NCBI GenBank assembly: GCA_965207065.1
Contig: OZ242260.1
Coordinates: 2,880,001-2,944,000, forward strand
Reading direction: 5' to 3'
DNA from: a bacterium
GTDB lineage: Bacteria; UBA8248
DNA: 64,000 bases
Under the pieces are notes generated by a model that was given only the letters and a program-made list of their open reading frames with translations, was not told the DNA's origin and ran no database searches. Positions 1 through 64,000 of this stretch are shown here, piece after piece. The translations under genes were made by a program, and so were the position numbers. Each line of letters begins with the position of its first letter. Position 1 is the first letter of the stretch.

Positions 1-1080
1 CAGGCGAGGGTGAAAACCTCGCGCAGGAGCCTGAAGATCCGGCTCGGGCGCGGGCGCTCCAAAGGAAAGGATGTCGTTCAGATTAGCGGCTTGTTTCCGG
101 CGGGGATCAGAATGAAGCTGTACCGGGTGCCCGTCACGGACCCCACCGCCTACACCGCCGGCGCAGTCGCAGTCGAATTGGAGAGGCAGGGAATCGCCTT
201 GAAGGGCGGAATCCGGCGGGCCGCCACGCCGCCGGATGCGAAGCTTCTCGCGCGAAACCTCTCGCCGCAATTGAGCGAGGTGGTGAGCGGACTCAACAAG
301 TTCAGCAACAATTTCGTGGCCGAACAGGTTCTCAAGACAATGGGCGCCGAGACGCACGGCGCGCCGGGCACGGCGGAAAAAGGCCTGCGCGTCGTGCGGG
401 ATTTTCTGATCTCCACCGGCGTCTCCGCGAAAGAGATCGCCCTCGCCGACGGTTCGGGCTTGAGCCGGATGAACCGCGCCTCGCCCCGCGCTCTGGCCAC
501 TCTGCTCGAAGCGGCGCACAACGATTTCAGGCTGCGGCCGGAGTTCATGGCGTCGCTGGCCGTATTCGGCGTCGACGGGACAGTGAAGAAAAGACGCCGC
601 CGGGGAGTCAAATCGCGCCGGGTGCGGGTGAAGACGGGCGTGTTGAACGGCGTGCGCGCCTTCAGCGGATATGCGGCCGCCGGAAACGGGGAAATTCTCG
701 CATTCTCTGTTCTCATGAACGGGAACGCCTGCCGGCCCAAAAGCCTCACGGGTGAGGTGGTTCGCGCAATGGTTTCTTTGAAGCGGAGCTTTTCGAATCC
801 CGTGAACGCTCATCTCAGGGGGGCTCGGGAGATAATGGCGCGCTCCATGCCGAAGCCTTCCATCAGAGACGGGTGGCGCAGACGCTCCTCTCCGCGGGCG
901 GGCCCGGCCGAAGAGGATGATTTCGAGGAGCTTGGCCCGGGAATCGCTCCGGTCGCCGAATCGCCCCTGGACGATTCCCCCGACGAATTGTCTATGGAGA
1001 ATTCCGAAGAAGCAGTCCCGGCGGAAGGTGGCGCCGCGTGGCCCTCGAAAAACGCCCCGCGCGGGCGCAGTCGTGAGTAA
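1..1080 (+). CDS. dacB: D-alanyl-D-alanine carboxypeptidase/endopeptidase (PBP4, peptidase S13), 5' partial
   Basis: Frame is open from base 1. SxN motif (KFSNNFVAE), DGSGLSRxN and KTG motifs are present. The SxxK motif would lie upstream of the window. Confidence 0.88.
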   Translation, partial: QARVKTSRRSLKIRLGRGRSKGKDVVQISGLFPAGIRMKLYRVPVTDPTAYTAGAVAVELERQGIALKGGIRRAATPPDAKLLARNLSPQLSEVVSGLNKFSNNFVAEQVLKTMGAETHGAPGTAEKGLRVVRDFLISTGVSAKEIALADGSGLSRMNRASPRALATLLEAAHNDFRLRPEFMASLAVFGVDGTVKKRRRRGVKSRRVRVKTGVLNGVRAFSGYAAAGNGEILAFSVLMNGNACRPKSLTGEVVRAMVSLKRSFSNPVNAHLRGAREIMARSMPKPSIRDGWRRRSSPRAGPAEEDDFEELGPGIAPVAESPLDDSPDELSMENSEEAVPAEGGAAWPSKNAPRGRSRE

Positions 1081-1159
1081 CCTGTGAGCGATACGCTTTT
1101 TCGGGGCAGACTCTCCCGGCGTGGCGGCTATGGGTGGAGCAGGGGAGCATGAAGAGCCG

Positions 1160-2950
1160 ATGAGCGATTCCACAGGCCCGCTCGCGCATCCCCGCAAGTG
1201 GACTCTGCGCCCCGTCGATAAAGAGTCAGCCGAAAAACTTTCCCGGGAGTTGAACGTCCCCCCTTTGATGGGAAAACTTCTCGCGCAAAGGGGAATTCAA
1301 GACCCCGATGAGGCGCGCAAGTTCCTGGACGCCCCCCTCGCGGGATTGCATGACCCGTTTCTGATGAAAGGGATGGAAGAAGCTGTCTCCCACCTCCTGG
1401 GGCCGATAAGAAACCGACGCCCCATCGGCGTTTATGGGGATTACGATGTGGACGGCATCTCCGCCACGGCGCTCCTGTGCCGGTTTTTCTCCCAGGTGGG
1501 CGTGAGGACTCCCTACTACATTCCGAATCGCCTGGATGAGGGATACGGCCTGCACCGCAAGGGTCTGGAAAAGCTCAAGGAGGCGGGCTGCGACACGGTG
1601 GTGACGGTCGACTGCGGTATCAGCGCGCATTCCGCCGCCAGAGAAGCCGAACAGATGGGTTTGCGGCTCATCATCACCGATCATCACCGCCCGCCGGACG
1701 AGTTGCCGCCCTCCGTGGCCGTCCTGAATCCCGGCCAGATGGGTTGTGAATATCCTTTCCGAGGACTCAGCGGGGTCGGGGTCGCGTTCAAACTTGTCAC
1801 CGCCGTGAGAAGGCGTTTGCATGAAGGCGGATTCACGGCGCCGCTGCCGAACCTCAAGCAGCATCTGGACCTGGTGGCGCTGGGCACGGTGGCCGACGTG
1901 GTCCCACTCAGGGATGAGAATCACATTTTCGTGCGCCACGGGCTCGAGATTCTCTCGCCCCCCGAAGTGGCCGAAGGCGGGTTCGAGACCCTGGATCGGA
2001 GAAAGGCGGGAATCCGCGCATTGCAGGCGGCGGCGAATCTGAAAGCCGGAGCGCTCAACGTCGGGCACATCTCCTTCATGATCGCGCCGAGGCTGAACGC
2101 GGCAGGGCGGGTGGGAGAAGCTTCCTTCGGCGTCGAGCTTCTCACCGCAGACGACGAGGGCGAGGCGCGCTCGCGCGCGGAGGTGCTCGAAGAGTGGAAC
2201 CGGCAGCGCCAGAATTTGCAGCAACAAGCCTGGGAGGAGGCGAAGGCCCTCATGGAAACTTCGGGAGCCGACGCCCGGGATGATGCCATCGTGCTCGCGA
2301 GCGACAAATGGCATCCCGGCGTGGTGGGCATCGTGGCCTCAAAACTCGTGGAGGAGTATCACCAGCCTTCGGTTCTCATCCACTTAAAGGACGGGGTGGG
2401 CAAGGGTTCCGTTCGCTCCGCCATGGGTCTTCATGTTTACGATGCGCTCGATTACTGCTCGGACCTTTTGATTCAGTTCGGCGGACACAAGGGCGCCGCG
2501 GGCCTCAAGGTGGCGGAAGAGAAGATAGACGTATTCAGAGAATGCTTCCGGGAGGTGATTCGCGGGATGAAGAAGACCGGGGCGGATGAGCGCGAACTCT
2601 TGCTCGACGACCGCGTCGATTTTTCCGAGATGGACGTGCCTCTCCTGGAGCAACTCGAGGGCATGGCGCCTTTCGGGGAGGAGAACCCACGGCCTGTGTT
2701 CTGCGCCTCCCGGGTCGAAGTGGCCGGCAGTCCCGGCGCGGTGGGCCGCGAGAGAGAACACCTGAAGATGAACTTGCGCCAGTTCCGCGACGAGAGAGAA
2801 GCCATCGGCTTCGGCATGGGGGCGCTGCTCAAGGAGCCGGAGCGTTTGAAGGGCAAGCTCGACGTCGCGTTTTCACCCGGCCTGAACCGCTGGCGCGGCA
2901 ACACCAGGGTGCAGCTTGAACTCCGCGCCATCCGCCCGGCGGGCGGCTAA
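1160..2950 (+). CDS. recJ: Single-stranded DNA-specific exonuclease RecJ
   Basis: GDYDVDG, PNRLDEGYG, TVDCG, TDHH, LGTVADVVPL, PRLNAAGR, GGHxxAAG and PFGEEN motifs. The start could also be the GTG at 1121. Confidence 0.96.
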   Translation: MSDSTGPLAHPRKWTLRPVDKESAEKLSRELNVPPLMGKLLAQRGIQDPDEARKFLDAPLAGLHDPFLMKGMEEAVSHLLGPIRNRRPIGVYGDYDVDGISATALLCRFFSQVGVRTPYYIPNRLDEGYGLHRKGLEKLKEAGCDTVVTVDCGISAHSAAREAEQMGLRLIITDHHRPPDELPPSVAVLNPGQMGCEYPFRGLSGVGVAFKLVTAVRRRLHEGGFTAPLPNLKQHLDLVALGTVADVVPLRDENHIFVRHGLEILSPPEVAEGGFETLDRRKAGIRALQAAANLKAGALNVGHISFMIAPRLNAAGRVGEASFGVELLTADDEGEARSRAEVLEEWNRQRQNLQQQAWEEAKALMETSGADARDDAIVLASDKWHPGVVGIVASKLVEEYHQPSVLIHLKDGVGKGSVRSAMGLHVYDALDYCSDLLIQFGGHKGAAGLKVAEEKIDVFRECFREVIRGMKKTGADERELLLDDRVDFSEMDVPLLEQLEGMAPFGEENPRPVFCASRVEVAGSPGAVGREREHLKMNLRQFRDEREAIGFGMGALLKEPERLKGKLDVAFSPGLNRWRGNTRVQLELRAIRPAGG

Positions 2951-4107
2951 CCGAAGAGGGTTTCGAGCGACTCCCTGTCGTCGGGCTTCATCAAGAACTC
3001 GCTCAATTCATTTAAGTTCAGGTTCTTGGACAGCAGCAACACCTTGATGGCGCCGCCCAGGCCGGTGGGGTCCATGATTCCCATGACGGATTGGCGCTCG
3101 CGCCTCGCTTTTTCTTCATCCTCGGTCTTCCAGTTTTCCACCGCCTTCGGTAGCCCGGCGCCCAGAAGAAAGCGCGTCTGGTCGGTGAAGCCCGCGAGCT
3201 CCATGCCGTGTGACGCAGCGGTTCGCAGGATGGAGGTGAAGTCGACGTGGGTGGTGAGGTCGGTTTCCCCGGGGCGGGAGAGTACGTCGCTCACGAGGGT
3301 GTGGTTTCTGTAGCCGCGCAGCGCGCCCTCGGGTCGGCTGGAGCCGTAGAGGACTCTTGCGGAGAAGCCGTAGTCGAAGATAAGAATGGCGCCCCGCTCC
3401 ATCCGGCGCGCCACCTCGCTCACCCAGTCGAAGGCGCACAGGTTCACTTCCGCCATCTGGCCCGTGGATAGCCGCACACCCAAATCGGGGAACCAGTTGC
3501 TTAAGCGCTCATCGGCAAGCGGACCTTCTAAAAACTGAAGCTTCTCGCCGCTTTGCTCCACGTATCTTTCTCGTAGATGCCCCTCTTTTTGAATAATGAC
3601 GTGGACGGGCAGGGCGTCCAGGAACTCATGGGCGAGCACGACGCCCTCGAAGCCCGGAGGCGGGTGCTGCGTTGGGTCAGAGAATCGTATGTTGTCGGTA
3701 TCTTGAAATTTTTCCCGTATCCGCGCTTGGGCCTGCGCGCTCTGCTCGGCGAAGGTATAGGCGACGGCCTGGTGGAGAGCCGAATGCGAGGAGTGAATCG
3801 CCTCCAGGATGTCGAAGGCGAGCCATCCTTCCCCGGGGCCGTATTCCCAGAGGTGAAGGGTGGGCGGCTCGTCCATGCGGAGCCTGATTTTCTCGAGCAG
3901 CGGCGCAATCATCCGCCCGAGCCAGGGGCTTTGGTGAGGCGAGGTGTAGAAATCGCCACCGGGGCCGATTCGTGGGCTGTCCCGGCAGTAATAGCCGCCC
4001 GTGGGATGATAGAGGGCGACCTCCATGAAGTGCCGAAATGAAATGGGACCGGTTTCGAGCGCATCCGCAAAGGCTTTGGACAGTTCGGGATGAGAGGCGA
4101 TTTTCAT
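2947..4107 (-). CDS. SAM-dependent methyltransferase, MidA/NDUFAF7 family
   Basis: FM(E)VALY..GYY, GDFYTSP, EYGPGEG, HEFLDALP, DYG and DLTTHVDF motifs. Start placed at MKIASH. Confidence 0.88.
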   Translation of the reverse strand: MKIASHPELSKAFADALETGPISFRHFMEVALYHPTGGYYCRDSPRIGPGGDFYTSPHQSPWLGRMIAPLLEKIRLRMDEPPTLHLWEYGPGEGWLAFDILEAIHSSHSALHQAVAYTFAEQSAQAQARIREKFQDTDNIRFSDPTQHPPPGFEGVVLAHEFLDALPVHVIIQKEGHLRERYVEQSGEKLQFLEGPLADERLSNWFPDLGVRLSTGQMAEVNLCAFDWVSEVARRMERGAILIFDYGFSARVLYGSSRPEGALRGYRNHTLVSDVLSRPGETDLTTHVDFTSILRTAASHGMELAGFTDQTRFLLGAGLPKAVENWKTEDEEKARRERQSVMGIMDPTGLGGAIKVLLLSKNLNLNELSEFLMKPDDRESLETLFG

Positions 4108-4238
4108 GGCGCGAAGTATACACGCCATATGAAAGGAGAAGAACGGGGCAGGAGGGAGCGCCCCTTGATTCCGCCTGTCGGAATATCTATCATCCCAAGA
4201 AGAGTTGACTAATTTCAGCATCACGAGAGAGGAGCCGC

Positions 4239-4490
4239 ATGAAAGTTCGCGTCAAGTGCTTCGCCTGGGCCAAAGAGGTGACGGGCGAGGAGGAAATCGA
4301 CCTCGAAGTGCCCGAAAGCGCAACGGTGGCCGATTTGAGGGATAGCCTCGCCGAGCGGTTTCCTGTTTTCTCCGGGCGCATGGAGTCCATCGCCGTCTCC
4401 GTGAACCAGGAGTTCGCGGGCGAGGGCACGCCAGTGGATGCGGGCGATGAGTTGGCGCTGATCCCGCCCATCAGCGGAGGTTGCGCATGA
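4239..4490 (+). CDS. moaD: Molybdopterin synthase sulfur carrier subunit (ends GG-CA)
   Basis: Ubiquitin-like pattern FAW.KE...VSVNQEF...GDELALIPPISGG. RBS GAGGAG upstream. Overlaps moaE by ATGA. Confidence 0.9.
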   Translation: MKVRVKCFAWAKEVTGEEEIDLEVPESATVADLRDSLAERFPVFSGRMESIAVSVNQEFAGEGTPVDAGDELALIPPISGGCA

Positions 4491-4948
4491 TTTGCCGCAT
4501 CACGGATTCCCCCGTCGACATGGACGAGTTGACGGACAGCCTCGATTCTCCCGAACTGGGCGGGCTCTGCACGTTCGTGGGCAAGGTGCGCAACCACAGC
4601 GCGGGGCAGGGGGTCACGCATCTCGAGTATCACGCCTATCCCGAGATGGCGGAGAAGAAGATGCGCCAGGTCGCCGGGGAGATCGAAGAGCGCTTCGGCG
4701 TCACCCACCTGGCCATGGCCCACCGGGTGGGAACGCTCGCAATCGGCGATATCGCCGTAGGCATCGCGGCGGCCTCGGCCCACCGGGACGCTGCCTTCAA
4801 GGCGTGCCGCTACGCGATCGACCGCATCAAGCAGATCGTTCCGATATGGAAGAAGGAGTTCGGCGAAGACGGCGTGGCATGGGTCGAGGGCTGCGCCGTG
4901 GACGCCGAGACGGCGGAGCCTCAAAAAGCGCAAAATCAGCGCGTTTGA
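4487..4948 (+). CDS. moaE: Molybdopterin synthase catalytic subunit
   Basis: FVGKVRN, LEYHAYPEMA, HRVG, SAHR, IDRIK and PIWKKE motifs. Confidence 0.95.
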   Translation: MICRITDSPVDMDELTDSLDSPELGGLCTFVGKVRNHSAGQGVTHLEYHAYPEMAEKKMRQVAGEIEERFGVTHLAMAHRVGTLAIGDIAVGIAAASAHRDAAFKACRYAIDRIKQIVPIWKKEFGEDGVAWVEGCAVDAETAEPQKAQNQRV

Positions 4949-4972
4949 CTTTTTTCCCCTTCCGGCTAGAAT
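4945..4972 (+). promoter_or_regulatory. Putative sigma70 promoter for the ABC binding-protein cluster
   Basis: TTGACT-N16-TAGAAT upstream of the CDS at 5161. Confidence 0.5.
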
Positions 4973-5160
4973 TTAACTATACCCACAGAGAATTGCGCCT
5001 GGAGATGGCGTTTGATGTCTATGACGTATTTTTCGTTCCATAGTTATTGATTACGCACATATAGAGCTTCGTTTCATCCTGCTTTGGAAACATTTGAAGA
5101 AAGGGCGGATTTACCGCTGCGAGATTCAATGTTTTTCCCACCTAGCAAGGAGGATAGAAA

Positions 5161-6354
5161 ATGAAAATGGCTCGCATCTTCATTACAATCGCATTTTTGG
5201 TGACGACGGCGTTCTTCGCCAGCCCGGTACTGGCTGCGAACGAAATCCACTTCGGCGGAGCCATCTCCCAGACGGGCCGCTATGCGGAGCCTGCCGGCAG
5301 GTTCGTCAACGCCTACAAGCTGTACATCGATCAGGTAAACGCCAAGGGCGGTCTGCTGGGTAAGAAGATTAAAGTCACTCTCCTGGACGACAAATCGGAC
5401 AAGCAGACCAGCATCAAGCTCTACGAGAAGCTCATCACGCAGGATAAGGTCGCCATCACGCTCGGCCCCTACTCGAGCGGCATCACCGACGCGGTGGCCA
5501 ACGTGCTGGAACGGTACAAGTACCCCACGCTGGCGCCGGGCGCCTCCTCGGGCATCATCTGGAAAAAAGGCAGAAAATATCTTTTCAACCAGAACGCCAT
5601 CGCCCAGAACTATCAAAGGGGCGCCGTTTTCATGGCGAAAGATATCGGCGTGAAGCGAATCGCCATCGTCGGCGAGGACAGCCTCTTCCCGCGCCAGTCG
5701 GCCGAGGGCGCCGTGGAGTGGGCGAAGAAACTCGGCATCGAGGTCGTGCTGAACGAGAACTATACGCGCAAGCAGACCGACTTCACCGCATTGTTGCAGA
5801 AAATCAAGGCGCGCCGCGCTGAGGCGCTCATCTCGAACAGCTATTTCGCGGATTCCGTGGCCCAGATTCGCCAGCTTCGGGAACTGAACATCAACCTCAA
5901 GATTTTCGCCGGAACCGTCGGCCCGGGTCTGCCCAAGTTCGCCAAACAGCTTGGCCCCACGGCCGAGTACGTTCTGGGCTTCAGCCAGTGGGAGCCTCGC
6001 CCCGAGATCCTGAAGTTCCCGGGCATGAAGCATTTCATCGACTCCTATGTGAAGCGTCACGGCGTCAAGCCGAACTACCACGCCGGAATCGCCTGGGTAT
6101 CGATGCAGGTTATGAGTCAGGCGATAAAAAAGGCGGGCTCTTTCGATCGCCAGAAGGTCTGGGGTACGTTGCGCACATCACAGTTCCAGACCATCATGGG
6201 GAAATGGAAGGTGGATAAGAACAACCTCAACGATCATGATGGAGTGACCTTCCAGATTCTCGACGGCCAGCGCAAGATCGTCTGGCCGAAGAGTATCGCG
6301 GAAGTCCCCTACAAACTGCCGATGCCGAAATGGAACGAGAGGTCCAAGAACTAG
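5161..6354 (+). CDS. Branched-chain amino acid-type ABC transporter substrate-binding protein (paralogue 1)
   Basis: Signal peptide, SQTGRYA, DDKSD, GPYSS and TDFTALLQKIK. RBS AGGAGG. LivK/LivJ-like type 1 binding fold. Confidence 0.9.
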   Translation: MKMARIFITIAFLVTTAFFASPVLAANEIHFGGAISQTGRYAEPAGRFVNAYKLYIDQVNAKGGLLGKKIKVTLLDDKSDKQTSIKLYEKLITQDKVAITLGPYSSGITDAVANVLERYKYPTLAPGASSGIIWKKGRKYLFNQNAIAQNYQRGAVFMAKDIGVKRIAIVGEDSLFPRQSAEGAVEWAKKLGIEVVLNENYTRKQTDFTALLQKIKARRAEALISNSYFADSVAQIRQLRELNINLKIFAGTVGPGLPKFAKQLGPTAEYVLGFSQWEPRPEILKFPGMKHFIDSYVKRHGVKPNYHAGIAWVSMQVMSQAIKKAGSFDRQKVWGTLRTSQFQTIMGKWKVDKNNLNDHDGVTFQILDGQRKIVWPKSIAEVPYKLPMPKWNERSKN

Positions 6355-6448
6355 GCAGGCGGCGTGTATGGCGAAGGTTGTTTAACCTTGGCGCGCCGAT
6401 TTGTAATGGCGGCGCAACCTTTGAATATCCATAAGAGGAGGATCGGAG

Positions 6449-7645
6449 ATGAAGAAAAGCCTTATTTTGTTTTTCGGCTTTGCTCTCGCCCTCACGGCCG
6501 CTCCCTTTGTGGAGAAAGGCTTCGCGGCGGACAAGGTAACCTTGGGAATCGCCATTTCGCAGACGGGTCGCTACGCCGAGCCCGCCGGACGTATGGTGAA
6601 CTCCTACAATCTGTATGTGGATCAGATGAACGCCAAGGGTGGTTGGATCGGCAAGAAAATCGATATGGTCATCCTGGACGACAAATCTGACAAGCAGACC
6701 AGCATCAAGCTCTACGAGAAGCTCATCACGCAGGACAAGGTGAACCTGACCATGGGCCCCTACTCCAGCGGCATCACCGACGCCGTGGCCAACGTGCTGG
6801 AAAGGTACAAGTACCCCACGATGGCGCCGGGCGCCGCCTCAGGCATCATCTGGAAGAAAGGCCGCAAGTATCTCTTCGACATCATCGCCGTCGCCCAGGA
6901 CTACCAGAAGGGCGCGCTCCACATCGCCAAGGACATCGGCGTGAAAAAAATCGCCATCGTCGGCGAGGACAGCCTCTTCCCGCGCCAGTCGGCCGAGGGC
7001 GCCGTGGAGTGGGCGAAGAAACTGGGCCTCGAAGTGGTGCTGAACGAGAACTATCCGCGCAAGCAGACCGACTTCACCGCGCTGCTCCAGAAAATCAAGG
7101 CGCGCCGCGCGGAAGCGCTCATCTCGAACAGCTACTTCGCGGACTCTGCGGCTCAGATTCGCCAGCTTCGCGAGCTAAACATCAACCTCAAGATTTTCGC
7201 CGGAACCGTCGGCCCGGGTCTGCCCAAGTTCGCCAAGCAGCTCGGCAACACGGCGGAATACGTTCTGGGATTCAGCCAGTGGGAGCCGAAGCCGGAAATT
7301 CTCAAACGGCCCGGCATGAGGGAGTTCATCGCGGCGTACGTGAAGCGCTACGGCGTGAAGCCGAACTACCACGCGGGTCAGTCCTATGCGTCCATGCAGG
7401 TTTTCGGCGAGGCGGTGAAACGAGCCGGCTCCTCGGATAGGGACAAGGTGTGGAAGCAGTTGCGCACCATGAGCACTACGACCATCATCGGTCCCTGGAA
7501 AGTGGATGACACCAACATGAACAATCACGAGGGCTTGACCTTCCAGATATTGAATGGCGAACGCAAGATCGTGTGGCCCAAGAAGATATCGGAAGTCAAC
7601 TATAAGCTGCCGATGCCGAAATGGAAGGACAGGGCCAAGAACTAA
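6449..7645 (+). CDS. Branched-chain amino acid-type ABC transporter substrate-binding protein (paralogue 2)
   Basis: Close paralogue of 5161-6354 with its own signal peptide. Confidence 0.9.
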   Translation: MKKSLILFFGFALALTAAPFVEKGFAADKVTLGIAISQTGRYAEPAGRMVNSYNLYVDQMNAKGGWIGKKIDMVILDDKSDKQTSIKLYEKLITQDKVNLTMGPYSSGITDAVANVLERYKYPTMAPGAASGIIWKKGRKYLFDIIAVAQDYQKGALHIAKDIGVKKIAIVGEDSLFPRQSAEGAVEWAKKLGLEVVLNENYPRKQTDFTALLQKIKARRAEALISNSYFADSAAQIRQLRELNINLKIFAGTVGPGLPKFAKQLGNTAEYVLGFSQWEPKPEILKRPGMREFIAAYVKRYGVKPNYHAGQSYASMQVFGEAVKRAGSSDRDKVWKQLRTMSTTTIIGPWKVDDTNMNNHEGLTFQILNGERKIVWPKKISEVNYKLPMPKWKDRAKN

Positions 7646-7784
7646 GAAGGCAAAGGAGATAGGCAAAGGTCGTGATAGCGTAGCAAGTCGACTCCCGCCC
7701 CGCGCGTGGTATTGCGTGGGGCGGGATTTTTGCCGGTGCAATAAACATTTGAGGGTTGTTCATTAATTCTTTATAAAACACCCT

Positions 7785-7812
7785 TTGACATATGAAACAA
7801 TATGCGTATCAT
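7785..7812 (+). promoter_or_regulatory. Putative sigma70 promoter upstream of paralogue 3
   Basis: TTGACA-N16-TATCAT within an AT-rich intergenic region of about 340 bp. Confidence 0.5.
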
Positions 7813-7984
7813 ATCGCACCTATTAAAGGCAAAAATGCGCATTCAGAACTTCGAGAAGTTGATTTTTTCACGAAGAAATAGTCTGAATTACTGCAATGTA
7901 GCCGTTCATTTATGAGTAGTAATTCAAACTTGTTTTTCTGTTGTAAGGCAGTATTATTTGTTTCCATCAAAGGAGTGTAAAGAA

Positions 7985-9181
7985 ATGAAGAAAAGCTTTT
8001 TATTGATTCTCGGCTTTGTTATCGCCCTCACGGCTGCTCCCTTCGTGGAGAAAAGCCACGCGATGGACAAGATCTCTCTGGGTATCGCCATTTCGCAGAC
8101 GGGTCGCTACGCCGAGCCTGCCGGACGTATGGTGAACTCCTACAAACTGTATGTGGATCAGACGAACGCCGGAAAAGGATGGAACGGCAAGAAAATCGAC
8201 TTCATCCTTCTGGACGACAAATCGGACAAGCAGACCAGCATCAAGCTTTACGAGAAGCTCATCACGCAGGACAAGGTGAACCTGACCATCGGCCCCTATT
8301 CCAGCGGCATCACCGACGCCGTGGCCAACGTGCTCGAAAGGTACAAGTACCCCACGATGGCGCCGGGCGCCTCCTCGGGCATCATCTGGAAAAAAGGCCG
8401 CAAGTATCTGTTCAACATCATCGCCATCGCCCAGGACTACCAGAAGGGCGCGATTCACATCGCCAGGGACATCGGCGTGAAAAAAATCGCCATCGTCGGC
8501 GAGGACAGCCTCTTCCCGCGCCAGTCGGCCGAGGGCGCCGTCGAGTGGGCGAAGAAGCTGGGCCTCGAAGTAGTGCTGAACGAGAACTATCCGCGCAAGC
8601 AGACCGACTTCACCGCGCTGCTGCAGAAGATCAAGTCGCGCCGCGCAGAGGCGCTCATCTCGAACAGCTACTTCGCGGACGCCGCTGCGCAGATTCGCCA
8701 GCTTCGCGAGCTCAACATCAACCTCAAGATTTTCGCCGGAACAGTCGGCCCGGGTCTGCCCAAGTTCGCCAAGCAGCTCGGCGACACGGCGGAATACGTT
8801 CTGGGCTTCAGCCAGTGGGAACCGAAGCCGGCCATTCTCAAAAGGCCCGGCATGAAGGAATTCATCGCGGCGTATAAAAAACGCTATGGCGTGAACCCGA
8901 ACTATCATGCGGGTCAGTCTTATGCGTCCCTGCAGATTTTCGGCGACGCGGTGGCGAAAGCCGGCTCCGCGGAGCGGGATAAAGTGTGGAAAGCGTTGCG
9001 CACCATGAAGACCACGACCGTCATCGGTCCCTGGAAGGTGGATGACACCAACCTGAACCAGCATGAAGGCTTGACCTTCCAGATCCTCAACGGCCAGCGC
9101 AAGATCGTGTGGCCCAAGAAGATCTCGGAAGTCCCCTACAAGCTGCCGATGCCGAAGTGGAAGGAAAGAGGCAAGAACTAG
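7985..9181 (+). CDS. Branched-chain amino acid-type ABC transporter substrate-binding protein (paralogue 3)
   Basis: Close paralogue of 6449-7645. Start placed at MKKSFLL after AAGGAG. Confidence 0.9.
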   Translation: MKKSFLLILGFVIALTAAPFVEKSHAMDKISLGIAISQTGRYAEPAGRMVNSYKLYVDQTNAGKGWNGKKIDFILLDDKSDKQTSIKLYEKLITQDKVNLTIGPYSSGITDAVANVLERYKYPTMAPGASSGIIWKKGRKYLFNIIAIAQDYQKGAIHIARDIGVKKIAIVGEDSLFPRQSAEGAVEWAKKLGLEVVLNENYPRKQTDFTALLQKIKSRRAEALISNSYFADAAAQIRQLRELNINLKIFAGTVGPGLPKFAKQLGDTAEYVLGFSQWEPKPAILKRPGMKEFIAAYKKRYGVNPNYHAGQSYASLQIFGDAVAKAGSAERDKVWKALRTMKTTTVIGPWKVDDTNLNQHEGLTFQILNGQRKIVWPKKISEVPYKLPMPKWKERGKN

Positions 9182-9310
9182 GCGGGTTGCATGAAAGGCG
9201 AAAATGCCATAAACACTTGAACTTTCGCGCCGGGGCTGTTAAAAGCGGCTCCGGCGCGAAGGCGAAAGTATCCGGAGTTTTTGTGTAGCATTTCGAGGAC
9301 TTGATTTCTC

Positions 9311-10300
9311 ATGCAGGAAAAAGCGGAAATCCGTAGCAAATACTGGCTGGCGTTGTTTTTGGTTGCGGCGTACACCATACCGTTCGGCGTCGGTATTTAT
9401 ACGGACAACGTATTCTTCGATCTCCAGTGGCTGGCGGACCTGACCACCGTCATCCTGAACGGCATCATGCAGGGCGGCGTATACGCCATGTTCGCCGTGG
9501 GGCTCACGCTCATCTTCGGCGTCATGCGCATCATCAACGTGGCGCATGGCGAACTGGTGATGCTGGGCGCCTACCTGACCTGGATGTTCTTCTTCTACGT
9601 GGGAATCGACCCGCTTCTCGCCTTGTTCCTCACGCTTCCCATCGCTTTCGTCATCGGGGTCCTTATCCAGAAGCTGCTGTTGAACGCCGTGGTGGGCGGG
9701 CCGGAACTGACGCCCTTGCTGATAACCTTCGGTCTGGGCCTCACGATCATTCATATCGTGGAGGCCATATTCACCACGGATTACCGCACTATTCCATACG
9801 CTCCCGACGCTTTGCAGATCAGCGAGTCCATCAATATAGGCCGGAGCAAGATCATCAGCTTCGTGATGGCTTCTTTCATCTCCATCAGCGTTTTCTTCTT
9901 TCTGAAAATCCACCGCATCGGCAAGGCAATCCGCGCTACAGCGCAAAATGCGGACGTCGCGATGGTTTGCGGCATCAACATTTTTCATATCTACATGATC
10001 ACATCGGGTCTCGCCGCGGCGCTTGCGGTGGCGGGCGGGGCTTTGGTGTCGATTCAATTCGGCTTCAACCCGGAAACGGGCGTTTTGTATACGTTGCAGG
10101 CCTTCGCCATCATCGTGCTCGGAGGCAGGGGCCACTATATCGGTGCGCTCATTGGAGGAGTTATGCTCGCGGTCATCGAGAGCCTCATCTCCTTCATGAT
10201 CCCCAACGGCACCGCCATGGTGGAAATTGCGTCCTACGGAATGATGGTATTCGTGCTGCTTATCAGGCCTCGCGGCCTGATGGGGCCCAAAGAAAACTAG
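9311..10300 (+). CDS. livH: Branched-chain amino acid ABC permease, LivH-like
   Basis: GLTLIFGVMRIINVAHGE, GKAIRATAQN, IIVLGGRG and RPRGLMG motifs; hydrophobic. Confidence 0.88.
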   Translation: MQEKAEIRSKYWLALFLVAAYTIPFGVGIYTDNVFFDLQWLADLTTVILNGIMQGGVYAMFAVGLTLIFGVMRIINVAHGELVMLGAYLTWMFFFYVGIDPLLALFLTLPIAFVIGVLIQKLLLNAVVGGPELTPLLITFGLGLTIIHIVEAIFTTDYRTIPYAPDALQISESINIGRSKIISFVMASFISISVFFFLKIHRIGKAIRATAQNADVAMVCGINIFHIYMITSGLAAALAVAGGALVSIQFGFNPETGVLYTLQAFAIIVLGGRGHYIGALIGGVMLAVIESLISFMIPNGTAMVEIASYGMMVFVLLIRPRGLMGPKEN

Positions 10301-10312
10301 GAGAGATCTGAA

Positions 10313-11251
10313 ATGGGCCAAAATGAACACCTGCGCAACTTCGGGATGCTGGCCGTCCTCATAATCATCCTGTGCGTGTTGCCCTCGAATATCAATCTGT
10401 ATCAGCGCTCCGTTATACTCTTCACGATGATGTACGTCATTCTCTCCCTGAGTTGGAACATCATCAGCGGCTATACGGGCTACGTGTCGTTCGGCCATGT
10501 GATGTTCTACGGCATCGGCGCATACGCCACGGGTATTCTGGTGGTGGATTACGGCTGGCACTGGATAGCGACCCTGGGCGTGGGCGTGTTCGTCTCCTTC
10601 GTAGTTTCTCTATGTATCGGGTTTCCGGTTTTGCGCCTCAAAGGTCCTTATTTCGCCATCGCCATGCTAGGCGCGGCGGAGGGTACGCGCGTGGTGGCCA
10701 CAGTGTGGGAGAGCTTGACGCACGGTGGTGAAGGAATCGGTCTGCCCAACGTGGAAAACTCCTTTGAAACCTATTTCGCCATGCTGGTGGTCATGCTGGC
10801 CACTATTATCGTGTCCTATTGGGTAGGGCATTCAAGGTTCGGGATCCGCCTGAACGCCATTCGTGAGGACGAGATCGCCGCGGAAAGCCTGGGTATCAAC
10901 ACCACGTTCTACAAGCTTTCCGCCTTCGCGCTTTCCGCCATATTCCCGGCGGCGGCCGGCGGCATCCAGGCATACAAGATTCTCTATATCGATCCTGAAA
11001 CCGAATTCTTCATTCTCGTCACCATCTACATGAAGCTCTTCGCCATGTTCGGCGGAAAAGGAACAGTGATTGGCCCCATCTTGGGCACATTCATTTTGTA
11101 TATCGTTCAGGAAATTACCTGGGTGAAGTTCCCGACGGCCCACCTCATCGCCTTCGGCGTCTTTATCGTCCTCGTGGCCCGGTTCATGCCGCGCGGATTG
11201 ATGGGATACGCCATCGACAAGGGTTGGGCGCGCAAGGGAATGGTTCACTAA
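10313..11251 (+). CDS. livM: Branched-chain amino acid ABC permease, LivM-like
   Basis: GYTGYVSFGH, RLKGPYFAI, AIREDEIAAESLGIN and GGKGTVIGP motifs. Confidence 0.88.
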   Translation: MGQNEHLRNFGMLAVLIIILCVLPSNINLYQRSVILFTMMYVILSLSWNIISGYTGYVSFGHVMFYGIGAYATGILVVDYGWHWIATLGVGVFVSFVVSLCIGFPVLRLKGPYFAIAMLGAAEGTRVVATVWESLTHGGEGIGLPNVENSFETYFAMLVVMLATIIVSYWVGHSRFGIRLNAIREDEIAAESLGINTTFYKLSAFALSAIFPAAAGGIQAYKILYIDPETEFFILVTIYMKLFAMFGGKGTVIGPILGTFILYIVQEITWVKFPTAHLIAFGVFIVLVARFMPRGLMGYAIDKGWARKGMVH

Positions 11252-11272
11252 GAAACGGAGCAGCGCAAGAAA

Positions 11273-11998
11273 ATGGCTGATGCGGAAATCGCCCTCGACA
11301 TTCAGAACCTGAAGAAGTATTTCGGGGGCATCAAGGCGGTGGACGGGTGCACGTTTCAGGTGCCCAAAGGCCAGATATCGGGCCTGATCGGACCGAACGG
11401 CTCCGGCAAGACCACCACGTTCAACCTGCTCACGGGCGTTCTCGCGGCGGACAGCGGCGAGGTGCTCTATAACGGAGAGAACATCGTCGGCTTGAGGCCA
11501 TATGAAATTTTCAACAGGGGCATCAGCCGCACGTTCCAGATTACGCGCATCTACCGGGAAATGACGGTGTTCGAGAACATGCTTTCCGCATCGAGCATGA
11601 AAATGCCTTTGCGCGAGGCGCGCGCCCGGGCGGAGCAGTTGATGGAGTTCGTCACGCTCACGAAGCTTCGCGGCGAGTATGGCGGAAATCTCTCGTACGG
11701 ACAGCAGAAACTTCTTGAATTCGCCCGCGCCCTGATGACAGACCCAGACCTCATCCTCCTCGATGAGCCGGCGGCCGGCGTCAACAGAACCCTGCTCAAC
11801 AACCTGCTCGACCACATTCACCACCTTCAGGAAGAGCAGGGGAAAACGGTGCTCATCGTCGAGCACGACATGAACGTCATCATGAATCACTGCGAAAAGG
11901 TGTTCGTGCTGGACTACGGCGTGAAAATCGCCGAGGGTCTGCCAGAGGACATTCAGACGAACGAAGAAGTCATCGAAGCATATTTTGGACACAAATAA
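11273..11998 (+). CDS. livG: Branched-chain amino acid ABC ATP-binding protein, LivG-like
   Basis: Walker [30 protein letters not shown] and EAYFG. Confidence 0.9.
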
Positions 11999-12712
11999 AT
12001 GGCGCTATTAGACCTCAAGGATGTCAACGCGGCGTATGGCCGAATCCAGATACTCCACGACGTGTCGCTCCACGTGAACGAAAAAGAGGTGGTGGCCGTC
12101 ATCGGGCCGAACGGCGCGGGAAAATCCACGACTTTCAAAATCATCATGGGCTTCATCAACTATCTCGGCGGCGAGATCGAGTTCGATAGTCAGAACATCG
12201 TGGGCTTCCGCCCGGATCAGATTCTGGGCCGGGGGCTGGGCTACGTACCGCAGGGCCGCATCGTCTTCAACCAGATGACGGTCAAGGAAAACCTGGAGAT
12301 GGGCGCTTACATCGAGCGCGATCAGAAGAAAATCGACGAGTCGATGGATTACGTCTTCACGCTCTTCCCGCGTCTCGGCGAGCGGCAGAAGCAGTTGGGA
12401 GGCACGATGAGCGGCGGCGAGCAGCAGATGCTGGCCATGGGACGCGCCCTGATGACGAGGCCCAAGATGATCATGCTCGACGAGCCGTCCCTGGGCTTGA
12501 GTCCCCGCTTCGTGACCGAAGTGTTCGAGAAAATCGTGAGCCTCGCCAAGGAAGGCCTGACCATCATGCTGGTCGAGCAGAACGCCGCTCGCGCCCTGGA
12601 AATTTCGGACCGGGGCTACGTGCTCGAACTCGGCAGGAACCGCTATCAGGGCGGCGGCCACGAACTCCTGAACAACCAGGAAGTCAAGATGATGTATCTG
12701 GGCGGCGGCTAA
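11999..12712 (+). CDS. livF: Branched-chain amino acid ABC ATP-binding protein, LivF-like
   Basis: GPNGAGKST, MSGGEQQMLAMGRAL, LDEPSLGL, VEQN and YLG. Confidence 0.92.
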   Translation: MALLDLKDVNAAYGRIQILHDVSLHVNEKEVVAVIGPNGAGKSTTFKIIMGFINYLGGEIEFDSQNIVGFRPDQILGRGLGYVPQGRIVFNQMTVKENLEMGAYIERDQKKIDESMDYVFTLFPRLGERQKQLGGTMSGGEQQMLAMGRALMTRPKMIMLDEPSLGLSPRFVTEVFEKIVSLAKEGLTIMLVEQNAARALEISDRGYVLELGRNRYQGGGHELLNNQEVKMMYLGGG

Positions 12713-12892
12713 CGGGCCACCCCTTCCTTTCCCGTAAAATTTGCATCCCCCTAAGTTCTGAGAGCCTCGCGTCCTCTACCTGATGCAGTTTTCTCGCCTT
12801 ATTCTCATGTCGCTTGGACTGCACCTTTACGCTAGGCTTGCGCTTCGACTCTATGCTATAAATGCTTGCTCTGCCCGGGAGGGTTTCGTGAC

Positions 12893-13543
12893 ATGATCCG
12901 CGTGAAGATTTGTGGAGTTACGACCGTCGAGGACGCGGAATTCGCCTTGGAAGCAGGCGCCGACGCACTGGGGCTGAATTTCGTTCCGGGCACTCCCCGG
13001 TGTCTGGAAGTGGCGCAGGCGAGGGAGATTGGAGATGCGCTCCCGCCTTTCGGGACGCGGGTCGGGGTTTTCGTGAACGAGCCACCCGAGCGTGTCATGG
13101 AAGTTGCGCGCCTCGTCGGTTTGGACGCAGCCCAGCTTCATGGCGATGAGTCGCCCGAAGATTGCCGCTGGCTCATCGAGCGGGGCTTGCGCGTCATTCG
13201 GGCTTTAAGGGTGAAAGGGCCGGAAACGATAGCGCAAATTGACGTTTTTCCCGATTGCGCGATTTTGCTGGACGCCTACGTGAAGGGCGCGCTCGGAGGC
13301 ACAGGCGAGACTTTCGATTGGGAATTGGCCCGGCAGGCTGCCGATGCGAGGCCCATCATCCTATCGGGTGGCCTTAAGCCCGAGAACGTGGGCGAAGCCG
13401 TGAGGAGTGTTCAGCCCTATGGCGTGGATTCGAGCAGCGGGGTAGAGGGCGCCGTTCTGGGCCGGAAGGACCCCGAGCGGGTCCTGGGTTTCATACAAAA
13501 CGCGCGCGCGGCGATATCGGAATTTGAGGAAATCAGAAGATGA
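12893..13543 (+). CDS. trpF: Phosphoribosylanthranilate isomerase
   Basis: [29 protein letters not shown] and GVDSSSGVE. Confidence 0.95.
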
Positions 13544-14757
13544 GCGAATTGGTCTCCAGGGGAAGGTTCGGTCGGTTCGGGGGGCGCTATGTGCCTGAAA
13601 CCCTGATGCCCGCCCTTGATGAGTTGGAAGAAGCGTACGAGGAAGCCCGCAGCGACCCGGCGTATCATGAAGAACTTGCCTATTATCTGAGGGAATTCGT
13701 GGGCAGGCCCACGCCGCTCTATCTGGCGGAGCGCCTGTCCGATCATCTGGGCGTGCTGAGGGTCTACCTCAAACGTGAGGACCTCTGCCACACGGGCGCT
13801 CACAAGATAAACAACACGCTCGCCCAGGTCCTTCTGGCCAGGAGGCTGGGGAAAACGCGGATCATCGCGGAAACCGGAGCAGGCCAGCACGGGGTGGCGA
13901 CGGCGACGGCGGCGGCGCTCTTCGGCCTGGATTGCGACGTCTACATGGGCGAGGAGGACATCGGCAGGCAATCGCTCAACGTGTTCCGCATGCGTCTTCT
14001 GGGCGCGCGGGTGATTCCGGTCACCTCGGGCAGCAAGACCCTGAAGGACGCCACGAACGAGACGCTGCGTGACTGGACGGCTTCGGTGCGGACGACCCAC
14101 TACATCATCGGCTCGGTCGTGGGGCCGCACCCGTTCCCGGAAATGATACGCGATTGTCAGTCCGTCATCGGACGCGAGGCGCGTGAGCAGATTCTCGAGG
14201 CAGAAGGCCGGCTTCCCGACGCCTGCGTGGCCTGCGTGGGAGGCGGCAGCAATTCCATCGGCCTGTTCCATCCCTTCGTGGATGACGAAGACGTCGAACT
14301 CATCGGCGTGGAAGCCGGGGGCCGGGGTCTGGACACCGAGGAGCACGGCGCCTCCCTGACCGCCGGCCGCGTGGGTGTTCTGCACGGCTGCGAGACGTTC
14401 CTGCTGTATGACGATGACGGACAGATCATCCCGGCCCATTCGGTGTCCGCGGGCCTTGATTATCCCGGCGTGGGTCCCGAACACTCCCATTTGAAGGATA
14501 CCGGCCGCGCGCGCTATGTGACGGTCGAAGACCACGACGCGCTCAAGGCGTTCCAGCAGCTCTCCGTGCTGGAGGGCATCATCCCCGCCTTCGAAAGCGC
14601 CCACGCGATTTCCTATCTGGACCGCCTGGCCCAGGAGACGAGAGAGGCGGGCGAGATGAAGACCGTGGTGCTGTGCCTCTCGGGCCGGGGGGACAAGGAC
14701 GTTCATCAGGCGGAAGGGCTATTGACGGAAATGCTCGATGACGAGGACGTGCGCTGA
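13540..14757 (+). CDS. trpB: Tryptophan synthase beta chain
   Basis: [31 protein letters not shown] and SGRGDKD. Confidence 0.98.
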
Positions 14758-15575
14758 TGGGCGGCAGACTGGAAGCGTGTTTCAACCGTTTGCGCGCAGA
14801 GGGCCGGGCCGGTCTGTTCCCGTTCGTTACAGCGGGCGACCCTGACCTTGGCTTCACCCGTGAACTCCTGCCCCTCATGACCGAGGCGGGAGCGGACGGC
14901 TTCGAGATAGGGGTTCCCTTCAGCGATCCCCTGGCGGACGGCCCCACCATTCAGCGTTCGAGCATGCGTTCGCTTGCGGGCGGCACCCGCCTGAACGGCG
15001 TTCTGGAGATGGTCGGAGAGGTTCGCGCGGACATACCGGATACGCCGCTGGTGCTGATGACGTATTACAACCCCATCATCGCCATGGGCCTGGCGGAGTT
15101 CGTGCGCGGCGCATCGCAGGTGGGGGCCGACGCCGTCATCGTGCCCGACCTGCCGCCCGAAGAAGCGAGCGCTATTGTCGAGATCATGAACGATTATCCG
15201 CTCGTGCCCGTCTTCATGCTCGCGCCGACGAGCACCCAGGAGCGTATCGAGCTGGTGAACGAAGTGGGCGGCGGTTTTATCTACTACGTCGGTCAGATGG
15301 GTGTCACCGGCGCGCGCGACGCCCTGGATTCGGATTTGGGCGCCACCCTGACGAGGATCAACCGGGTGAAGAACCGGCCCGTTCTCGTGGGGTTCGGCAT
15401 CAAGACGCCCGAGCAGGCCGCAGAGGTGGCCGGGCATGCCGATGGCGTCATCGTGGGCAGCGCGCTGATAGACGTCATGGAGGCGGAAGCGTCGCGTGAG
15501 GACAAGATGCGGGCGGCTTGCGATTACATCGCCTCTTTGCGGGAAGGTCTCGACCGTTCAAAAACGGTTTCTTGA
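14757..15575 (+). CDS. trpA: Tryptophan synthase alpha chain
   Basis: EIGVPFSDPLADGPTIQ, PDLPPEE, GVTGAR, VGFGI and DGVIVGSA. Confidence 0.97.
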   Translation: MGGRLEACFNRLRAEGRAGLFPFVTAGDPDLGFTRELLPLMTEAGADGFEIGVPFSDPLADGPTIQRSSMRSLAGGTRLNGVLEMVGEVRADIPDTPLVLMTYYNPIIAMGLAEFVRGASQVGADAVIVPDLPPEEASAIVEIMNDYPLVPVFMLAPTSTQERIELVNEVGGGFIYYVGQMGVTGARDALDSDLGATLTRINRVKNRPVLVGFGIKTPEQAAEVAGHADGVIVGSALIDVMEAEASREDKMRAACDYIASLREGLDRSKTVS

Positions 15576-15630
15576 CAACCAATTTCAACATGATGCGTAA
15601 GAATCTGTAGATCATTTCGAGGGTAATGCC

Positions 15631-17043
15631 ATGTCGAAAAACACACTCTACGATAAGGTTTGGGATTCCCACACCGTGGCCAGGCTCGATTCGGGCCAGG
15701 ACCAGATTTTCATCGGCCTGCATCTCATCCATGAGGTCACCACGCCCCAGGCGTTCGGGATGCTCAAGGAAATCGGCGCCGGCGTCGCTTTTCCCGGCCG
15801 CACGATGGGGACGGTGGACCACATCATCCCCACGCTCAGCCAGATAAGGCCCTATGAGGACGAACAGGCCGAGAAGATGATGGCCGCCCTGGAGCAGAAC
15901 GTGAACGAGTTCGGCGTCCGCTTCTTGCATCTCGATTCCGGGAAGCAGGGCATCGTTCACGTCATCGGGCCGGAGTTGGGGCTCAGCCAGCCCGGCATGA
16001 CCATCGCCTGCGGCGACAGCCACACGAGCACGCACGGCGCGATGGGATCACTGGGCTTCGGCATCGGCACGACCGAGGTGGGCCACGTCCTGGCGACGCA
16101 GACCCTGGCGCTGAACCGCCTGAAGGTGAAGCGAATCGAGGTCACGGGCGCTCTCGGCCCCGGCGTGACGCCCAAGGACGTGACCTTGCGCGTCATCCAC
16201 GATCTGGGCATCAAGGGCGGTCTGGGTTTCGCCTATGAGTACGGCGGCGACGTTTTCGATGCCATGTCGATGGAAGGACGCATGACGGTCTGCAACATGA
16301 GCATCGAGGGCGGCGCCCGAATCGGCTACGTGAATCCGGATCAGACGACGTTCGATTATCTCGAGGGCCGCGAGTTCAGCCCCGAAGGAGAAGCCTGGGA
16401 GAGGGGCCTCGCGTACTGGCGGGATATCGCCTCTGGCGATGACGCGGAATATGACGACGTCTACGAGATTGCGGGCGAATCGATCGAACCGATGGTCACC
16501 TGGGGCATCAACCCGGGGCATTCTGTCGGGATTTCTCAGCCGCTGCCCGAAGTGAATAGTTTCGCGGGAGAGGACAGGAATACGGCGGAACACGGCTATG
16601 AATTCATGGCCCTCAAGCCGGGCGAGTCCATTCTGGGCACGAAGGTCGACGTCGCCTTCCTGGGTTCCTGCACGAATTCGAGAATCTCAGACTTGCGCGA
16701 GGGCGCGCAGCTGATAAATGGCAACAAGGTTCACCCAGGGGTCAGGATGCTGGTGGTGCCCGGCTCCCAGCAGGTGAAGCAGCAGGCCGAGGAAGAGGGA
16801 TTGCACGAAATTTTCACCGAAGCGGGCGCGGAGTGGCGCGAAGCGGGATGCTCGATGTGCCTGGGCATGAACCCGGACAAGCTCGTGGGTGCGGAGAGAA
16901 GCATTTCCACCTCGAACCGCAATTTCATCGGGCGTCAGGGCAGTCCGCGCGGAAGAACGCACCTGGGCAGTCCGGCCGTTGTCGTCTCCTCAGCGATTGC
17001 GGGCTGCATCGCGGACCCCAGAGAGATGGGAGAACAGGCATGA
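15631..17043 (+). CDS. leuC: 3-isopropylmalate dehydratase large subunit
   Basis: [36 protein letters not shown] and STSNRNF. Confidence 0.97.
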
Positions 17044-17648
17044 GCACGAAAAGAATCGAAAAAATCGTTGGCAAGGCCATCCCCATGCCGCGCGACGACA
17101 TCGATACCGACAGGATCACGCCGGCCCGCTTTCTCAAGTCCATCACCTTCGAGGGCATCGAGAAGGCCCTGTTTTGCGATGAGCGCGAGAACACGCCCGA
17201 TCATCCCGTCGACAACCCTGCTCACAAAGGGGCCAACATGATGTTCGTGGGCAAGAACTTCGGTTCGGGTTCCTCGCGCGAGCACGCCCCGCAGGCTCTC
17301 AAGCGCTTCGGCATCGAAGTGCTCGTCGGGGTATCGTTTGCCGAGATTTTTGCGGGCAACTGCTTCGCCATCGGCGTGCCGCTCGGCGTGGCGTCGGCGG
17401 ATGACGTGAATGAGCTGATCAGACAGGCGCAGGAAGAACCGGAGACGCGCTTCAACGTGGACATCAGGAATTCCACTGTCAGCTTCGGCGATCGCGTCAT
17501 TCCCATCGACATCCAGGAGACGCGCAAGGCCGCCTTTTTAGCCGGCACGTGGGACATGCTCACCAATTTACGGGGTAACCTGCCCCAAGCGGAGGAGGTG
17601 GCCGCGCGCCTGCCGTACGTCACGAATTTCGAGAACGACGCGCAATAA
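17040..17648 (+). CDS. leuD: 3-isopropylmalate dehydratase small subunit
   Basis: [24 protein letters not shown] and SFAEIF. ATGA overlap with leuC. Confidence 0.96.
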
Positions 17649-17665
17649 AGAGAGGAGAGTTATCG

Positions 17666-18754
17666 GTGAGCAGTTATCGGATAGCCGTTTTGCCGGGTGA
17701 CGGCATCGGCCAGGAGGTGGTGGCGCAGGCGCGCTCGACCCTGGAGGCGGCGGGCGCTCGCTTTGGCGCCAGTTTCGAGTTTGAAGAAGGACTTTGCGGC
17801 GGTGCGGCTTATGACGCGACGGGCGAGCCCCTTCCCGAGGAGACCCTCGCCCTCTGCCGCAGGAGCGAAGCGGGGCTGTTCGGCGCCGTGGGAGGCCCCA
17901 AATGGGATGAACTCTCTCGCGACAAACGCCCCGAACAGGCCATCCTGGGTTTACGGAAAGAGCTCAACCTTTTCGCCAATCTGAGGCCCGCCGTCATGTT
18001 CGATCCGCTGGTCGAAGCCTCCTCGCTCAAGCCCGAAGTCGTTCGCGGGCTCGACATGCTCGTCGTGCGCGAGGGCGTGAGCGGCATATATTTCGGCCAG
18101 CCGAGAGGCATCGAGCGGCTCTCTGCGGATGAGGAAAAAGCGGTCGACACTATGACGTACACCACGGGCGAGATTCGCCAGATCGTCCGCCTCGCGTTCG
18201 AGTTGGCCTCGGTGCGCGGGAAGAAGCTCTGCTCGGTGGACAAGGAGAACGTTCTCGACAACAGCCGTCTGTGGCGCCGGGTCGCCACAGACGTCGCCGG
18301 GGAATTCCCCGACATCGAAACAAGCCACATGTACGTGGATAACGCGGCGATGCAGTTGATTCGCGACCCGCTGCAATTCGACGTCATCGTGACGGGCAAC
18401 ATGTTCGGCGACATCCTGAGCGATTGCGCTTCGATGCTCACGGGTTCCATCGGCATGCTCGCCTCGGCGAACCTGAACGAGACCGGTTTCGGCCTCTACG
18501 AACCGGTGCACGGCACCGCGCCAGACATCGCCGGCCAGGACAAGGCGAACCCGATTGCGGCCATCATGTCGGCTGCCATGCTGTGCCGCTACTCGCTTAA
18601 GCGGGTGGACGTGGCCGAAGCCATCGAGGCGGCCGTGGCCGCTGCGCTCGATGAGGGCCTCAGAACATCCGACATCCATACACCCGGCGCTACGGCGGTG
18701 GGTTGTGAAGAGATGGGCGCGAGAGTCGCTGTTCTGGCGGGTGGGGCGTCGTGA
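17666..18754 (+). CDS. leuB: 3-isopropylmalate dehydrogenase
   Basis: PGDGIG, NLRP, YVDNAAMQL, NMFGDILSD and EPVHGTAPDIAG. Confidence 0.97.
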   Translation: MSSYRIAVLPGDGIGQEVVAQARSTLEAAGARFGASFEFEEGLCGGAAYDATGEPLPEETLALCRRSEAGLFGAVGGPKWDELSRDKRPEQAILGLRKELNLFANLRPAVMFDPLVEASSLKPEVVRGLDMLVVREGVSGIYFGQPRGIERLSADEEKAVDTMTYTTGEIRQIVRLAFELASVRGKKLCSVDKENVLDNSRLWRRVATDVAGEFPDIETSHMYVDNAAMQLIRDPLQFDVIVTGNMFGDILSDCASMLTGSIGMLASANLNETGFGLYEPVHGTAPDIAGQDKANPIAAIMSAAMLCRYSLKRVDVAEAIEAAVAAALDEGLRTSDIHTPGATAVGCEEMGARVAVLAGGAS

Positions 18755-19764
18755 TGCGCGTCGCCGTCGCCGGCGCCACCGGCGCGGTGGGCCGGGAGAT
18801 GCTCCGGATTCTTGAGGAGCGGAATTTCCCCGCCGAAGAGGTCGTTTTGCTTGCGAGCGAGCGCAGCGTGGGCCGGAAAATCTCGTTTCGGGACTCGGAA
18901 CTCACGGTAAGCAGGCTTACCAAGGATGCCTTCAAGGGCGTGGACTTGGCGCTGTTCTCGTGTGGCGCTAGCCGCTCACTCGAGTTCGCACCTGCGGCCG
19001 TGAAGTCTGGGGCGGTGGTGGTGGATAATTCCAGCGCCTATCGGATGGATGAGGATGTTCCCCTCGTGGTGCCGGAGGTGAACCCGGATGCGATGGCTGC
19101 GCACCAGGGAGTCATCGCCAACCCGAACTGCTCCACCATTCAGCTCGTGGTGGCGCTTAAGCCCCTTCATGATGCAGCGCGCATCAAGCGGATCGTGGTG
19201 AGCACCTACCAGGCGGTGAGCGGAGCGGGGCAGGCCGCGATAGACGAGATGCAGGCGCAAGTCGATGGCGACGCTGCGGCCCCAGAGAAAATGCCCCATG
19301 AGATCGCCTTCAACTGCCTGCCGCATATCGACGTTTTCCTGGATGGCGGGCATACGAAAGAGGAAAAGAAGATGGTCGATGAGACGCGAAAGATCATGGG
19401 CGCGCCTCATCTGGCTGTCAGCGCCACCTGCGTGCGGGTTCCCGTTTACAACGCGCACTCGGAGTCGGTGAACGTGGAGCTTGAAGACTCTATCTCACCG
19501 GATGAAGCGCGATCGTTGCTTTCCCGCGCGCCGGGCGTGGAGGTGGTGGATGACGTGGAATCGTTCTCCTATCCCATGCCCAAGGACGCCGACGGAGAGG
19601 ATCCGGTATATGTGGGCCGCATCCGCCGGGATGATTCACGCGAAAACACGCTCAACCTGTGGGTGGTGGCGGATAACCTGAGAAAAGGGGCTGCGCTGAA
19701 CGCGGTGCAGATTGCCGAGACCCTGATAGAGAAGGGAATGCTCCGGGCGGCCCCGGTGAAATGA
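18751..19764 (+). CDS. asd: Aspartate-semialdehyde dehydrogenase
   Basis: GATGAVG, NPNCSTIQ, QAVSGAG, CVRVPV..HSE and DNLRKGAALNAVQIAE. Confidence 0.97.
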   Translation: MMRVAVAGATGAVGREMLRILEERNFPAEEVVLLASERSVGRKISFRDSELTVSRLTKDAFKGVDLALFSCGASRSLEFAPAAVKSGAVVVDNSSAYRMDEDVPLVVPEVNPDAMAAHQGVIANPNCSTIQLVVALKPLHDAARIKRIVVSTYQAVSGAGQAAIDEMQAQVDGDAAAPEKMPHEIAFNCLPHIDVFLDGGHTKEEKKMVDETRKIMGAPHLAVSATCVRVPVYNAHSESVNVELEDSISPDEARSLLSRAPGVEVVDDVESFSYPMPKDADGEDPVYVGRIRRDDSRENTLNLWVVADNLRKGAALNAVQIAETLIEKGMLRAAPVK

Positions 19765-19784
19765 TGACGAACGAGGTTATATAA

Positions 19785-20642
19785 GTGTCTGATGTGAAAA
19801 TCGGGATAATCGGAGGAAGCGGCCTTTACGAGATAGCGGAGTTGAGCGAGGTGGAAGAACGCGCGCTCGATACACCCTACGGCGCGCCCTCGGCCCCCTA
19901 TGTTGTTGGGACGTTCTCCGGCAAGCGAATCGCCTTTCTGCCCCGACACGGTAGAGGGCACGTATATCTTCCGAATGAAATTCCCTTCCGGGCCAATATC
20001 CATGGATTCAAGCAGTTGGGCGTGGAATGGCTGATATCCGTCAGCGCGGTGGGTAGTCTGAAAGAAGATATTCATCCGGGCCACATCGTGATTCCCGACC
20101 AGTTCATCGACCTCACAAAAACGCGAATAGCCACTTTTTTCGGCGACGGCGTCGTCGCCCACGTGTCTATGGCGGACCCGGTGTGCGGGGTGCTGAGCGG
20201 GATACTGATGGGCGCAGCCGTCCAGGCGGGCGCGACGGCGCACGCGGGCGGGACGTACGTGTGCATGGAAGGCCCCCAGTTCAGCAGCCGGGCGGAGAGT
20301 TTCCGCTACCGCGACTGGGGCGCATCGATTATCGGGATGACGAACATGCCCGAGGCCAAGCTCGCGCGCGAGGCGGAGATGAGCTACGCCACCATCGCGC
20401 TGGCGACGGATTATGACTGCTGGCACGAGGAGGAAGAGGCGGTGAGCGTGGAGGCCGTGATCGCCCTCGTGAGGCGCAACGCGACCCTCGCGCAGCAGAT
20501 TATCAAAAAGGCAGTACCTGAAATTGATGGCGACAGCCCCTTTTCAGGCTCTTTGGCGACGGCCCTTATGACGGACCCTGCCCGCATGCCGAGCGAGACG
20601 AAAGAACGTCTCAGTCACCTGATTGGAAAATACATATCGTGA
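19785..20642 (+). CDS. mtnP: S-methyl-5'-thioadenosine phosphorylase
   Basis: IGGSG, PRHG, EGPQFS.RAES, GMT..PE.KLARE and TDYDCW. Confidence 0.93.
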   Translation: MSDVKIGIIGGSGLYEIAELSEVEERALDTPYGAPSAPYVVGTFSGKRIAFLPRHGRGHVYLPNEIPFRANIHGFKQLGVEWLISVSAVGSLKEDIHPGHIVIPDQFIDLTKTRIATFFGDGVVAHVSMADPVCGVLSGILMGAAVQAGATAHAGGTYVCMEGPQFSSRAESFRYRDWGASIIGMTNMPEAKLAREAEMSYATIALATDYDCWHEEEEAVSVEAVIALVRRNATLAQQIIKKAVPEIDGDSPFSGSLATALMTDPARMPSETKERLSHLIGKYIS

Positions 20643-21922
20643 ACCGGCCTAAATCCGAAGAACTCTTCGTGCTCGCGCAAAACCGTATCCCGGGCGGGGT
20701 GGATTCCCCCGTCCGCGCGTTCCGGGGAGTCGGCGGTACGCCTTTTTTCGTTGAAAAAGGAGAAGGGGCCCGAATCCGGGACGCCGACGGCAACGCCTAT
20801 ATCGACTACGTGCTCTCCTGGGGCCCGTTGATTCTGGGCCACGCACACCCGCGCGTTGTGCGCGCCATTCAGGAAGCGGCGGCGCGCGGTACGAGTTTCG
20901 GCGCGCCCACTGCTCTCGAGACCGAGTTGGCGGAGCTGGTGAACGCCGCATATCCTTCCATGGAGTTGCTGCGTTTCGTGAATTCGGGAACCGAGGCGAC
21001 GATGTCGGCCATCCGCCTCGCACGCGGTTTCACGGGCCGGGACGTGATCGTCAAATTCGAGGGTTGCTACCACGGCCATGCCGACGGGCTGCTCGTCAAG
21101 GCGGGCAGTGGGGGCGCCACCCTGGGCGTGCCGGACAGCGGGGGCGTTCCGGGAGATTATGCGCGAAACACGGCGACCCTTCCCTTCAACGACGTTGAGG
21201 CGGTCAGGGATTTCTTCGCCAGGCGCGGCGCGGACGTGGCCGCCCTCATTATCGAACCGGTGGCCGGCAACATGGGGCTGATTCTGCCCAGTACCGGGTT
21301 TTTGGAAGTCTTGCGGGAGGAAACCGAAAAAGCGGGCGCCTTGCTCATATTCGATGAGGTGATGACGGGGTTTCGGGTGGCGAGAGGCGGCGCCCAGTCC
21401 CTGTTCGGAATCACGCCCGATTTGACGACTCTCGGGAAAGTGATCGGCGGCGGCATGCCCGTGGGCGCATACGGGGGCAGGCGCGACGTGATGGAATGCG
21501 TCGCCCCCCTGGGTTCGGTCTATCAGGCGGGAACGCTGTCGGGGAATCCTCTCGCCATGACGGCGGGGGTGGAAACGCTCAAAATTATCGAGGAACTGGG
21601 ACTGCCCGAAGCTCTTGCCGAGCGGACCAAAGCGCTCTCCGGGGGTATGACCGACGCGGCGCGGTCGGCGGGAATTCCGCTCACTACCGCGTGTTGCGGG
21701 TCGATGTTCGGCGCGTTTTTTCAGGCAGGTCCGGTTCGCAATTTCTCGGACGCCATGCGCTCGGACACCGACCGGTATGCCAAATTCTTCCATTCTATGC
21801 TAAAACGGGGTGTGGCATTCGCCCCGAGTCAGTTCGAAGTGGGGTTCATGTCTTCCGCCCATACGGATGAGAGCGTGGAGGCCACGCTGGCCGCTGCGCG
21901 AGAGGCGTTCGCCGAGCTTTAG
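20639..21922 (+). CDS. hemL: Glutamate-1-semialdehyde 2,1-aminomutase
   Basis: PGGVDSPVRAF, NSGTEATM, DEVMTGFR, GKVIGGGMP, YQAGTLSGNP and PSQFE. Confidence 0.97.
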   Translation: MNRPKSEELFVLAQNRIPGGVDSPVRAFRGVGGTPFFVEKGEGARIRDADGNAYIDYVLSWGPLILGHAHPRVVRAIQEAAARGTSFGAPTALETELAELVNAAYPSMELLRFVNSGTEATMSAIRLARGFTGRDVIVKFEGCYHGHADGLLVKAGSGGATLGVPDSGGVPGDYARNTATLPFNDVEAVRDFFARRGADVAALIIEPVAGNMGLILPSTGFLEVLREETEKAGALLIFDEVMTGFRVARGGAQSLFGITPDLTTLGKVIGGGMPVGAYGGRRDVMECVAPLGSVYQAGTLSGNPLAMTAGVETLKIIEELGLPEALAERTKALSGGMTDAARSAGIPLTTACCGSMFGAFFQAGPVRNFSDAMRSDTDRYAKFFHSMLKRGVAFAPSQFEVGFMSSAHTDESVEATLAAAREAFAEL

Positions 21923-21957
21923 CTGCTAGAGTTCGCACGTCTCGGAGCCTGAGCGCG

Positions 21958-22281
21958 ATGCGAAAAGCAGGACGATCATCCACCACGGCCCAATCGCCAA
22001 AAGCAAGACTTTTTTTCTGGCTCTCTGCGGGCATCATCGTCTTGCTGTTGGGTTCGGCATGGCTGGGCCAGGACGGGTATCTTGCCGTCATCGTGAACCA
22101 GGATCGCGTCTCTGAACTCAAGAAAGAAAACGCGGAAATCGAAGCGAAGAACAAGGAATTGCGCTCGGAAATCCGCTCATTGCGCTCCGATGAACGCGCG
22201 ATAGAGAAAATCGCGCGAGAAGACTTGGGCCTCGTCAAAAAAGGGGAAGTCGTCTACGAGTTCATTCCCTCGAAAAAATGA
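21958..22281 (+). CDS. ftsB: Septum formation initiator, FtsB/DivIC family
   Basis: One TM helix, a coiled coil and IEKIAREDLGLVKKGE. Confidence 0.85.
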   Translation: MRKAGRSSTTAQSPKARLFFWLSAGIIVLLLGSAWLGQDGYLAVIVNQDRVSELKKENAEIEAKNKELRSEIRSLRSDERAIEKIAREDLGLVKKGEVVYEFIPSKK

Positions 22282-22347
22282 CATTCAGTTTTCGTTGCCT
22301 CGATCTCAAGGGGTCCTCCTGGTAATTCTCGAAGAGCCTCTCTCTCC

Positions 22348-22376
22348 TTGACAGAACGCCCATGCGGGAGTAGATA
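22348..22376 (+). promoter_or_regulatory. Possible tRNA promoter
   Basis: Perfect TTGACA, then N17 and a weak -10 (TAGATA), just upstream of the tRNA. Confidence 0.35.
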
Positions 22377-22387
22377 ACACATATCGA

Positions 22388-22464
<77 letters not shown>

Positions 22465-22467
22465 AGC

Positions 22468-22500
22468 GAAAAACGGCCGCGGAGTCTCCGCGGCTTTTTC
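22468..22500 (+). terminator. Rho-independent terminator after the tRNA
   Basis: GCCGCGGAG/CTCCGCGGC hairpin followed by TTTTT. Confidence 0.7.
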
Positions 22501-22560
22501 CTTGCCGGATACATTCACGAAATCATAGAGACGATACTCATAAAAGTGAAAGGAAGAGAA

Positions 22561-23691
22561 ATGGCGGATAAAAAGGAACTGGGGCTTGCCATCGTCGGTT
22601 GCGGGGTCGTGGGGCGCATGCGGGGCGCGCTGGCCAAAGATTTCCCCGGAATCGGCTGGATCGGCCTCTCCGATATGAACGAGAAGGTCGGCAATAATCT
22701 CAAAGATGATATCGGGGCCGATTACTTCACCACCGATTTCAAGGAACTCCTCGCCCGGCCCGAGGTGGATGCGGCGATTATCGCCACTTCGACCTGGGCG
22801 CACGTCGAACCCACGCTCGCCGCGGCGGAGCGCGGTCTGCCCATGCTGATCGAAAAGCCACTCGCCACGGACGCGCGCGAGTCGGCCTCCGTACTCGCGG
22901 CGATAGAATCGGCCGGCGTGGACGCCGTGGTCGGCTACACCCAGCGTTTTCGCAGGCGTTTCCTCGCCGTGAAGGACCGCGTCGATAACGGCCAGATCGG
23001 CGACGTCACGGCGGCGGTCACGCGCGCCTTCATGAACCGCATGGCGCCGACCGGAGAGGTCCGGCTCTCACAGGACCGCCGGTTCCTGACGCCCATGGTG
23101 ATTTCGGGCACCCACAGTCTCGATATGTGCCTGTGGCTGATGGGCGACGCCAAGCCCGTCTCCATATTCGCGCGCTCGACCGAGGGGATATTGAGCGATC
23201 TCGGCACCAAGGACGCCACCTTCGGCGTGTTCACAATGGATAGCGGCGCCATCTGGAGCATGAACATCTGCTGGGCGCTGCCCAAGGAATGGCCCGGCGC
23301 GGTATATGGACTCGAGATCGGCATCGTGGGCACCAAAGGTGTAGTGGACATCGAGGACACGCACCGCGACGTGGTGATGGCGTCTGAATTCTCGCAAGGG
23401 CCCGCCTATAACCCCGATGATTTCGAACTGGAAGCGCGGCGCAACGTCGAATTTCTCACCAGCTTCCCGCCGGGCGACATGTATGAGGGGGAACTCTGGG
23501 GGCCGATGCGCGAGGAGACGAACTCCTGGTTCCAGCGGATTTATTCGGACAAGAGTACGCCCCATGCGACCGCTGCCGAGGGGCACCGTAACCTCATGCT
23601 GACCATGGCGATGGACCTCTCGGCCAAGCGCGGCGAGGAGTTGAAGTTGCCAATCAGTCCTGCGGAACTGATGGCGGGTCTGGAAGCGTAG
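22561..23691 (+). CDS. Gfo/Idh/MocA family oxidoreductase
   Basis: GCGVVG Rossmann motif, EKP, VGY..RF and H..D catalytic segment. Confidence 0.85.
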   Translation: MADKKELGLAIVGCGVVGRMRGALAKDFPGIGWIGLSDMNEKVGNNLKDDIGADYFTTDFKELLARPEVDAAIIATSTWAHVEPTLAAAERGLPMLIEKPLATDARESASVLAAIESAGVDAVVGYTQRFRRRFLAVKDRVDNGQIGDVTAAVTRAFMNRMAPTGEVRLSQDRRFLTPMVISGTHSLDMCLWLMGDAKPVSIFARSTEGILSDLGTKDATFGVFTMDSGAIWSMNICWALPKEWPGAVYGLEIGIVGTKGVVDIEDTHRDVVMASEFSQGPAYNPDDFELEARRNVEFLTSFPPGDMYEGELWGPMREETNSWFQRIYSDKSTPHATAAEGHRNLMLTMAMDLSAKRGEELKLPISPAELMAGLEA

Positions 23692-23731
23692 GATATTCCT
23701 GGAAATTTAATCAGCAGGGCAGGGCGGATAC

Positions 23732-24889
23732 ATGGCTACGCGGGAGTTGGGAATCATTCTGCACGGGGCGACGGGCGGCATCTGCTCCTTCCAGCATCTG
23801 AGAAACTCGCTCATTCCCATAATCAATGAGGGCGGACTCGAAGTCGGCGGCGAGAGAATCCTGCCGAAGCTCCTGCTTGTCGGCAGGAGCGAGGAGCGTC
23901 TCGCGAAACTGGCGGCCGTACACGGCGGCCTTGACTGGACGACCGATCTGGATGCGGCTCTCGGGAACGAGGCGTATCCCGTCTTCTTCGACGCTGTGTC
24001 CACGCATTTGAGAGTGGATGTCCTGAAGCGCGCCATTGCCGCCGGGAAACACATCTATACCGAAAAGCCCGTAGCGCCCACCGTTCAGGAGGGGATGAGC
24101 CTGCTACGCGCTGCGCAGGCCAAAGGCCTCAAGCACGGCGCGGTGGAGGATAAGCTCTTCCTGCCGGGGTTCCTGAAACTGCGCCGGGTCGTTGAGAGCG
24201 GTTTTCTGGGGCGGATCATCGGGTTTCAGATCAACTTCGGCTGGTGGGTGTTCAACGGTATCGAGGCGGAATGCCAGCGCCCGAGCTGGAACTACCGGAA
24301 GGCGGGCGGCGGCGGTCTCATCTCGGACATGCACCCGCACTGGCGCTACATCGTCGAAGGAACCCTGGGGCCGATTGCGCGCGTGGCGGCGCTAGCCTGG
24401 ACGGGGCAGACCGAGCGCGCCGACGAGGCGGGGGCGCGCTTCCGCGTCGACGTCGAGGACAACGTGCATACGCTTCTGGAACTTGAAAGCGGCGCGCGCG
24501 GCGCGATCCTGAGCTCATGGTCCACTCGGGTCAGGCGCGAGGACCTGGTGACCTTCCAGGTGGACGGAACCGGCGGCTCAGCAGTCGCGGGCTTGAGAAG
24601 ATGCTGGAAGCAGGCGGCGGGCGAAACGCCTTTGGTGCGCGGTTTCCTGATGGGACGCGACGCGGACACCTTGGACGTCTCGGTGGATTACCGCGAGAAC
24701 TGGGAGGAAGAGCCCGACCCTGCGCCCTACAAGAACCCTTATCGCTACGGCTGGGAGCGCTTCATCCGCCACGTGGTGCGCGATGAGCCTTTCTACGCCG
24801 ACCTCTCCGCCGGCATCCGCGACGTGAGGCTCGCCGAGGCATGTCTCCAAAGCGCGCAAGAGGGCGGCTGGGTGGATATGAAGGCGTGA
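23732..24889 (+). CDS. Gfo/Idh/MocA family oxidoreductase
   Basis: GKHIYTEKP, QRPSWNYRK and GGG...DM.PHW. Confidence 0.85.
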   Translation: MATRELGIILHGATGGICSFQHLRNSLIPIINEGGLEVGGERILPKLLLVGRSEERLAKLAAVHGGLDWTTDLDAALGNEAYPVFFDAVSTHLRVDVLKRAIAAGKHIYTEKPVAPTVQEGMSLLRAAQAKGLKHGAVEDKLFLPGFLKLRRVVESGFLGRIIGFQINFGWWVFNGIEAECQRPSWNYRKAGGGGLISDMHPHWRYIVEGTLGPIARVAALAWTGQTERADEAGARFRVDVEDNVHTLLELESGARGAILSSWSTRVRREDLVTFQVDGTGGSAVAGLRRCWKQAAGETPLVRGFLMGRDADTLDVSVDYRENWEEEPDPAPYKNPYRYGWERFIRHVVRDEPFYADLSAGIRDVRLAEACLQSAQEGGWVDMKA

Positions 24890-24913
24890 TGGGTAGCCTG
24901 GATGCTGTAAACC

Positions 24914-25405
24914 TCAGCCTATAGGATCCTGCCCGCCGCCGTGGTTCGTGACGTCCGCCTCATTCAGTTGAATGAACGCCTGGGCGAGGACGACCGCGGC
25001 GGTGTTGGCGAGGTTGTAGGAGCGGATCGGCCCGGGCATGGGCACGTAAATCCGCCGCTCGGGCCAGCGCGCGTGCCAGGAATCGGGAAGCCCCGTGTTT
25101 TCGTTTCCGAGCAGGAGCACGTCCTCGTCTTTGTATGAAACCCTGTCGAAGCGCGACGCGCCGAACTTCGTAATGAGCCAGGGCGTTCTCTCGCCCAGCC
25201 ATTCGAGGAAGCGGGTTTCGTTCTCGTGGATGGTGAGCTTCACGTCAGGCCAGTAGTCCAGCCCCGCTCTTTTCAGGGAATTGTCCGAAAAATTAAATTT
25301 CGCAGGCTCGATTATGTGCAGATGCGCATCCATCCCCACGCACAGCCTGCCGATGTTCCCGGTGTTCTGCGGAATCGCCGGATGATAGAGAGCGACGTGG
25401 AGCAT
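24914..25405 (-). CDS. trmL: tRNA (cytidine/uridine-34 2'-O)-methyltransferase, SPOUT family
   Basis: IPQNTGNIGR, KRAGLDYW, G.E..GLP and PM...RSYNLAN. Confidence 0.92.
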   Translation of the reverse strand: MLHVALYHPAIPQNTGNIGRLCVGMDAHLHIIEPAKFNFSDNSLKRAGLDYWPDVKLTIHENETRFLEWLGERTPWLITKFGASRFDRVSYKDEDVLLLGNENTGLPDSWHARWPERRIYVPMPGPIRSYNLANTAAVVLAQAFIQLNEADVTNHGGGQDPIG

Positions 25406-25443
25406 TTCATTCTATTCGAAAGTAGGGAACCCGAAGCCGAGCG

Positions 25444-26760
25444 TTATCCCGAGACGGCGCCGCGAACGCTCGCCTTGTCCACCGCGTCGGTGAGGATGTC
25501 CATCGCCTGATCCATCTGTCCTTCCGTCGTCGTGGCGGGCGGCACGAACCGGAGTACGCTCCCTCCGCGCCGCTGGCTGAAGATGAGTCCGTTTTCGAGG
25601 CACCTGCGGTTGATATCGCTCCCCTGTCTGGTGGCGGGCGTTTTCGTGCGCCTGTCCTCCACCAGTTCGATTCCTTGCAGAAGACCCCGGCCCCTGATGT
25701 CGCCCACCATTTCATACTGCTCTCCAAGCCAGGTGAGGCGCTCTCTCAGGTGGGCGCCGATTTTTCTCGCCTTGGCGGGTACGTCTTCCTGTTCGATGAC
25801 GTCGAGGCTCGCCACGCCTGCGGCGCAGGCGAGCGGGTCGTTCGTGTGTGAATGGGTGACGACGAACTCGGTGGACGCTATCTTCTCCTCCACCTCGGCG
25901 CTCGTCGAGACCGAAGAGATGCTCACGCCCCCGCCGAAGTGCTTCGCCAGCGTCACGACGTCGGGCACCACCTCGTCCTTCTCGAAGCCGAACATCGTGC
26001 CCAGCTTGCCGAGTCCGGTCTGCTCGTCGTCCACGATGAGGAGCATGTCGCGCTCCTCGCAGCTTTCTTTGAGTTTCTTGAGCCACCCGGGCGGCGGCTC
26101 CACCACCCCGCCCGCGCTGAAGAGGGGTTCGGTGATGACGGCGGCGGGCTTGCTCGTCGTTTGCGCGTCGATGAGTTCGAAGCTCGTATCCAGGCAGGCG
26201 ATCTCGCAATCGGGGAATTTCTGGGCGAGCGGGCAGCGGTAGCAGTAGGGCGCGACCATGGCCATACTCCCGGGCGACAGCGGCCCGTGCCCGCTGTGCC
26301 AGCCCGCGAAGGTGAGGGAGCGCGCCGTGTCGGAGAGGCCGTGAAAGCTGATGTGGGGACTCGCCACCTCGAAGCCGTCGGTGAATTTGCGGGCGATGGT
26401 CACCGCCGCCTCGTTGGCGTCCGCACCGGAACCGAGAAAGAGGCTTTTCTCGAGCGGCGGCGGCAGCAGCGCGCCGAGACGCTCGGCGAGGATGATCTCC
26501 TGGTCGTTGAAGAAGCTGCTGTGCGCGTGAATCAGCTCATCGCAACTTTTTTTGATAGCGTCCGTGACAGTGGGGTGGTTGTGTCCCAAGGCGGAGCACA
26601 TCTGGCCCGAGTTGAAATCGAGGTACTGCTTGCCGTTCACGTCCTCGACGGTGGAACCTTCACCGCGTACGAAGACGGGGCCTGCGAATACCGTCTTGTC
26701 CACCCGCCCGCGAAAGCTGTATTTCTTCGCCGAATCAAGCAGGTCTTTTTCGCTTCGCAT
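25444..26760 (-). CDS. Class III PLP aminotransferase, 2,2-dialkylglycine decarboxylase-like
   Basis: LDFNSGQM..LGHNHP, GADANEAA, SFHG, DxxQTG, PLP lysine in TLAK, H..DP and LRFVPP. RBS GGAGG. Confidence 0.8.
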   Translation of the reverse strand: MRSEKDLLDSAKKYSFRGRVDKTVFAGPVFVRGEGSTVEDVNGKQYLDFNSGQMCSALGHNHPTVTDAIKKSCDELIHAHSSFFNDQEIILAERLGALLPPPLEKSLFLGSGADANEAAVTIARKFTDGFEVASPHISFHGLSDTARSLTFAGWHSGHGPLSPGSMAMVAPYCYRCPLAQKFPDCEIACLDTSFELIDAQTTSKPAAVITEPLFSAGGVVEPPPGWLKKLKESCEERDMLLIVDDEQTGLGKLGTMFGFEKDEVVPDVVTLAKHFGGGVSISSVSTSAEVEEKIASTEFVVTHSHTNDPLACAAGVASLDVIEQEDVPAKARKIGAHLRERLTWLGEQYEMVGDIRGRGLLQGIELVEDRRTKTPATRQGSDINRRCLENGLIFSQRRGGSVLRFVPPATTTEGQMDQAMDILTDAVDKASVRGAVSG

Positions 26761-27005
26761 GAAAGTCGCCTCCACGGGTATGAGAAGAGGGGACGCCCGG
26801 TGCGCTCCTCTCGCAAATGCGGAATTTCTCGCTTAAACCGCGCTCCATGAAACGCTGTGATATGGTTTAATACTATCTCATATTCATGGTTTCGGATATG
26901 GCTTATCATCAAGCCATCTGGCGGATAAGTCATCCAACGGTGATTCGCCCGTGAAACCTCGTGATTGCGCGAATCATGGGCCGTGAGTTCGGGAGGATAT
27001 TTCGT

Positions 27006-28553
27006 ATGAATATGGCGGAGTTTTTGGCCCGGGCGGCCAGTGCCTGTGGCGATCGGCCGGCCATATCTTCGGGCGAGGCGGTTCATTGCACGTATGAGAC
27101 GCTTGCCCGCAGGGCGGGCTCCATGGCGGGTTACCTGCGGGAAGATCTCAAAATGAAGCCCGGAGATCGCGCCGCCATCACGATGAAGAATTGCCCGGCG
27201 TTTCTGGAGGTCCTCTACGCCATATGGCATGCGGGGTGCTGCGCGCTGCCCGTCAATGCAAAACTCCATCCGAAGGAGATGGCTTTCATCCTCGAGAATG
27301 CCGGAGCGCGCTGTTGTTTCGCCACTTCCGACCTCATGGGGACGGTGTCGCCGCTCGTCGATGAAATCGAAAGCCTGGAAAGCGTGATGGAGGTCGATAC
27401 CCCCGAATACCGGGCGATCCAGTCCCGGGAGCCCGTCCCCATCGAACCCCGGGAGCCGGATGACCTGGCCTGGCTCTTCTATACGAGCGGCACGACGGGC
27501 AGGCCGAAGGGCGCGATGCTCACCCACCGGAACCTGCACAGCATGTCCCTGAGCTATTTCGCCGACGTCGACCCGGTCTCCGAGAACGATTGCATCCTGC
27601 ACGCTGCGCCCCTGTCCCACGGCTCGGGCCTGTACGCGATACCACACGTCTATAAGGGCGCGAACAACATCGTTCCCGAGAGCGGGGGGTTCGAGCCCGC
27701 GGAGATTTTCCGTCTGATCGAGGCCTACCCGGGCCTCGCCATTTTCGCGGCGCCCACGATGGTGACGCGACTGATACAGAGCGAAGCCCTCAGGGGTGCG
27801 GATACCACGAATCTCAAGACGGTCGCCTATGGCGGCGGTCCGATGTACCTGGAAGACCTCAAAAAGGCCATGGAGGCTCTGGGGAACAAACTCGTTCAGG
27901 TTTACGGGCAGGGGGAAAGCCCCATGACCATTACGGTCGTCTCCAGGGAACGGCACGTCGACACCGATCACCCGCGCTACGAGGAGCGGCTCGCATCCGT
28001 CGGGGTGCCGCACACCGTGGTCGAAGTGCGCGTGGTGGACGCCGAGGACAACACCCTGCCGCCGGGAGAGACCGGCGAGGTGCTCGTGCGCGGCGACGTC
28101 GTCATGAAGGGCTACTGGAACAACCCCGAGGCCACGGCGAGCGCGCTCAAGGGCGGGTGGCTCCACACGGGCGACGTGGGAGTGATGGATGATGACGGTT
28201 TCCTCACCCTCAAGGATCGCTCCAAGGACCTCATCATCAGCGGTGGGAGCAACATCTATCCCCGCGAGGTGGAGGAAGTGCTGCTCCGCCATGAGGGTGT
28301 TCAGGAGGTCTCCGTCATCGGGCGGCCCCACCCGGATTGGGGGGAGGAGGTCATGGCCTTCGTAGTCTTACAGGATGGAAAGCGGGTGCGTGAGGAAGAA
28401 CTCGACGGCTTGTGTCTCGAACACATCGCGCGCTTCAAGCGCCCCCGATCGTATCGTTTCATCGATGCCTTGCCGAAGAACAATTACGGAAAAGTTCTCA
28501 AGACGGCGCTTCGCGAGATGGCGGAGCGCGAATCCCGGGTAAGCGAAGGATGA
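27006..28553 (+). CDS. AMP-binding acyl-CoA synthetase
   Basis: YTSGTTGRPKG, YGQGE, HTGD, DRSKD.IISGG.NIYP.EVE and PKNNYGKV. Confidence 0.92.
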   Translation: MNMAEFLARAASACGDRPAISSGEAVHCTYETLARRAGSMAGYLREDLKMKPGDRAAITMKNCPAFLEVLYAIWHAGCCALPVNAKLHPKEMAFILENAGARCCFATSDLMGTVSPLVDEIESLESVMEVDTPEYRAIQSREPVPIEPREPDDLAWLFYTSGTTGRPKGAMLTHRNLHSMSLSYFADVDPVSENDCILHAAPLSHGSGLYAIPHVYKGANNIVPESGGFEPAEIFRLIEAYPGLAIFAAPTMVTRLIQSEALRGADTTNLKTVAYGGGPMYLEDLKKAMEALGNKLVQVYGQGESPMTITVVSRERHVDTDHPRYEERLASVGVPHTVVEVRVVDAEDNTLPPGETGEVLVRGDVVMKGYWNNPEATASALKGGWLHTGDVGVMDDDGFLTLKDRSKDLIISGGSNIYPREVEEVLLRHEGVQEVSVIGRPHPDWGEEVMAFVVLQDGKRVREEELDGLCLEHIARFKRPRSYRFIDALPKNNYGKVLKTALREMAERESRVSEG

Positions 28554-29932
28554 TGATGAGGGGCGCAGCATCGGGCGCGAATGAGATGAGATTCTCCAGG
28601 CTTCGGCAAGCGTATTCCTCGGGTGAGCAGACGCCTTCGGACGTGGTTCATGAGGTTTATCGGCGAATCGCCGCGCGCAGTGAGGACGGCGTGTGGATTC
28701 ACGTCGAATCCGAGGAAAAATTGCTCGCGCGCGCGGAAGAGTTGGAGGCCAGCAAGGCGGATGCAGGTGAACTCCCCCTTTACGGCATCCCTTTTGCGGT
28801 GAAGGACAACATCGACGTAGCGGGTGTTCCGACCACGGCGGCGTGCCCCGAATACGCCTATACGCCCGAGGAGAGTGCTCCCTGCGTGGAGCTTCTGCTC
28901 GATGCGGGGGCGATTTTCGTCGGAAAGACGAACCTGGATCAGTTCGCGCTGGGCCTCGTCGGCGTGCGCACGCCGTATGGGGTGGCCCGGAATCCGTTTC
29001 ACGCGGACTACGTTCCGGGAGGCTCGAGTTCGGGCTCGGCCGTGGCCGTCGCAGCGGGACTGGTGAGTTTCGCCCTCGGCACGGACACGGCCGGCTCGGG
29101 GCGGGTGCCCGCCGGGTTCAACAACATCGTGGGACTCAAACCCTCGCGGGGACTGGTTAGCACGCGGGGCGTGGTTCCCGCCTGCCGCACGCTTGATTGC
29201 GTCTCGGTCTTTGCTCTCGAGGCTTCGGATGCGCTTTGCGCCCTCGATACGATGGCCGCGCCCGATGGGGATCCGTACAGCCGCGCCCTTCCGGCGGGAG
29301 CGTCTCTGCAAATGGCCGCCGACTTGCCGGAGGGGCTGAATGCTGGCGTGCCGCTTCCTGAACAAAGAGATTTTCTGGGAGATGGTGAAGCGAAAATAGC
29401 CTATGAGAGGGGGATCGAGCGATTCTCTGAGATGGGCGTGGCTGTGCGCGAAGTCGATTTCTCGCCTTTTTTCGAGGCGGCGGGGCTTCTCTATGGCGGC
29501 CCCTGGGTGGCGGAGCGCCTGGCGGCGATTGAAGCGTTTTTTGGAGCGAAGCCGGATGCCCTCCATCCCGTCACGAGAGAGATAATAGCGGGAGCCGCCC
29601 GGTATACGGCTGTCGACGCTTTCCGGGCATTCTATCGCCTGGAGGAACTAAAGCGCGAGGCAAATAAAGTCTGGGAAGATATTGATATTGTGGCGGTTCC
29701 CACGACGCCCACGGTCTACACGATTGACGAGGTGAATGCCGACCCTGTGGCTTTGAACTCGAATCTGGGGACTTACACGAATTTTGTGAATCTTTTGGAT
29801 TTATGCGCAATCGCCATCCCGAATGGTTTTTATGCGAACGGGCTGCCCATCGGGATGACCCTGCTTGCGCCCGCATTCAAGGAGGGATTCTTGTGCGCGG
29901 TGGCGGAGGAGTTTCTGTCGAGGTCGGGTTAA
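28550..29932 (+). CDS. atzF: Allophanate hydrolase-like amidase (amidase domain only)
   Basis: PFAVKDNID, GKTNLDQFA.GLVG.RTPYG, GGSSSGS, GTDTAGSGRVPA, VVPACRTLDCVS, LLYGGPWVAER and LGTYTNFVNLLD. Start may be 28586. Confidence 0.82.
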   Translation: MMMRGAASGANEMRFSRLRQAYSSGEQTPSDVVHEVYRRIAARSEDGVWIHVESEEKLLARAEELEASKADAGELPLYGIPFAVKDNIDVAGVPTTAACPEYAYTPEESAPCVELLLDAGAIFVGKTNLDQFALGLVGVRTPYGVARNPFHADYVPGGSSSGSAVAVAAGLVSFALGTDTAGSGRVPAGFNNIVGLKPSRGLVSTRGVVPACRTLDCVSVFALEASDALCALDTMAAPDGDPYSRALPAGASLQMAADLPEGLNAGVPLPEQRDFLGDGEAKIAYERGIERFSEMGVAVREVDFSPFFEAAGLLYGGPWVAERLAAIEAFFGAKPDALHPVTREIIAGAARYTAVDAFRAFYRLEELKREANKVWEDIDIVAVPTTPTVYTIDEVNADPVALNSNLGTYTNFVNLLDLCAIAIPNGFYANGLPIGMTLLAPAFKEGFLCAVAEEFLSRSG

Positions 29933-29972
29933 AATTGATGAAAACGAGAGAAATTTTAGCGGAGGATATCTG

Positions 29973-30872
29973 ATGAAACGACTGGGTTTTGTAGGCGTGG
30001 GGGCGATGGGCGGTAGGATGGTGCCGCATCTCATCAAAGCGGGCCATGAGGTGGGCGTGGTGGACGTCGGCCGCGAGGCTGTTGAGCGCGCCGTCTCGTA
30101 TGGGGCCGTCGAGGCGTCCGGCCCGGCGGAACTCGCCGCCACGTGCGAGATCGTGCTCACCTCCCTTCCCACGGGCGCCGAGGTGGAAGAGGTCTTCATG
30201 GGCGAGGGCGGCCTCATGGAAGCCGTGGGCGAAGGCGGTTTGCTGGTGGACCTCTCCACCATCGAGCCCGACCAGAGCCGAAAACTCGCCGCCGAGGCGG
30301 CGGAGCGCGGAGCGGTTGCGCTCGATGCGCCCGTCTCCGGCGGGGTGATGGGGGCGGATGCGGCGAGCCTCACCATCATGGTCGGGGGCCCGAAAGAGGC
30401 GTTCGAGACGGCGCAGCCCGTGCTGGCGCTGCTGGGAAAGAACATCATCCACGTCGGGGGGTACGGCGCGGGTCAGGTCGCGAAGCTCTGCAACAATCTC
30501 ATCGCGGGCGTCACCATGGTGGCGGCGGCGGAGGCGTTCGCCATGGGCAAGGCGTCCGGCGTGGACACCAGGATTCTCCACGAGGTGATACGCACGAGCA
30601 GCGGCGGAAGCTGGGTGATGGAGAAAGACCCGCCGTGCCCCGATCTCATCGAGGGCGCGCCTTCGAGCAAGGATTTCGAGGCGGGCTTCACGGTGGACCT
30701 GATGCTCAAGGACATGTCCCTGGCCGTATCCGCCCTCATGTCGCTGGGAATTCCGTGTCCCACCGGCGCGGCCGCGAACCAGGTCTACCGCATGGCTTCG
30801 CGCGATGGTCTGGGGGATCTGGATTTCGCCGCGGTGGCCATGTTGACGGGCGCGGCGGAGCGTCCCCGATGA
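29973..30872 (+). CDS. NAD(P)-dependent beta-hydroxyacid dehydrogenase, 3-hydroxyisobutyrate dehydrogenase-like
   Basis: GVGAMG, DAPVSGG, LTIMVGG, KLCNN and GF..DLMLKD. Confidence 0.85.
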   Translation: MKRLGFVGVGAMGGRMVPHLIKAGHEVGVVDVGREAVERAVSYGAVEASGPAELAATCEIVLTSLPTGAEVEEVFMGEGGLMEAVGEGGLLVDLSTIEPDQSRKLAAEAAERGAVALDAPVSGGVMGADAASLTIMVGGPKEAFETAQPVLALLGKNIIHVGGYGAGQVAKLCNNLIAGVTMVAAAEAFAMGKASGVDTRILHEVIRTSSGGSWVMEKDPPCPDLIEGAPSSKDFEAGFTVDLMLKDMSLAVSALMSLGIPCPTGAAANQVYRMASRDGLGDLDFAAVAMLTGAAERPR

Positions 30873-30930
30873 GCGATGTATTGCAGGGATGCGCCCGAGA
30901 ACGAAGCGCCCTGATTGGAGGAATGATCCG

Positions 30931-32268
30931 ATGGAAGAGAGCAATCCGGCCCGACTGACCGCCCTTAGCGCCGCAGAAGCGATACGCGAAGGACGATTGA
31001 CCTCGGAGGAACTCGTCGGGGCGTGCCTGGCCCGCATCGAGGAGCAAGAGGAGCAAATCGGCGCCTGGGAGCATCTGGATAAGGAATTCGCCCTTTCGCA
31101 GGCGAGGGAGGCCGACCTCGCCAGAGGGGAAGGGAAGGCCCTGAGGCCTTTTCACGGTGTTCCCGTCGGAATCAAGGACATCATCGACACCGCCGATTTT
31201 CCGACCGAGAACGGCTCGCCCCTTCACGCGGGCCGCCGGCCCACCGAGGACGCCGCACTCGTGTCCCTGCTCAAGAACGCGGGCGCCGTCATCATGGGCA
31301 AGACCGTGACGACGGAGTTCGCCGTCTATCACCCGGGCAAGACGAAGAACCCCCACGACCCGAACCGCACGCCCGGCGGCTCGTCGAGCGGTTCCGCCGC
31401 TTCCGTCGCCTCCCGCATGGTTCCCGTGGCGGTGGGGAGCCAGACGAACGGTTCCGTGATCCGGCCCGCCTCTTTTTGCGGCGTCTGCGGCTTCAAGCCC
31501 ACCCACGGGTCGATTTCTCGCTACGGCATGCTCCCGCAGTCGAGGCCGATCGATCACGTGGGCCTATTCGCGCGCTCGGTCGAGGACGTCGCCTTCCTGG
31601 GCGATCAGCTGATGGTCTTTGACGGGCGCGACCCGGATATGCGGCATCGCGCGGCCCCGAGACTGCTTGAGACCGCCGCCGCCGAGCCACCGATCACTCC
31701 GCGTTTCGCGTTCGTGAAAACGCCCGTCTGGGATCAGGCCGACCAAGACGCGCAGGCGGCCTTTGAGGAGTTGGCGATACGTCTGGGCGAGGGGATAGTG
31801 GAGGAAGTCGAATTGCCCGAGCCGTTCAACAGCGCGGTCGAGTGGCACCAGATCATCCTGGAATCGAACCTCGCGCGGAACTTCGAGACGGAATACGAAC
31901 GCGGCAAGGACCAGCTGAGCGACCTTCTGCGCCTGATGATGGAACGCGGCAAAAAGTATCTCGCGGTGGATTACACCCGGGCGGTGGAGAAGGTCCCCGT
32001 GCTGAACGGTTTGCTGGGAGAGATGTTCGAGCGGTACGACGCCCTGCTCACACCGCCTGCGCCGGGTCAGGCGCCGATGGGGCTGGGCGCGACGGGGAAT
32101 CCCGTTTTCTGCACCATCTGGACCTTGTGCGGGACGCCGGCCGTGACGCTTCCTCTGCTTGAGGGAGCGGACGGGATGCCGCTCGGTGTTCAGCTCGTGG
32201 GGCCCAAGGGAGACGACGCCAGGCTGCTTCGGACGGCGAGGTGGCTGGAGTCCCGGCTCGGCGGATAA
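30931..32268 (+). CDS. Amidase signature family protein
   Basis: IKDIIDT, GKTVTTEFA, TPGGSSSGS and GSQTNGSVIRPASFCG. Confidence 0.9.
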   Translation: MEESNPARLTALSAAEAIREGRLTSEELVGACLARIEEQEEQIGAWEHLDKEFALSQAREADLARGEGKALRPFHGVPVGIKDIIDTADFPTENGSPLHAGRRPTEDAALVSLLKNAGAVIMGKTVTTEFAVYHPGKTKNPHDPNRTPGGSSSGSAASVASRMVPVAVGSQTNGSVIRPASFCGVCGFKPTHGSISRYGMLPQSRPIDHVGLFARSVEDVAFLGDQLMVFDGRDPDMRHRAAPRLLETAAAEPPITPRFAFVKTPVWDQADQDAQAAFEELAIRLGEGIVEEVELPEPFNSAVEWHQIILESNLARNFETEYERGKDQLSDLLRLMMERGKKYLAVDYTRAVEKVPVLNGLLGEMFERYDALLTPPAPGQAPMGLGATGNPVFCTIWTLCGTPAVTLPLLEGADGMPLGVQLVGPKGDDARLLRTARWLESRLGG

Positions 32269-32378
32269 TCCGCCAGGATATGAACAGCGCCAGGGCTGGC
32301 GTGGTTTCCGCGATTGCGCCGGAGGCTCCGGCCCGCGCCTTGTTTCGTCCATGAATTAGCAATAGGGAGGTTTTGACG

Positions 32379-33278
32379 ATGAGCCGAGCCGTCGCTTTTA
32401 TCGGAACCGGCATCATGGGTAGGCCCATGGTGTTGAACTTGCTGAGAGCAGGCCATTCGGTGGCCGTCCACAACCGCAGCAAGCCTCCGCTGGAGGAACT
32501 CGGTGAGGCGGGCGCTGTGGTATGCGGATCCGCATCCGAGGCCGCCTCGAAAGCCGAGGTCATCATCACCTGCCTGCCCGATTCCCCGGACGTTGAACTG
32601 GTCGCCCTGGGCGAAGGGGGCATTATCGAAGGAGCGGGGGAGGGGTCCCTTTACATCGACATGAGCACCATCGCTCCCGGCGTCTCCAAGAAGGTGGCGC
32701 TGGCTTTGGGGGGGAAGGGCGTGCGCATGCTCGATGCGCCCGTGAGCGGAGGCGACGTCGGCGCCAGGGAGGGTACGCTCTCCATCATGGTGGGTGGTGC
32801 GGCGGCGGATTTCGAGGATGCGATCCCCGTCTTCGAAGCCATGGGGAAGACCATCGTCCACGTTGGGGAGAACGTGGGAGACGGCGGTTACGTGAAGATC
32901 GCGAACCAGATCATGGTGGGGCTGCACATCGCCGCGATGAGCGAGGCGCTGGTGCTGGGCTCCAAAGCGGGCGTGAATCCTGAAAAGATGATCGCCGCCC
33001 TATCCGGTGGCCTCGCGCAATCGCGCGTGCTGGAGTTGCGCGGGCCGAATCTGGTGAAGGGTGAATACCCGCCGGGCTTCCGGATTCGCCTGCACCGCAA
33101 GGACTTGCGCCTCGCCATGGAGGCGGGAGCGGAACTGGGCGTGGCGATACCGGCGGCGGGCCAGCTCTATCAGATGTTCACGGCGCTTCTGGCGGCGGAC
33201 CGCGGAGAACTGGACCACAGCGGCTTCGCCACGCTCATCGAAGACCTCGCCGGACACCGTGTCTGCGATACGGGGTAG
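32379..33278 (+). CDS. 2-hydroxy-3-oxopropionate reductase-like beta-hydroxyacid dehydrogenase
   Basis: GTGIMG, LPDSPDVE, DAPVSGG, KIANQ and GFRIRLH.KDL. Confidence 0.85.
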   Translation: MSRAVAFIGTGIMGRPMVLNLLRAGHSVAVHNRSKPPLEELGEAGAVVCGSASEAASKAEVIITCLPDSPDVELVALGEGGIIEGAGEGSLYIDMSTIAPGVSKKVALALGGKGVRMLDAPVSGGDVGAREGTLSIMVGGAAADFEDAIPVFEAMGKTIVHVGENVGDGGYVKIANQIMVGLHIAAMSEALVLGSKAGVNPEKMIAALSGGLAQSRVLELRGPNLVKGEYPPGFRIRLHRKDLRLAMEAGAELGVAIPAAGQLYQMFTALLAADRGELDHSGFATLIEDLAGHRVCDTG

Positions 33279-33284
33279 CCTTAC

Positions 33285-33522
33285 GGGGTTGTTGAAAAAG
33301 TCCAGATTTCGGGATTCGGAACGACGGATGTGAAGTTGTAGGTCGGACATATATGTCCGACATATATGCGACCCTGCCTTTTACGCCTGCCGACCATGGG
33401 CCGCATATATATACGGCCCCTACACGACCAATCTCACCCACTCGCGCCGAGCCGGCTTCACATCCATCGCTTCGTGACACTCCATACCGCCCGTTCCCAG
33501 GGCCGGGTAATTCAACAACCCC
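33285..33522. mobile_element. Putative MITE (238 bp) with an internal REP-like pair
   Basis: 12 bp terminal inverted repeats GGGGTTGTTGAA/TTCAACAACCCC flanked by the direct repeat TTAC (33281-33284 and 33523-33526). Internal GTAG...CTAC palindromic pair at 33338-33423. Confidence 0.65.
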
Positions 33523-34914
33523 TTACACGACGACTTCCGGGTCGCCGTCGCCGAGCCACCCGATGGCCGTCATCGAGACTTGCGTGCCCGCGACGGGTGA
33601 GATTTCCGGTATCTGAATGGCGGTGAAGGCCGGCCTTCGTTTCGGGAAATATTTCCTGAACAAGGGCTCGAGCGCCGATAGGTGAGCGATGTTCTGGAGG
33701 AAGAGCGTCAGGTGCGTCACCCGGCTCATGTCGGAGTCTGCTGCTTTCATCGCGCTTTCCATCTGATCCAGAATCGCCAGCCCCTGGAGAACTGTGTTTC
33801 TCGTAGCCGGCGAAGACGCTTTCGGCAGTTTCCGGCGTAGCGCTCCCTTAAGCTCGCTTCTTCTGCTTATCGGCTCGCCGTCTCCGTTCAGGCCGACCAG
33901 GTTCGAGAGGAACAGCACGCCGCCCGCCGCGACGCCCAGGCTCATCTGGGCGCCTGCTCCATCCTCACCCCGAATTACCTCGCGCTTGATCTTGCTTTTA
34001 TTCATCAGCGCCGTGGGTTCGATTTCGATTTTCTCTCCCTTGTGGCCGACTTCCGCCACCTGCATCACCGTAAGTGCCGGCGGGTCTTTTGGGAAAAACC
34101 GCTCGTGGATGCGGTGGAAGGTGGGATAATCACGCATGTCCCCGAGATAGACGGTGAGGTTCAGGATGTTTTCGAGCGAAGAACCAGAACCCTCCAGATG
34201 TTTGCGGATGAGGTCGTAGACGAACCACGTCTGCGCGGCGATGGGGCCGTTTCTGCTGTCCTCGTGGCTCTGGCCGACGGAGAGGAATCTCCCCTTTTTC
34301 GGGATGTCGGGATAGTTGCGGATGAGGGGAGAGCCGGGTTTGGAGGTATCTGTCGGAATCTGCCCGGCGACGAAGAGATATGGCCCGGCACCCACGACGT
34401 GTGAGAAATGAGCGGCGGCCGAGTGCGCTTTTGAGCCTTCATGCTTCATCCTTTTCCCCAGCGTTTTCGCCGCTTCGGGATTCAGGGCGATGCCGTCGAT
34501 GTTGAAGCGCACGGTACGCTCGGGGTCGAACGCGCCCATACCCACGGCGGTGCTCGGCGTCGGCGCTTTCGGTTCATAGTGGCGCCTGATGCTGTCGAAC
34601 ACCGGGAAAAAGCGCTTATCCAGCTGGTAAAGGTGGAACCTGAGCAGATTTTCCAGCCCCCCGCCATTTGCCGCGAGCTTTTCCCCCACGCCCTCATAGG
34701 TGGCGATGGCCTGCGCGCCGATGGGGGCTTCGATCCTGTCGACCCAGGGGTAGTTCTTGGTCCGCGCAGGCCCGCTGTCCCCGATTTCGGCGTATCTGGT
34801 GCAGATGTTCCCCGTTTTCGGGTGCATTCCCATCTGTCCGCTGAAGAACAGGAAAGGCCCGCCCGAAACGCACCGGGGCCACTTGGCGTGATCTGAAAAG
34901 AATTTTCTGGACAT
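33523..34914 (-). CDS. Multi-domain Rid (YjgF/YER057c/UK114) family protein
   Basis: Three repeats of the Rid pattern (GPFLFFSGQ, GPYLFVAGQ, GGVLFLSN) with ending segments PSTAVG, PALTVMQV and PAFTAIQI. Confidence 0.75.
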   Translation of the reverse strand: MSRKFFSDHAKWPRCVSGGPFLFFSGQMGMHPKTGNICTRYAEIGDSGPARTKNYPWVDRIEAPIGAQAIATYEGVGEKLAANGGGLENLLRFHLYQLDKRFFPVFDSIRRHYEPKAPTPSTAVGMGAFDPERTVRFNIDGIALNPEAAKTLGKRMKHEGSKAHSAAAHFSHVVGAGPYLFVAGQIPTDTSKPGSPLIRNYPDIPKKGRFLSVGQSHEDSRNGPIAAQTWFVYDLIRKHLEGSGSSLENILNLTVYLGDMRDYPTFHRIHERFFPKDPPALTVMQVAEVGHKGEKIEIEPTALMNKSKIKREVIRGEDGAGAQMSLGVAAGGVLFLSNLVGLNGDGEPISRRSELKGALRRKLPKASSPATRNTVLQGLAILDQMESAMKAADSDMSRVTHLTLFLQNIAHLSALEPLFRKYFPKRRPAFTAIQIPEISPVAGTQVSMTAIGWLGDGDPEVVV

Positions 34915-37242
34915 TTACGCCTCAATGAAGGATGGGGGTTGAAAAGCCGTGATCTCGGGGAGCTCTTCCTCGTAGCGCTCCATCTCCACCAGTGCGCTAT
35001 GCGCGCTCGGACCCTGGCCCAGGCTTGAGGTTCCCTTGTCGGGCGTCAATACGTTGGGGTTTCCGTGCTTGTCGAGAGCCCCGATTCTCCCAGGTTCCTG
35101 CGGGTCGTACCAGGCGCCCGTGGAGAGCTGTATGACGCCCGGGAGCAGCCCATCGGTGATGACGGCGCCTGCGAGAATAGAGCCTCGCTCGTTGAAGATT
35201 CTCACGACCTCTCCATCCTGTATGCCCCGTGCGGCGGCGTCATCGGGGTGAATCCACACCGGCTCCCTTCCGTGAATCTTGCTTTCGAGGCTGGTGGCCC
35301 CGTTGTCCATCTGGCCGTGGAGTCGCGTGCGCGGCTGGTTCGAGATCATGTGCAGCGGGAATTTCTCCGACAGTCCGCTTCCCAGCCACTCGTTGGGTTC
35401 CAGCCATGCGGCGTGGGGCGGGCAATCAGCGTACCCGAAGCTCTCGATGCGTTCGGAAAATATCTCGATTTTCCCCGAGGGCGTCTTGAGCGCGTTTTTC
35501 TCCGGGGCTTCCCGGAAATCGGCGAGATAGACGTAAGGCGTCTCCGGCGGTGCGACTTCCGTGTGCCCGGTCTCCCAGAAATGCTCGAACGTGTCGAGAA
35601 CCACGCCCTGAGCGGCGGCTTTCTGGCGCGCCTCCTCGTAGATGTGGCGGAGCCATTCCATCTCGCCGCGGTCTTCGGTGAACGCGCTCTTGAAGCCGAG
35701 GCGCTCCGCAAGCTCTGAGAAGATGTCGAAATCGTGCCGGGCTTCGCCCACAGGCTCGATCACCTTGTGCATGGCGAGGATGAAGCGGTCCCTCGAACTC
35801 GAACCGATGTCGTTGCGCTCGAGCGTGGTGGTGGCGGGCAGCACGATGTCTGCATGGCGCGCCGTGGACGTCCACCACGGGTCGTGAACGACGATGGTTT
35901 CCGGCCTTTGCCACGCCCTCACCAGCCGGTTCAAGTCCTGGTGGTGATGGAAAGGATTGCCCCCGCACCAGTACACCATGCGGATGTCGGGGTAGGTGCG
36001 GCGTTCGCCGTTGAAGTCGTATCCCTCGCCCGGGTGGAGCATCATGTCCGCGATGCGGGCGACGGGTATGAAGCTGCCCGTCGGGTTTTTCCCAAAGTTC
36101 ATTTTGACGGAGGGGATGTCCTCGCGCGGCGTTCCGCGCCCGCCCATGCTCCCGTAGCCGAAGCCGAACCCGCCGCCGGGCAGGCCGACTTGCCCGAGCA
36201 TGGCAGCGAGCGTGATGGTCATCCAGAACGTCTGCTCGCCGTGGTCCCCGCGCTGGAGCGACCAGTTCGTGTTGAGCATGGTTCGCGCGCCCGCCATGCG
36301 CCGGGCGAGGCTTCGAATGACGTCCGCCCCGATTCCCGTAATGGGGGCCGCCCATTCCGCGCTTTTGGGACGGCCGTCGGTCTTGCCCGTCAGGTAGGCT
36401 TCGAACTTATCGAACCCCACAGAGTAGCGCGCGAGGAAATCCTGATCGTGCAAACTCTCTTCCCAAAGCGTGTGGGCGAGGCCGAGCATGAGCGCCACGT
36501 CCGTATTGGGGCGAACGGCGAGCCACTGGGCGTCCAGAAAATCGGGCGCATCGTCCTTCAAGGGGCTTACATTCACGAAATCCACGCCGTTCGCCTTCGC
36601 CTTTTCGAGCCAGAACGCCAGGGTGTGTTCTCCCGCGCCACCGGCAGCCACCTGCGTGTTCTTGGCCGGGACGCCGCCGAACATGACGAACAGCTTTGAG
36701 TCTTGCGCGATGCTGTCCCACGTCGTGATGGGGCCCGAGCAGGCGGTATTGTCCCCCAGAACGTGGGGGAGGATGACGTAACCGGCGGCGATGCTGTAGG
36801 TGGTCACCTGATCCGTAAAGCCGCCGCAGCAATTGAAAAACCTCTTGACCAGGGTGTTCGCGTGGTGGAAGCGGCCCGCGCTCGCCCAGCCGTATGAACC
36901 CGCGAAAATGGACTCGTTCCCGTGTTCGGTTTTGATGCGCCGGATTTCATCGGCGACGGTCTTGAGGGCGAAATCCCAGGAGACGGGCACGAAAGGCTCG
37001 CCGCCGCGTCCTTTGCCCTTTTTCCCGGGCCCGCCTTCGAGCCAGCCCGCGCGGATCATGGGTTGGGAGACGCGGCTTTCGTCATAAACGGCGTCCTGGA
37101 TAGAATCCAGGATGGGGGAGGGCGCCGGGTCCTTGGCGAACGGCTCGAAACCCACCATGCGGCCATCGCGCACATGCGCCCGGAATGCCCCCCAGTGGGA
37201 ACTGTGGTGACGTTTTTCAATTCCACCTTGCCCGTCGGGCAT
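34915..37242 (-). CDS. Molybdopterin oxidoreductase, BisC/DorA/TorA family, no Tat leader
   Basis: SHWG, GSYGWASAG, TYS.AA (Ser ligand), GGNPFHHHQD, ADIVLPATT.LER and RLHGQ. No twin-arginine motif seen. Confidence 0.88.
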   Translation of the reverse strand: MPDGQGGIEKRHHSSHWGAFRAHVRDGRMVGFEPFAKDPAPSPILDSIQDAVYDESRVSQPMIRAGWLEGGPGKKGKGRGGEPFVPVSWDFALKTVADEIRRIKTEHGNESIFAGSYGWASAGRFHHANTLVKRFFNCCGGFTDQVTTYSIAAGYVILPHVLGDNTACSGPITTWDSIAQDSKLFVMFGGVPAKNTQVAAGGAGEHTLAFWLEKAKANGVDFVNVSPLKDDAPDFLDAQWLAVRPNTDVALMLGLAHTLWEESLHDQDFLARYSVGFDKFEAYLTGKTDGRPKSAEWAAPITGIGADVIRSLARRMAGARTMLNTNWSLQRGDHGEQTFWMTITLAAMLGQVGLPGGGFGFGYGSMGGRGTPREDIPSVKMNFGKNPTGSFIPVARIADMMLHPGEGYDFNGERRTYPDIRMVYWCGGNPFHHHQDLNRLVRAWQRPETIVVHDPWWTSTARHADIVLPATTTLERNDIGSSSRDRFILAMHKVIEPVGEARHDFDIFSELAERLGFKSAFTEDRGEMEWLRHIYEEARQKAAAQGVVLDTFEHFWETGHTEVAPPETPYVYLADFREAPEKNALKTPSGKIEIFSERIESFGYADCPPHAAWLEPNEWLGSGLSEKFPLHMISNQPRTRLHGQMDNGATSLESKIHGREPVWIHPDDAAARGIQDGEVVRIFNERGSILAGAVITDGLLPGVIQLSTGAWYDPQEPGRIGALDKHGNPNVLTPDKGTSSLGQGPSAHSALVEMERYEEELPEITAFQPPSFIEA

Positions 37243-37434
37243 CAGATGATTTCCTCCATGAATCTGAGTCGTACTCATGATTTGCGTGCGTTTCGAGCAG
37301 TATATCACGAGTGGGAGACAAGTCCCCCCGCCCTGGCGTTCCAAGCGTCCAACACCGGTAACGGGATGATTTTAAGGCGAGAGTGTGCCATTGTTCCACC
37401 TTCTGAGTTCAAATTTACTGATTTGGAGAATCTC

Positions 37435-37920
37435 ATGGATTTGCTCACGCGAATGGCCGGTGAAATCGGGCAATTGCTGAAGGATAAGGAACAGACGGTC
37501 GCCGTTTCGGAAACGTCCGCCGGCGGCCTGGTGTCGGCCGCCCTGCTCGCCATACCGGGGGCTTCGGCCTACTACATGGGCGGCGGCGTGCTCTACACCT
37601 ACGATTCGAGGAGCATTCTGCTCGGGCTGCCCGAAGACGCCTTCGAGGGAATGCGGCCGAGTACGGAACCTTACGCGGCGAAGCTGGCCGGGGCGATAAA
37701 AGACAGGCTGGGGTCGACCTGGGGCGTTTCCGAAACAGGAGCGGCCGGCCCTGCGGGCAACCGATACGGAGATGCGCCCGGGCATTCGTGCATGGCGGTA
37801 TCCGGACCGGTGGACATGGTGATGACGCTGGAGACGGGCAGCGCGGACAGGGAAGCGAATATGTGGGCGTTCGCGGAAGCGACGCTCGGCCAGCTCAAAG
37901 AGGCAATCGAGAAAAGCTAA
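37435..37920 (+). CDS. CinA/PncC family protein
   Basis: AVSETSAGGL, IPGAS.YY.GG and ETGAAGP.G. Confidence 0.8.
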   Translation: MDLLTRMAGEIGQLLKDKEQTVAVSETSAGGLVSAALLAIPGASAYYMGGGVLYTYDSRSILLGLPEDAFEGMRPSTEPYAAKLAGAIKDRLGSTWGVSETGAAGPAGNRYGDAPGHSCMAVSGPVDMVMTLETGSADREANMWAFAEATLGQLKEAIEKS

Positions 37921-37939
37921 CCATATGGAGAGGTGCGTT

Positions 37940-38926
37940 ATGTTTCGTGCTCTGGTTTTAGAGGAAGCGGACGGGAAGGTCAGTTCATCGATTCAGGAAC
38001 TCGACGAGGCGAGCCTTCCTGAAGGCGACGTGTCGGTCGCTATCGATTACTCGACGCTCAACTACAAGGACGGGATGGTGCTGGGCGGCATCGGGCGGCT
38101 GGTGCGGAATTATCCCCACATCGGGGGCATCGATTTCGCCGGCACGGTGGAGAAGAGCGCGCACCCGGGTTACAGCCCCGGAGACAAGGTGATTCTAACC
38201 GGCTGGCGGGTCGGCGAGGCGCACTGGGGGGGATATTCCCAAAAGGCGCGCGTCAAGGGAGACTGGCTGGTCCATCTGCCGGAGAATATGTCCACGAGAC
38301 AGGCGATGGCGCTCGGCACGGCCGGCTTCACGGCCATGCTGTCCGTTCAGGCGCTGGAAGACCACGGAATGGGCGTGGATGACGGGGATGTGCTCGTCAC
38401 AGGCGCCGCCGGCGGAGTGGGCTCGGTCGCAGTGGCGGTACTCGCGAATCAGGGTTATTCCGTAACCGCGTCGACGGGCAGGGAGGAGACCCACGGATAT
38501 CTCGAATCACTCGGCGCTTCGACCATCATCGCCCGGAGCGAACTCGCCGAACCCACGAAACGCCCGCTCGATAGCGAGCGCTGGGCGGGGTGCATCGACT
38601 CGGTGGGCGGTACTACGCTCGCGCGCCTGCTCACACAGATGAAATACCGAAGCTCGGTGGCGGCGGTGGGCCTGGCCGGCGGGAGCGGGCTCGAGACGAC
38701 GGTAATCCCCTTTCTCCTGCGCGGCGTGAACCTGCTTGGCATCGAATCCGTCATGTGCCCGCTTGCGCCTCGTAAGAAGGCGTGGGCGAGGCTCGCGGAG
38801 GAGATGCCGATGGACAAGCTCGAATCGATGATCACAGAAGCGACGCTATCCGATTTGGCCGGACTGGGCGGCGATATATTGAAGGGGCAGGTGAGGGGCC
38901 GCGTGGTCGTGGACGTGAACGCCTAG
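37940..38926 (+). CDS. acuI: Acryloyl-CoA reductase-like medium-chain oxidoreductase, AcuI/YhdH family
   Basis: STLNYKD, GTAGFTAML, VTGAAGGVGS, PFLLRGVNLLGIES and GRVVV. Confidence 0.85.
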   Translation: MFRALVLEEADGKVSSSIQELDEASLPEGDVSVAIDYSTLNYKDGMVLGGIGRLVRNYPHIGGIDFAGTVEKSAHPGYSPGDKVILTGWRVGEAHWGGYSQKARVKGDWLVHLPENMSTRQAMALGTAGFTAMLSVQALEDHGMGVDDGDVLVTGAAGGVGSVAVAVLANQGYSVTASTGREETHGYLESLGASTIIARSELAEPTKRPLDSERWAGCIDSVGGTTLARLLTQMKYRSSVAAVGLAGGSGLETTVIPFLLRGVNLLGIESVMCPLAPRKKAWARLAEEMPMDKLESMITEATLSDLAGLGGDILKGQVRGRVVVDVNA

Positions 38927-39375
38927 GCGTTTCTTTTTTTCGTCAACTCGCGGTCCAAAGCCGCTGCGAATTTGTGGCGGTCCGAGGTGGCCATGGGCGG
39001 CGGGCCGCCCTGGACGAGGCCGCCCGAGCGCATATCCATCATGAAATTTCTTAAAGAGAGCCGCTCGCCCACGTTTTCCTCGGTATAGACTTCGCCGCGC
39101 GGGTCGATGCCCAGCGCGCCTTTTTCGACCGCCTTCGCCGCAAAGGGAACATCCGCGGTGATGACGAAATCGCCTTTGCTTAAGTGCTCGACGATGTACT
39201 CATCGGCTACGTCCGCCCCGCCGGGGACCTGAATCGTGGAGACGGAGGAGATATCCGGCGTCCTGAGCTTCATGTTGGCGACCAGTACGGTGGGTATATC
39301 GAGGCGATCGGCGGTTTTGTAGAGGATCTCCTTGATATCTTGCGGGCATGCATCGGCATCCACCCAGATTTTCAT
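38923..39375 (-). CDS. YaiI/YqxD family protein (DUF188)
   Basis: IWVDADACP, VITADVP.A, DPRGE.YT and GGPPP. Confidence 0.9.
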   Translation of the reverse strand: MKIWVDADACPQDIKEILYKTADRLDIPTVLVANMKLRTPDISSVSTIQVPGGADVADEYIVEHLSKGDFVITADVPFAAKAVEKGALGIDPRGEVYTEENVGERLSLRNFMMDMRSGGLVQGGPPPMATSDRHKFAAALDRELTKKRNA

Positions 39376-39495
39376 GCGTTTTCCCTCTCAGCGCCCTTAA
39401 TTCCGGCGGTTCCTTTATAGTATGATGCTTTTCATTCGAGATACCTAACACGATATTCCGGATCGGATGAATTTCGTGCAGCCGGGAGAGTGAAT

Positions 39496-39711
39496 ATGTC
39501 ACAACCGCAAGCGAATCATGAGGAAATCGCGGCGCGGATAAGCGAGATGGCCGCTTCCGTATTTAACGTGCCCCGGGATGAACTCGGCCTCAAGACGGCG
39601 GATGATGTCGCCCGGATGCTCCAGGTTCTCTCAGGCACACCCGTAGAATCCACCGATGAGCCGTTTCTCCCCATGCTCGAAGAGCCGAAGGCCGATGAGG
39701 GCGCGAAATGA
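39496..39711 (+). CDS. Small acidic protein, possible amidase partner subunit
   Basis: 71 aa, RBS GGGAG, ATGA overlap with the downstream amidase and a C-terminal DEP motif. Confidence 0.6.
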   Translation: MSQPQANHEEIAARISEMAASVFNVPRDELGLKTADDVARMLQVLSGTPVESTDEPFLPMLEEPKADEGAK

Positions 39712-41051
39712 GCGAACACTGGCGGCTCTCCTTGAGCGAAGGCTTAAGCAAGATGGAGGAGGGCGCTCTCACCGCGACGGACTGGGTGCGCTCGCTTATA
39801 TCCCGAATCGACGCTTGTGAAGAGCAGGTGAAGGCCTGGGTGCAGGTGGACGCGCAAGGCGCGCTCGAGGCGGCGAAGGCGATAGACGATGCGAGAAGCG
39901 CCGGTGAGGCGTTGGGCCCTCTTGCCGGTGCGCCTTATGCGGCCAAGGATATTTTCGGCATCCGGGGTCTCAAGCTCGAAGCCGGAACGGGGATTTTCGA
40001 GGGACAAACTGCCGCCGAGGACGCCACTTGCGTGGCGCGTCTCAGGAGCGCGGGCGCAATTGCCCTGGGCAAGGCGGTGACGACGCCCTTCGCGCAGGGA
40101 GACCCATCCATCGCCCGCAATCCCTGGAACATCGAGCGAAGCCCGGGCGGGTCGAGCAGCGGTTCCGCCGCCGCCGTGGGCGCGGGCATGGTTCCCGCCG
40201 CGTTCGGCAGCCAGACGACGGGCTCCACGCTTCGCCCCGCCGCCTATTGCGGCGTACCGGGACTGAAACCCACCTATGGACGCATTCCCAGGACGGGCGT
40301 CATCGAAGTTTCATGGAATTTCGATCACCCAGGAATCATCGCGCGCACGGTCGAGGACATCGCAAAGATACTGGAGGTGGCGGCGGGTCCCGATGGCGCG
40401 GATCACTGTGCGGTGCCGTCCCCGCCGCCCGCCTCGAACCAGACACCTAGAAAGCCGGTGAGAATTGCATATTTGAAGCACCTGCTCCCGCTTGCCAGCG
40501 AGGAAGTCGTCGAATGGACCGAGCGGGCCGTATCTCAAGTAAAATCAAAGGGTATCGACGTCCACGAGGTGGAGCTGCCCCTGAGCATGGATGAGATAAA
40601 CGCGGCGCATTTCATCGCCCGATGCGTCGATTCCGCCGCATGCCATGAGGATTTGTACGCGGCGCACAAGGACGAACTGCCGCCTTACGTGCGCAGGAGC
40701 ATGACGATCGGCTACATGGCGCCTGCTGTCCATTACGTGAAGGCGCTGCGCGTGCGGGCGAATTTCACCCGGAAAATGGACGATCTGATGGAGCGCTACG
40801 ATCTGTTCGCCCTGCCGAGTTTCGACGCGGGGCCGCCGCCGTGGGCGGAATCCACCGGCGGGCCGGCCATGTTGCAGCCGCTCACCTTTTCGGGGCAGCC
40901 CGCAATCACCCTGCCTTTGGGGCGCGGGGACATGAACCTTCCCCTGGGAATCCAGTTCGGCGCGATGCGCTGCGGGGAGGAGAAGCTCCTGGCGACCGCG
41001 AAGTGGTTCGAGGACGAGATGGGCTGGCGGGCGGAGTTTCCGGAATTTTAA
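39708..41051 (+). CDS. Amidase signature family protein
   Basis: AKDIF, GKAVTTPFA, SPGGSSSGS and GSQTTGSTLRPAAYCG. Confidence 0.9.
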   Translation: MSEHWRLSLSEGLSKMEEGALTATDWVRSLISRIDACEEQVKAWVQVDAQGALEAAKAIDDARSAGEALGPLAGAPYAAKDIFGIRGLKLEAGTGIFEGQTAAEDATCVARLRSAGAIALGKAVTTPFAQGDPSIARNPWNIERSPGGSSSGSAAAVGAGMVPAAFGSQTTGSTLRPAAYCGVPGLKPTYGRIPRTGVIEVSWNFDHPGIIARTVEDIAKILEVAAGPDGADHCAVPSPPPASNQTPRKPVRIAYLKHLLPLASEEVVEWTERAVSQVKSKGIDVHEVELPLSMDEINAAHFIARCVDSAACHEDLYAAHKDELPPYVRRSMTIGYMAPAVHYVKALRVRANFTRKMDDLMERYDLFALPSFDAGPPPWAESTGGPAMLQPLTFSGQPAITLPLGRGDMNLPLGIQFGAMRCGEEKLLATAKWFEDEMGWRAEFPEF

Positions 41052-41093
41052 GACTGCGCAAATTTTTAAGTTCATGACATCGAGGGGCCTGAA

Positions 41094-42239
41094 ATGAACG
41101 AGACGGGACTTGAACCGGCGGCGCAAGAAACGACGGATGAGGTGAAGCTCAAAATGATAGACGCGGACATTCATCCGCGGATGAACGGCATGTACCAGCT
41201 TCATCCGTATCTTTCCGAGTCGTGGCGCAAGCGCATGGGCGTGGCGCCGCTCAGTTCCGCCAAAGACCCGACCACCGCGCGAAACGTCTTTTCGATACCC
41301 AAACGCTGGTACTACCATCCCCACGGCGCCGAGCGTCCCGACGCCCTGCCGCCAGACGGCGGGAGACCGGGTTCCAGCCTCGACATGCTGCGATCCCACC
41401 ATCTGGATAAATACGGGGTCGACACCGGGGTTCTCATCGCCGGCGATCTGTTCGGCATCGGCGGACTGCCGGACGCCGACATGGCGGCTGCGTTCATCGC
41501 GGCGAACAACGACTGGCTGCTCCACGAATGGTGCGAGCCGGAACCCCGGCTCAAGCTCGCGATTCACGTCGGCCCGCGAGACCCGGGGCTCGCCGTCAAG
41601 GAGATCGAGAGAATCGGCGCGCATCCCGCCGTGGTGCAGGTACAGATTCCGCAGATGGACGTGTTGCTGGGGAACCGCCACTACTACCCCATCTACGAGG
41701 CCGCAGAAGCCATGGGGCTGCCCATCGGGATGCACGGCGCGGGCGAGGGGGCGGGCGTGAACACGCCCATGAACCCCACGGGAATTCCTGCCTATTACAT
41801 CGAGGTTCACACGGGCGCGGTGACGATTGCGCAGTCCCAGGTCATCAGCCTGGTGTGCGAGGGCGTATTCGTGCGCTTCCCGAAACTCAAGGTCGTTTTT
41901 CAGGAGATGGGCTACGCCTGGCTGCCGAGCATCATGTGGCGCTTCGATCAGGAATGGCGCTCACTGCGCGCGGAGGTGCCCTGGCTCGAGCGTCCGCCGA
42001 GTGAATACATCGTCGACCACATCCGGCTGACCACACAGCCCATCGCGGAGCCGCCCACGAACGAGGACCACCGCCAGATTCTCAGGATGGCGAAGGCGGA
42101 AAAGACGCTGCTGTTCGCGTCCGATTATCCGCATTGGGATTTCGACAACCCCCGGCAGGTTTTTCAGGAAGTCTCGGATGAACTGAGGCGCCGCATCTAC
42201 CACGAAAGCGCAGAGGAGCTCTACGGCCACAAGCTTTGA
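41094..42239 (+). CDS. Amidohydrolase_2 superfamily protein, AibH/PtmU3-like (possible dinuclear oxygenase)
   Basis: IDADIH, AANNDWL..EW, YYPIYEAA, GMH, QEMGYAW, TTQP..EP and FASDYPHWDFD. Confidence 0.8.
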   Translation: MNETGLEPAAQETTDEVKLKMIDADIHPRMNGMYQLHPYLSESWRKRMGVAPLSSAKDPTTARNVFSIPKRWYYHPHGAERPDALPPDGGRPGSSLDMLRSHHLDKYGVDTGVLIAGDLFGIGGLPDADMAAAFIAANNDWLLHEWCEPEPRLKLAIHVGPRDPGLAVKEIERIGAHPAVVQVQIPQMDVLLGNRHYYPIYEAAEAMGLPIGMHGAGEGAGVNTPMNPTGIPAYYIEVHTGAVTIAQSQVISLVCEGVFVRFPKLKVVFQEMGYAWLPSIMWRFDQEWRSLRAEVPWLERPPSEYIVDHIRLTTQPIAEPPTNEDHRQILRMAKAEKTLLFASDYPHWDFDNPRQVFQEVSDELRRRIYHESAEELYGHKL

Positions 42240-42254
42240 GGGGGAGATCGTAAT

Positions 42255-42780
42255 AGGGACTGCTGAAAATCCCGATTTCGTTATTCGGCGAGTGTAACCG
42301 ACAGACGAGAGAGAAAGTATTACTCCCCCCTTGAGGGGTCGGGCTTCCCGAGGGGAAAGCCCGATGAAAAAGCCTCGATTCCGTGATTCGGAGTATGGAG
42401 CCGACCAGAGAGGCGGGTTTGGTTTCTCGTAGGGGCGGACCTGTGTGTCTGCCCAATTGCCCGGACGAAAACACGGAAAAATGGGAGAACACACAGGTTC
42501 TCCCCTACGAAAACCGCAAACCCTCCCCCCGTCATTCCGGCGAAAGCCGGAATCCATTTTTACGCCTTTTGCCTTTCTTCAGGGTTCTCGCGCATCGGTG
42601 GGGAAGGAAACGCCGCCGTGAATTCACCCGCATCCGCAAATGGATTCCGGCTTTCGCCGGAATGACGGCCAATAACGGATCACGTGCGGCTACTGGGACA
42701 GGGCGGCCACGGGGGGCCGTCCCTGCGGGTTCGTATTGTTACGTTCGGTTTTTGTAGGGACAGGCCCCTGTGCCTGTCCG
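42255..42780. repeat. Cluster of REP-like palindromes and MITE-end fragments
   Basis: GTAG-type pair at 42428-42454 and 42483-42509. Perfect 31 bp inverted repeat at 42529-42559 and 42638-42668. GTAG-type units at 42701-42726 and 42753-42780. Modules shared with the elements at 33285 and 47951. Confidence 0.8.
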
Positions 42781-42805
42781 AGGTCGCTTGGAATGCCCGC
42801 CGGTA

Positions 42806-43903
42806 TCAAAGATCGAGGCGGAATTTTTGCACCGCCTCCTCGTTCACTTCCACTCCCAGGCCCGGCCCCTCGGGCACCTTGACGACCCCGTCTTTCGCCT
42901 CGAAGCCGGTGACGATGTCCTCATCGTGCCAGGCGGGGGCCTTGCCGGATTCGTTATAGACGATTGAAGGGGTCGAGGCGAAAAGATGCGCGCAGGCGGC
43001 GTCGTTCAGTGCGCTGTGGATCACGCTGCCGCAGATGCCCTCGATGCCGTGGATCTCGATGAGGGCGGCGGCCTTTTTCGCGTGGAGCAGACCGCCCTCG
43101 CGGTTCACCTTCAAATTCACGATGTCGGCGGCGCGCCTGCGGGCGATTTCGGCCAGATAGTCGGGCCGGAACGACTCGTCCGCGCAGATGGGGATGCGCG
43201 TGTTCTTGTTGACGAACTCCAGGCCGTCGAGGTCGTTGCCGGGCACGGGCTGCTCCAGCATGGTGATGCCGTATTCTTCGATGCGCGCGCACATCTGTAT
43301 GGCGAGCTTGGGCGTCCAGCTCATGTTCGCGTCGACGACGATATGGGCCTCATCCCCGGCAGCCTCCCGGGCCGCCGCCACGCGCGCGATGCTCGTCTTC
43401 GTGTCGCGGTTCATCTTCACCTTGAACGACGTGATGCCCAGAGCCATGGATTCCGCCGCGAGCTCGGCGGTTCGCTCGGGTGATTCCAAGGGCAGGATGT
43501 CGAAGGCGGGCATCTCGTCCCTGATTTTTCCGCCCAGGAGATCGTAGACCGGGCATCCCAGCATGCGCCCCAGGAGGTCGTGCACGGCGCAGTCGATTGC
43601 CGCTTTGGGTGAGTAGTGGAAGGGGATGGCCTTTTCCATCTTGTGGACGATGAGTTCCCTGTCGAAGGGGTTGCTATCGGCGACCGCGGGAACGAGGTAT
43701 TCATCGAGAATCTGGTACGCGCTCTTGAGCGTCTCCCCGGTGGGAAACGAGCGCAGCGGCGCCCCGCCCCAGCCGGAAACGCCCTCGCAGGTGATCTTGA
43801 CGACGATGTCTTCTGAATGCGTCGCCATGCGCGTGGCGCTCTTGTAGGGATGGTTGAGCGGGATGGCGACGGGGAAGAGTTCTATTTTCTCGATTTTTCT
43901 CAT
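42806..43903 (-). CDS. Enolase superfamily protein, muconate-lactonizing enzyme/dipeptide epimerase subgroup
   Basis: KVK, DAN, EQP, ADES, NLK and P.GPGLGVE motifs. Confidence 0.88.
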   Translation of the reverse strand: MRKIEKIELFPVAIPLNHPYKSATRMATHSEDIVVKITCEGVSGWGGAPLRSFPTGETLKSAYQILDEYLVPAVADSNPFDRELIVHKMEKAIPFHYSPKAAIDCAVHDLLGRMLGCPVYDLLGGKIRDEMPAFDILPLESPERTAELAAESMALGITSFKVKMNRDTKTSIARVAAAREAAGDEAHIVVDANMSWTPKLAIQMCARIEEYGITMLEQPVPGNDLDGLEFVNKNTRIPICADESFRPDYLAEIARRRAADIVNLKVNREGGLLHAKKAAALIEIHGIEGICGSVIHSALNDAACAHLFASTPSIVYNESGKAPAWHDEDIVTGFEAKDGVVKVPEGPGLGVEVNEEAVQKFRLDL

Positions 43904-43931
43904 TCGTGCTCTCGGCTCCTGTGGCGGGGAA

Positions 43932-44330
43932 TCAGACGTGCAGCATCACCAGGTCTTTTTCGAGCGTGACCTCATACGTCTCGATGGAGGGGTCTTCTTC
44001 CGCCTCGAGCGTGACCTCATAGGTTTTGACGCGCATTTTGTGGGGATTGAAGACCGAGCGCCCGTTCGTGATGTCGAACTCCCAGCAATGCCAGGGACAC
44101 ACGAGAACCTGCTCGTCCATCACGTAGTCATAGGTATGGGGCCTGGATGACTTCATGGTCCCCTTGACCTTGCCGAGACACAGCGGCGCGCCCTGGTGCG
44201 GACAGGAGTTCCTGACCGCGTAGAGGGAATTCTTGATGTTGAACACGCCGATGGAGCGGCCTTCGACCTCGACTATCTTCCGCTCACCGGGGGGCAAGTC
44301 CGATATTTTGCACACCATGTGTTTCGCCAT
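43932..44330 (-). CDS. Rieske [2Fe-2S] ferredoxin
   Basis: CPHQGAPL and CPWH.WEF separated by a long insert. Confidence 0.9.
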   Translation of the reverse strand: MAKHMVCKISDLPPGERKIVEVEGRSIGVFNIKNSLYAVRNSCPHQGAPLCLGKVKGTMKSSRPHTYDYVMDEQVLVCPWHCWEFDITNGRSVFNPHKMRVKTYEVTLEAEEDPSIETYEVTLEKDLVMLHV

Positions 44331-44347
44331 GCGCGATTCGCCCCGCT

Positions 44348-45175
44348 TTAGCCTTGCGCCGCCGTGGCCGCCGCCTTTTCCCGCAACATCTCCTCGAGCT
44401 TCGGCATGGCCCGCACCGACGCGTAGCGCGCGTGCTGGCCGCTCTGGGTGGAGAGGCTCCGCTTCGAACCCTTCGGGATGTGGATGATGGAGCCGGGACC
44501 CGCTTGCTGCCGGTCGTCGTCCACCTGGGCGTCGATGACTCCCTTGATGACGTAGACGAATTGCTCGTGCGCGTTCTCGGCCGTCTGATCTTCAAAGCCC
44601 TCGGGAATCTCGCCGTAGCCGAACGCGAGGCGCTCGCCTTCGATCCACACGGTGTGGCGTCCCGAAGATGCGGGCGCGTCCAGGGAGGGGAGTATCGGGT
44701 AATAGGAGTTGTTCAGGCCCTCGACGATGATTTCCGATCTCTCGGCGTCTCTTTCGAATTCTTCAGCGGTGCCTTCCTCGTATCGCTGGTTGATTTCTTC
44801 GACGGTGAGCGCCTTGTCCGGCACCACCTGGTCCCTGTCGAGTCCCACGACCGTCCAGGAGCGGTCCTTCACGTAGAGGTAGTCCATGTCGCCGTCTTCG
44901 GTGGCGCCCATCTGATGCTGCGCGTATGCGGGCACGTGAACGAATGTGCCCGGCGTGACGACCCTTCTGTCCTTTCCGACGAGGGCGTTGATTTTACCGC
45001 TAACGGGGAAAATCATGAGTTCGTTGGGGTGATAGTGTATCTGCGAACCCGTGCCGGCCACCTTGCTGACCTGGCAAAAATACATGTATTCCCCCTCGAT
45101 GATGGAACCCTGACCGGAGGAGAGATGGGGGGTAACGGCTTTTTTCTCTATTTCATCGAAACGATGGAACGGCAT
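44348..45175 (-). CDS. Two-domain cupin protein
   Basis: HYHPNE...HVPAYAQH in domain 1. Degenerate HEQF...IHIPKG in domain 2. Confidence 0.78.
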   Translation of the reverse strand: MPFHRFDEIEKKAVTPHLSSGQGSIIEGEYMYFCQVSKVAGTGSQIHYHPNELMIFPVSGKINALVGKDRRVVTPGTFVHVPAYAQHQMGATEDGDMDYLYVKDRSWTVVGLDRDQVVPDKALTVEEINQRYEEGTAEEFERDAERSEIIVEGLNNSYYPILPSLDAPASSGRHTVWIEGERLAFGYGEIPEGFEDQTAENAHEQFVYVIKGVIDAQVDDDRQQAGPGSIIHIPKGSKRSLSTQSGQHARYASVRAMPKLEEMLREKAAATAAQG

Positions 45176-45422
45176 CCGGTAAACTCCTTTTCTGACGAAA
45201 ATATCCCTACATTCGTTTTCGGTGATTCAAGGCAATTCGCCGCCGGGAATCAAAAAAATTATTGTTGTCAGGTTTGTTGAACCCAAGGCGCGAATGTTAC
45301 CCTTTCCCGTCGCGTCTGACAATTTATGTTCGACAATAAATGAGGCGCTCCCCGGCATTTTCCTGGCGGTGGGCGCGATCCTGGATTCTTAACGGCACTT
45401 ATCAAACATACTGGAGATGGAT

Positions 45423-46424
45423 ATGGCGGATGAAAAAGTTCGGTTGGCGTCGATTGGTCTGGCCAACTGGGGAACCATGCTTGGGAATGCCGCGAAAAGG
45501 GCGGGGAACGTGGAAATTACCCGGTGTTTTACGAGAACCGAATCGTCGCGCGAGGAATTTGCGGAGAAATTCGGTTGCCGCCCGGCGGCGTCTTTTGAGG
45601 AAGTCCTGAAAGACAGCGAGGTGGAGGGAATCCTCATCGCCACGCCCCATTCCACGCATACGGACCTGATTACGCAGGCCGCATCCGCAGGCAAGCACGT
45701 TTTCGTGGAAAAGCCGCTCACGCTGACGGTGGCCGATGCGGACAAGTGCATCGACGCCACTGAAAAAGCAGGCGTTACGCTACTGGTCGGGCACCACAGA
45801 AGGCGGCAGGGAGCGAACCGCCGGATACGGGCGATGATAGACGAAGGCGCTCTGGGGATGGTTCACGCACTGGAAGCGAATCTCTCCAACCCCAACGGGC
45901 AGAACCCGAGAAGCGGCTGGCGGAACGACCCGGCGGAGTGCCCGGCGGGGGGCATGACGGGGCTGGGCGTCCACATGGTGGACAATCTCCAGTACCTGGC
46001 CGGCCCCGTGAAGCGGGTGAGCGCGTTCAGCAAGCAACTGTTCGCCGCGGGCAATCTCGATGACGTGACGAACATCATCCTCGAATACGAGAGCGGCCCG
46101 CTCGGCTACATCACCACCTGCTACGTCACGCCCAAGCAGTGCACGACCTCGGCCCACGGCACGGAAGGCTCCGCATGGAGCGAGGACGAGGGGGAGCGGC
46201 TCTATCTCCAGAAAAAAGGCGAGAATGAAAGGAGCGAGCTCTCCGTGGACGGCGGCGATGCGCTCGCCGAAGAAATACAGGAGTTCGGCAAGTGCATACG
46301 GGGCGAAGCCACGCCCGAGACGGACGGAAGAGCCGCGCGGGAAGTCGTGGCCGTTCTGGAGTCTATCGTCGAGAGCGCCAAGAGCGGGCGCGTGGTCGAT
46401 GTTTCCGAGATCAGAGGACAATAA
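45423..46424 (+). CDS. Gfo/Idh/MocA family oxidoreductase
   Basis: ATPHSTH, GKHVFVEKP, VGH.RR and GVHMVD. Confidence 0.88.
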   Translation: MADEKVRLASIGLANWGTMLGNAAKRAGNVEITRCFTRTESSREEFAEKFGCRPAASFEEVLKDSEVEGILIATPHSTHTDLITQAASAGKHVFVEKPLTLTVADADKCIDATEKAGVTLLVGHHRRRQGANRRIRAMIDEGALGMVHALEANLSNPNGQNPRSGWRNDPAECPAGGMTGLGVHMVDNLQYLAGPVKRVSAFSKQLFAAGNLDDVTNIILEYESGPLGYITTCYVTPKQCTTSAHGTEGSAWSEDEGERLYLQKKGENERSELSVDGGDALAEEIQEFGKCIRGEATPETDGRAAREVVAVLESIVESAKSGRVVDVSEIRGQ

Positions 46425-46426
46425 GG

Positions 46427-47446
46427 GTGAGTCGAGATTCGTGGGAAATCGGGGGCGTGGAAGTGGCCGCAGGCTCCTATGAATACGTGAAAATACCGGT
46501 GGCGCAGATGCTCACCGGCTCAGAAACCGGCCTGCCCTTTCATTGCGTGAGGGGGGAGAAACCCGGCCCCACGCTTTCCGTTCTGGCGTGCGTCCACGGG
46601 GATGAGCCGCAGCCGATTCGCGCGTTTCAGAACGTGCTGGCGCAAATCGACCGCGCGCAATTGAGCGGCGCCCTGTTGGTGGTACCGGTGGCGAACCCGT
46701 TCGCCTTTGCGAATTTCTCGCGGCAATCGCCCGATCAGCACGAGCAGACGAACCTCTGGGGCGCGTTTCCGGGTTCGGCCAAGGGGACGCTGACGCAGCG
46801 CTACGCGCACAAGATTCGCGAACTCCTGATTGAGGGTGCGGATTATCTCGTGGAATGTCATTCCGGCGGTGCGTCGGGGAGAATCCAGAGGCGCGTGGAC
46901 ATGGACCCGGACATCGAAGGCGCGGCAGGTGAAAAATCGCGCGAGATGGCGATTGCATTCGCAAGCGGGGGCGCGGGCCTGGTGCACGGCGTGCCCTTCA
47001 GCAAATCGAGCGCATCGGGTTATGCGCTCGCGCAGGGGATACCGGCCATAAGCGTTGAGATTGGCGGCGCCTATCTGCCCGAGTGCGAGGAGAACCTCTA
47101 CCGGGAGAACCTGGAGGAGGGGTTCTTGAACCTGCTCGTTCACCTCGGGATGCTCCCCGGGGAGGAGAAGAGATTGAGGATCACCTATTTCGGTTTCGCT
47201 AATCGAGCCGAGGCGAATCCCTCGAGCGGCGGATACCTCATCTCGCGGAAAACGCACTTCGCAGACTTGGGCGCCAAAGTGAGCGAAGGGGAGCTTCTGG
47301 GTGAAATGCTGGATCCGTTCTCCCTGGAGGTAGTGGAGGAACTGCGCAGTCCCGCCGACGGGGTGCTCTTTTTCAGCAGGTGCAGCGGGCCGTTCGAGGT
47401 GGGGAACAAGGGGTTCGCCGTCGCCACTGAATACCGGGAAATATGA
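46427..47446 (+). CDS. Succinylglutamate desuccinylase/aspartoacylase (M14) family deacylase
   Basis: HGDE, VPVANP, FPGS.KGT, CHSGG and VEIGG, plus a C-terminal SPADG barrel. GTG start. Confidence 0.82.
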   Translation: MSRDSWEIGGVEVAAGSYEYVKIPVAQMLTGSETGLPFHCVRGEKPGPTLSVLACVHGDEPQPIRAFQNVLAQIDRAQLSGALLVVPVANPFAFANFSRQSPDQHEQTNLWGAFPGSAKGTLTQRYAHKIRELLIEGADYLVECHSGGASGRIQRRVDMDPDIEGAAGEKSREMAIAFASGGAGLVHGVPFSKSSASGYALAQGIPAISVEIGGAYLPECEENLYRENLEEGFLNLLVHLGMLPGEEKRLRITYFGFANRAEANPSSGGYLISRKTHFADLGAKVSEGELLGEMLDPFSLEVVEELRSPADGVLFFSRCSGPFEVGNKGFAVATEYREI

Positions 47447-47514
47447 CAAACCGCGCATAAGCGCGATTTTATCTATGGGCCTTTGAAGGACAGATTTGGA
47501 GGAAACGCAAGAAA

Positions 47515-47949
47515 ATGCCTTTTTACGAACCCGAAACGATGGAGCAAAGACTGGCGGGGGCGAGCTACAGCACCTCCGAGGGCGTGTGGGTCGATGGCGA
47601 GCGCGTCATTTTCGGCATCATCAACAAGCCAGCGGGCACGGGCAGCAGGCCCCATCGCCATGCGAACGAGCAGTTCATCCTCGTGCAGCAGGGCAGCCTG
47701 AAGGCGATGATCGACGGCGAGCGGAAAACGGTCGGCGCGGGGGGCATCATCCACATACCGGCGAATTCGCTCCACAGCATGGTGGCCACCGATGATGAGG
47801 ACGTCATTTTCATCGTGGCGAAGGATACGGCCTGGCAGATCGAGGGAGTCCCCGAGGATGATTCCTCTTATGGCGCGTACATCGGCGAGGGCGCTGACGA
47901 GAGCGTGGCCGCCCGGTTTCGGGGTATTGCCGAGAAAGGCTCCGAATAA
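47515..47949 (+). CDS. Cupin domain protein
   Basis: PHRHANEQF and HIPANSLH. RBS GGAGG. Confidence 0.85.
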   Translation: MPFYEPETMEQRLAGASYSTSEGVWVDGERVIFGIINKPAGTGSRPHRHANEQFILVQQGSLKAMIDGERKTVGAGGIIHIPANSLHSMVATDDEDVIFIVAKDTAWQIEGVPEDDSSYGAYIGEGADESVAARFRGIAEKGSE

Positions 47950-47950
47950 A

Positions 47951-48248
47951 GGGGTTGGTGAAAAAGACCTGGTTTCGAGACCGGGCGCATATTACCTACC
48001 GGGGAGAGAGAAGGAATACTCCCCCCTTGAGGGGGAGTCGAAGAGGCCGAGCGGTTTATGCGAAGGCCGATTCGGTGGGGGGACATGCCACGGATAAAAG
48101 CTCCCCCCACCAACTCGCCTGCGGGCTTCGCCCTTGTCTCGTTGACTCCCCCTCAAGGGGGGAGTGAATGTTTATCTCGCGAGTGATGGGATGGCCCTCA
48201 GAGGAGTGAAACGTAGCGCTTCTTCTGTGGGGTTTTTCCGCAGCCCCC
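47951..48248. mobile_element. Putative MITE (about 298 bp) with an internal palindromic pair
   Basis: Ends GGGGTTGGTGAAAAA and TTTTTCCGCAGCCCC (imperfect inverted repeat), flanked by ATAAA on both sides. Internal perfect 22 bp inverted repeat at 48018-48039 and 48144-48165. Confidence 0.55.
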
Positions 48249-48391
48249 ATAAAGCGGTGATTGACTAAAGTGCAAGAAAACCGATCGCGTCAATCCCCGG
48301 TGAAGGAGGAGTGTCAGGAATTGCGGAATAAGGCGGTTTTCGCGCGCCTGATTCCGCAACACGGAAAACACGTAAATTTTGTCCGAAGATT

Positions 48392-48420
48392 TTGACTTGA
48401 TATCCTATTTTTGCAAGAAT
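48392..48420 (+). promoter_or_regulatory. Possible sigma70 promoter for the ABC permease
   Basis: TTGACT-N17-AAGAAT. Confidence 0.35.
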
Positions 48421-48543
48421 GCCCGAAATTCGGACCTGAGCCGCAATGAACCACACAGAACAGACGGGATAATCCCATGGCTTCGGCTATGGACTCATTG
48501 TATATGAATTATTTTGAAATTCGTATGATTTGGGAGGCTGTTG

Positions 48544-49410
48544 ATGGCGACGGCGAGTGAAGTCAGAAGGGATGAAGTAAAACTACCTGACGAGTACACC
48601 AAGCAGGAAAGAGTCTGGATGTGGCTCAAGGACAACGTCCCGAGCTTCATCGCGGTGCTCGTCATATGGGAGTGCATCGCCTGGTACGTGAATGAACCCG
48701 CGCTGTTCCCGCGCGTATTTCCCATTGTCCACCGCTTCTACGAGGTCACCTTCCTGAAGTCCGGTGAGACCACGTGCGTCTTGTGCGTGCACTCCTACCA
48801 CACCGCCTGGCGGATCATGATAGGAATGCTCATCGCCGGCTTCGTGGGGATAGCCATCGGAATCGCGATGGGCCGCATCGGCTGGTTCGAGAAGTTCATG
48901 ATCCCCATCCTGAGCATGCTCCTGCCCATTCCGGCCCTGGCCTGGAGCCCGATTCTCGTTCTGTGGTTCGGCCTCGGCAACACGACCATGATATTCATCA
49001 CCGCGTTCGCCGCGGCGCTTCCGGCCATATCCTCCACGTGGACGGGGGTGAAGACCATCAACCCCATTTGGATACGGGCGGCGCAGTCGATGAACGCCGA
49101 GGGGATGACCCTGTTCTGGAAGGTCATTTTCCCCGGCTCGCTGCCCTTCATCCTCTCGGGCATCCGCATCGGCCTGGCGCGCGCATGGCGCGCCGGCATC
49201 GCAGGCGAGATGGTGGCCGCGAGCGACTGGGGTTTGGGTTACGCCATCTTCGACAGCCGCGAAGACCTGGATACCGCATTCATGCTGGTGGGAATCGCGG
49301 CCATCGCCCTGGTCGGCTTCGTGATGGAGAAGTTCATTTTCGAGAAATTTGAAAAAGTGACCGTCGTCAAGTGGGGCATGATGGAAGAGGTCGGCGGACA
49401 GCGCCAGTAA
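48544..49410 (+). CDS. NitT/TauT/SsuC-type ABC transporter permease
   Basis: PIPALAW.P..VLWFGLG, EAA-like RAAQSMNA, LPFILSG.RIG and GEMVAA...GLG. Confidence 0.88.
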   Translation: MATASEVRRDEVKLPDEYTKQERVWMWLKDNVPSFIAVLVIWECIAWYVNEPALFPRVFPIVHRFYEVTFLKSGETTCVLCVHSYHTAWRIMIGMLIAGFVGIAIGIAMGRIGWFEKFMIPILSMLLPIPALAWSPILVLWFGLGNTTMIFITAFAAALPAISSTWTGVKTINPIWIRAAQSMNAEGMTLFWKVIFPGSLPFILSGIRIGLARAWRAGIAGEMVAASDWGLGYAIFDSREDLDTAFMLVGIAAIALVGFVMEKFIFEKFEKVTVVKWGMMEEVGGQRQ

Positions 49411-49435
49411 CCGATAAAACCCAAAGGCAAAAGAT

Positions 49436-49468
49436 AAGGCCGGCTCCCTCGCGGGGGCCGGCCTTTTT
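49436..49468 (+). terminator. Rho-independent terminator, possibly bidirectional
   Basis: AAGGCCGGCTCCC-TCGC-GGGGGCCGGCCTT hairpin with a T run, between convergent genes. Confidence 0.75.
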
Positions 49469-49495
49469 GTTTGTGATTCTTTTGCGGAGACTGCG

Positions 49496-50248
<753 letters not shown>

Positions 50249-50380
50249 GTTATTCGGTCCTTATGAGATATCTGATAGAACGTGATTTCGTCTTTTTGTT
50301 TTTCGCTATGACCCCGAAAAATAACGCAGATGATCCGCCCCCGTCAATTCCGTCAGGCTCCGCAATTCGATTCGCGGAAA

Positions 50381-51232
50381 TCAGAAAAAAGCATAGATGC
50401 CCTCAAAATTCATCACCACGAGAAGAGCGCCCATGACGAACAGAATGATCGTGACGATACGGAAGAACAGCTGATCCGTGAAAATGTTGTAAATCTTCGT
50501 GCCCACAAAGAATCCGAGCAGCACGGGCGTCGTCAGGATGAGGATGAGCCACAGGGCAGTTTCGCCGATGTAGCCCGCCGCCGCGATGGAGGCGATGGCC
50601 GCGACCCGGAGCACCACCTGGCTCGCGCTCAGAACGAAGAGATAGCGCTCTTTCGAGATTTTCATCCCCGTTAAGTAGGAGGCGATGACGTGGGAGGGGA
50701 TGTTGATGGTCCCCAGCATGAGGCCTGCGACCGCGCCCATGCCAAGCGAACGCTTGAGAGATTCCTCGGGCGCCGGTTTTTCGGACTGCCGCCATTGCCA
50801 GACGATCTGACAGATCAAAAAAGCGCCCAGGATGAATTTCATCAGGCGTGGATCGGTATTCAGGAGAATCGTCAGGCCGACGGCCAGGCCTACCAGGCTC
50901 ATCGAAAAGAAGGGAACGAAGGGCCGCAAGCCCTCGTGGACGGCCGCGCGCGTTCGCCAGGCGTTCATGAGGCTCGTGCACAGGGTGGGGATGGAGATGA
51001 CGGCGATGGCCGTCGGCACGTCCCAGAAAATGGCCACGGTGGGCGTCGTGAGGGTGGCGAAGCCAAATCCGCCCACCGCCTTGAGGCCCGAGCCGACGAA
51101 TGCGGCGCAAAAAACCAGAATATAGACCAGAGGACTCAAAATAACCCCGAGAAAAGAAGTTTTTACGCCAGGCGAGATGAGGCTGAAAGCGACACTCGAA
51201 GACGTGAACGGCTCATCGCGAGAAATCCGCAA
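50381..51232 (-). CDS. TauE/SafE (TSUP) family membrane protein
   Basis: G..GFGF motif and about eight hydrophobic segments. True start is uncertain and probably downstream of 51232. Confidence 0.75.
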   Translation of the reverse strand: MRISRDEPFTSSSVAFSLISPGVKTSFLGVILSPLVYILVFCAAFVGSGLKAVGGFGFATLTTPTVAIFWDVPTAIAVISIPTLCTSLMNAWRTRAAVHEGLRPFVPFFSMSLVGLAVGLTILLNTDPRLMKFILGAFLICQIVWQWRQSEKPAPEESLKRSLGMGAVAGLMLGTINIPSHVIASYLTGMKISKERYLFVLSASQVVLRVAAIASIAAAGYIGETALWLILILTTPVLLGFFVGTKIYNIFTDQLFFRIVTIILFVMGALLVVMNFEGIYAFF

Positions 51233-51403
51233 ACATGGCGCTGAACCTTGACGCCGCTGCGATTATATCGGCATTATAACCGCCAACCTTGAGTACGGGA
51301 AATCTCATAGGCTCGTTTCATCAGCATGTGTCGAATGCCCCTTCGACTTTTGAATGGAGCCGTCAACCACGGCTTCGGCGCGCCGGATTTGAGGGTTTTT
51401 TGA

Positions 51404-52474
51404 ATGGATTTTTCCTTATTTTATATCCTGTATCGTCCCGAAGATATGACCGAGGCGCAGGTCCATGAGGATATGCTCGAAGAGAGCATTCTGGCGGACG
51501 AGTTGGGTTACTCGTGCGTCTGGTACGCCGAGCATCACTTCTCACGCGTCGGGATGATCCCCGACCCCCTCCTCATCTGCGCCGCGGTGGCGCAAAAGAC
51601 GAAAAAAATCCACGTGGGCACGGCCATTTCCATCATGTCGTTTCACGATCCCATAAGGCTGGCCGAGCAGGCCGCCATGGTGGATCTCCTGAGCGGCGGC
51701 AGGCTGGAGCTGGGCATCGGGCGCGGCTCCCAGCCCAAGGAGTTCCAGGGTTTCGGCGCGAAGCCGTCGGAAAGCCGCGAGCGCTTAAAAGAAGGTCTCC
51801 ACATTCTCTCCCGCCTTCTCGAAGGGCAGAAGGTGACGTTCGAGGGCCGGCATCACCAGTGCGCGGACGTGGAAATCTTCCCCAAGCCCCTCCAAAGGCC
51901 GCGCCCGCCCATCTGGCTGGCGGGAACGAGTCCCGAAACCTACACTTATGCGGGCGAGAACGGCTTCAAGGTGATGGCCTCGGCCGGCTTCACGGGGCCT
52001 GAGGTTTATAAGCAAAAGTTCGGGCTTTACGAGGACGCCATCAGGAGATCGGGCGGCGACCCCGCCGGTATCGACAGACCCCTGGTTCACCACATCCACG
52101 TGTGCGATGCGGCGGATGCGGAGGAATGCTTCGACCTCACGGTGGAGGGCGAGGGCGAGTACCTGCGCTACCGGGCGAAGATGAACGAGGTGGAAATGCC
52201 CGAGGATGAGGCGAAGCACCTGAAGCGCAACTGGAGTTATGAGCTGGACGTCGCCGAGATTGTCAGGGGCGGCGGCATCATTGCCGATCCGGAGGCCGTG
52301 GCGGAGGATATCTGCAGGCTGCGCGATGATTATGGGGTCAATCACGTCATTCTGGCGCCCTGGCGCGGGCCGGACCACGCCGCGGTGATGCGCTCGATAG
52401 AGAGCTTCGCCAGTGACGTCATGCCGCTGGTGAACGCCACCGCGCCCGTCGGCTCGGGTGGCAGTCAGTCTTGA
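51404..52474 (+). CDS. Luciferase-like (LLM class) flavin-dependent oxidoreductase A
   Basis: ADELGY..VWYAEHHF, P.RLAEQ.A.VD.LS.GRLELG.GRG and FPKP.Q.PRPPIW. Confidence 0.92.
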   Translation: MDFSLFYILYRPEDMTEAQVHEDMLEESILADELGYSCVWYAEHHFSRVGMIPDPLLICAAVAQKTKKIHVGTAISIMSFHDPIRLAEQAAMVDLLSGGRLELGIGRGSQPKEFQGFGAKPSESRERLKEGLHILSRLLEGQKVTFEGRHHQCADVEIFPKPLQRPRPPIWLAGTSPETYTYAGENGFKVMASAGFTGPEVYKQKFGLYEDAIRRSGGDPAGIDRPLVHHIHVCDAADAEECFDLTVEGEGEYLRYRAKMNEVEMPEDEAKHLKRNWSYELDVAEIVRGGGIIADPEAVAEDICRLRDDYGVNHVILAPWRGPDHAAVMRSIESFASDVMPLVNATAPVGSGGSQS

Positions 52475-52522
52475 AGCCTTGAAGGTTTCTTTCTTGTCTT
52501 AAAAATCAGGAGGCGCTTTGTC

Positions 52523-53503
52523 GTGGGTATGAGCTTTAGTTTGCATCTGGTGCCGGATGACATCCGGGTCGTGGCGGAGCGCTCGAAATACGCCGAGGAC
52601 AACGGATTCGAGCAGGTGTGGATAGCGGAGAGCCATCTCACCTGCCGGGATCACAACATCGCGCTCGCCCTGGCGATCGAGAAAACCTCGCATGTGAAAA
52701 TCGGCCCCGGCGTGACGAACCCGGTCCTGCACGACGACAGCGTCGCGGCGAGCGCCATCGCCACGCTCGATGAACTATCAGGCGGCCGGGTGCTGTTCGG
52801 CATTGGCTCGGGCGATACGCCCGTCTATACGCTGGGCAAGAAGATGGCCCGGCTCGCGCGGATGCGCGAATCCATAGCGGCCATACGCGCGTTCACGCGC
52901 GGCGAGACGGTGGAATACGCCGAGGGCGTGAACGTAAACATGTGGTGTGAGCGGGATATCCCCATCTACACCTCCGCCGAGGGTCCCCGGACGCTCTCCA
53001 TGTCGGCTGAAGTCGCGGACGGCGTCATCGTAGGCTCGGGCGTCTACCAGGAGACGGTGGACTGGGTGATGAAGTATCTGAACGAGGGGATGGAGAATCG
53101 CGACTCCTCTCTGGGCGAGATGGACATCATATTCGGCGCGGTCGTCTCGGTGGATACCGACAGCGTGCGCGCTCGCGAGAAGGTGCGGGCGCGGGTGGCG
53201 AACCGGGCGCACCACAACTTCCGCATGACGCTCGACTCGGTGCCCGACCCGTACAAGCCCGAAATCAAACAACTTCTGGACAACTTCGACGTGAGCAACT
53301 GGCGGGATCCCAAGCACGTGCCGCTCATTACCGACTACATCCTGGACCGCTTCACCATCACGGGAACGCCCGAGGAATGCGTCGACCGCATCCAGGAGAT
53401 CGAGTCCTACGGCGTCAAGAGCATCATGATCGACCCCCCGAACCAGGATTTCGACGAATCTCTCAAAATGTTCACCGAAGAGGTTTTGCCCAAGTGCGTA
53501 TGA
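52523..53503 (+). CDS. LLM class oxidoreductase, Mer/F420-dependent-like
   Basis: GFEQVWIAESH, IGPGVTNP, ATLDELSGGR..GIGSGD, GPRTL....ADGVI and GTPEEC. Confidence 0.85.
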   Translation: MGMSFSLHLVPDDIRVVAERSKYAEDNGFEQVWIAESHLTCRDHNIALALAIEKTSHVKIGPGVTNPVLHDDSVAASAIATLDELSGGRVLFGIGSGDTPVYTLGKKMARLARMRESIAAIRAFTRGETVEYAEGVNVNMWCERDIPIYTSAEGPRTLSMSAEVADGVIVGSGVYQETVDWVMKYLNEGMENRDSSLGEMDIIFGAVVSVDTDSVRAREKVRARVANRAHHNFRMTLDSVPDPYKPEIKQLLDNFDVSNWRDPKHVPLITDYILDRFTITGTPEECVDRIQEIESYGVKSIMIDPPNQDFDESLKMFTEEVLPKCV

Positions 53504-53551
53504 CCGCATCCGGGGCGTAATCGACCGCCTTATTCATAAGAGGAACCCAAC

Positions 53552-53950
53552 ATGGCGCTGATACCCGAATCTCATGCCGGCATTCTCGACACAAAGGCCC
53601 TCCTGTACCTGGGCACCCAGAACAAGGACGGATCCCCCCAGGTCTCTCCCGTATGGTTCGGCACCAATGGCGACATCATCGAGGTCAATTCGGCCAAAGG
53701 CCGACTGAAGGACCTCAACATGCGCGCGAGGTCCAAGGTTTCCATCGCCATCGTCGACCCCGAAAACGCCTACAGGTGGGTGGGGATTCAGGGCACGGTG
53801 GTGGAGATTACCGAAAACGGGGCGGAAGAGCATATCGACGCCTTGGCGAACAAGTATCTGGGCGTGGACAGCTATCCGAACCGCCAGGCGGGACAGGTGC
53901 GCGTCATCTACCGCATCCGGGCGGACAAGGTGTTCACGATGGGTGCGTAA
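53552..53950 (+). CDS. PPOX class (split-barrel) probable F420-dependent oxidoreductase
   Basis: T..KDGSPQVSPVW, GR.K..N, DP.N.YR and ID.LA.KY.G...YP. Confidence 0.88.
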   Translation: MALIPESHAGILDTKALLYLGTQNKDGSPQVSPVWFGTNGDIIEVNSAKGRLKDLNMRARSKVSIAIVDPENAYRWVGIQGTVVEITENGAEEHIDALANKYLGVDSYPNRQAGQVRVIYRIRADKVFTMGA

Positions 53951-53997
53951 GACGCCCTGCGCACCGGATTACCATGTACGGGACGGAGACCTGATAG

Positions 53998-55053
53998 ATG
54001 AAATTCTCGCTTTTCTACATTCCTGCCTGTCAGGAGGGCGAAAGCTACAAGCACGAGTTCGACCAGTTGATCGAACAATGCGAGGTGGCCGACGAACTCG
54101 GCTACGAGGCCGTGTTCCTGGCCGAGCACCACTTCTCCCGCGTGGGCATGTGCCCCGACGCCCTGATGGTCGCGCTCGCCATCGCTCAGAGAACCAAAAA
54201 GATCAGAATCGGCACCGCCATCTGCATCATGCCGTTCCACAATCCGGTGCGCTTGGCCGAACAGGCCGCCCTGGTCGACGTGCTGAGCGGCGGGCGTCTG
54301 GAACTGGGCGTCGGCAGGGGTTCCCAGCCCAAGGAATTCCAGGGCTTCAACATCTCCCCCTCCGAGAGCAGAGAGAAGATGCAGGAGGGCCTCGAGGTGA
54401 TGACCCGCCTGCTGGAGGGGGAATGCCTCACCTTCCACGGGAAGCACTACAGCTGCATCGACGTGGAGATTTTCCCGAAACCCATCCAGAAGCCGCGTCC
54501 TCCCATCTGGCTGGCCGGCACGAGTCCCGAAACATACGTCTTCGCCGGCCAGAGGGGGTACAACATCATGGCGTCGGGCACCTTCAAGGGGCCTGACGTA
54601 TATCTGGAGAAGATGGAGTTGTTCAACGAAACCGTGCGCAACCGGGGCGGCGACCCGAGTGTTTATCCCGCCCTCATGGCGCACCACGTCCATGTGTGCG
54701 ACGACCCCGAGCACGCCTGGCGGCAGATCGAGCCCTCCGAATCGTGGTATCTCTCCTACCGCAGCGCGGTGAATTCCATCGAGATGCCGCTCGAGGAGAA
54801 AGAAGCCCTCAAGCGCAACTGGAGCTACGACGTCGACATCCGCCAGGTCATCGAGGGGGGCGGCGTCATCGGCCCGCCGGAGAAGGTGATCGCCGACCTG
54901 AAGCGGCTCCAGACGGAGTTCCGGGTGAATCACATCATGATCTTCGTGCTGCGCGGCATCGCCCAGGACGAGGCGATTCAGTCGATAGAGCGGTTTGCGA
55001 AAGAGGTGATGCCCGCGTTCGCCGAAGAGCGCGCGGCGAGTTCAAGCGAATAA
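53998..55053 (+). CDS. Luciferase-like (LLM class) flavin-dependent oxidoreductase B, paralogue of 51404-52474
   Basis: Same LLM motifs. Shares AEHHFSRVGM, GRGSQPKEFQGF, WLAGTSPETY and LKRNWSY with gene A. Confidence 0.92.
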   Translation: MKFSLFYIPACQEGESYKHEFDQLIEQCEVADELGYEAVFLAEHHFSRVGMCPDALMVALAIAQRTKKIRIGTAICIMPFHNPVRLAEQAALVDVLSGGRLELGVGRGSQPKEFQGFNISPSESREKMQEGLEVMTRLLEGECLTFHGKHYSCIDVEIFPKPIQKPRPPIWLAGTSPETYVFAGQRGYNIMASGTFKGPDVYLEKMELFNETVRNRGGDPSVYPALMAHHVHVCDDPEHAWRQIEPSESWYLSYRSAVNSIEMPLEEKEALKRNWSYDVDIRQVIEGGGVIGPPEKVIADLKRLQTEFRVNHIMIFVLRGIAQDEAIQSIERFAKEVMPAFAEERAASSSE

Positions 55054-55077
55054 CATCGGTTTCGAGGAGAACGGAGA

Positions 55078-55677
55078 ATGTGGATATCCCCATTAAGGCT
55101 GAATGACGCCCAGGAGCCCGCGCGCGGGATTCTCGAGGGCATCCGGGCGAAACGGGGCGCCGTGCCCAAGCTGCTGCTCACGATGGCGCGCAGGCCCCAG
55201 GTCCTGAACGGACGCCAGACGATGAACATGGCCGTCCACGGCGGGAATTCGACGCTGGGCCAGAGGCGCGAGGAACTGATCTCCTACTACGTGGCCACCA
55301 TCGGCGGGTGCTATGGCTGAACGATGAACCATGGCCAGGCTTTCCGTGCTGAAAGCGGCGACGACGTAACGCTGGCCGACGTGGCCACCGTGGTGACGGA
55401 CAGGGACAATTCCCCGGTGCTCGACGATGCGGACAAGACGATGCTCGCATTCGCCGAAAAACTCACGTTCGACCACTACGCGATGAGCGAGGCGGACCTG
55501 GACGCGCTACGCGAGGCGGGCTTCTCGGATGAGAACGTGCTGGACATCATCGGTTCCGTCTCGTACCGGAACATGAGCAACCGGCTGAACCTGGCGCTCG
55601 GCCTCGATGCCGTCGAACCCGAAGGCCCGGACGAGTTGATGGAGGTGGTGCGCTTCTCCCGGACCGCTCGGGCTTAA
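55078..55677 (+). CDS. AhpD/carboxymuconolactone decarboxylase-like peroxidase-related protein; probable selenoprotein (C78-Y-G-U81)
   Basis: ORFs 55078-55320 and 55324-55677 are in the same frame and joined by TGA at 55318-55320. The joint product has RELI...VA...CxxU...H followed by FAEKLT, DLDALREAGFSDE and NM.NR....LG, the usual pattern of this family. Confidence 0.85.
55333..55377 (+). promoter_or_regulatory. Candidate bacterial SECIS element
   Basis: GCTTTC-(CGTGCT)-GAAAGC hairpin at 55339-55356. The loop starts 25 nt after the TGA and has GT at loop positions 2-3. Lower stem GGCCAG/CTGGCC. Confidence 0.7.
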
Positions 55678-55799
55678 GAGACATATATCCGTTTGCCGGC
55701 CGAGCAAGTCCGGGCCGGTGATTATCAGGCAAAAAAGTTTGCCACCGTTCATTTGCGGCGCGCCCAGGCCGCGAAACAAAGCAGAAAGGAAGAGATTCC

Positions 55800-56570
55800 A
55801 TGTCAGAGCTCACCATCCGTCCGCTGAACTGCGGAACCATTCACACGGATTACTCCAATATGGTGTATTGGACGAACTTCGGGACGAAACTGGAGATTCC
55901 CTCGTTCATCTACATGATCGAGGGGGCGAAGGACCACGACGGCAAGGACGTGAAGGTCGTGGTCGACACCAGTTTTCTGGACCCCGAGCGCGGCGGCGCC
56001 CCCTGGCCCGCGAGCCGGGAGCCCGGCCAGGGCGTTCGCGAACAGTTAGAGGGCGCGGGCTGGAAGCCTGAGGATGTGGACATCCTCATCCTCACGCACT
56101 TGCACTGGGACCACTCCCAGAACTGCGACCTGTTCACCAACGCGATCAAATACGTGTGGGCGGAGGAGCTTCAATACTCCATGTGCCCGGTCGCGCTGCA
56201 ATCCAAGCCCTATGACGCGCCGATCCACCCCAACACCCGCTGGCCGGTGATCGCGCAGCAGGGCATCATCTTCGAGCCGATCTGGAAGGACAATACCGAG
56301 ATCGTGCCGGGCGTCACCTACTTCCACACGCCGGGCCACACGCCGGGGCACTGCTCGGTCGCCGTCGAGACGCGCGTGGGCACCTACGTCATCGCCGCCG
56401 ACGTCATCCAGATCAACGAAGGCCTGGAGCGCCGCGTTCCCGCCGGCCAGATGTCGAGCATGCGCGACGCGATGGATTCCATCCATAAGTGCATCGAGCG
56501 CGCCACGAAGGAGGAATACATCCTGCCCGGCCATGAAATCTCGGTGCTCGAGAAGGAAGTCTACCCGTAA
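55800..56570 (+). CDS. Metallo-beta-lactamase fold hydrolase, N-acyl homoserine lactonase-like
   Basis: THLHWDH, TPGHTPGH, AAD and LPGHE. Confidence 0.88.
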   Translation: MSELTIRPLNCGTIHTDYSNMVYWTNFGTKLEIPSFIYMIEGAKDHDGKDVKVVVDTSFLDPERGGAPWPASREPGQGVREQLEGAGWKPEDVDILILTHLHWDHSQNCDLFTNAIKYVWAEELQYSMCPVALQSKPYDAPIHPNTRWPVIAQQGIIFEPIWKDNTEIVPGVTYFHTPGHTPGHCSVAVETRVGTYVIAADVIQINEGLERRVPAGQMSSMRDAMDSIHKCIERATKEEYILPGHEISVLEKEVYP

Positions 56571-56624
56571 GAGCGGATAACGCTCGGCGCCAAGAGCCGA
56601 GTGTTTGCAAAGGGAGGAATCAGG

Positions 56625-57002
56625 ATGGCGATGAGCGAGCGGGGCAGGGCCTTGTACGAGGAGATGAAGGCGGCGCGCGGGTTTATCTACCCGGCGTATG
56701 AACTCCTGTGCGAGGTGGACCCCGAGCTATTGGAGAACTACGAGAACCTCAAAAACCACATCATGAAGAAACAGGGCCCCTTTCACGAGAAGTACAAGGA
56801 GCTCTTCATCGCGGTGGCGAGCGCCTCGCGCAACCCCTCTGATACCGAGGGCATCAAGAACCACTTGAAGAAAGCGCTGCAGCTCGGCGCGACCGTCGAG
56901 GAGGCGACGGAGGCCCTCGAGTGCATGCTGCCCCCCTGCGGGATGACGGCGCTCGTGGCGGGCTGCACGCAGCTCAAAGAAGTGATCGACGAAGGGTATT
57001 AG
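56625..57002 (+). CDS. Carboxymuconolactone decarboxylase family protein (no CxxC)
   Basis: KYKEL..IA and H.KKAL.LGAT.EE..EALE. RBS GGGAGG. Confidence 0.8.
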   Translation: MAMSERGRALYEEMKAARGFIYPAYELLCEVDPELLENYENLKNHIMKKQGPFHEKYKELFIAVASASRNPSDTEGIKNHLKKALQLGATVEEATEALECMLPPCGMTALVAGCTQLKEVIDEGY

Positions 57003-57023
57003 AGCAAGGCCGAAAGTGAGCCG

Positions 57024-57060
57024 ACCGGGGGAGTGCGCGACGCTCCCCCGGTTTTTGTTT
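57024..57060 (+). terminator. Rho-independent terminator closing the LLM/selenoprotein operon
   Basis: ACCGGGGGAGTG/CGCTCCCCCGGT hairpin followed by TTTTGTTT. Confidence 0.75.
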
Positions 57061-57218
57061 GTTATTTGCGACCGAAGAGGGAGCGATTGCCGAGCGTGGG
57101 GGTGCGATGGTTTTGTAGCCGGACAGGCGCAGGGGACTGTCCGCTGCTTCCGCCTGCTACAAGGTGAAAACAGGTATCCGTCATGCTTTCATCTCGGGTT
57201 GCGCAGATAACATAATAG

Positions 57219-57235
57219 ATGTATATAATATACAT
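57219..57235. promoter_or_regulatory. NsrR-type operator
   Basis: Perfect palindrome ATGTATAT-A-ATATACAT resembling the GATGYAT-N5-ATRCATC NsrR consensus, about 20 bp upstream of the Rrf2 gene. Confidence 0.75.
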
Positions 57236-57256
57236 GTTAATCGGGAGGGACACTCG

Positions 57257-57697
57257 ATGAGGCTCACCGTTCAGACAGACTATGCACTCAGGATGATGAT
57301 GCAACTGGCTTGCCGTACTGATGGCCTGGTGACGATCCACGAGATTGCGGAGCGGTACGGGATATCAAAGAACCATCTGGTGAAGGTCGCGCACAGGCTG
57401 GGCCGCGCGGGGTTCATCGAAACGATCCGGGGCCGAAGCGGCGGCCTGAGGCTCGCCAAGCCGGCGGAGGAAATCTCCGTCGGGACAGTGGCGAGGCACA
57501 CCGAACAAGGCAGCGCCCTCGTCGAGTGTTTTCCGGGCGGAAGCGGAAAGTGCCTGGTCAAGCCGCACTGCCGGCTCAAGAGCGTTCTGGCCGAGGCGCA
57601 GGAAGCCTTTTTCACCGTTCTCGATCGCTACACCATCCACGACCTGGTGAAACGCAACCCCGGACTGCTCGCCTTGCTTGTCGGAGACGCCGCATGA
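57257..57697 (+). CDS. nsrR: Rrf2 family transcriptional regulator, NsrR-like
   Basis: TDYALR, ISKNHLVKV, RGRSGG.RLA and three cysteines (ECF....C.....CRLK). Confidence 0.85.
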   Translation: MRLTVQTDYALRMMMQLACRTDGLVTIHEIAERYGISKNHLVKVAHRLGRAGFIETIRGRSGGLRLAKPAEEISVGTVARHTEQGSALVECFPGGSGKCLVKPHCRLKSVLAEAQEAFFTVLDRYTIHDLVKRNPGLLALLVGDAA

Positions 57698-58143
57698 ACA
57701 CGACGCATCTCAAGATCGTAGGAGAACGCCGGGCCGGAATCCAGGCGAAAGCCGCCGCGATGGGGGTCGACGAGGCGTACGTCTCCGAGCTCGTGAATAC
57801 CTTCTACAGCCGCATCCGGGAAGACCGGCTGCTCGGGCCGATTTTCGATGAGGCCATCGGCGACAGGTGGGGGCTTCACCTCGAGAAGATGAAGGATTTC
57901 TGGGCGACGGTGGCCTTGGGCGCCGGTCGCTACTCGGGAGAACCGATTCCGGCCCACAAGAAACTCGTGGAGGTCCGGCCCCGGCATTTCGACGAATGGC
58001 TCGAACTGTTCGAGGAAACCCTGCAGGACACGGCGCCCACGCCGGAGGCGGCCGCCTATTTCATGGGCCACGCCAGGCAGATCGGACGAGGGCTGCAGAT
58101 CGCCATGTTCGGCGCATCAGGTTTCGGGAGGGCAGGCGCATGA
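57694..58143 (+). CDS. Group III truncated haemoglobin
   Basis: LV.TFY.RIR.D.LLGPIF, W..HL.KM.DFW, Y.G.P..H and HF.EWL.LF. Confidence 0.88.
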   Translation: MNTTHLKIVGERRAGIQAKAAAMGVDEAYVSELVNTFYSRIREDRLLGPIFDEAIGDRWGLHLEKMKDFWATVALGAGRYSGEPIPAHKKLVEVRPRHFDEWLELFEETLQDTAPTPEAAAYFMGHARQIGRGLQIAMFGASGFGRAGA

Positions 58144-58433
58144 GTGAGAACATTCCGGAAGGGCTCGTCAAGTATTTCGAAAGCAAAATCTTCACCGAGA
58201 AGACCGTTCCCGAAAAACTCCTGACCCTGCACGACACGAAGCCGGGCGTCTGGGCGCGAATCGTTGTTCTCGAGGGCAGCCTCGACTATGTCGTACCGGG
58301 TGCGCCCGAGCGGAACCGCCGCCTGGAAACAGGCGATTACGGCGTCATCCGGCCCACCGAGGCGCACCGCGTGGAACTCCTCGGAATGGTCCGGTTCCAG
58401 GTGGAGTTTTACCGACCCGAGGAAGAGGGCTAG
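58140..58433 (+). CDS. DUF1971/YeaR-like (TehB N-terminal) cupin protein
   Basis: FT..TVP..L...H.TK.GVW....VLEG.L.Y and P...H.VE......F.VEFY. Confidence 0.82.
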   Translation: MSENIPEGLVKYFESKIFTEKTVPEKLLTLHDTKPGVWARIVVLEGSLDYVVPGAPERNRRLETGDYGVIRPTEAHRVELLGMVRFQVEFYRPEEEG

Positions 58434-58476
58434 CAGGGTCGGCGCGCGAACCGCCCTTACAGACCCAACCTTTTAC

Positions 58477-59682
58477 TCACCCGTTGCAATGCGCCACTGC
58501 GGCGGTGGCGAACATGCCGGCGGCGTCGACGAGGTTCTGCGCGGGCACGCGCTCGTTCGGCAGATGGGCTTCGGAGATGAACTCGCCGGGGCCGAAGAAG
58601 ACGCCCGGAATCCCGTTCTCGATGAACAGCCTGAGCGCGCCGGGGGACTCGATGCCGGGGAGAAACTCGTTCGGCGTACCGCGCACGGCGGGCACGACGC
58701 GCTCCATGAGCTGCACGACGGGCTCATCCTCGGCGATTTCCGTTACCTCGCGCGCGCCGCTCGGCATGATCTCCACCGACGCCTCGAACTCGGGGTCATC
58801 CGCCGCGAGTTCTGCGAGAATGCCCTCCAGCTTCTCCTTGACGCCGGCGGACGTCTGCCCCGGCAGCATGCGCACGTCGAAGGTGGCGCTGCACCGCCCG
58901 CCCACAACGTTCACCGCTGAGCCTCCGTTGATTGTGGAGAAGGCGAGGGTGCCCGGCCCCAGGAAGGGGTGGGGCGGAGGCGCGATGCGCTCGGCCTTGA
59001 AGGCGTCGATGATTTTCGCCATCTTCTCGATGGCGTTGACCCCCTTATCGGGCACGCTCACGTGCACCGAGCGACCCCGGACCTTGACCTCGAAGAACAC
59101 CCGCCCCTTGAAGGAGCGGATGATGTTGTTGCCCGTCGATTCGGTGTAGAGGACCATGTCGCCGCCGAGTTCCTTCAGGATGCCGTTGTTCACGAGCGAT
59201 TGCGCGCCGTAGTAATCGCCCTTCTCGCCGTCTGAGAGCAGGACCCAGGTGAGCGTTCCGTTGAGCGAGATTTTCTCATCCTTGAGAGCCTTGAGCGCGC
59301 CGATGGTGGACGCCAGCGCGCCCTTCATGTCGGCGGCGCCGCGCCCCCAGATTTCGCCGTTTATGAGTTCGCCGCTGAAAGGGGGAACCTCCCAGGCGTC
59401 CACTTCTTCGGGATGGACGGGCACGGTGTCCATGTGGCCGCCGATGACGAAATGACCGCCCGGACCGCCGTCTCCCGTGCGGATGATGAAGTTGGGCATT
59501 CCCGATTCGTATTCATAAGTGGTGATATCACCAACGCCGATGGCTTTGAGCTCAGCGAGGATGCGCTCGGCCATGTCCGAGCAGTCGCCGGGCGGGTTTT
59601 CCGCCGGTATGCGGATCAAATCCTGTGCCAAGCCTACGACGTAGTCCCCATCCACGGGAACGGGGGTGATGGCGTTACTCAT
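58477..59682 (-). CDS. M20 family metallopeptidase/deacylase, ArgE/DapE-like
   Basis: GHMDTVP, GRGAADMKG, DGE (normally DEE), H...P..GVNAI and AH.PNE. Confidence 0.85.
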   Translation of the reverse strand: MSNAITPVPVDGDYVVGLAQDLIRIPAENPPGDCSDMAERILAELKAIGVGDITTYEYESGMPNFIIRTGDGGPGGHFVIGGHMDTVPVHPEEVDAWEVPPFSGELINGEIWGRGAADMKGALASTIGALKALKDEKISLNGTLTWVLLSDGEKGDYYGAQSLVNNGILKELGGDMVLYTESTGNNIIRSFKGRVFFEVKVRGRSVHVSVPDKGVNAIEKMAKIIDAFKAERIAPPPHPFLGPGTLAFSTINGGSAVNVVGGRCSATFDVRMLPGQTSAGVKEKLEGILAELAADDPEFEASVEIMPSGAREVTEIAEDEPVVQLMERVVPAVRGTPNEFLPGIESPGALRLFIENGIPGVFFGPGEFISEAHLPNERVPAQNLVDAAGMFATAAVAHCNG

Positions 59683-59757
59683 GAAAAACTCCTTTCCAAT
59701 CGAAAAATTCATTCACACAAAGCTCCGAGGGACGAGAATGTCCGCCCGGGTCGTAAG

Positions 59758-60942
59758 CTACAAATTGAGCGCCAGGCGGCTTACGGTGATTTCGGTTTCC
59801 TCCAGAATTTCCGCCCGCGTCGTTTTTCCGCTGAGAACGGCCGTCAACTCCTCGTGCAGGAGGTCCACGGCTTGATCCCTGGAAATCTCGCCGCGCATGA
59901 CGCCGCTGATGTCGAGATCGGTGTTCTCCGCCATGCGCGCCGCCGTCCGGGGGTTCGCCGTCACCTTGATGGTGGGGGAGACGGGGTGCCCGATGGGGTT
60001 TCCGTTCCCCGTGTTGAAGACGATGGCCTGCGACCCGCACGCGGCCAGCGCGGTGACGTTCTCGACCCCGGCGCTCGGCGCGTCCAGGAAAACGCAGCCG
60101 CGCTCTTTCGTAATTTCGCCGGGAACGATGACGTCGGCGATATCGCGCGTACCCGCTTTTTTCACCGCGCCCAGGCTTTTCTCTTCAATCGAGGAGAGAC
60201 CGCCCTGGATGTTGTCCTCGGTCGGGTTGCAGCCGATGATGTCCATCCCCATCTCGTGGGCGTAGTCCATCGTGCGCTTCACAGCTCCCAGCAGCTTCCG
60301 CCGCACCTTTGGACTCGCCGCCCGTTTTGCGAGAAGGTGCTCGGCGCCGACGATCTCCATGGTCTCTGAAAACAGCACGACGCCGCCCGCGTCCACGATC
60401 CTGTCCGCCAGAACGCCGGTGACCGGGTTCGCCACCAGCCCGCTCGTGGTGTCCGAGCCGCCGCATTCCGTGCCCAGGGTGATCTCGGACAGATCGCACC
60501 TTTGCCGCCTTGCCGCGCTCAGGTGGCGGTAGAGCTTCTGGGCGATCTCCACCCCACGGCTCGCCGTCTGCAGCGTGCCGCCCGTCTCGTGGATGGTTAA
60601 GGTCTCGATAGGCATCCAGGGCGATGCCGCAGCCGCCACGTCGGCCAGGTCCTGCGCGCTCTTGGGCTCCAGGCTCACGACGATGGCCGCGCCCACGTTC
60701 GGGTGGCCCGCCGTGCGGCCCATCACGCGGTAGTGCTGCCTCTCGTCCTCGCCGAAGAGGTTTCGTCCGAAAGTCGTGTTCACGATGACGGCCTCGCGCA
60801 CGAGTTTCCCGATCCGCCGCGCGAGGGGGTTGGCGTTGTCCATCGCGCTCACGACGACGAGGTGGTTCCGCGCGCCGGGCGGTCCGCTCGGCCGTTTGTA
60901 GCCCATGAAGGTGTTGCCCGGTTTTCTTCTCGGCAATCTCAT
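59758..60942 (-). CDS. UxaA/GarD/SuyB family hydro-lyase, catalytic subunit without SAF domain
   Basis: GYKR..G..G.RN, HPNVG, ECGGSD.TSG...NP, GN..GGLS.IEEKSLG-like segment and F.TG.G.P.G.P..P.IKV. Confidence 0.85.
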   Translation of the reverse strand: MRLPRRKPGNTFMGYKRPSGPPGARNHLVVVSAMDNANPLARRIGKLVREAVIVNTTFGRNLFGEDERQHYRVMGRTAGHPNVGAAIVVSLEPKSAQDLADVAAAASPWMPIETLTIHETGGTLQTASRGVEIAQKLYRHLSAARRQRCDLSEITLGTECGGSDTTSGLVANPVTGVLADRIVDAGGVVLFSETMEIVGAEHLLAKRAASPKVRRKLLGAVKRTMDYAHEMGMDIIGCNPTEDNIQGGLSSIEEKSLGAVKKAGTRDIADVIVPGEITKERGCVFLDAPSAGVENVTALAACGSQAIVFNTGNGNPIGHPVSPTIKVTANPRTAARMAENTDLDISGVMRGEISRDQAVDLLHEELTAVLSGKTTRAEILEETEITVSRLALNL

Positions 60943-61700
60943 TCTCCCGTATTGGTGTAAAAGCCTTGGAGCCGTGCTCTTTTATTGTCGAATTTGGCCA
61001 ACCAATCTTCGATTTTAGTGTCCTGAAACGTCTTGATCTTGTGTTCTCTGTTTTTGCAGAAATATTCCCTGCCCTTGCAAGACCTGTACGCTGCGGTTGC
61101 TACATTTTTAGCCGATGGGTAACAACCGTTGTTTAGTGTCGGACGCGTTACAGTAGCTAGTAGTGCATCGAAATCGAGGTCTGAGTGGCCTCCTATCTTC
61201 GGCCAAGGGATTTTCAGAAAACCACGCCGATTGACCACGACTTCTTCACCATAAGTTCTGATTATTTTTTTTCCATAGTCAGGTTCATCGGACACACGCT
61301 TGGTCCAACTGCTGCGCAGATCATCGGGTACTGGACGCTCTGGATTCTCAAGGAGTGCGACGCAACCCCACCCATCCTTAGCCGAAAAGCGGTTGTTCGC
61401 ATTCTCACCTTTGTGTGTCTCGGCAGTCCATAGGCACACCGCTTCCTTGATGAGGTCTTCGCCGGTAGCCACGTCTTGCGCACATGAGACGACAATGGCT
61501 TGGCCGAGTTGTTCGCGGCAGAGCCAGGAGGAAAAGACCATCGTGTAGGAATCTCCGCGAGTGCTGGAACGGCGCCCATAGCGAATCGGCACTTTTACAT
61601 ACTGCTTCTCGTCCAAGTTAAGGTGGTCGCGCCGCCATTCGTACCTATGACGCTTTTTCTCCCAAAACAACGATCCGATCAGTAATACACCAATCTTCAA
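60939..61700 (-). CDS. Hypothetical protein, low GC; N-terminus resembles gamma-glutamylcyclotransferase-like folds
   Basis: 253 aa ORF with a TTG start and RBS GAGGTG. ATGA overlap with the next gene. IGSLFW motif. Confidence 0.65.
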   Translation of the reverse strand: MKIGVLLIGSLFWEKKRHRYEWRRDHLNLDEKQYVKVPIRYGRRSSTRGDSYTMVFSSWLCREQLGQAIVVSCAQDVATGEDLIKEAVCLWTAETHKGENANNRFSAKDGWGCVALLENPERPVPDDLRSSWTKRVSDEPDYGKKIIRTYGEEVVVNRRGFLKIPWPKIGGHSDLDFDALLATVTRPTLNNGCYPSAKNVATAAYRSCKGREYFCKNREHKIKTFQDTKIEDWLAKFDNKRARLQGFYTNTGE

Positions 61701-61724
61701 TTCTCACCTCTCTATCGAAACCCC

Positions 61725-62564
61725 TCAATCCTCGAATGGCGCTGTGCGGTGGTGGACGTTTACCTCGCGCGTCTTGATATATTCGATGACGCCGACGAGA
61801 CGTTCCACCACGGCCTCGTGGAAGGCGCGCCCTTTCTCCGGGGTGGCCTGCGTCGGGTCGCCGGATTGCCCCTGGTCTCCGATCTCGGCCCGGTATTCGC
61901 TCACCGTCTTGGGGTAGAAAAAGCGCGGTGCGTCCACCGCCGGATCCGAAATATGGTGCCCCGTCATCCACTCGGGATTCGGGTTCGAGTTCTGCGGCGT
62001 GGCTTTTTCCATTTCCACGAGGTGGGGATACATGTGGAGAGCGTGCGATGCTTCCAGTTCGCATGCGTGGCCCTGTCCGCCGGGGGGCGTGGTCCTGATG
62101 TCCGCAATCCTGTCGAAGGCGATGATGCCGACGTCAACGATGGCGAGCGCAGCGCCTGTCTTCTGCCGCATCTGGTTGACGGCGATCTCGAGCGGCGCGA
62201 GGTTGGCCCGCCTGTGCCCGTTCACCAGGATCACCCGGTTGAAGCCGTGGTAGAGGAGGCTGCTCATGATGTCGGTGACGACGGCGGTCAGGGTCTCGGG
62301 TCTCAGCGTTACCGTGCCCGTAAGCGCCATGTGGTTGTTGGTCCAGCCGTACCAGAGGGTGGGGTAGACCAGAACGCCCGCCCGCTGCCCCGCGTCCTGT
62401 GCGACGTAGTGGGCGGCGAGCGCGTCGTGGCCCATGGGCATGTGCGGGCCGTGCTGCTCCACGCTTCCCACGGGCAGAATCGCCATATCGTTTCCCGAAT
62501 CCAGGTAATCGCGCACCTCGCGCCAGCTTTTCTCATGCGCCCAGGGGGTTTCGGCGGCCTCCAT
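61725..62564 (-). CDS. Creatininase/amide hydrolase family protein
   Basis: PVGSVEQHGPH.P.G.D, GT.TL.PET, NGH and HA.E.E.S. Confidence 0.88.
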   Translation of the reverse strand: MEAAETPWAHEKSWREVRDYLDSGNDMAILPVGSVEQHGPHMPMGHDALAAHYVAQDAGQRAGVLVYPTLWYGWTNNHMALTGTVTLRPETLTAVVTDIMSSLLYHGFNRVILVNGHRRANLAPLEIAVNQMRQKTGAALAIVDVGIIAFDRIADIRTTPPGGQGHACELEASHALHMYPHLVEMEKATPQNSNPNPEWMTGHHISDPAVDAPRFFYPKTVSEYRAEIGDQGQSGDPTQATPEKGRAFHEAVVERLVGVIEYIKTREVNVHHRTAPFED

Positions 62565-62591
62565 AGCTATTCTCCTCTCGTGTGGGTTCGA

Positions 62592-62924
62592 CTAGAACAA
62601 AATGCTTCGCAAGCCCGGAAACAGCATGAATGCGCACACGCCCGCGCCGAGGCCCGCGAGCAGGTTTTTTCCCGCAGCATAGAAGACGCCCACGCAGACC
62701 GCCAGCCCCGCGAGGCGGTCGATGAGGTGTGATTCCGCGAGCGCGCCGCCGGGCAGCAGGATGATCTTCATCATCAGGCCGGTGGCGATGGCGTAGGCAA
62801 CGCAGGTCACCCACTCGAAGATGGGGCTGTCGTCCTCAATCCGGCCCGCGATGAGCACCCCCATCCACCGCCAGGAATACGTACAGACGATGGCGATTCC
62901 CAATAAAATCGCGGCGTCAGGCAT
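62592..62924 (-). CDS. azlD: AzlD family membrane protein
   Basis: Small hydrophobic protein with TY.WR..G, overlapping the azlC-like gene. Confidence 0.7.
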   Translation of the reverse strand: MPDAAILLGIAIVCTYSWRWMGVLIAGRIEDDSPIFEWVTCVAYAIATGLMMKIILLPGGALAESHLIDRLAGLAVCVGVFYAAGKNLLAGLGAGVCAFMLFPGLRSILF

Positions 62925-63642
62925 CCTTCTTCCTCATTCTCCCGAACCCGAAGGCGAGCGTTCCGGCCAGGACGCCGCCCGTGAGGAGCCCCCAGTCGGT
63001 GGAGACCGTATACCCCAGCGGCACGAGCGCGCAGCCGAGCACCACCGAGGTCAGAACCGAGCGCTGGCTGCTCCGGGCGGCCAGCAGCAGCATGAAGAGC
63101 GGGGTGATGAGCATGAGCGTCCGCGCGATGAGGCCGGGCATCCTGGAGGCCATCGTGTAGCCGAACGCGGTGCCCAGAAGCCCCATGGACATGCAGGCGG
63201 TCGTGAAGCCGAAGAAATAAGCCGTGCGCAGATGCTTCTCCTGGACGTGGCGGCACATCTCGACGACCTGGACGAAAGAGGTGACCGAGTTGACGTGGGC
63301 CATCCAGAAATGCGCGGTCTCCACGCCCGGCCGTTTCCGCAGCAAGGGCATGGTGGCGATGGTGAGCGGGAACATCCGCACGTTGGCGATGGTGACCGAG
63401 GCGATGAGCGCGACACCCCCGACGCCTGTGGCGAAAAGCTCCACGAAGGCCACCTGGCCCGGCGTGCTCCACATGCCGCCCGTCATGCCCAGCGCGATCA
63501 GGAGCGAGACGCCGCTGTCCCTGGCGAGCGCGCCGAAGCCCGACATGGCGGCGAAAAGCCCGATGCCGGGCGCCTGGGTGCAATGTTTCGCCCCCTGGCG
63601 GAAATACGCCCCCCAGGTTTTTTCGATGCGTCGAAAATCCAT
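62917..63642 (-). CDS. azlC: AzlC family branched-chain amino acid export permease
   Basis: FGALA...G.S, PGQ, N.R and hydrophobic helices. Confidence 0.75.
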   Translation of the reverse strand: MDFRRIEKTWGAYFRQGAKHCTQAPGIGLFAAMSGFGALARDSGVSLLIALGMTGGMWSTPGQVAFVELFATGVGGVALIASVTIANVRMFPLTIATMPLLRKRPGVETAHFWMAHVNSVTSFVQVVEMCRHVQEKHLRTAYFFGFTTACMSMGLLGTAFGYTMASRMPGLIARTLMLITPLFMLLLAARSSQRSVLTSVVLGCALVPLGYTVSTDWGLLTGGVLAGTLAFGFGRMRKKDA

Positions 63643-64000
63643 CAGGCGCTCATGATCTTTTCGAGCTTGTCGGCGGCCTTCAAGCCGTGGCCCGTCACGG
63701 GAACGACCACGATGTCAGACTGCTTGACCCTCCCTTGCTCCTTCAAAAGAGCGAGTGCCGCGAACGCGACGGCGCTCGTCGGCTCCATCAGGATGCCGTT
63801 CGCGCCGAACTCCCGGAGGAGGGGAGGGATGGTTTCGTCCCGGGCGGCGACGAAGCATCCTCCGCTCTCGCGGACGGCGTCTCGCATCTGCTTCCAGCGG
63901 ACGGGCGCGGCGATGGAGATGCCTTCCGCGAGCGTGTCATCAGGAGTGATATCCGGCACGGCTTCCAGGTTTTCCTCCCACATCCGCACCATCGGCGCGC
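63642..64000 (-). CDS. Fold-type II PLP enzyme, threonine synthase-like, 5' partial
   Basis: T.AEGI.I..P, EPTSAVAFAA and V.P.TGHGLK. Confidence 0.8.
   Translation of the reverse strand, partial: APMVRMWEENLEAVPDITPDDTLAEGISIAAPVRWKQMRDAVRESGGCFVAARDETIPPLLREFGANGILMEPTSAVAFAALALLKEQGRVKQSDIVVVPVTGHGLKAADKLEKIMSA

Follow-up and report, generated by a model that had tools for sequence, protein, structure and literature searches.

An in-frame UGA as the probable selenocysteine codon of an AhpD-like protein encoded in a conserved oxidoreductase gene cluster

Overview

Positions 55078-55677 of the window (the whole 64,000-nucleotide stretch of DNA that was analysed) very probably form one gene for a 199-residue AhpD-like protein in which the UGA at codon 81 is predicted, from sequence comparison, to be decoded as selenocysteine (Sec), and the gene would be a genuine selenoprotein gene. 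It is a new, unannotated member of the AhpD-like CxxU family, and neither its family nor its motif nor its mode of decoding is new. Sec81 had been proposed in a sequence-only reading of the same DNA, and the proposal is supported by the Sec machinery of the genome, the conservation of the TGA, the Cys/Sec alignment column and the independent contigs, all of which agree.

Reading frame and active-site motif

Direct reading gives a start ATG at 55078 and a stop TAA at 55675-55677 on the plus strand, which also carries the Shine-Dalgarno-like sequence, the motif codons, the hairpins and the four neighbouring genes described below, and between them runs a single frame of 199 codons with one internal TGA. 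The TGA (55318-55320) is codon 81, and 118 further codons follow in frame. The in-frame UGA at the redox site, the coordinates and the 199-residue length given by the sequence-only reading were all confirmed by reading the sequence, as was the 118-codon continuation by translation. Under translation table 11, the frame is divided into ORFs of 80 and 117 amino acids. The assignment of the full interval to an AhpD-like (TIGR01926) selenoprotein draws on the translation, the family profile, the orthologues and a structural model.

The stretch TGC TAT GGC TGA ACG ATG AAC CAT at 55309-55332 is translated as C78-Y-G-U81-T-M-N-H85. The TGC codon of Cys78 (55309-55311) provides the first residue of the CxxU motif, the TGA would supply Sec81 where CxxCxxxH has its second Cys, as suggested by orthologues, Cys homologues and contigs, and the codon of His85 occupies 55330-55332. 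Together with Glu66 (codon 55273-55275), Cys78 and His85 fall on invariant columns of the homologue alignment. Ahead of the gene, a Shine-Dalgarno-like GAGGAG (55064-55069) was read directly at a spacing of 8 nt from the ATG. It is found at the same place in 18 of 19 orthologue upstream stretches, and in the remaining one (L026) AAGGAG lies upstream of that place by a few bases.

Conservation of the UGA codon

Orthologues were searched in 41 genomes, comprising the genome of the window (G000) and 40 relatives. An orthologue with 86-99% identity was found at 23 places in 22 genomes, namely G000 and 21 of the 22 same-genus genomes, with a single in-frame TGA at every place. The one same-genus genome in which no orthologue was found is G018, which is 79% complete. 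Across GTDB species genomes, 25 loci were detected, all in metagenome-assembled genomes (MAGs) titled Nitrospinota, Nitrospinaceae or 'bacterium'; 21 of these loci largely repeat genomes already in the 41-genome set, and the other four are the most distant (74-75% identity). The orthologue sequences that were read number 23 (19 close and the four most distant; 74-99% identity), 22 of them besides the window copy. All 19 close orthologues have the TGA at codon 81 and the full frame, one of them with an 8-codon deletion far downstream, and both the TGA and the full frame are kept in all four distant ones. Codon 81 is never TAA or TAG in the 23 sequences.

In the public protein collection, 25 relatives were found at E <= 1e-5. 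Ten are full-length with 28-42% identity, and eight of these ten were taken into the homologue alignment. In all eight, both motif columns hold Cys and position 85 is His. The homologue comparison that had been advised for codon 81 therefore returned either Cys (8/8) or TGA (23/23). The conservation of the TGA is far beyond chance because the codon is kept in 23/23 orthologues, is never replaced by TAA or TAG, and lies exactly on the invariant Cys column. The position of such a codon on a redox Cys column is, on the evidence of the alignment, the signature of Sec/Cys pairs.

A pseudogene, or a sequencing or assembly error at the TGA, is effectively refuted. The same codon appears in 23/23 orthologues from many assemblies at 74-99% identity, and synonymous variation exceeds non-synonymous variation in both halves of the gene, with 1.9 versus 0.56 types per codon upstream of the TGA and 1.8 versus 1.0 downstream. 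Moreover, a contig from an independent DNA run spans 54800-56000 with 20 differences, of which 19 are listed, none at 55318-55320, and a 153-nt RNA-library contig over 55267-55418 has no substitution. The runs were compared as contigs, which carry no depth, strand or transcript ends, and the RNA libraries may hold DNA; RNA runs X15 and X16 seem to be duplicate records of one data set, and stretches without RNA-library cover are uninformative. TGC or TGT in place of the TGA, which in raw reads had been named as a refuting finding, is among the listed differences of neither contig.

The remaining 15 of the 25 public relatives are C-terminal fragments (109-154 amino acids) of the orthologue group, and the five fragments whose sequence was read all begin at Met83. 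The public sets hold the orthologue group only in this form, which agrees with the earlier claim that standard pipelines fragment the gene. The same fragments could speak for a split gene, in which translation stops at the UGA at 55318 and a 117-residue product is restarted by translational coupling at ATG 55324, with the stop and the ATG 3 nt apart. This arrangement is, however, highly improbable. Gene callers start at the ATG of codon 83, but this ATG is not conserved as a restart site, since it is replaced in 5 of 23 orthologues (by ATA, TTA, CTT, CTA and CTC) and is absent in the TGA-bearing paralogues. There is no Shine-Dalgarno-like sequence ahead of ATG 55324, the break would fall within the catalytic CxxCxxxH of a single-domain fold, and all Cys homologues are single chains. 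The stop is also always TGA in the 23 orthologues, with no TAA or TAG. The pseudogene, sequencing-error and split-gene readings were thus rejected on the conservation of the TGA, the lost ATG at codon 83, the coding type of variation and the clean contigs.

Selenocysteine machinery

The genome encodes SelA (517 bits), SelB with a winged-helix domain, and SelD, whose own frame has one internal TGA, and it contains a tRNA-SeC whose anticodon is TCA. The genome search for selA, selB, selC and selD that had been suggested as a check was therefore positive for all four components. SelA was found in 35 of the 41 genomes searched. Among the 34 genomes with TGA-bearing homologues it is present in 33, the exception being the 79% complete G018, and the homologue in G038, counted as the one SelA-less genome with a match, is without an in-frame stop.

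These observations bear on a reading in which the UGA is passed without selenium, either by near-cognate insertion of Trp or Cys or as regulated termination with a mostly truncated product. Such a reading has very little probability. The complete Sec machinery, the co-occurrence of TGA-bearing homologues with SelA together with the stop-free homologue of G038, and the location of the codon on the redox Cys column all stand against it, as does the conserved hairpin with suppressed synonymous change after the codon. Decoding of UGA codon 81 as Sec would be carried out by the SelA, SelB, SelD and tRNA-Sec of the genome, and the directing signal would be a stem-loop that lies within the coding sequence shortly after the UGA and is most probably the one at 55334-55359.

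Candidate SECIS hairpins

According to the available text of PMC13188914, the bacterial SECIS consensus (bSECISearch model) has an upper stem 4-16 bp long that closes an apical loop of 3-9 nt with a G at loop position 1 or 2, a UGA-to-loop distance of 16-37 nt and an energy of <= -7.5 kcal/mol. The scanner used here is a re-implementation of the consensus as summarised in that text. It found one passing element after the TGA, the hairpin H2 at 55334-55359, which is the best SECIS candidate in view of its agreement with the consensus, its conserved pairing and its place in a synonymous-variation minimum.

The lower stem of H2 has 3 bp (55334-55336 with 55357-55359), followed on the 5' side by an AG bulge of 2 nt, and the upper stem has 6 bp (55339-55344 with 55351-55356) closing the loop CGTGCT (55345-55350). 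The spacing is 24 nt, G and T occupy loop positions 2 and 3, and the energy is -10.6 kcal/mol. The first loop base is the 25th after the TGA, and the hairpin with a GT-containing loop that was claimed to begin its loop 25 nt downstream is present as described. Compared with the SECIS of the E. coli fdhF type, H2 agrees with all four constraints of the consensus, as far as the available text gives them (PMC13188914). In contrast, its loop is not of the GGTC type, and it has the 5'-side bulge and an overlapping alternative hairpin; H2 is a candidate SECIS.

Taken alone, H2 is weak evidence and is not above chance. Of 1500 random TGA triplets of the genome, 295 (19.7%, about 20%) pass the consensus test, and in 111 (7.4%) a hairpin reaches -10.6 kcal/mol or lower. 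Shuffled sequences fold as well as the 91-nt region (z = -0.38), and fold energy alone thus cannot support a SECIS. When 54000-57000 was compared with Rfam at E values up to 10, just a chance snoRNA match appeared, which is uninformative on bacterial SECIS elements.

Conservation was counted over the 14 distinct sequences that the 23 orthologues represent. The pair cells of H2 are paired in 96.8% of cases, and the changes comprise one compensatory G-C to A-U, one G-C to G-T wobble and one mismatch. The compensatory pair comes from a single clade, to which the mismatch also belongs, and covariation lends thin support to H2. In 13 of the 14 sequences, no local structure has a lower energy than H2. 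The variable synonymous sites are few and are located in the bulge or loop of H2 or outside the hairpin. H2 lies where synonymous variation in the gene is lowest: when 187 windows of 13 codons are ranked, the bottom 12 all start at codons 76-87, and the post-TGA minimum has 0.85 synonymous types per codon versus 1.9 upstream and 1.8 downstream.

An alternative hairpin, H1 (55330-55348; CATGG with CCGTG, 9-nt loop), is mutually exclusive with H2. It is 100% paired, with a T-G to C-G change in 3 sequences. H1 is weak (-3.0 to -4.8 kcal/mol) and departs from the consensus in its spacing of 14 nt and in lacking a G in the first two loop positions. Distant TGA-bearing homologues have a clear hairpin at the position of H1. 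It begins at the His codon, and its loop, GTC for example, follows the UGA by 17-18 nt. The orthologues are too little varied for covariation to separate H1 from H2. H2 is favoured over H1 as the SECIS of the selenoprotein gene, and H1, or a switch between H1 and H2, may apply.

When applied to Sec-type UGAs, the scanner passes 15 of 22. The seven misses are three of the four UGAs in two UxxU paralogues and the four 74-75% orthologues, which are missed because the 6-nt flank of the scanner cuts off the lower stem. In these four orthologues the scanner gives H2 an energy of -1.7 kcal/mol, and the extended version of the hairpin reaches -5.7 to -10.8 kcal/mol.

Family, fold and relay residues

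For the family profiles and the PDB sequence comparison, Cys was written for Sec81. The protein matches TIGR01926 ('peroxidase-related', AhpD-like) with 108.8 bits versus the curated cut-off of 81.8, and the match spans residues 2-177 on profile positions 2-174 of 178. A DNA-level match to the same profile (101 bits) is also over the cut-off. The match to Pfam CMD (PF02627) is borderline, with 23.2 bits versus a gathering score of 23, and is a superfamily-level assignment only that does not imply decarboxylase function.

The AlphaFold2 model, built from a 9-sequence alignment, is all-helical with a pLDDT of 83.5 and a pTM of 0.82, and the fold it predicts is the AhpD/CMD helical domain. In a Foldseek search with the model, the best matches are 3c1l, 2pfx, 2prr and 6k40 (TM 0.73-0.76), and the true CMD structures 2q0t and 4g9q match poorly (E 0.18-0.29). 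The closest PDB sequence is 6k40, the Deinococcus radiodurans AhpD (E 1.6e-18), whose CVYC...H is aligned to C-Y-G with the Cys written for Sec. The Cys-type AhpD-core proteins (6k40, 3c1l, 2pfx, 2prr and 2oyo) share the fold, length, motif and Glu with the window protein at E values of 1.6e-18 to 6.5e-13 and just 24-33% identity. In contrast to their CxxC, the window protein has CxxU.

Mycobacterium tuberculosis AhpD (1knc/1gu9) has a proton relay that consists of Glu118, Cys130, His132 (or Tyr), Cys133 and His137, as listed in the available part of PMC3141380. Profile positions 65-104 correspond to chain residues 107-146 of 1gu9, and E66, C78, U81 and H85 have a spacing identical to that of Glu118, Cys130, Cys133 and His137 around the same thioredoxin-like motif. 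The resemblance is distant, with a Foldseek E of 0.37-0.39 and a TM below 0.6. Moreover, the window protein differs from M. tuberculosis AhpD at the fifth relay position, where Gly80 stands for His132, and in having Sec for Cys133 and no ahpC neighbour.

Paralogues and other candidates

Ten of the 12 TIGR01926-like places in the genome are TGA-bearing, including a UxxU form; one of the TGA-bearing places is located at 2851468-2852016 of contig C1 of G000, about 28 kb ahead of the window. A sister paralogue family is of the UxxU type, in which both motif cysteines are Sec. Within the 64-kb window, a mechanical search for other TGA-split ORFs gave 178 candidates, of which the 10 with high GC3 were sent to Pfam. 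Nine had no family, one had a SpoU domain on one side of the TGA only, and no further selenoprotein candidate was found among the 10.

The conserved gene cluster

The selenoprotein gene is embedded in a series of co-oriented genes. A PPOX-class F420-dependent oxidoreductase (TIGR03618, 96.3 bits versus a cut-off of 79.05) is encoded at 53552-53950, followed by a luciferase-like monooxygenase at 53998-55053 (Pfam Bac_luciferase, 9.7e-64), whose stop lies 24 nt ahead of the selenoprotein ATG. Downstream are a metallo-beta-lactamase (MBL)-fold hydrolase at 55800-56570 (Pfam Lactamase_B), described as lactonase-like with the NCBIfam lactonase models all below their cut-offs on this product, and a CMD-family gene without CxxC at 56601-57002 (Pfam CMD, 3.1e-09). 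The PPOX, luciferase-like and MBL genes are syntenic in all 25 loci and the CMD-family gene in 24, the 25th locus running out at a contig end, and the gene order PPOX, luciferase-like, selenoprotein, MBL, CMD is the same in 25/25 loci, including those of the 74-75% orthologues. In closer relatives, two more luciferase-like genes are found upstream; 21 of 25 loci have one of these, LLM2.

The cluster may be co-transcribed as an operon. A terminator-like hairpin of 13 pairs followed by a T run (57023-57053) would end its transcript, in a scan whose promoter and terminator counts are not above shuffles (8 terminator-like sites versus a mean of 7.0). A contig of run X20 bridges 54863-55999 and does not demonstrate a single transcript.

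The luciferase-like and PPOX-class oxidoreductases are F420- or FMN-dependent by family. CofD and CofH are above their cut-offs elsewhere in the genome, and F420 is thus plausibly made. In Pfam, the nine neighbouring ORFs between 51404 and 59712 belong to the LLM, PPOX, MBL, CMD, Rrf2, globin-like and M20 families, and no AhpC/Prx is among these nine at the locus. Nor did the cluster show a halogenase or halo-organic gene. The sequence-only reading had placed the gene in a 'catabolic operon', which is overstated, as the term rests on enzyme classes and no neighbour has a known substrate.

Possible catalytic role

In M. tuberculosis AhpD, the second Cys of the motif is the attacking nucleophile. 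By analogy, Sec81, standing in place of the second Cys of C-x-x-C-x-x-x-H, may be the redox nucleophile of an AhpD-type CxxU centre, and its selenolate would make the attack. Sec81 would then form a selenenylsulfide with Cys78, helped by His85 and Glu66, and would be re-reduced by some reductant. The likeliest role would be a reductive one, acting on hydroperoxides or on a disulfide or sulfenate partner that result from the oxidative chemistry of the cluster, because the gene is co-oriented and closely spaced with the PPOX, luciferase-like, lactonase-like and CMD genes. The actual insertion of Sec, the hairpin used, the catalytic cycle and the substrate are all set out here as predictions.

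Alternatively, the gene may encode a real selenoprotein that is not a peroxide- or AhpC-linked reductase, with CxxU serving other chemistry of the cluster such as a Bmp8-like reductive dehalogenation. The debrominase Bmp8 (6ohj/6ohi) matches the fold with a TM of 0.75 at 16% identity and matches the family profile at E 7.6e-10. The conserved cluster, moreover, holds oxidoreductases and a lactonase-like hydrolase with no AhpC nearby, and runs labelled sponge metagenome contain the stretch. On the other hand, the 'peroxidase-related' proteins and the D. radiodurans AhpD are much closer matches, and the cluster shows no halogenase or halo-organic gene, which leaves this role unlikely. Equally doubtful is the more specific view that the CxxU protein works specifically as a catalyst within the conserved cluster, providing a selenol for substrate chemistry, and is not a general antioxidant. 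If it were true, the possible chemistry would be a reductive dehalogenation like that of Bmp8, for which Sec-dependent deiodinases offer an analogy in selenol dehalogenation, or the reduction of a peroxy- or lactone-derived intermediate, and the TGA-bearing paralogues would form a selenium-dependent enzyme family for tailoring or detoxification. The reductive role toward hydroperoxides or a disulfide or sulfenate partner is preferred.

Relation to known selenoproteins

AhpD-like proteins had been named in the sequence-only reading as a reported selenoprotein family, and they have indeed been catalogued since 2005. In the available part of the Sargasso Sea study, AhpD-like COG2128 proteins with CxxU are a new selenoprotein family of 27 sequences (PMC1088965), and in that of the GOS study they are the fourth most abundant prokaryotic selenoprotein family with 299 sequences (PMC2398784). 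The window protein belongs, above the cut-off, to the same HMM family (COG2128/YciW, TIGR01926; 'AhpD-like 1', Sargasso 2005/GOS 2008). As far as the available texts describe that family, it shares CxxU with Sec at the second Cys, one Sec per protein, and a SECIS inside the ORF just downstream, and there is no defining difference. What sets the orthologue group apart is that, in the GTDB species scan, it was found only in MAGs titled Nitrospinota, Nitrospinaceae or 'bacterium'.

Two further families, NF041238 (AhpD_rel_CFYUT) and NF053654 (YciW-related (seleno)protein), also combine the CMD/AhpD fold with CxxU. The window protein is a member of neither, as it scores 27.6 bits versus a cut-off of 175 and 45 bits versus 310, respectively. 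In the available part of the BSepDB paper, Nitrospinota-labelled MAGs have 48-54 selenoprotein genes and are among the richest bacteria (PMC13326102), and the accessible portion of the literature gave nothing further on Nitrospinota selenoproteins. No description of the conserved cluster around the gene was found in the accessible portion of the selenoprotein literature. The gene itself may already be listed in BSepDB or in the supplementary tables of selenoproteome studies.

Significance

The value of the finding for annotation is that, in the public collections searched, the gene and its orthologues are stored as truncated fragments, so that standard pipelines miss both the 199-residue protein and its selenium dependence. 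For the lineage, it adds one case to a documented large selenoproteome in which AhpD-like proteins dominate. Of interest are the function of a conserved oxidoreductase/lactonase cluster that always carries the selenoprotein, and the UxxU sister paralogues.

Gene cluster around the AhpD-like selenoprotein gene

The region at window 51404-57053 looks like one cluster of seven co-oriented genes, with these predicted product classes: a luciferase-like monooxygenase (LLM), a mer-like LLM, a PPOX-class F420 oxidoreductase, another LLM, the selenoprotein, a lactonase-like metallo-beta-lactamase-fold protein, and a CMD-family gene. A strong hairpin resembling a terminator (57023-57053) closes the cluster. 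The synteny of its five-gene core reaches orthologues at the 74-75% level, and both cofD and cofH were found in the source genome (G000). Beyond the cluster, an Rrf2-family regulator ORF (57164-57697) is RirA/NsrR-like with scores under the equivalog cut-offs, and overlaps in a different frame with an ORF that has a weak bacterial-globin match (57526-58143); the start sites of both are putative.

TIGR01926 matches in the source and related genomes

TIGR01926 matches occur at 12 places in the whole source genome, and an in-frame TGA is present in 10 of them. The TGA position was checked in three of these places: the main gene, the UxxU paralogue, and a TIGR01926-like place at C1:478512-479051, which reads C-D-Y-U-L-G-H and is accompanied by a hairpin with a GGTC loop. 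The SelD of this genome is a selenoprotein as well. The related genome G015 has the orthologue of the main gene twice, on two contigs (C3:31036-31632 and C1:3328474-3329070), with identities of 97% and 95% and TGA in both. These two copies may represent a duplication, or may come from mixed strains in a metagenome-assembled genome with 7% contamination.

Paralogues with two in-frame UGA codons

In a family of paralogues that are 44-51% identical, both motif cysteines are replaced by TGA codons, giving G-G-U-Y-G-U-A-M/V-N-H with a UxxU centre. These genes are located outside the window, at C1:1639621-1640184 of the source genome (L030:501-1052), and at L029:501-1076 and L031:501-1064 (minus strand). 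Places of this kind with two TGAs number 21, and are spread over 21 of the 41 genomes searched. AhpD-like/TIGR01926 entries in the review tables consulted contain one Sec, in CxxU only.

SECIS-like hairpins

The distant TGA-bearing homologues L029, L032-L034, and L036 have SECIS-like hairpins that start at the His codon of CxxUxxxH. Their 5' arm, CAC GG., pairs with the codons for a conserved Leu/Phe-Arg. The loop is GTC, GTT or GGC and lies 17-18 nt past the UGA. The RNA signal thus occupies bases that also encode the catalytic motif. The UxxU genes have one downstream hairpin, with its loop 16-17 nt past the second UGA and 23-26 nt past the first, distances at which one SECIS could act on both UGAs.
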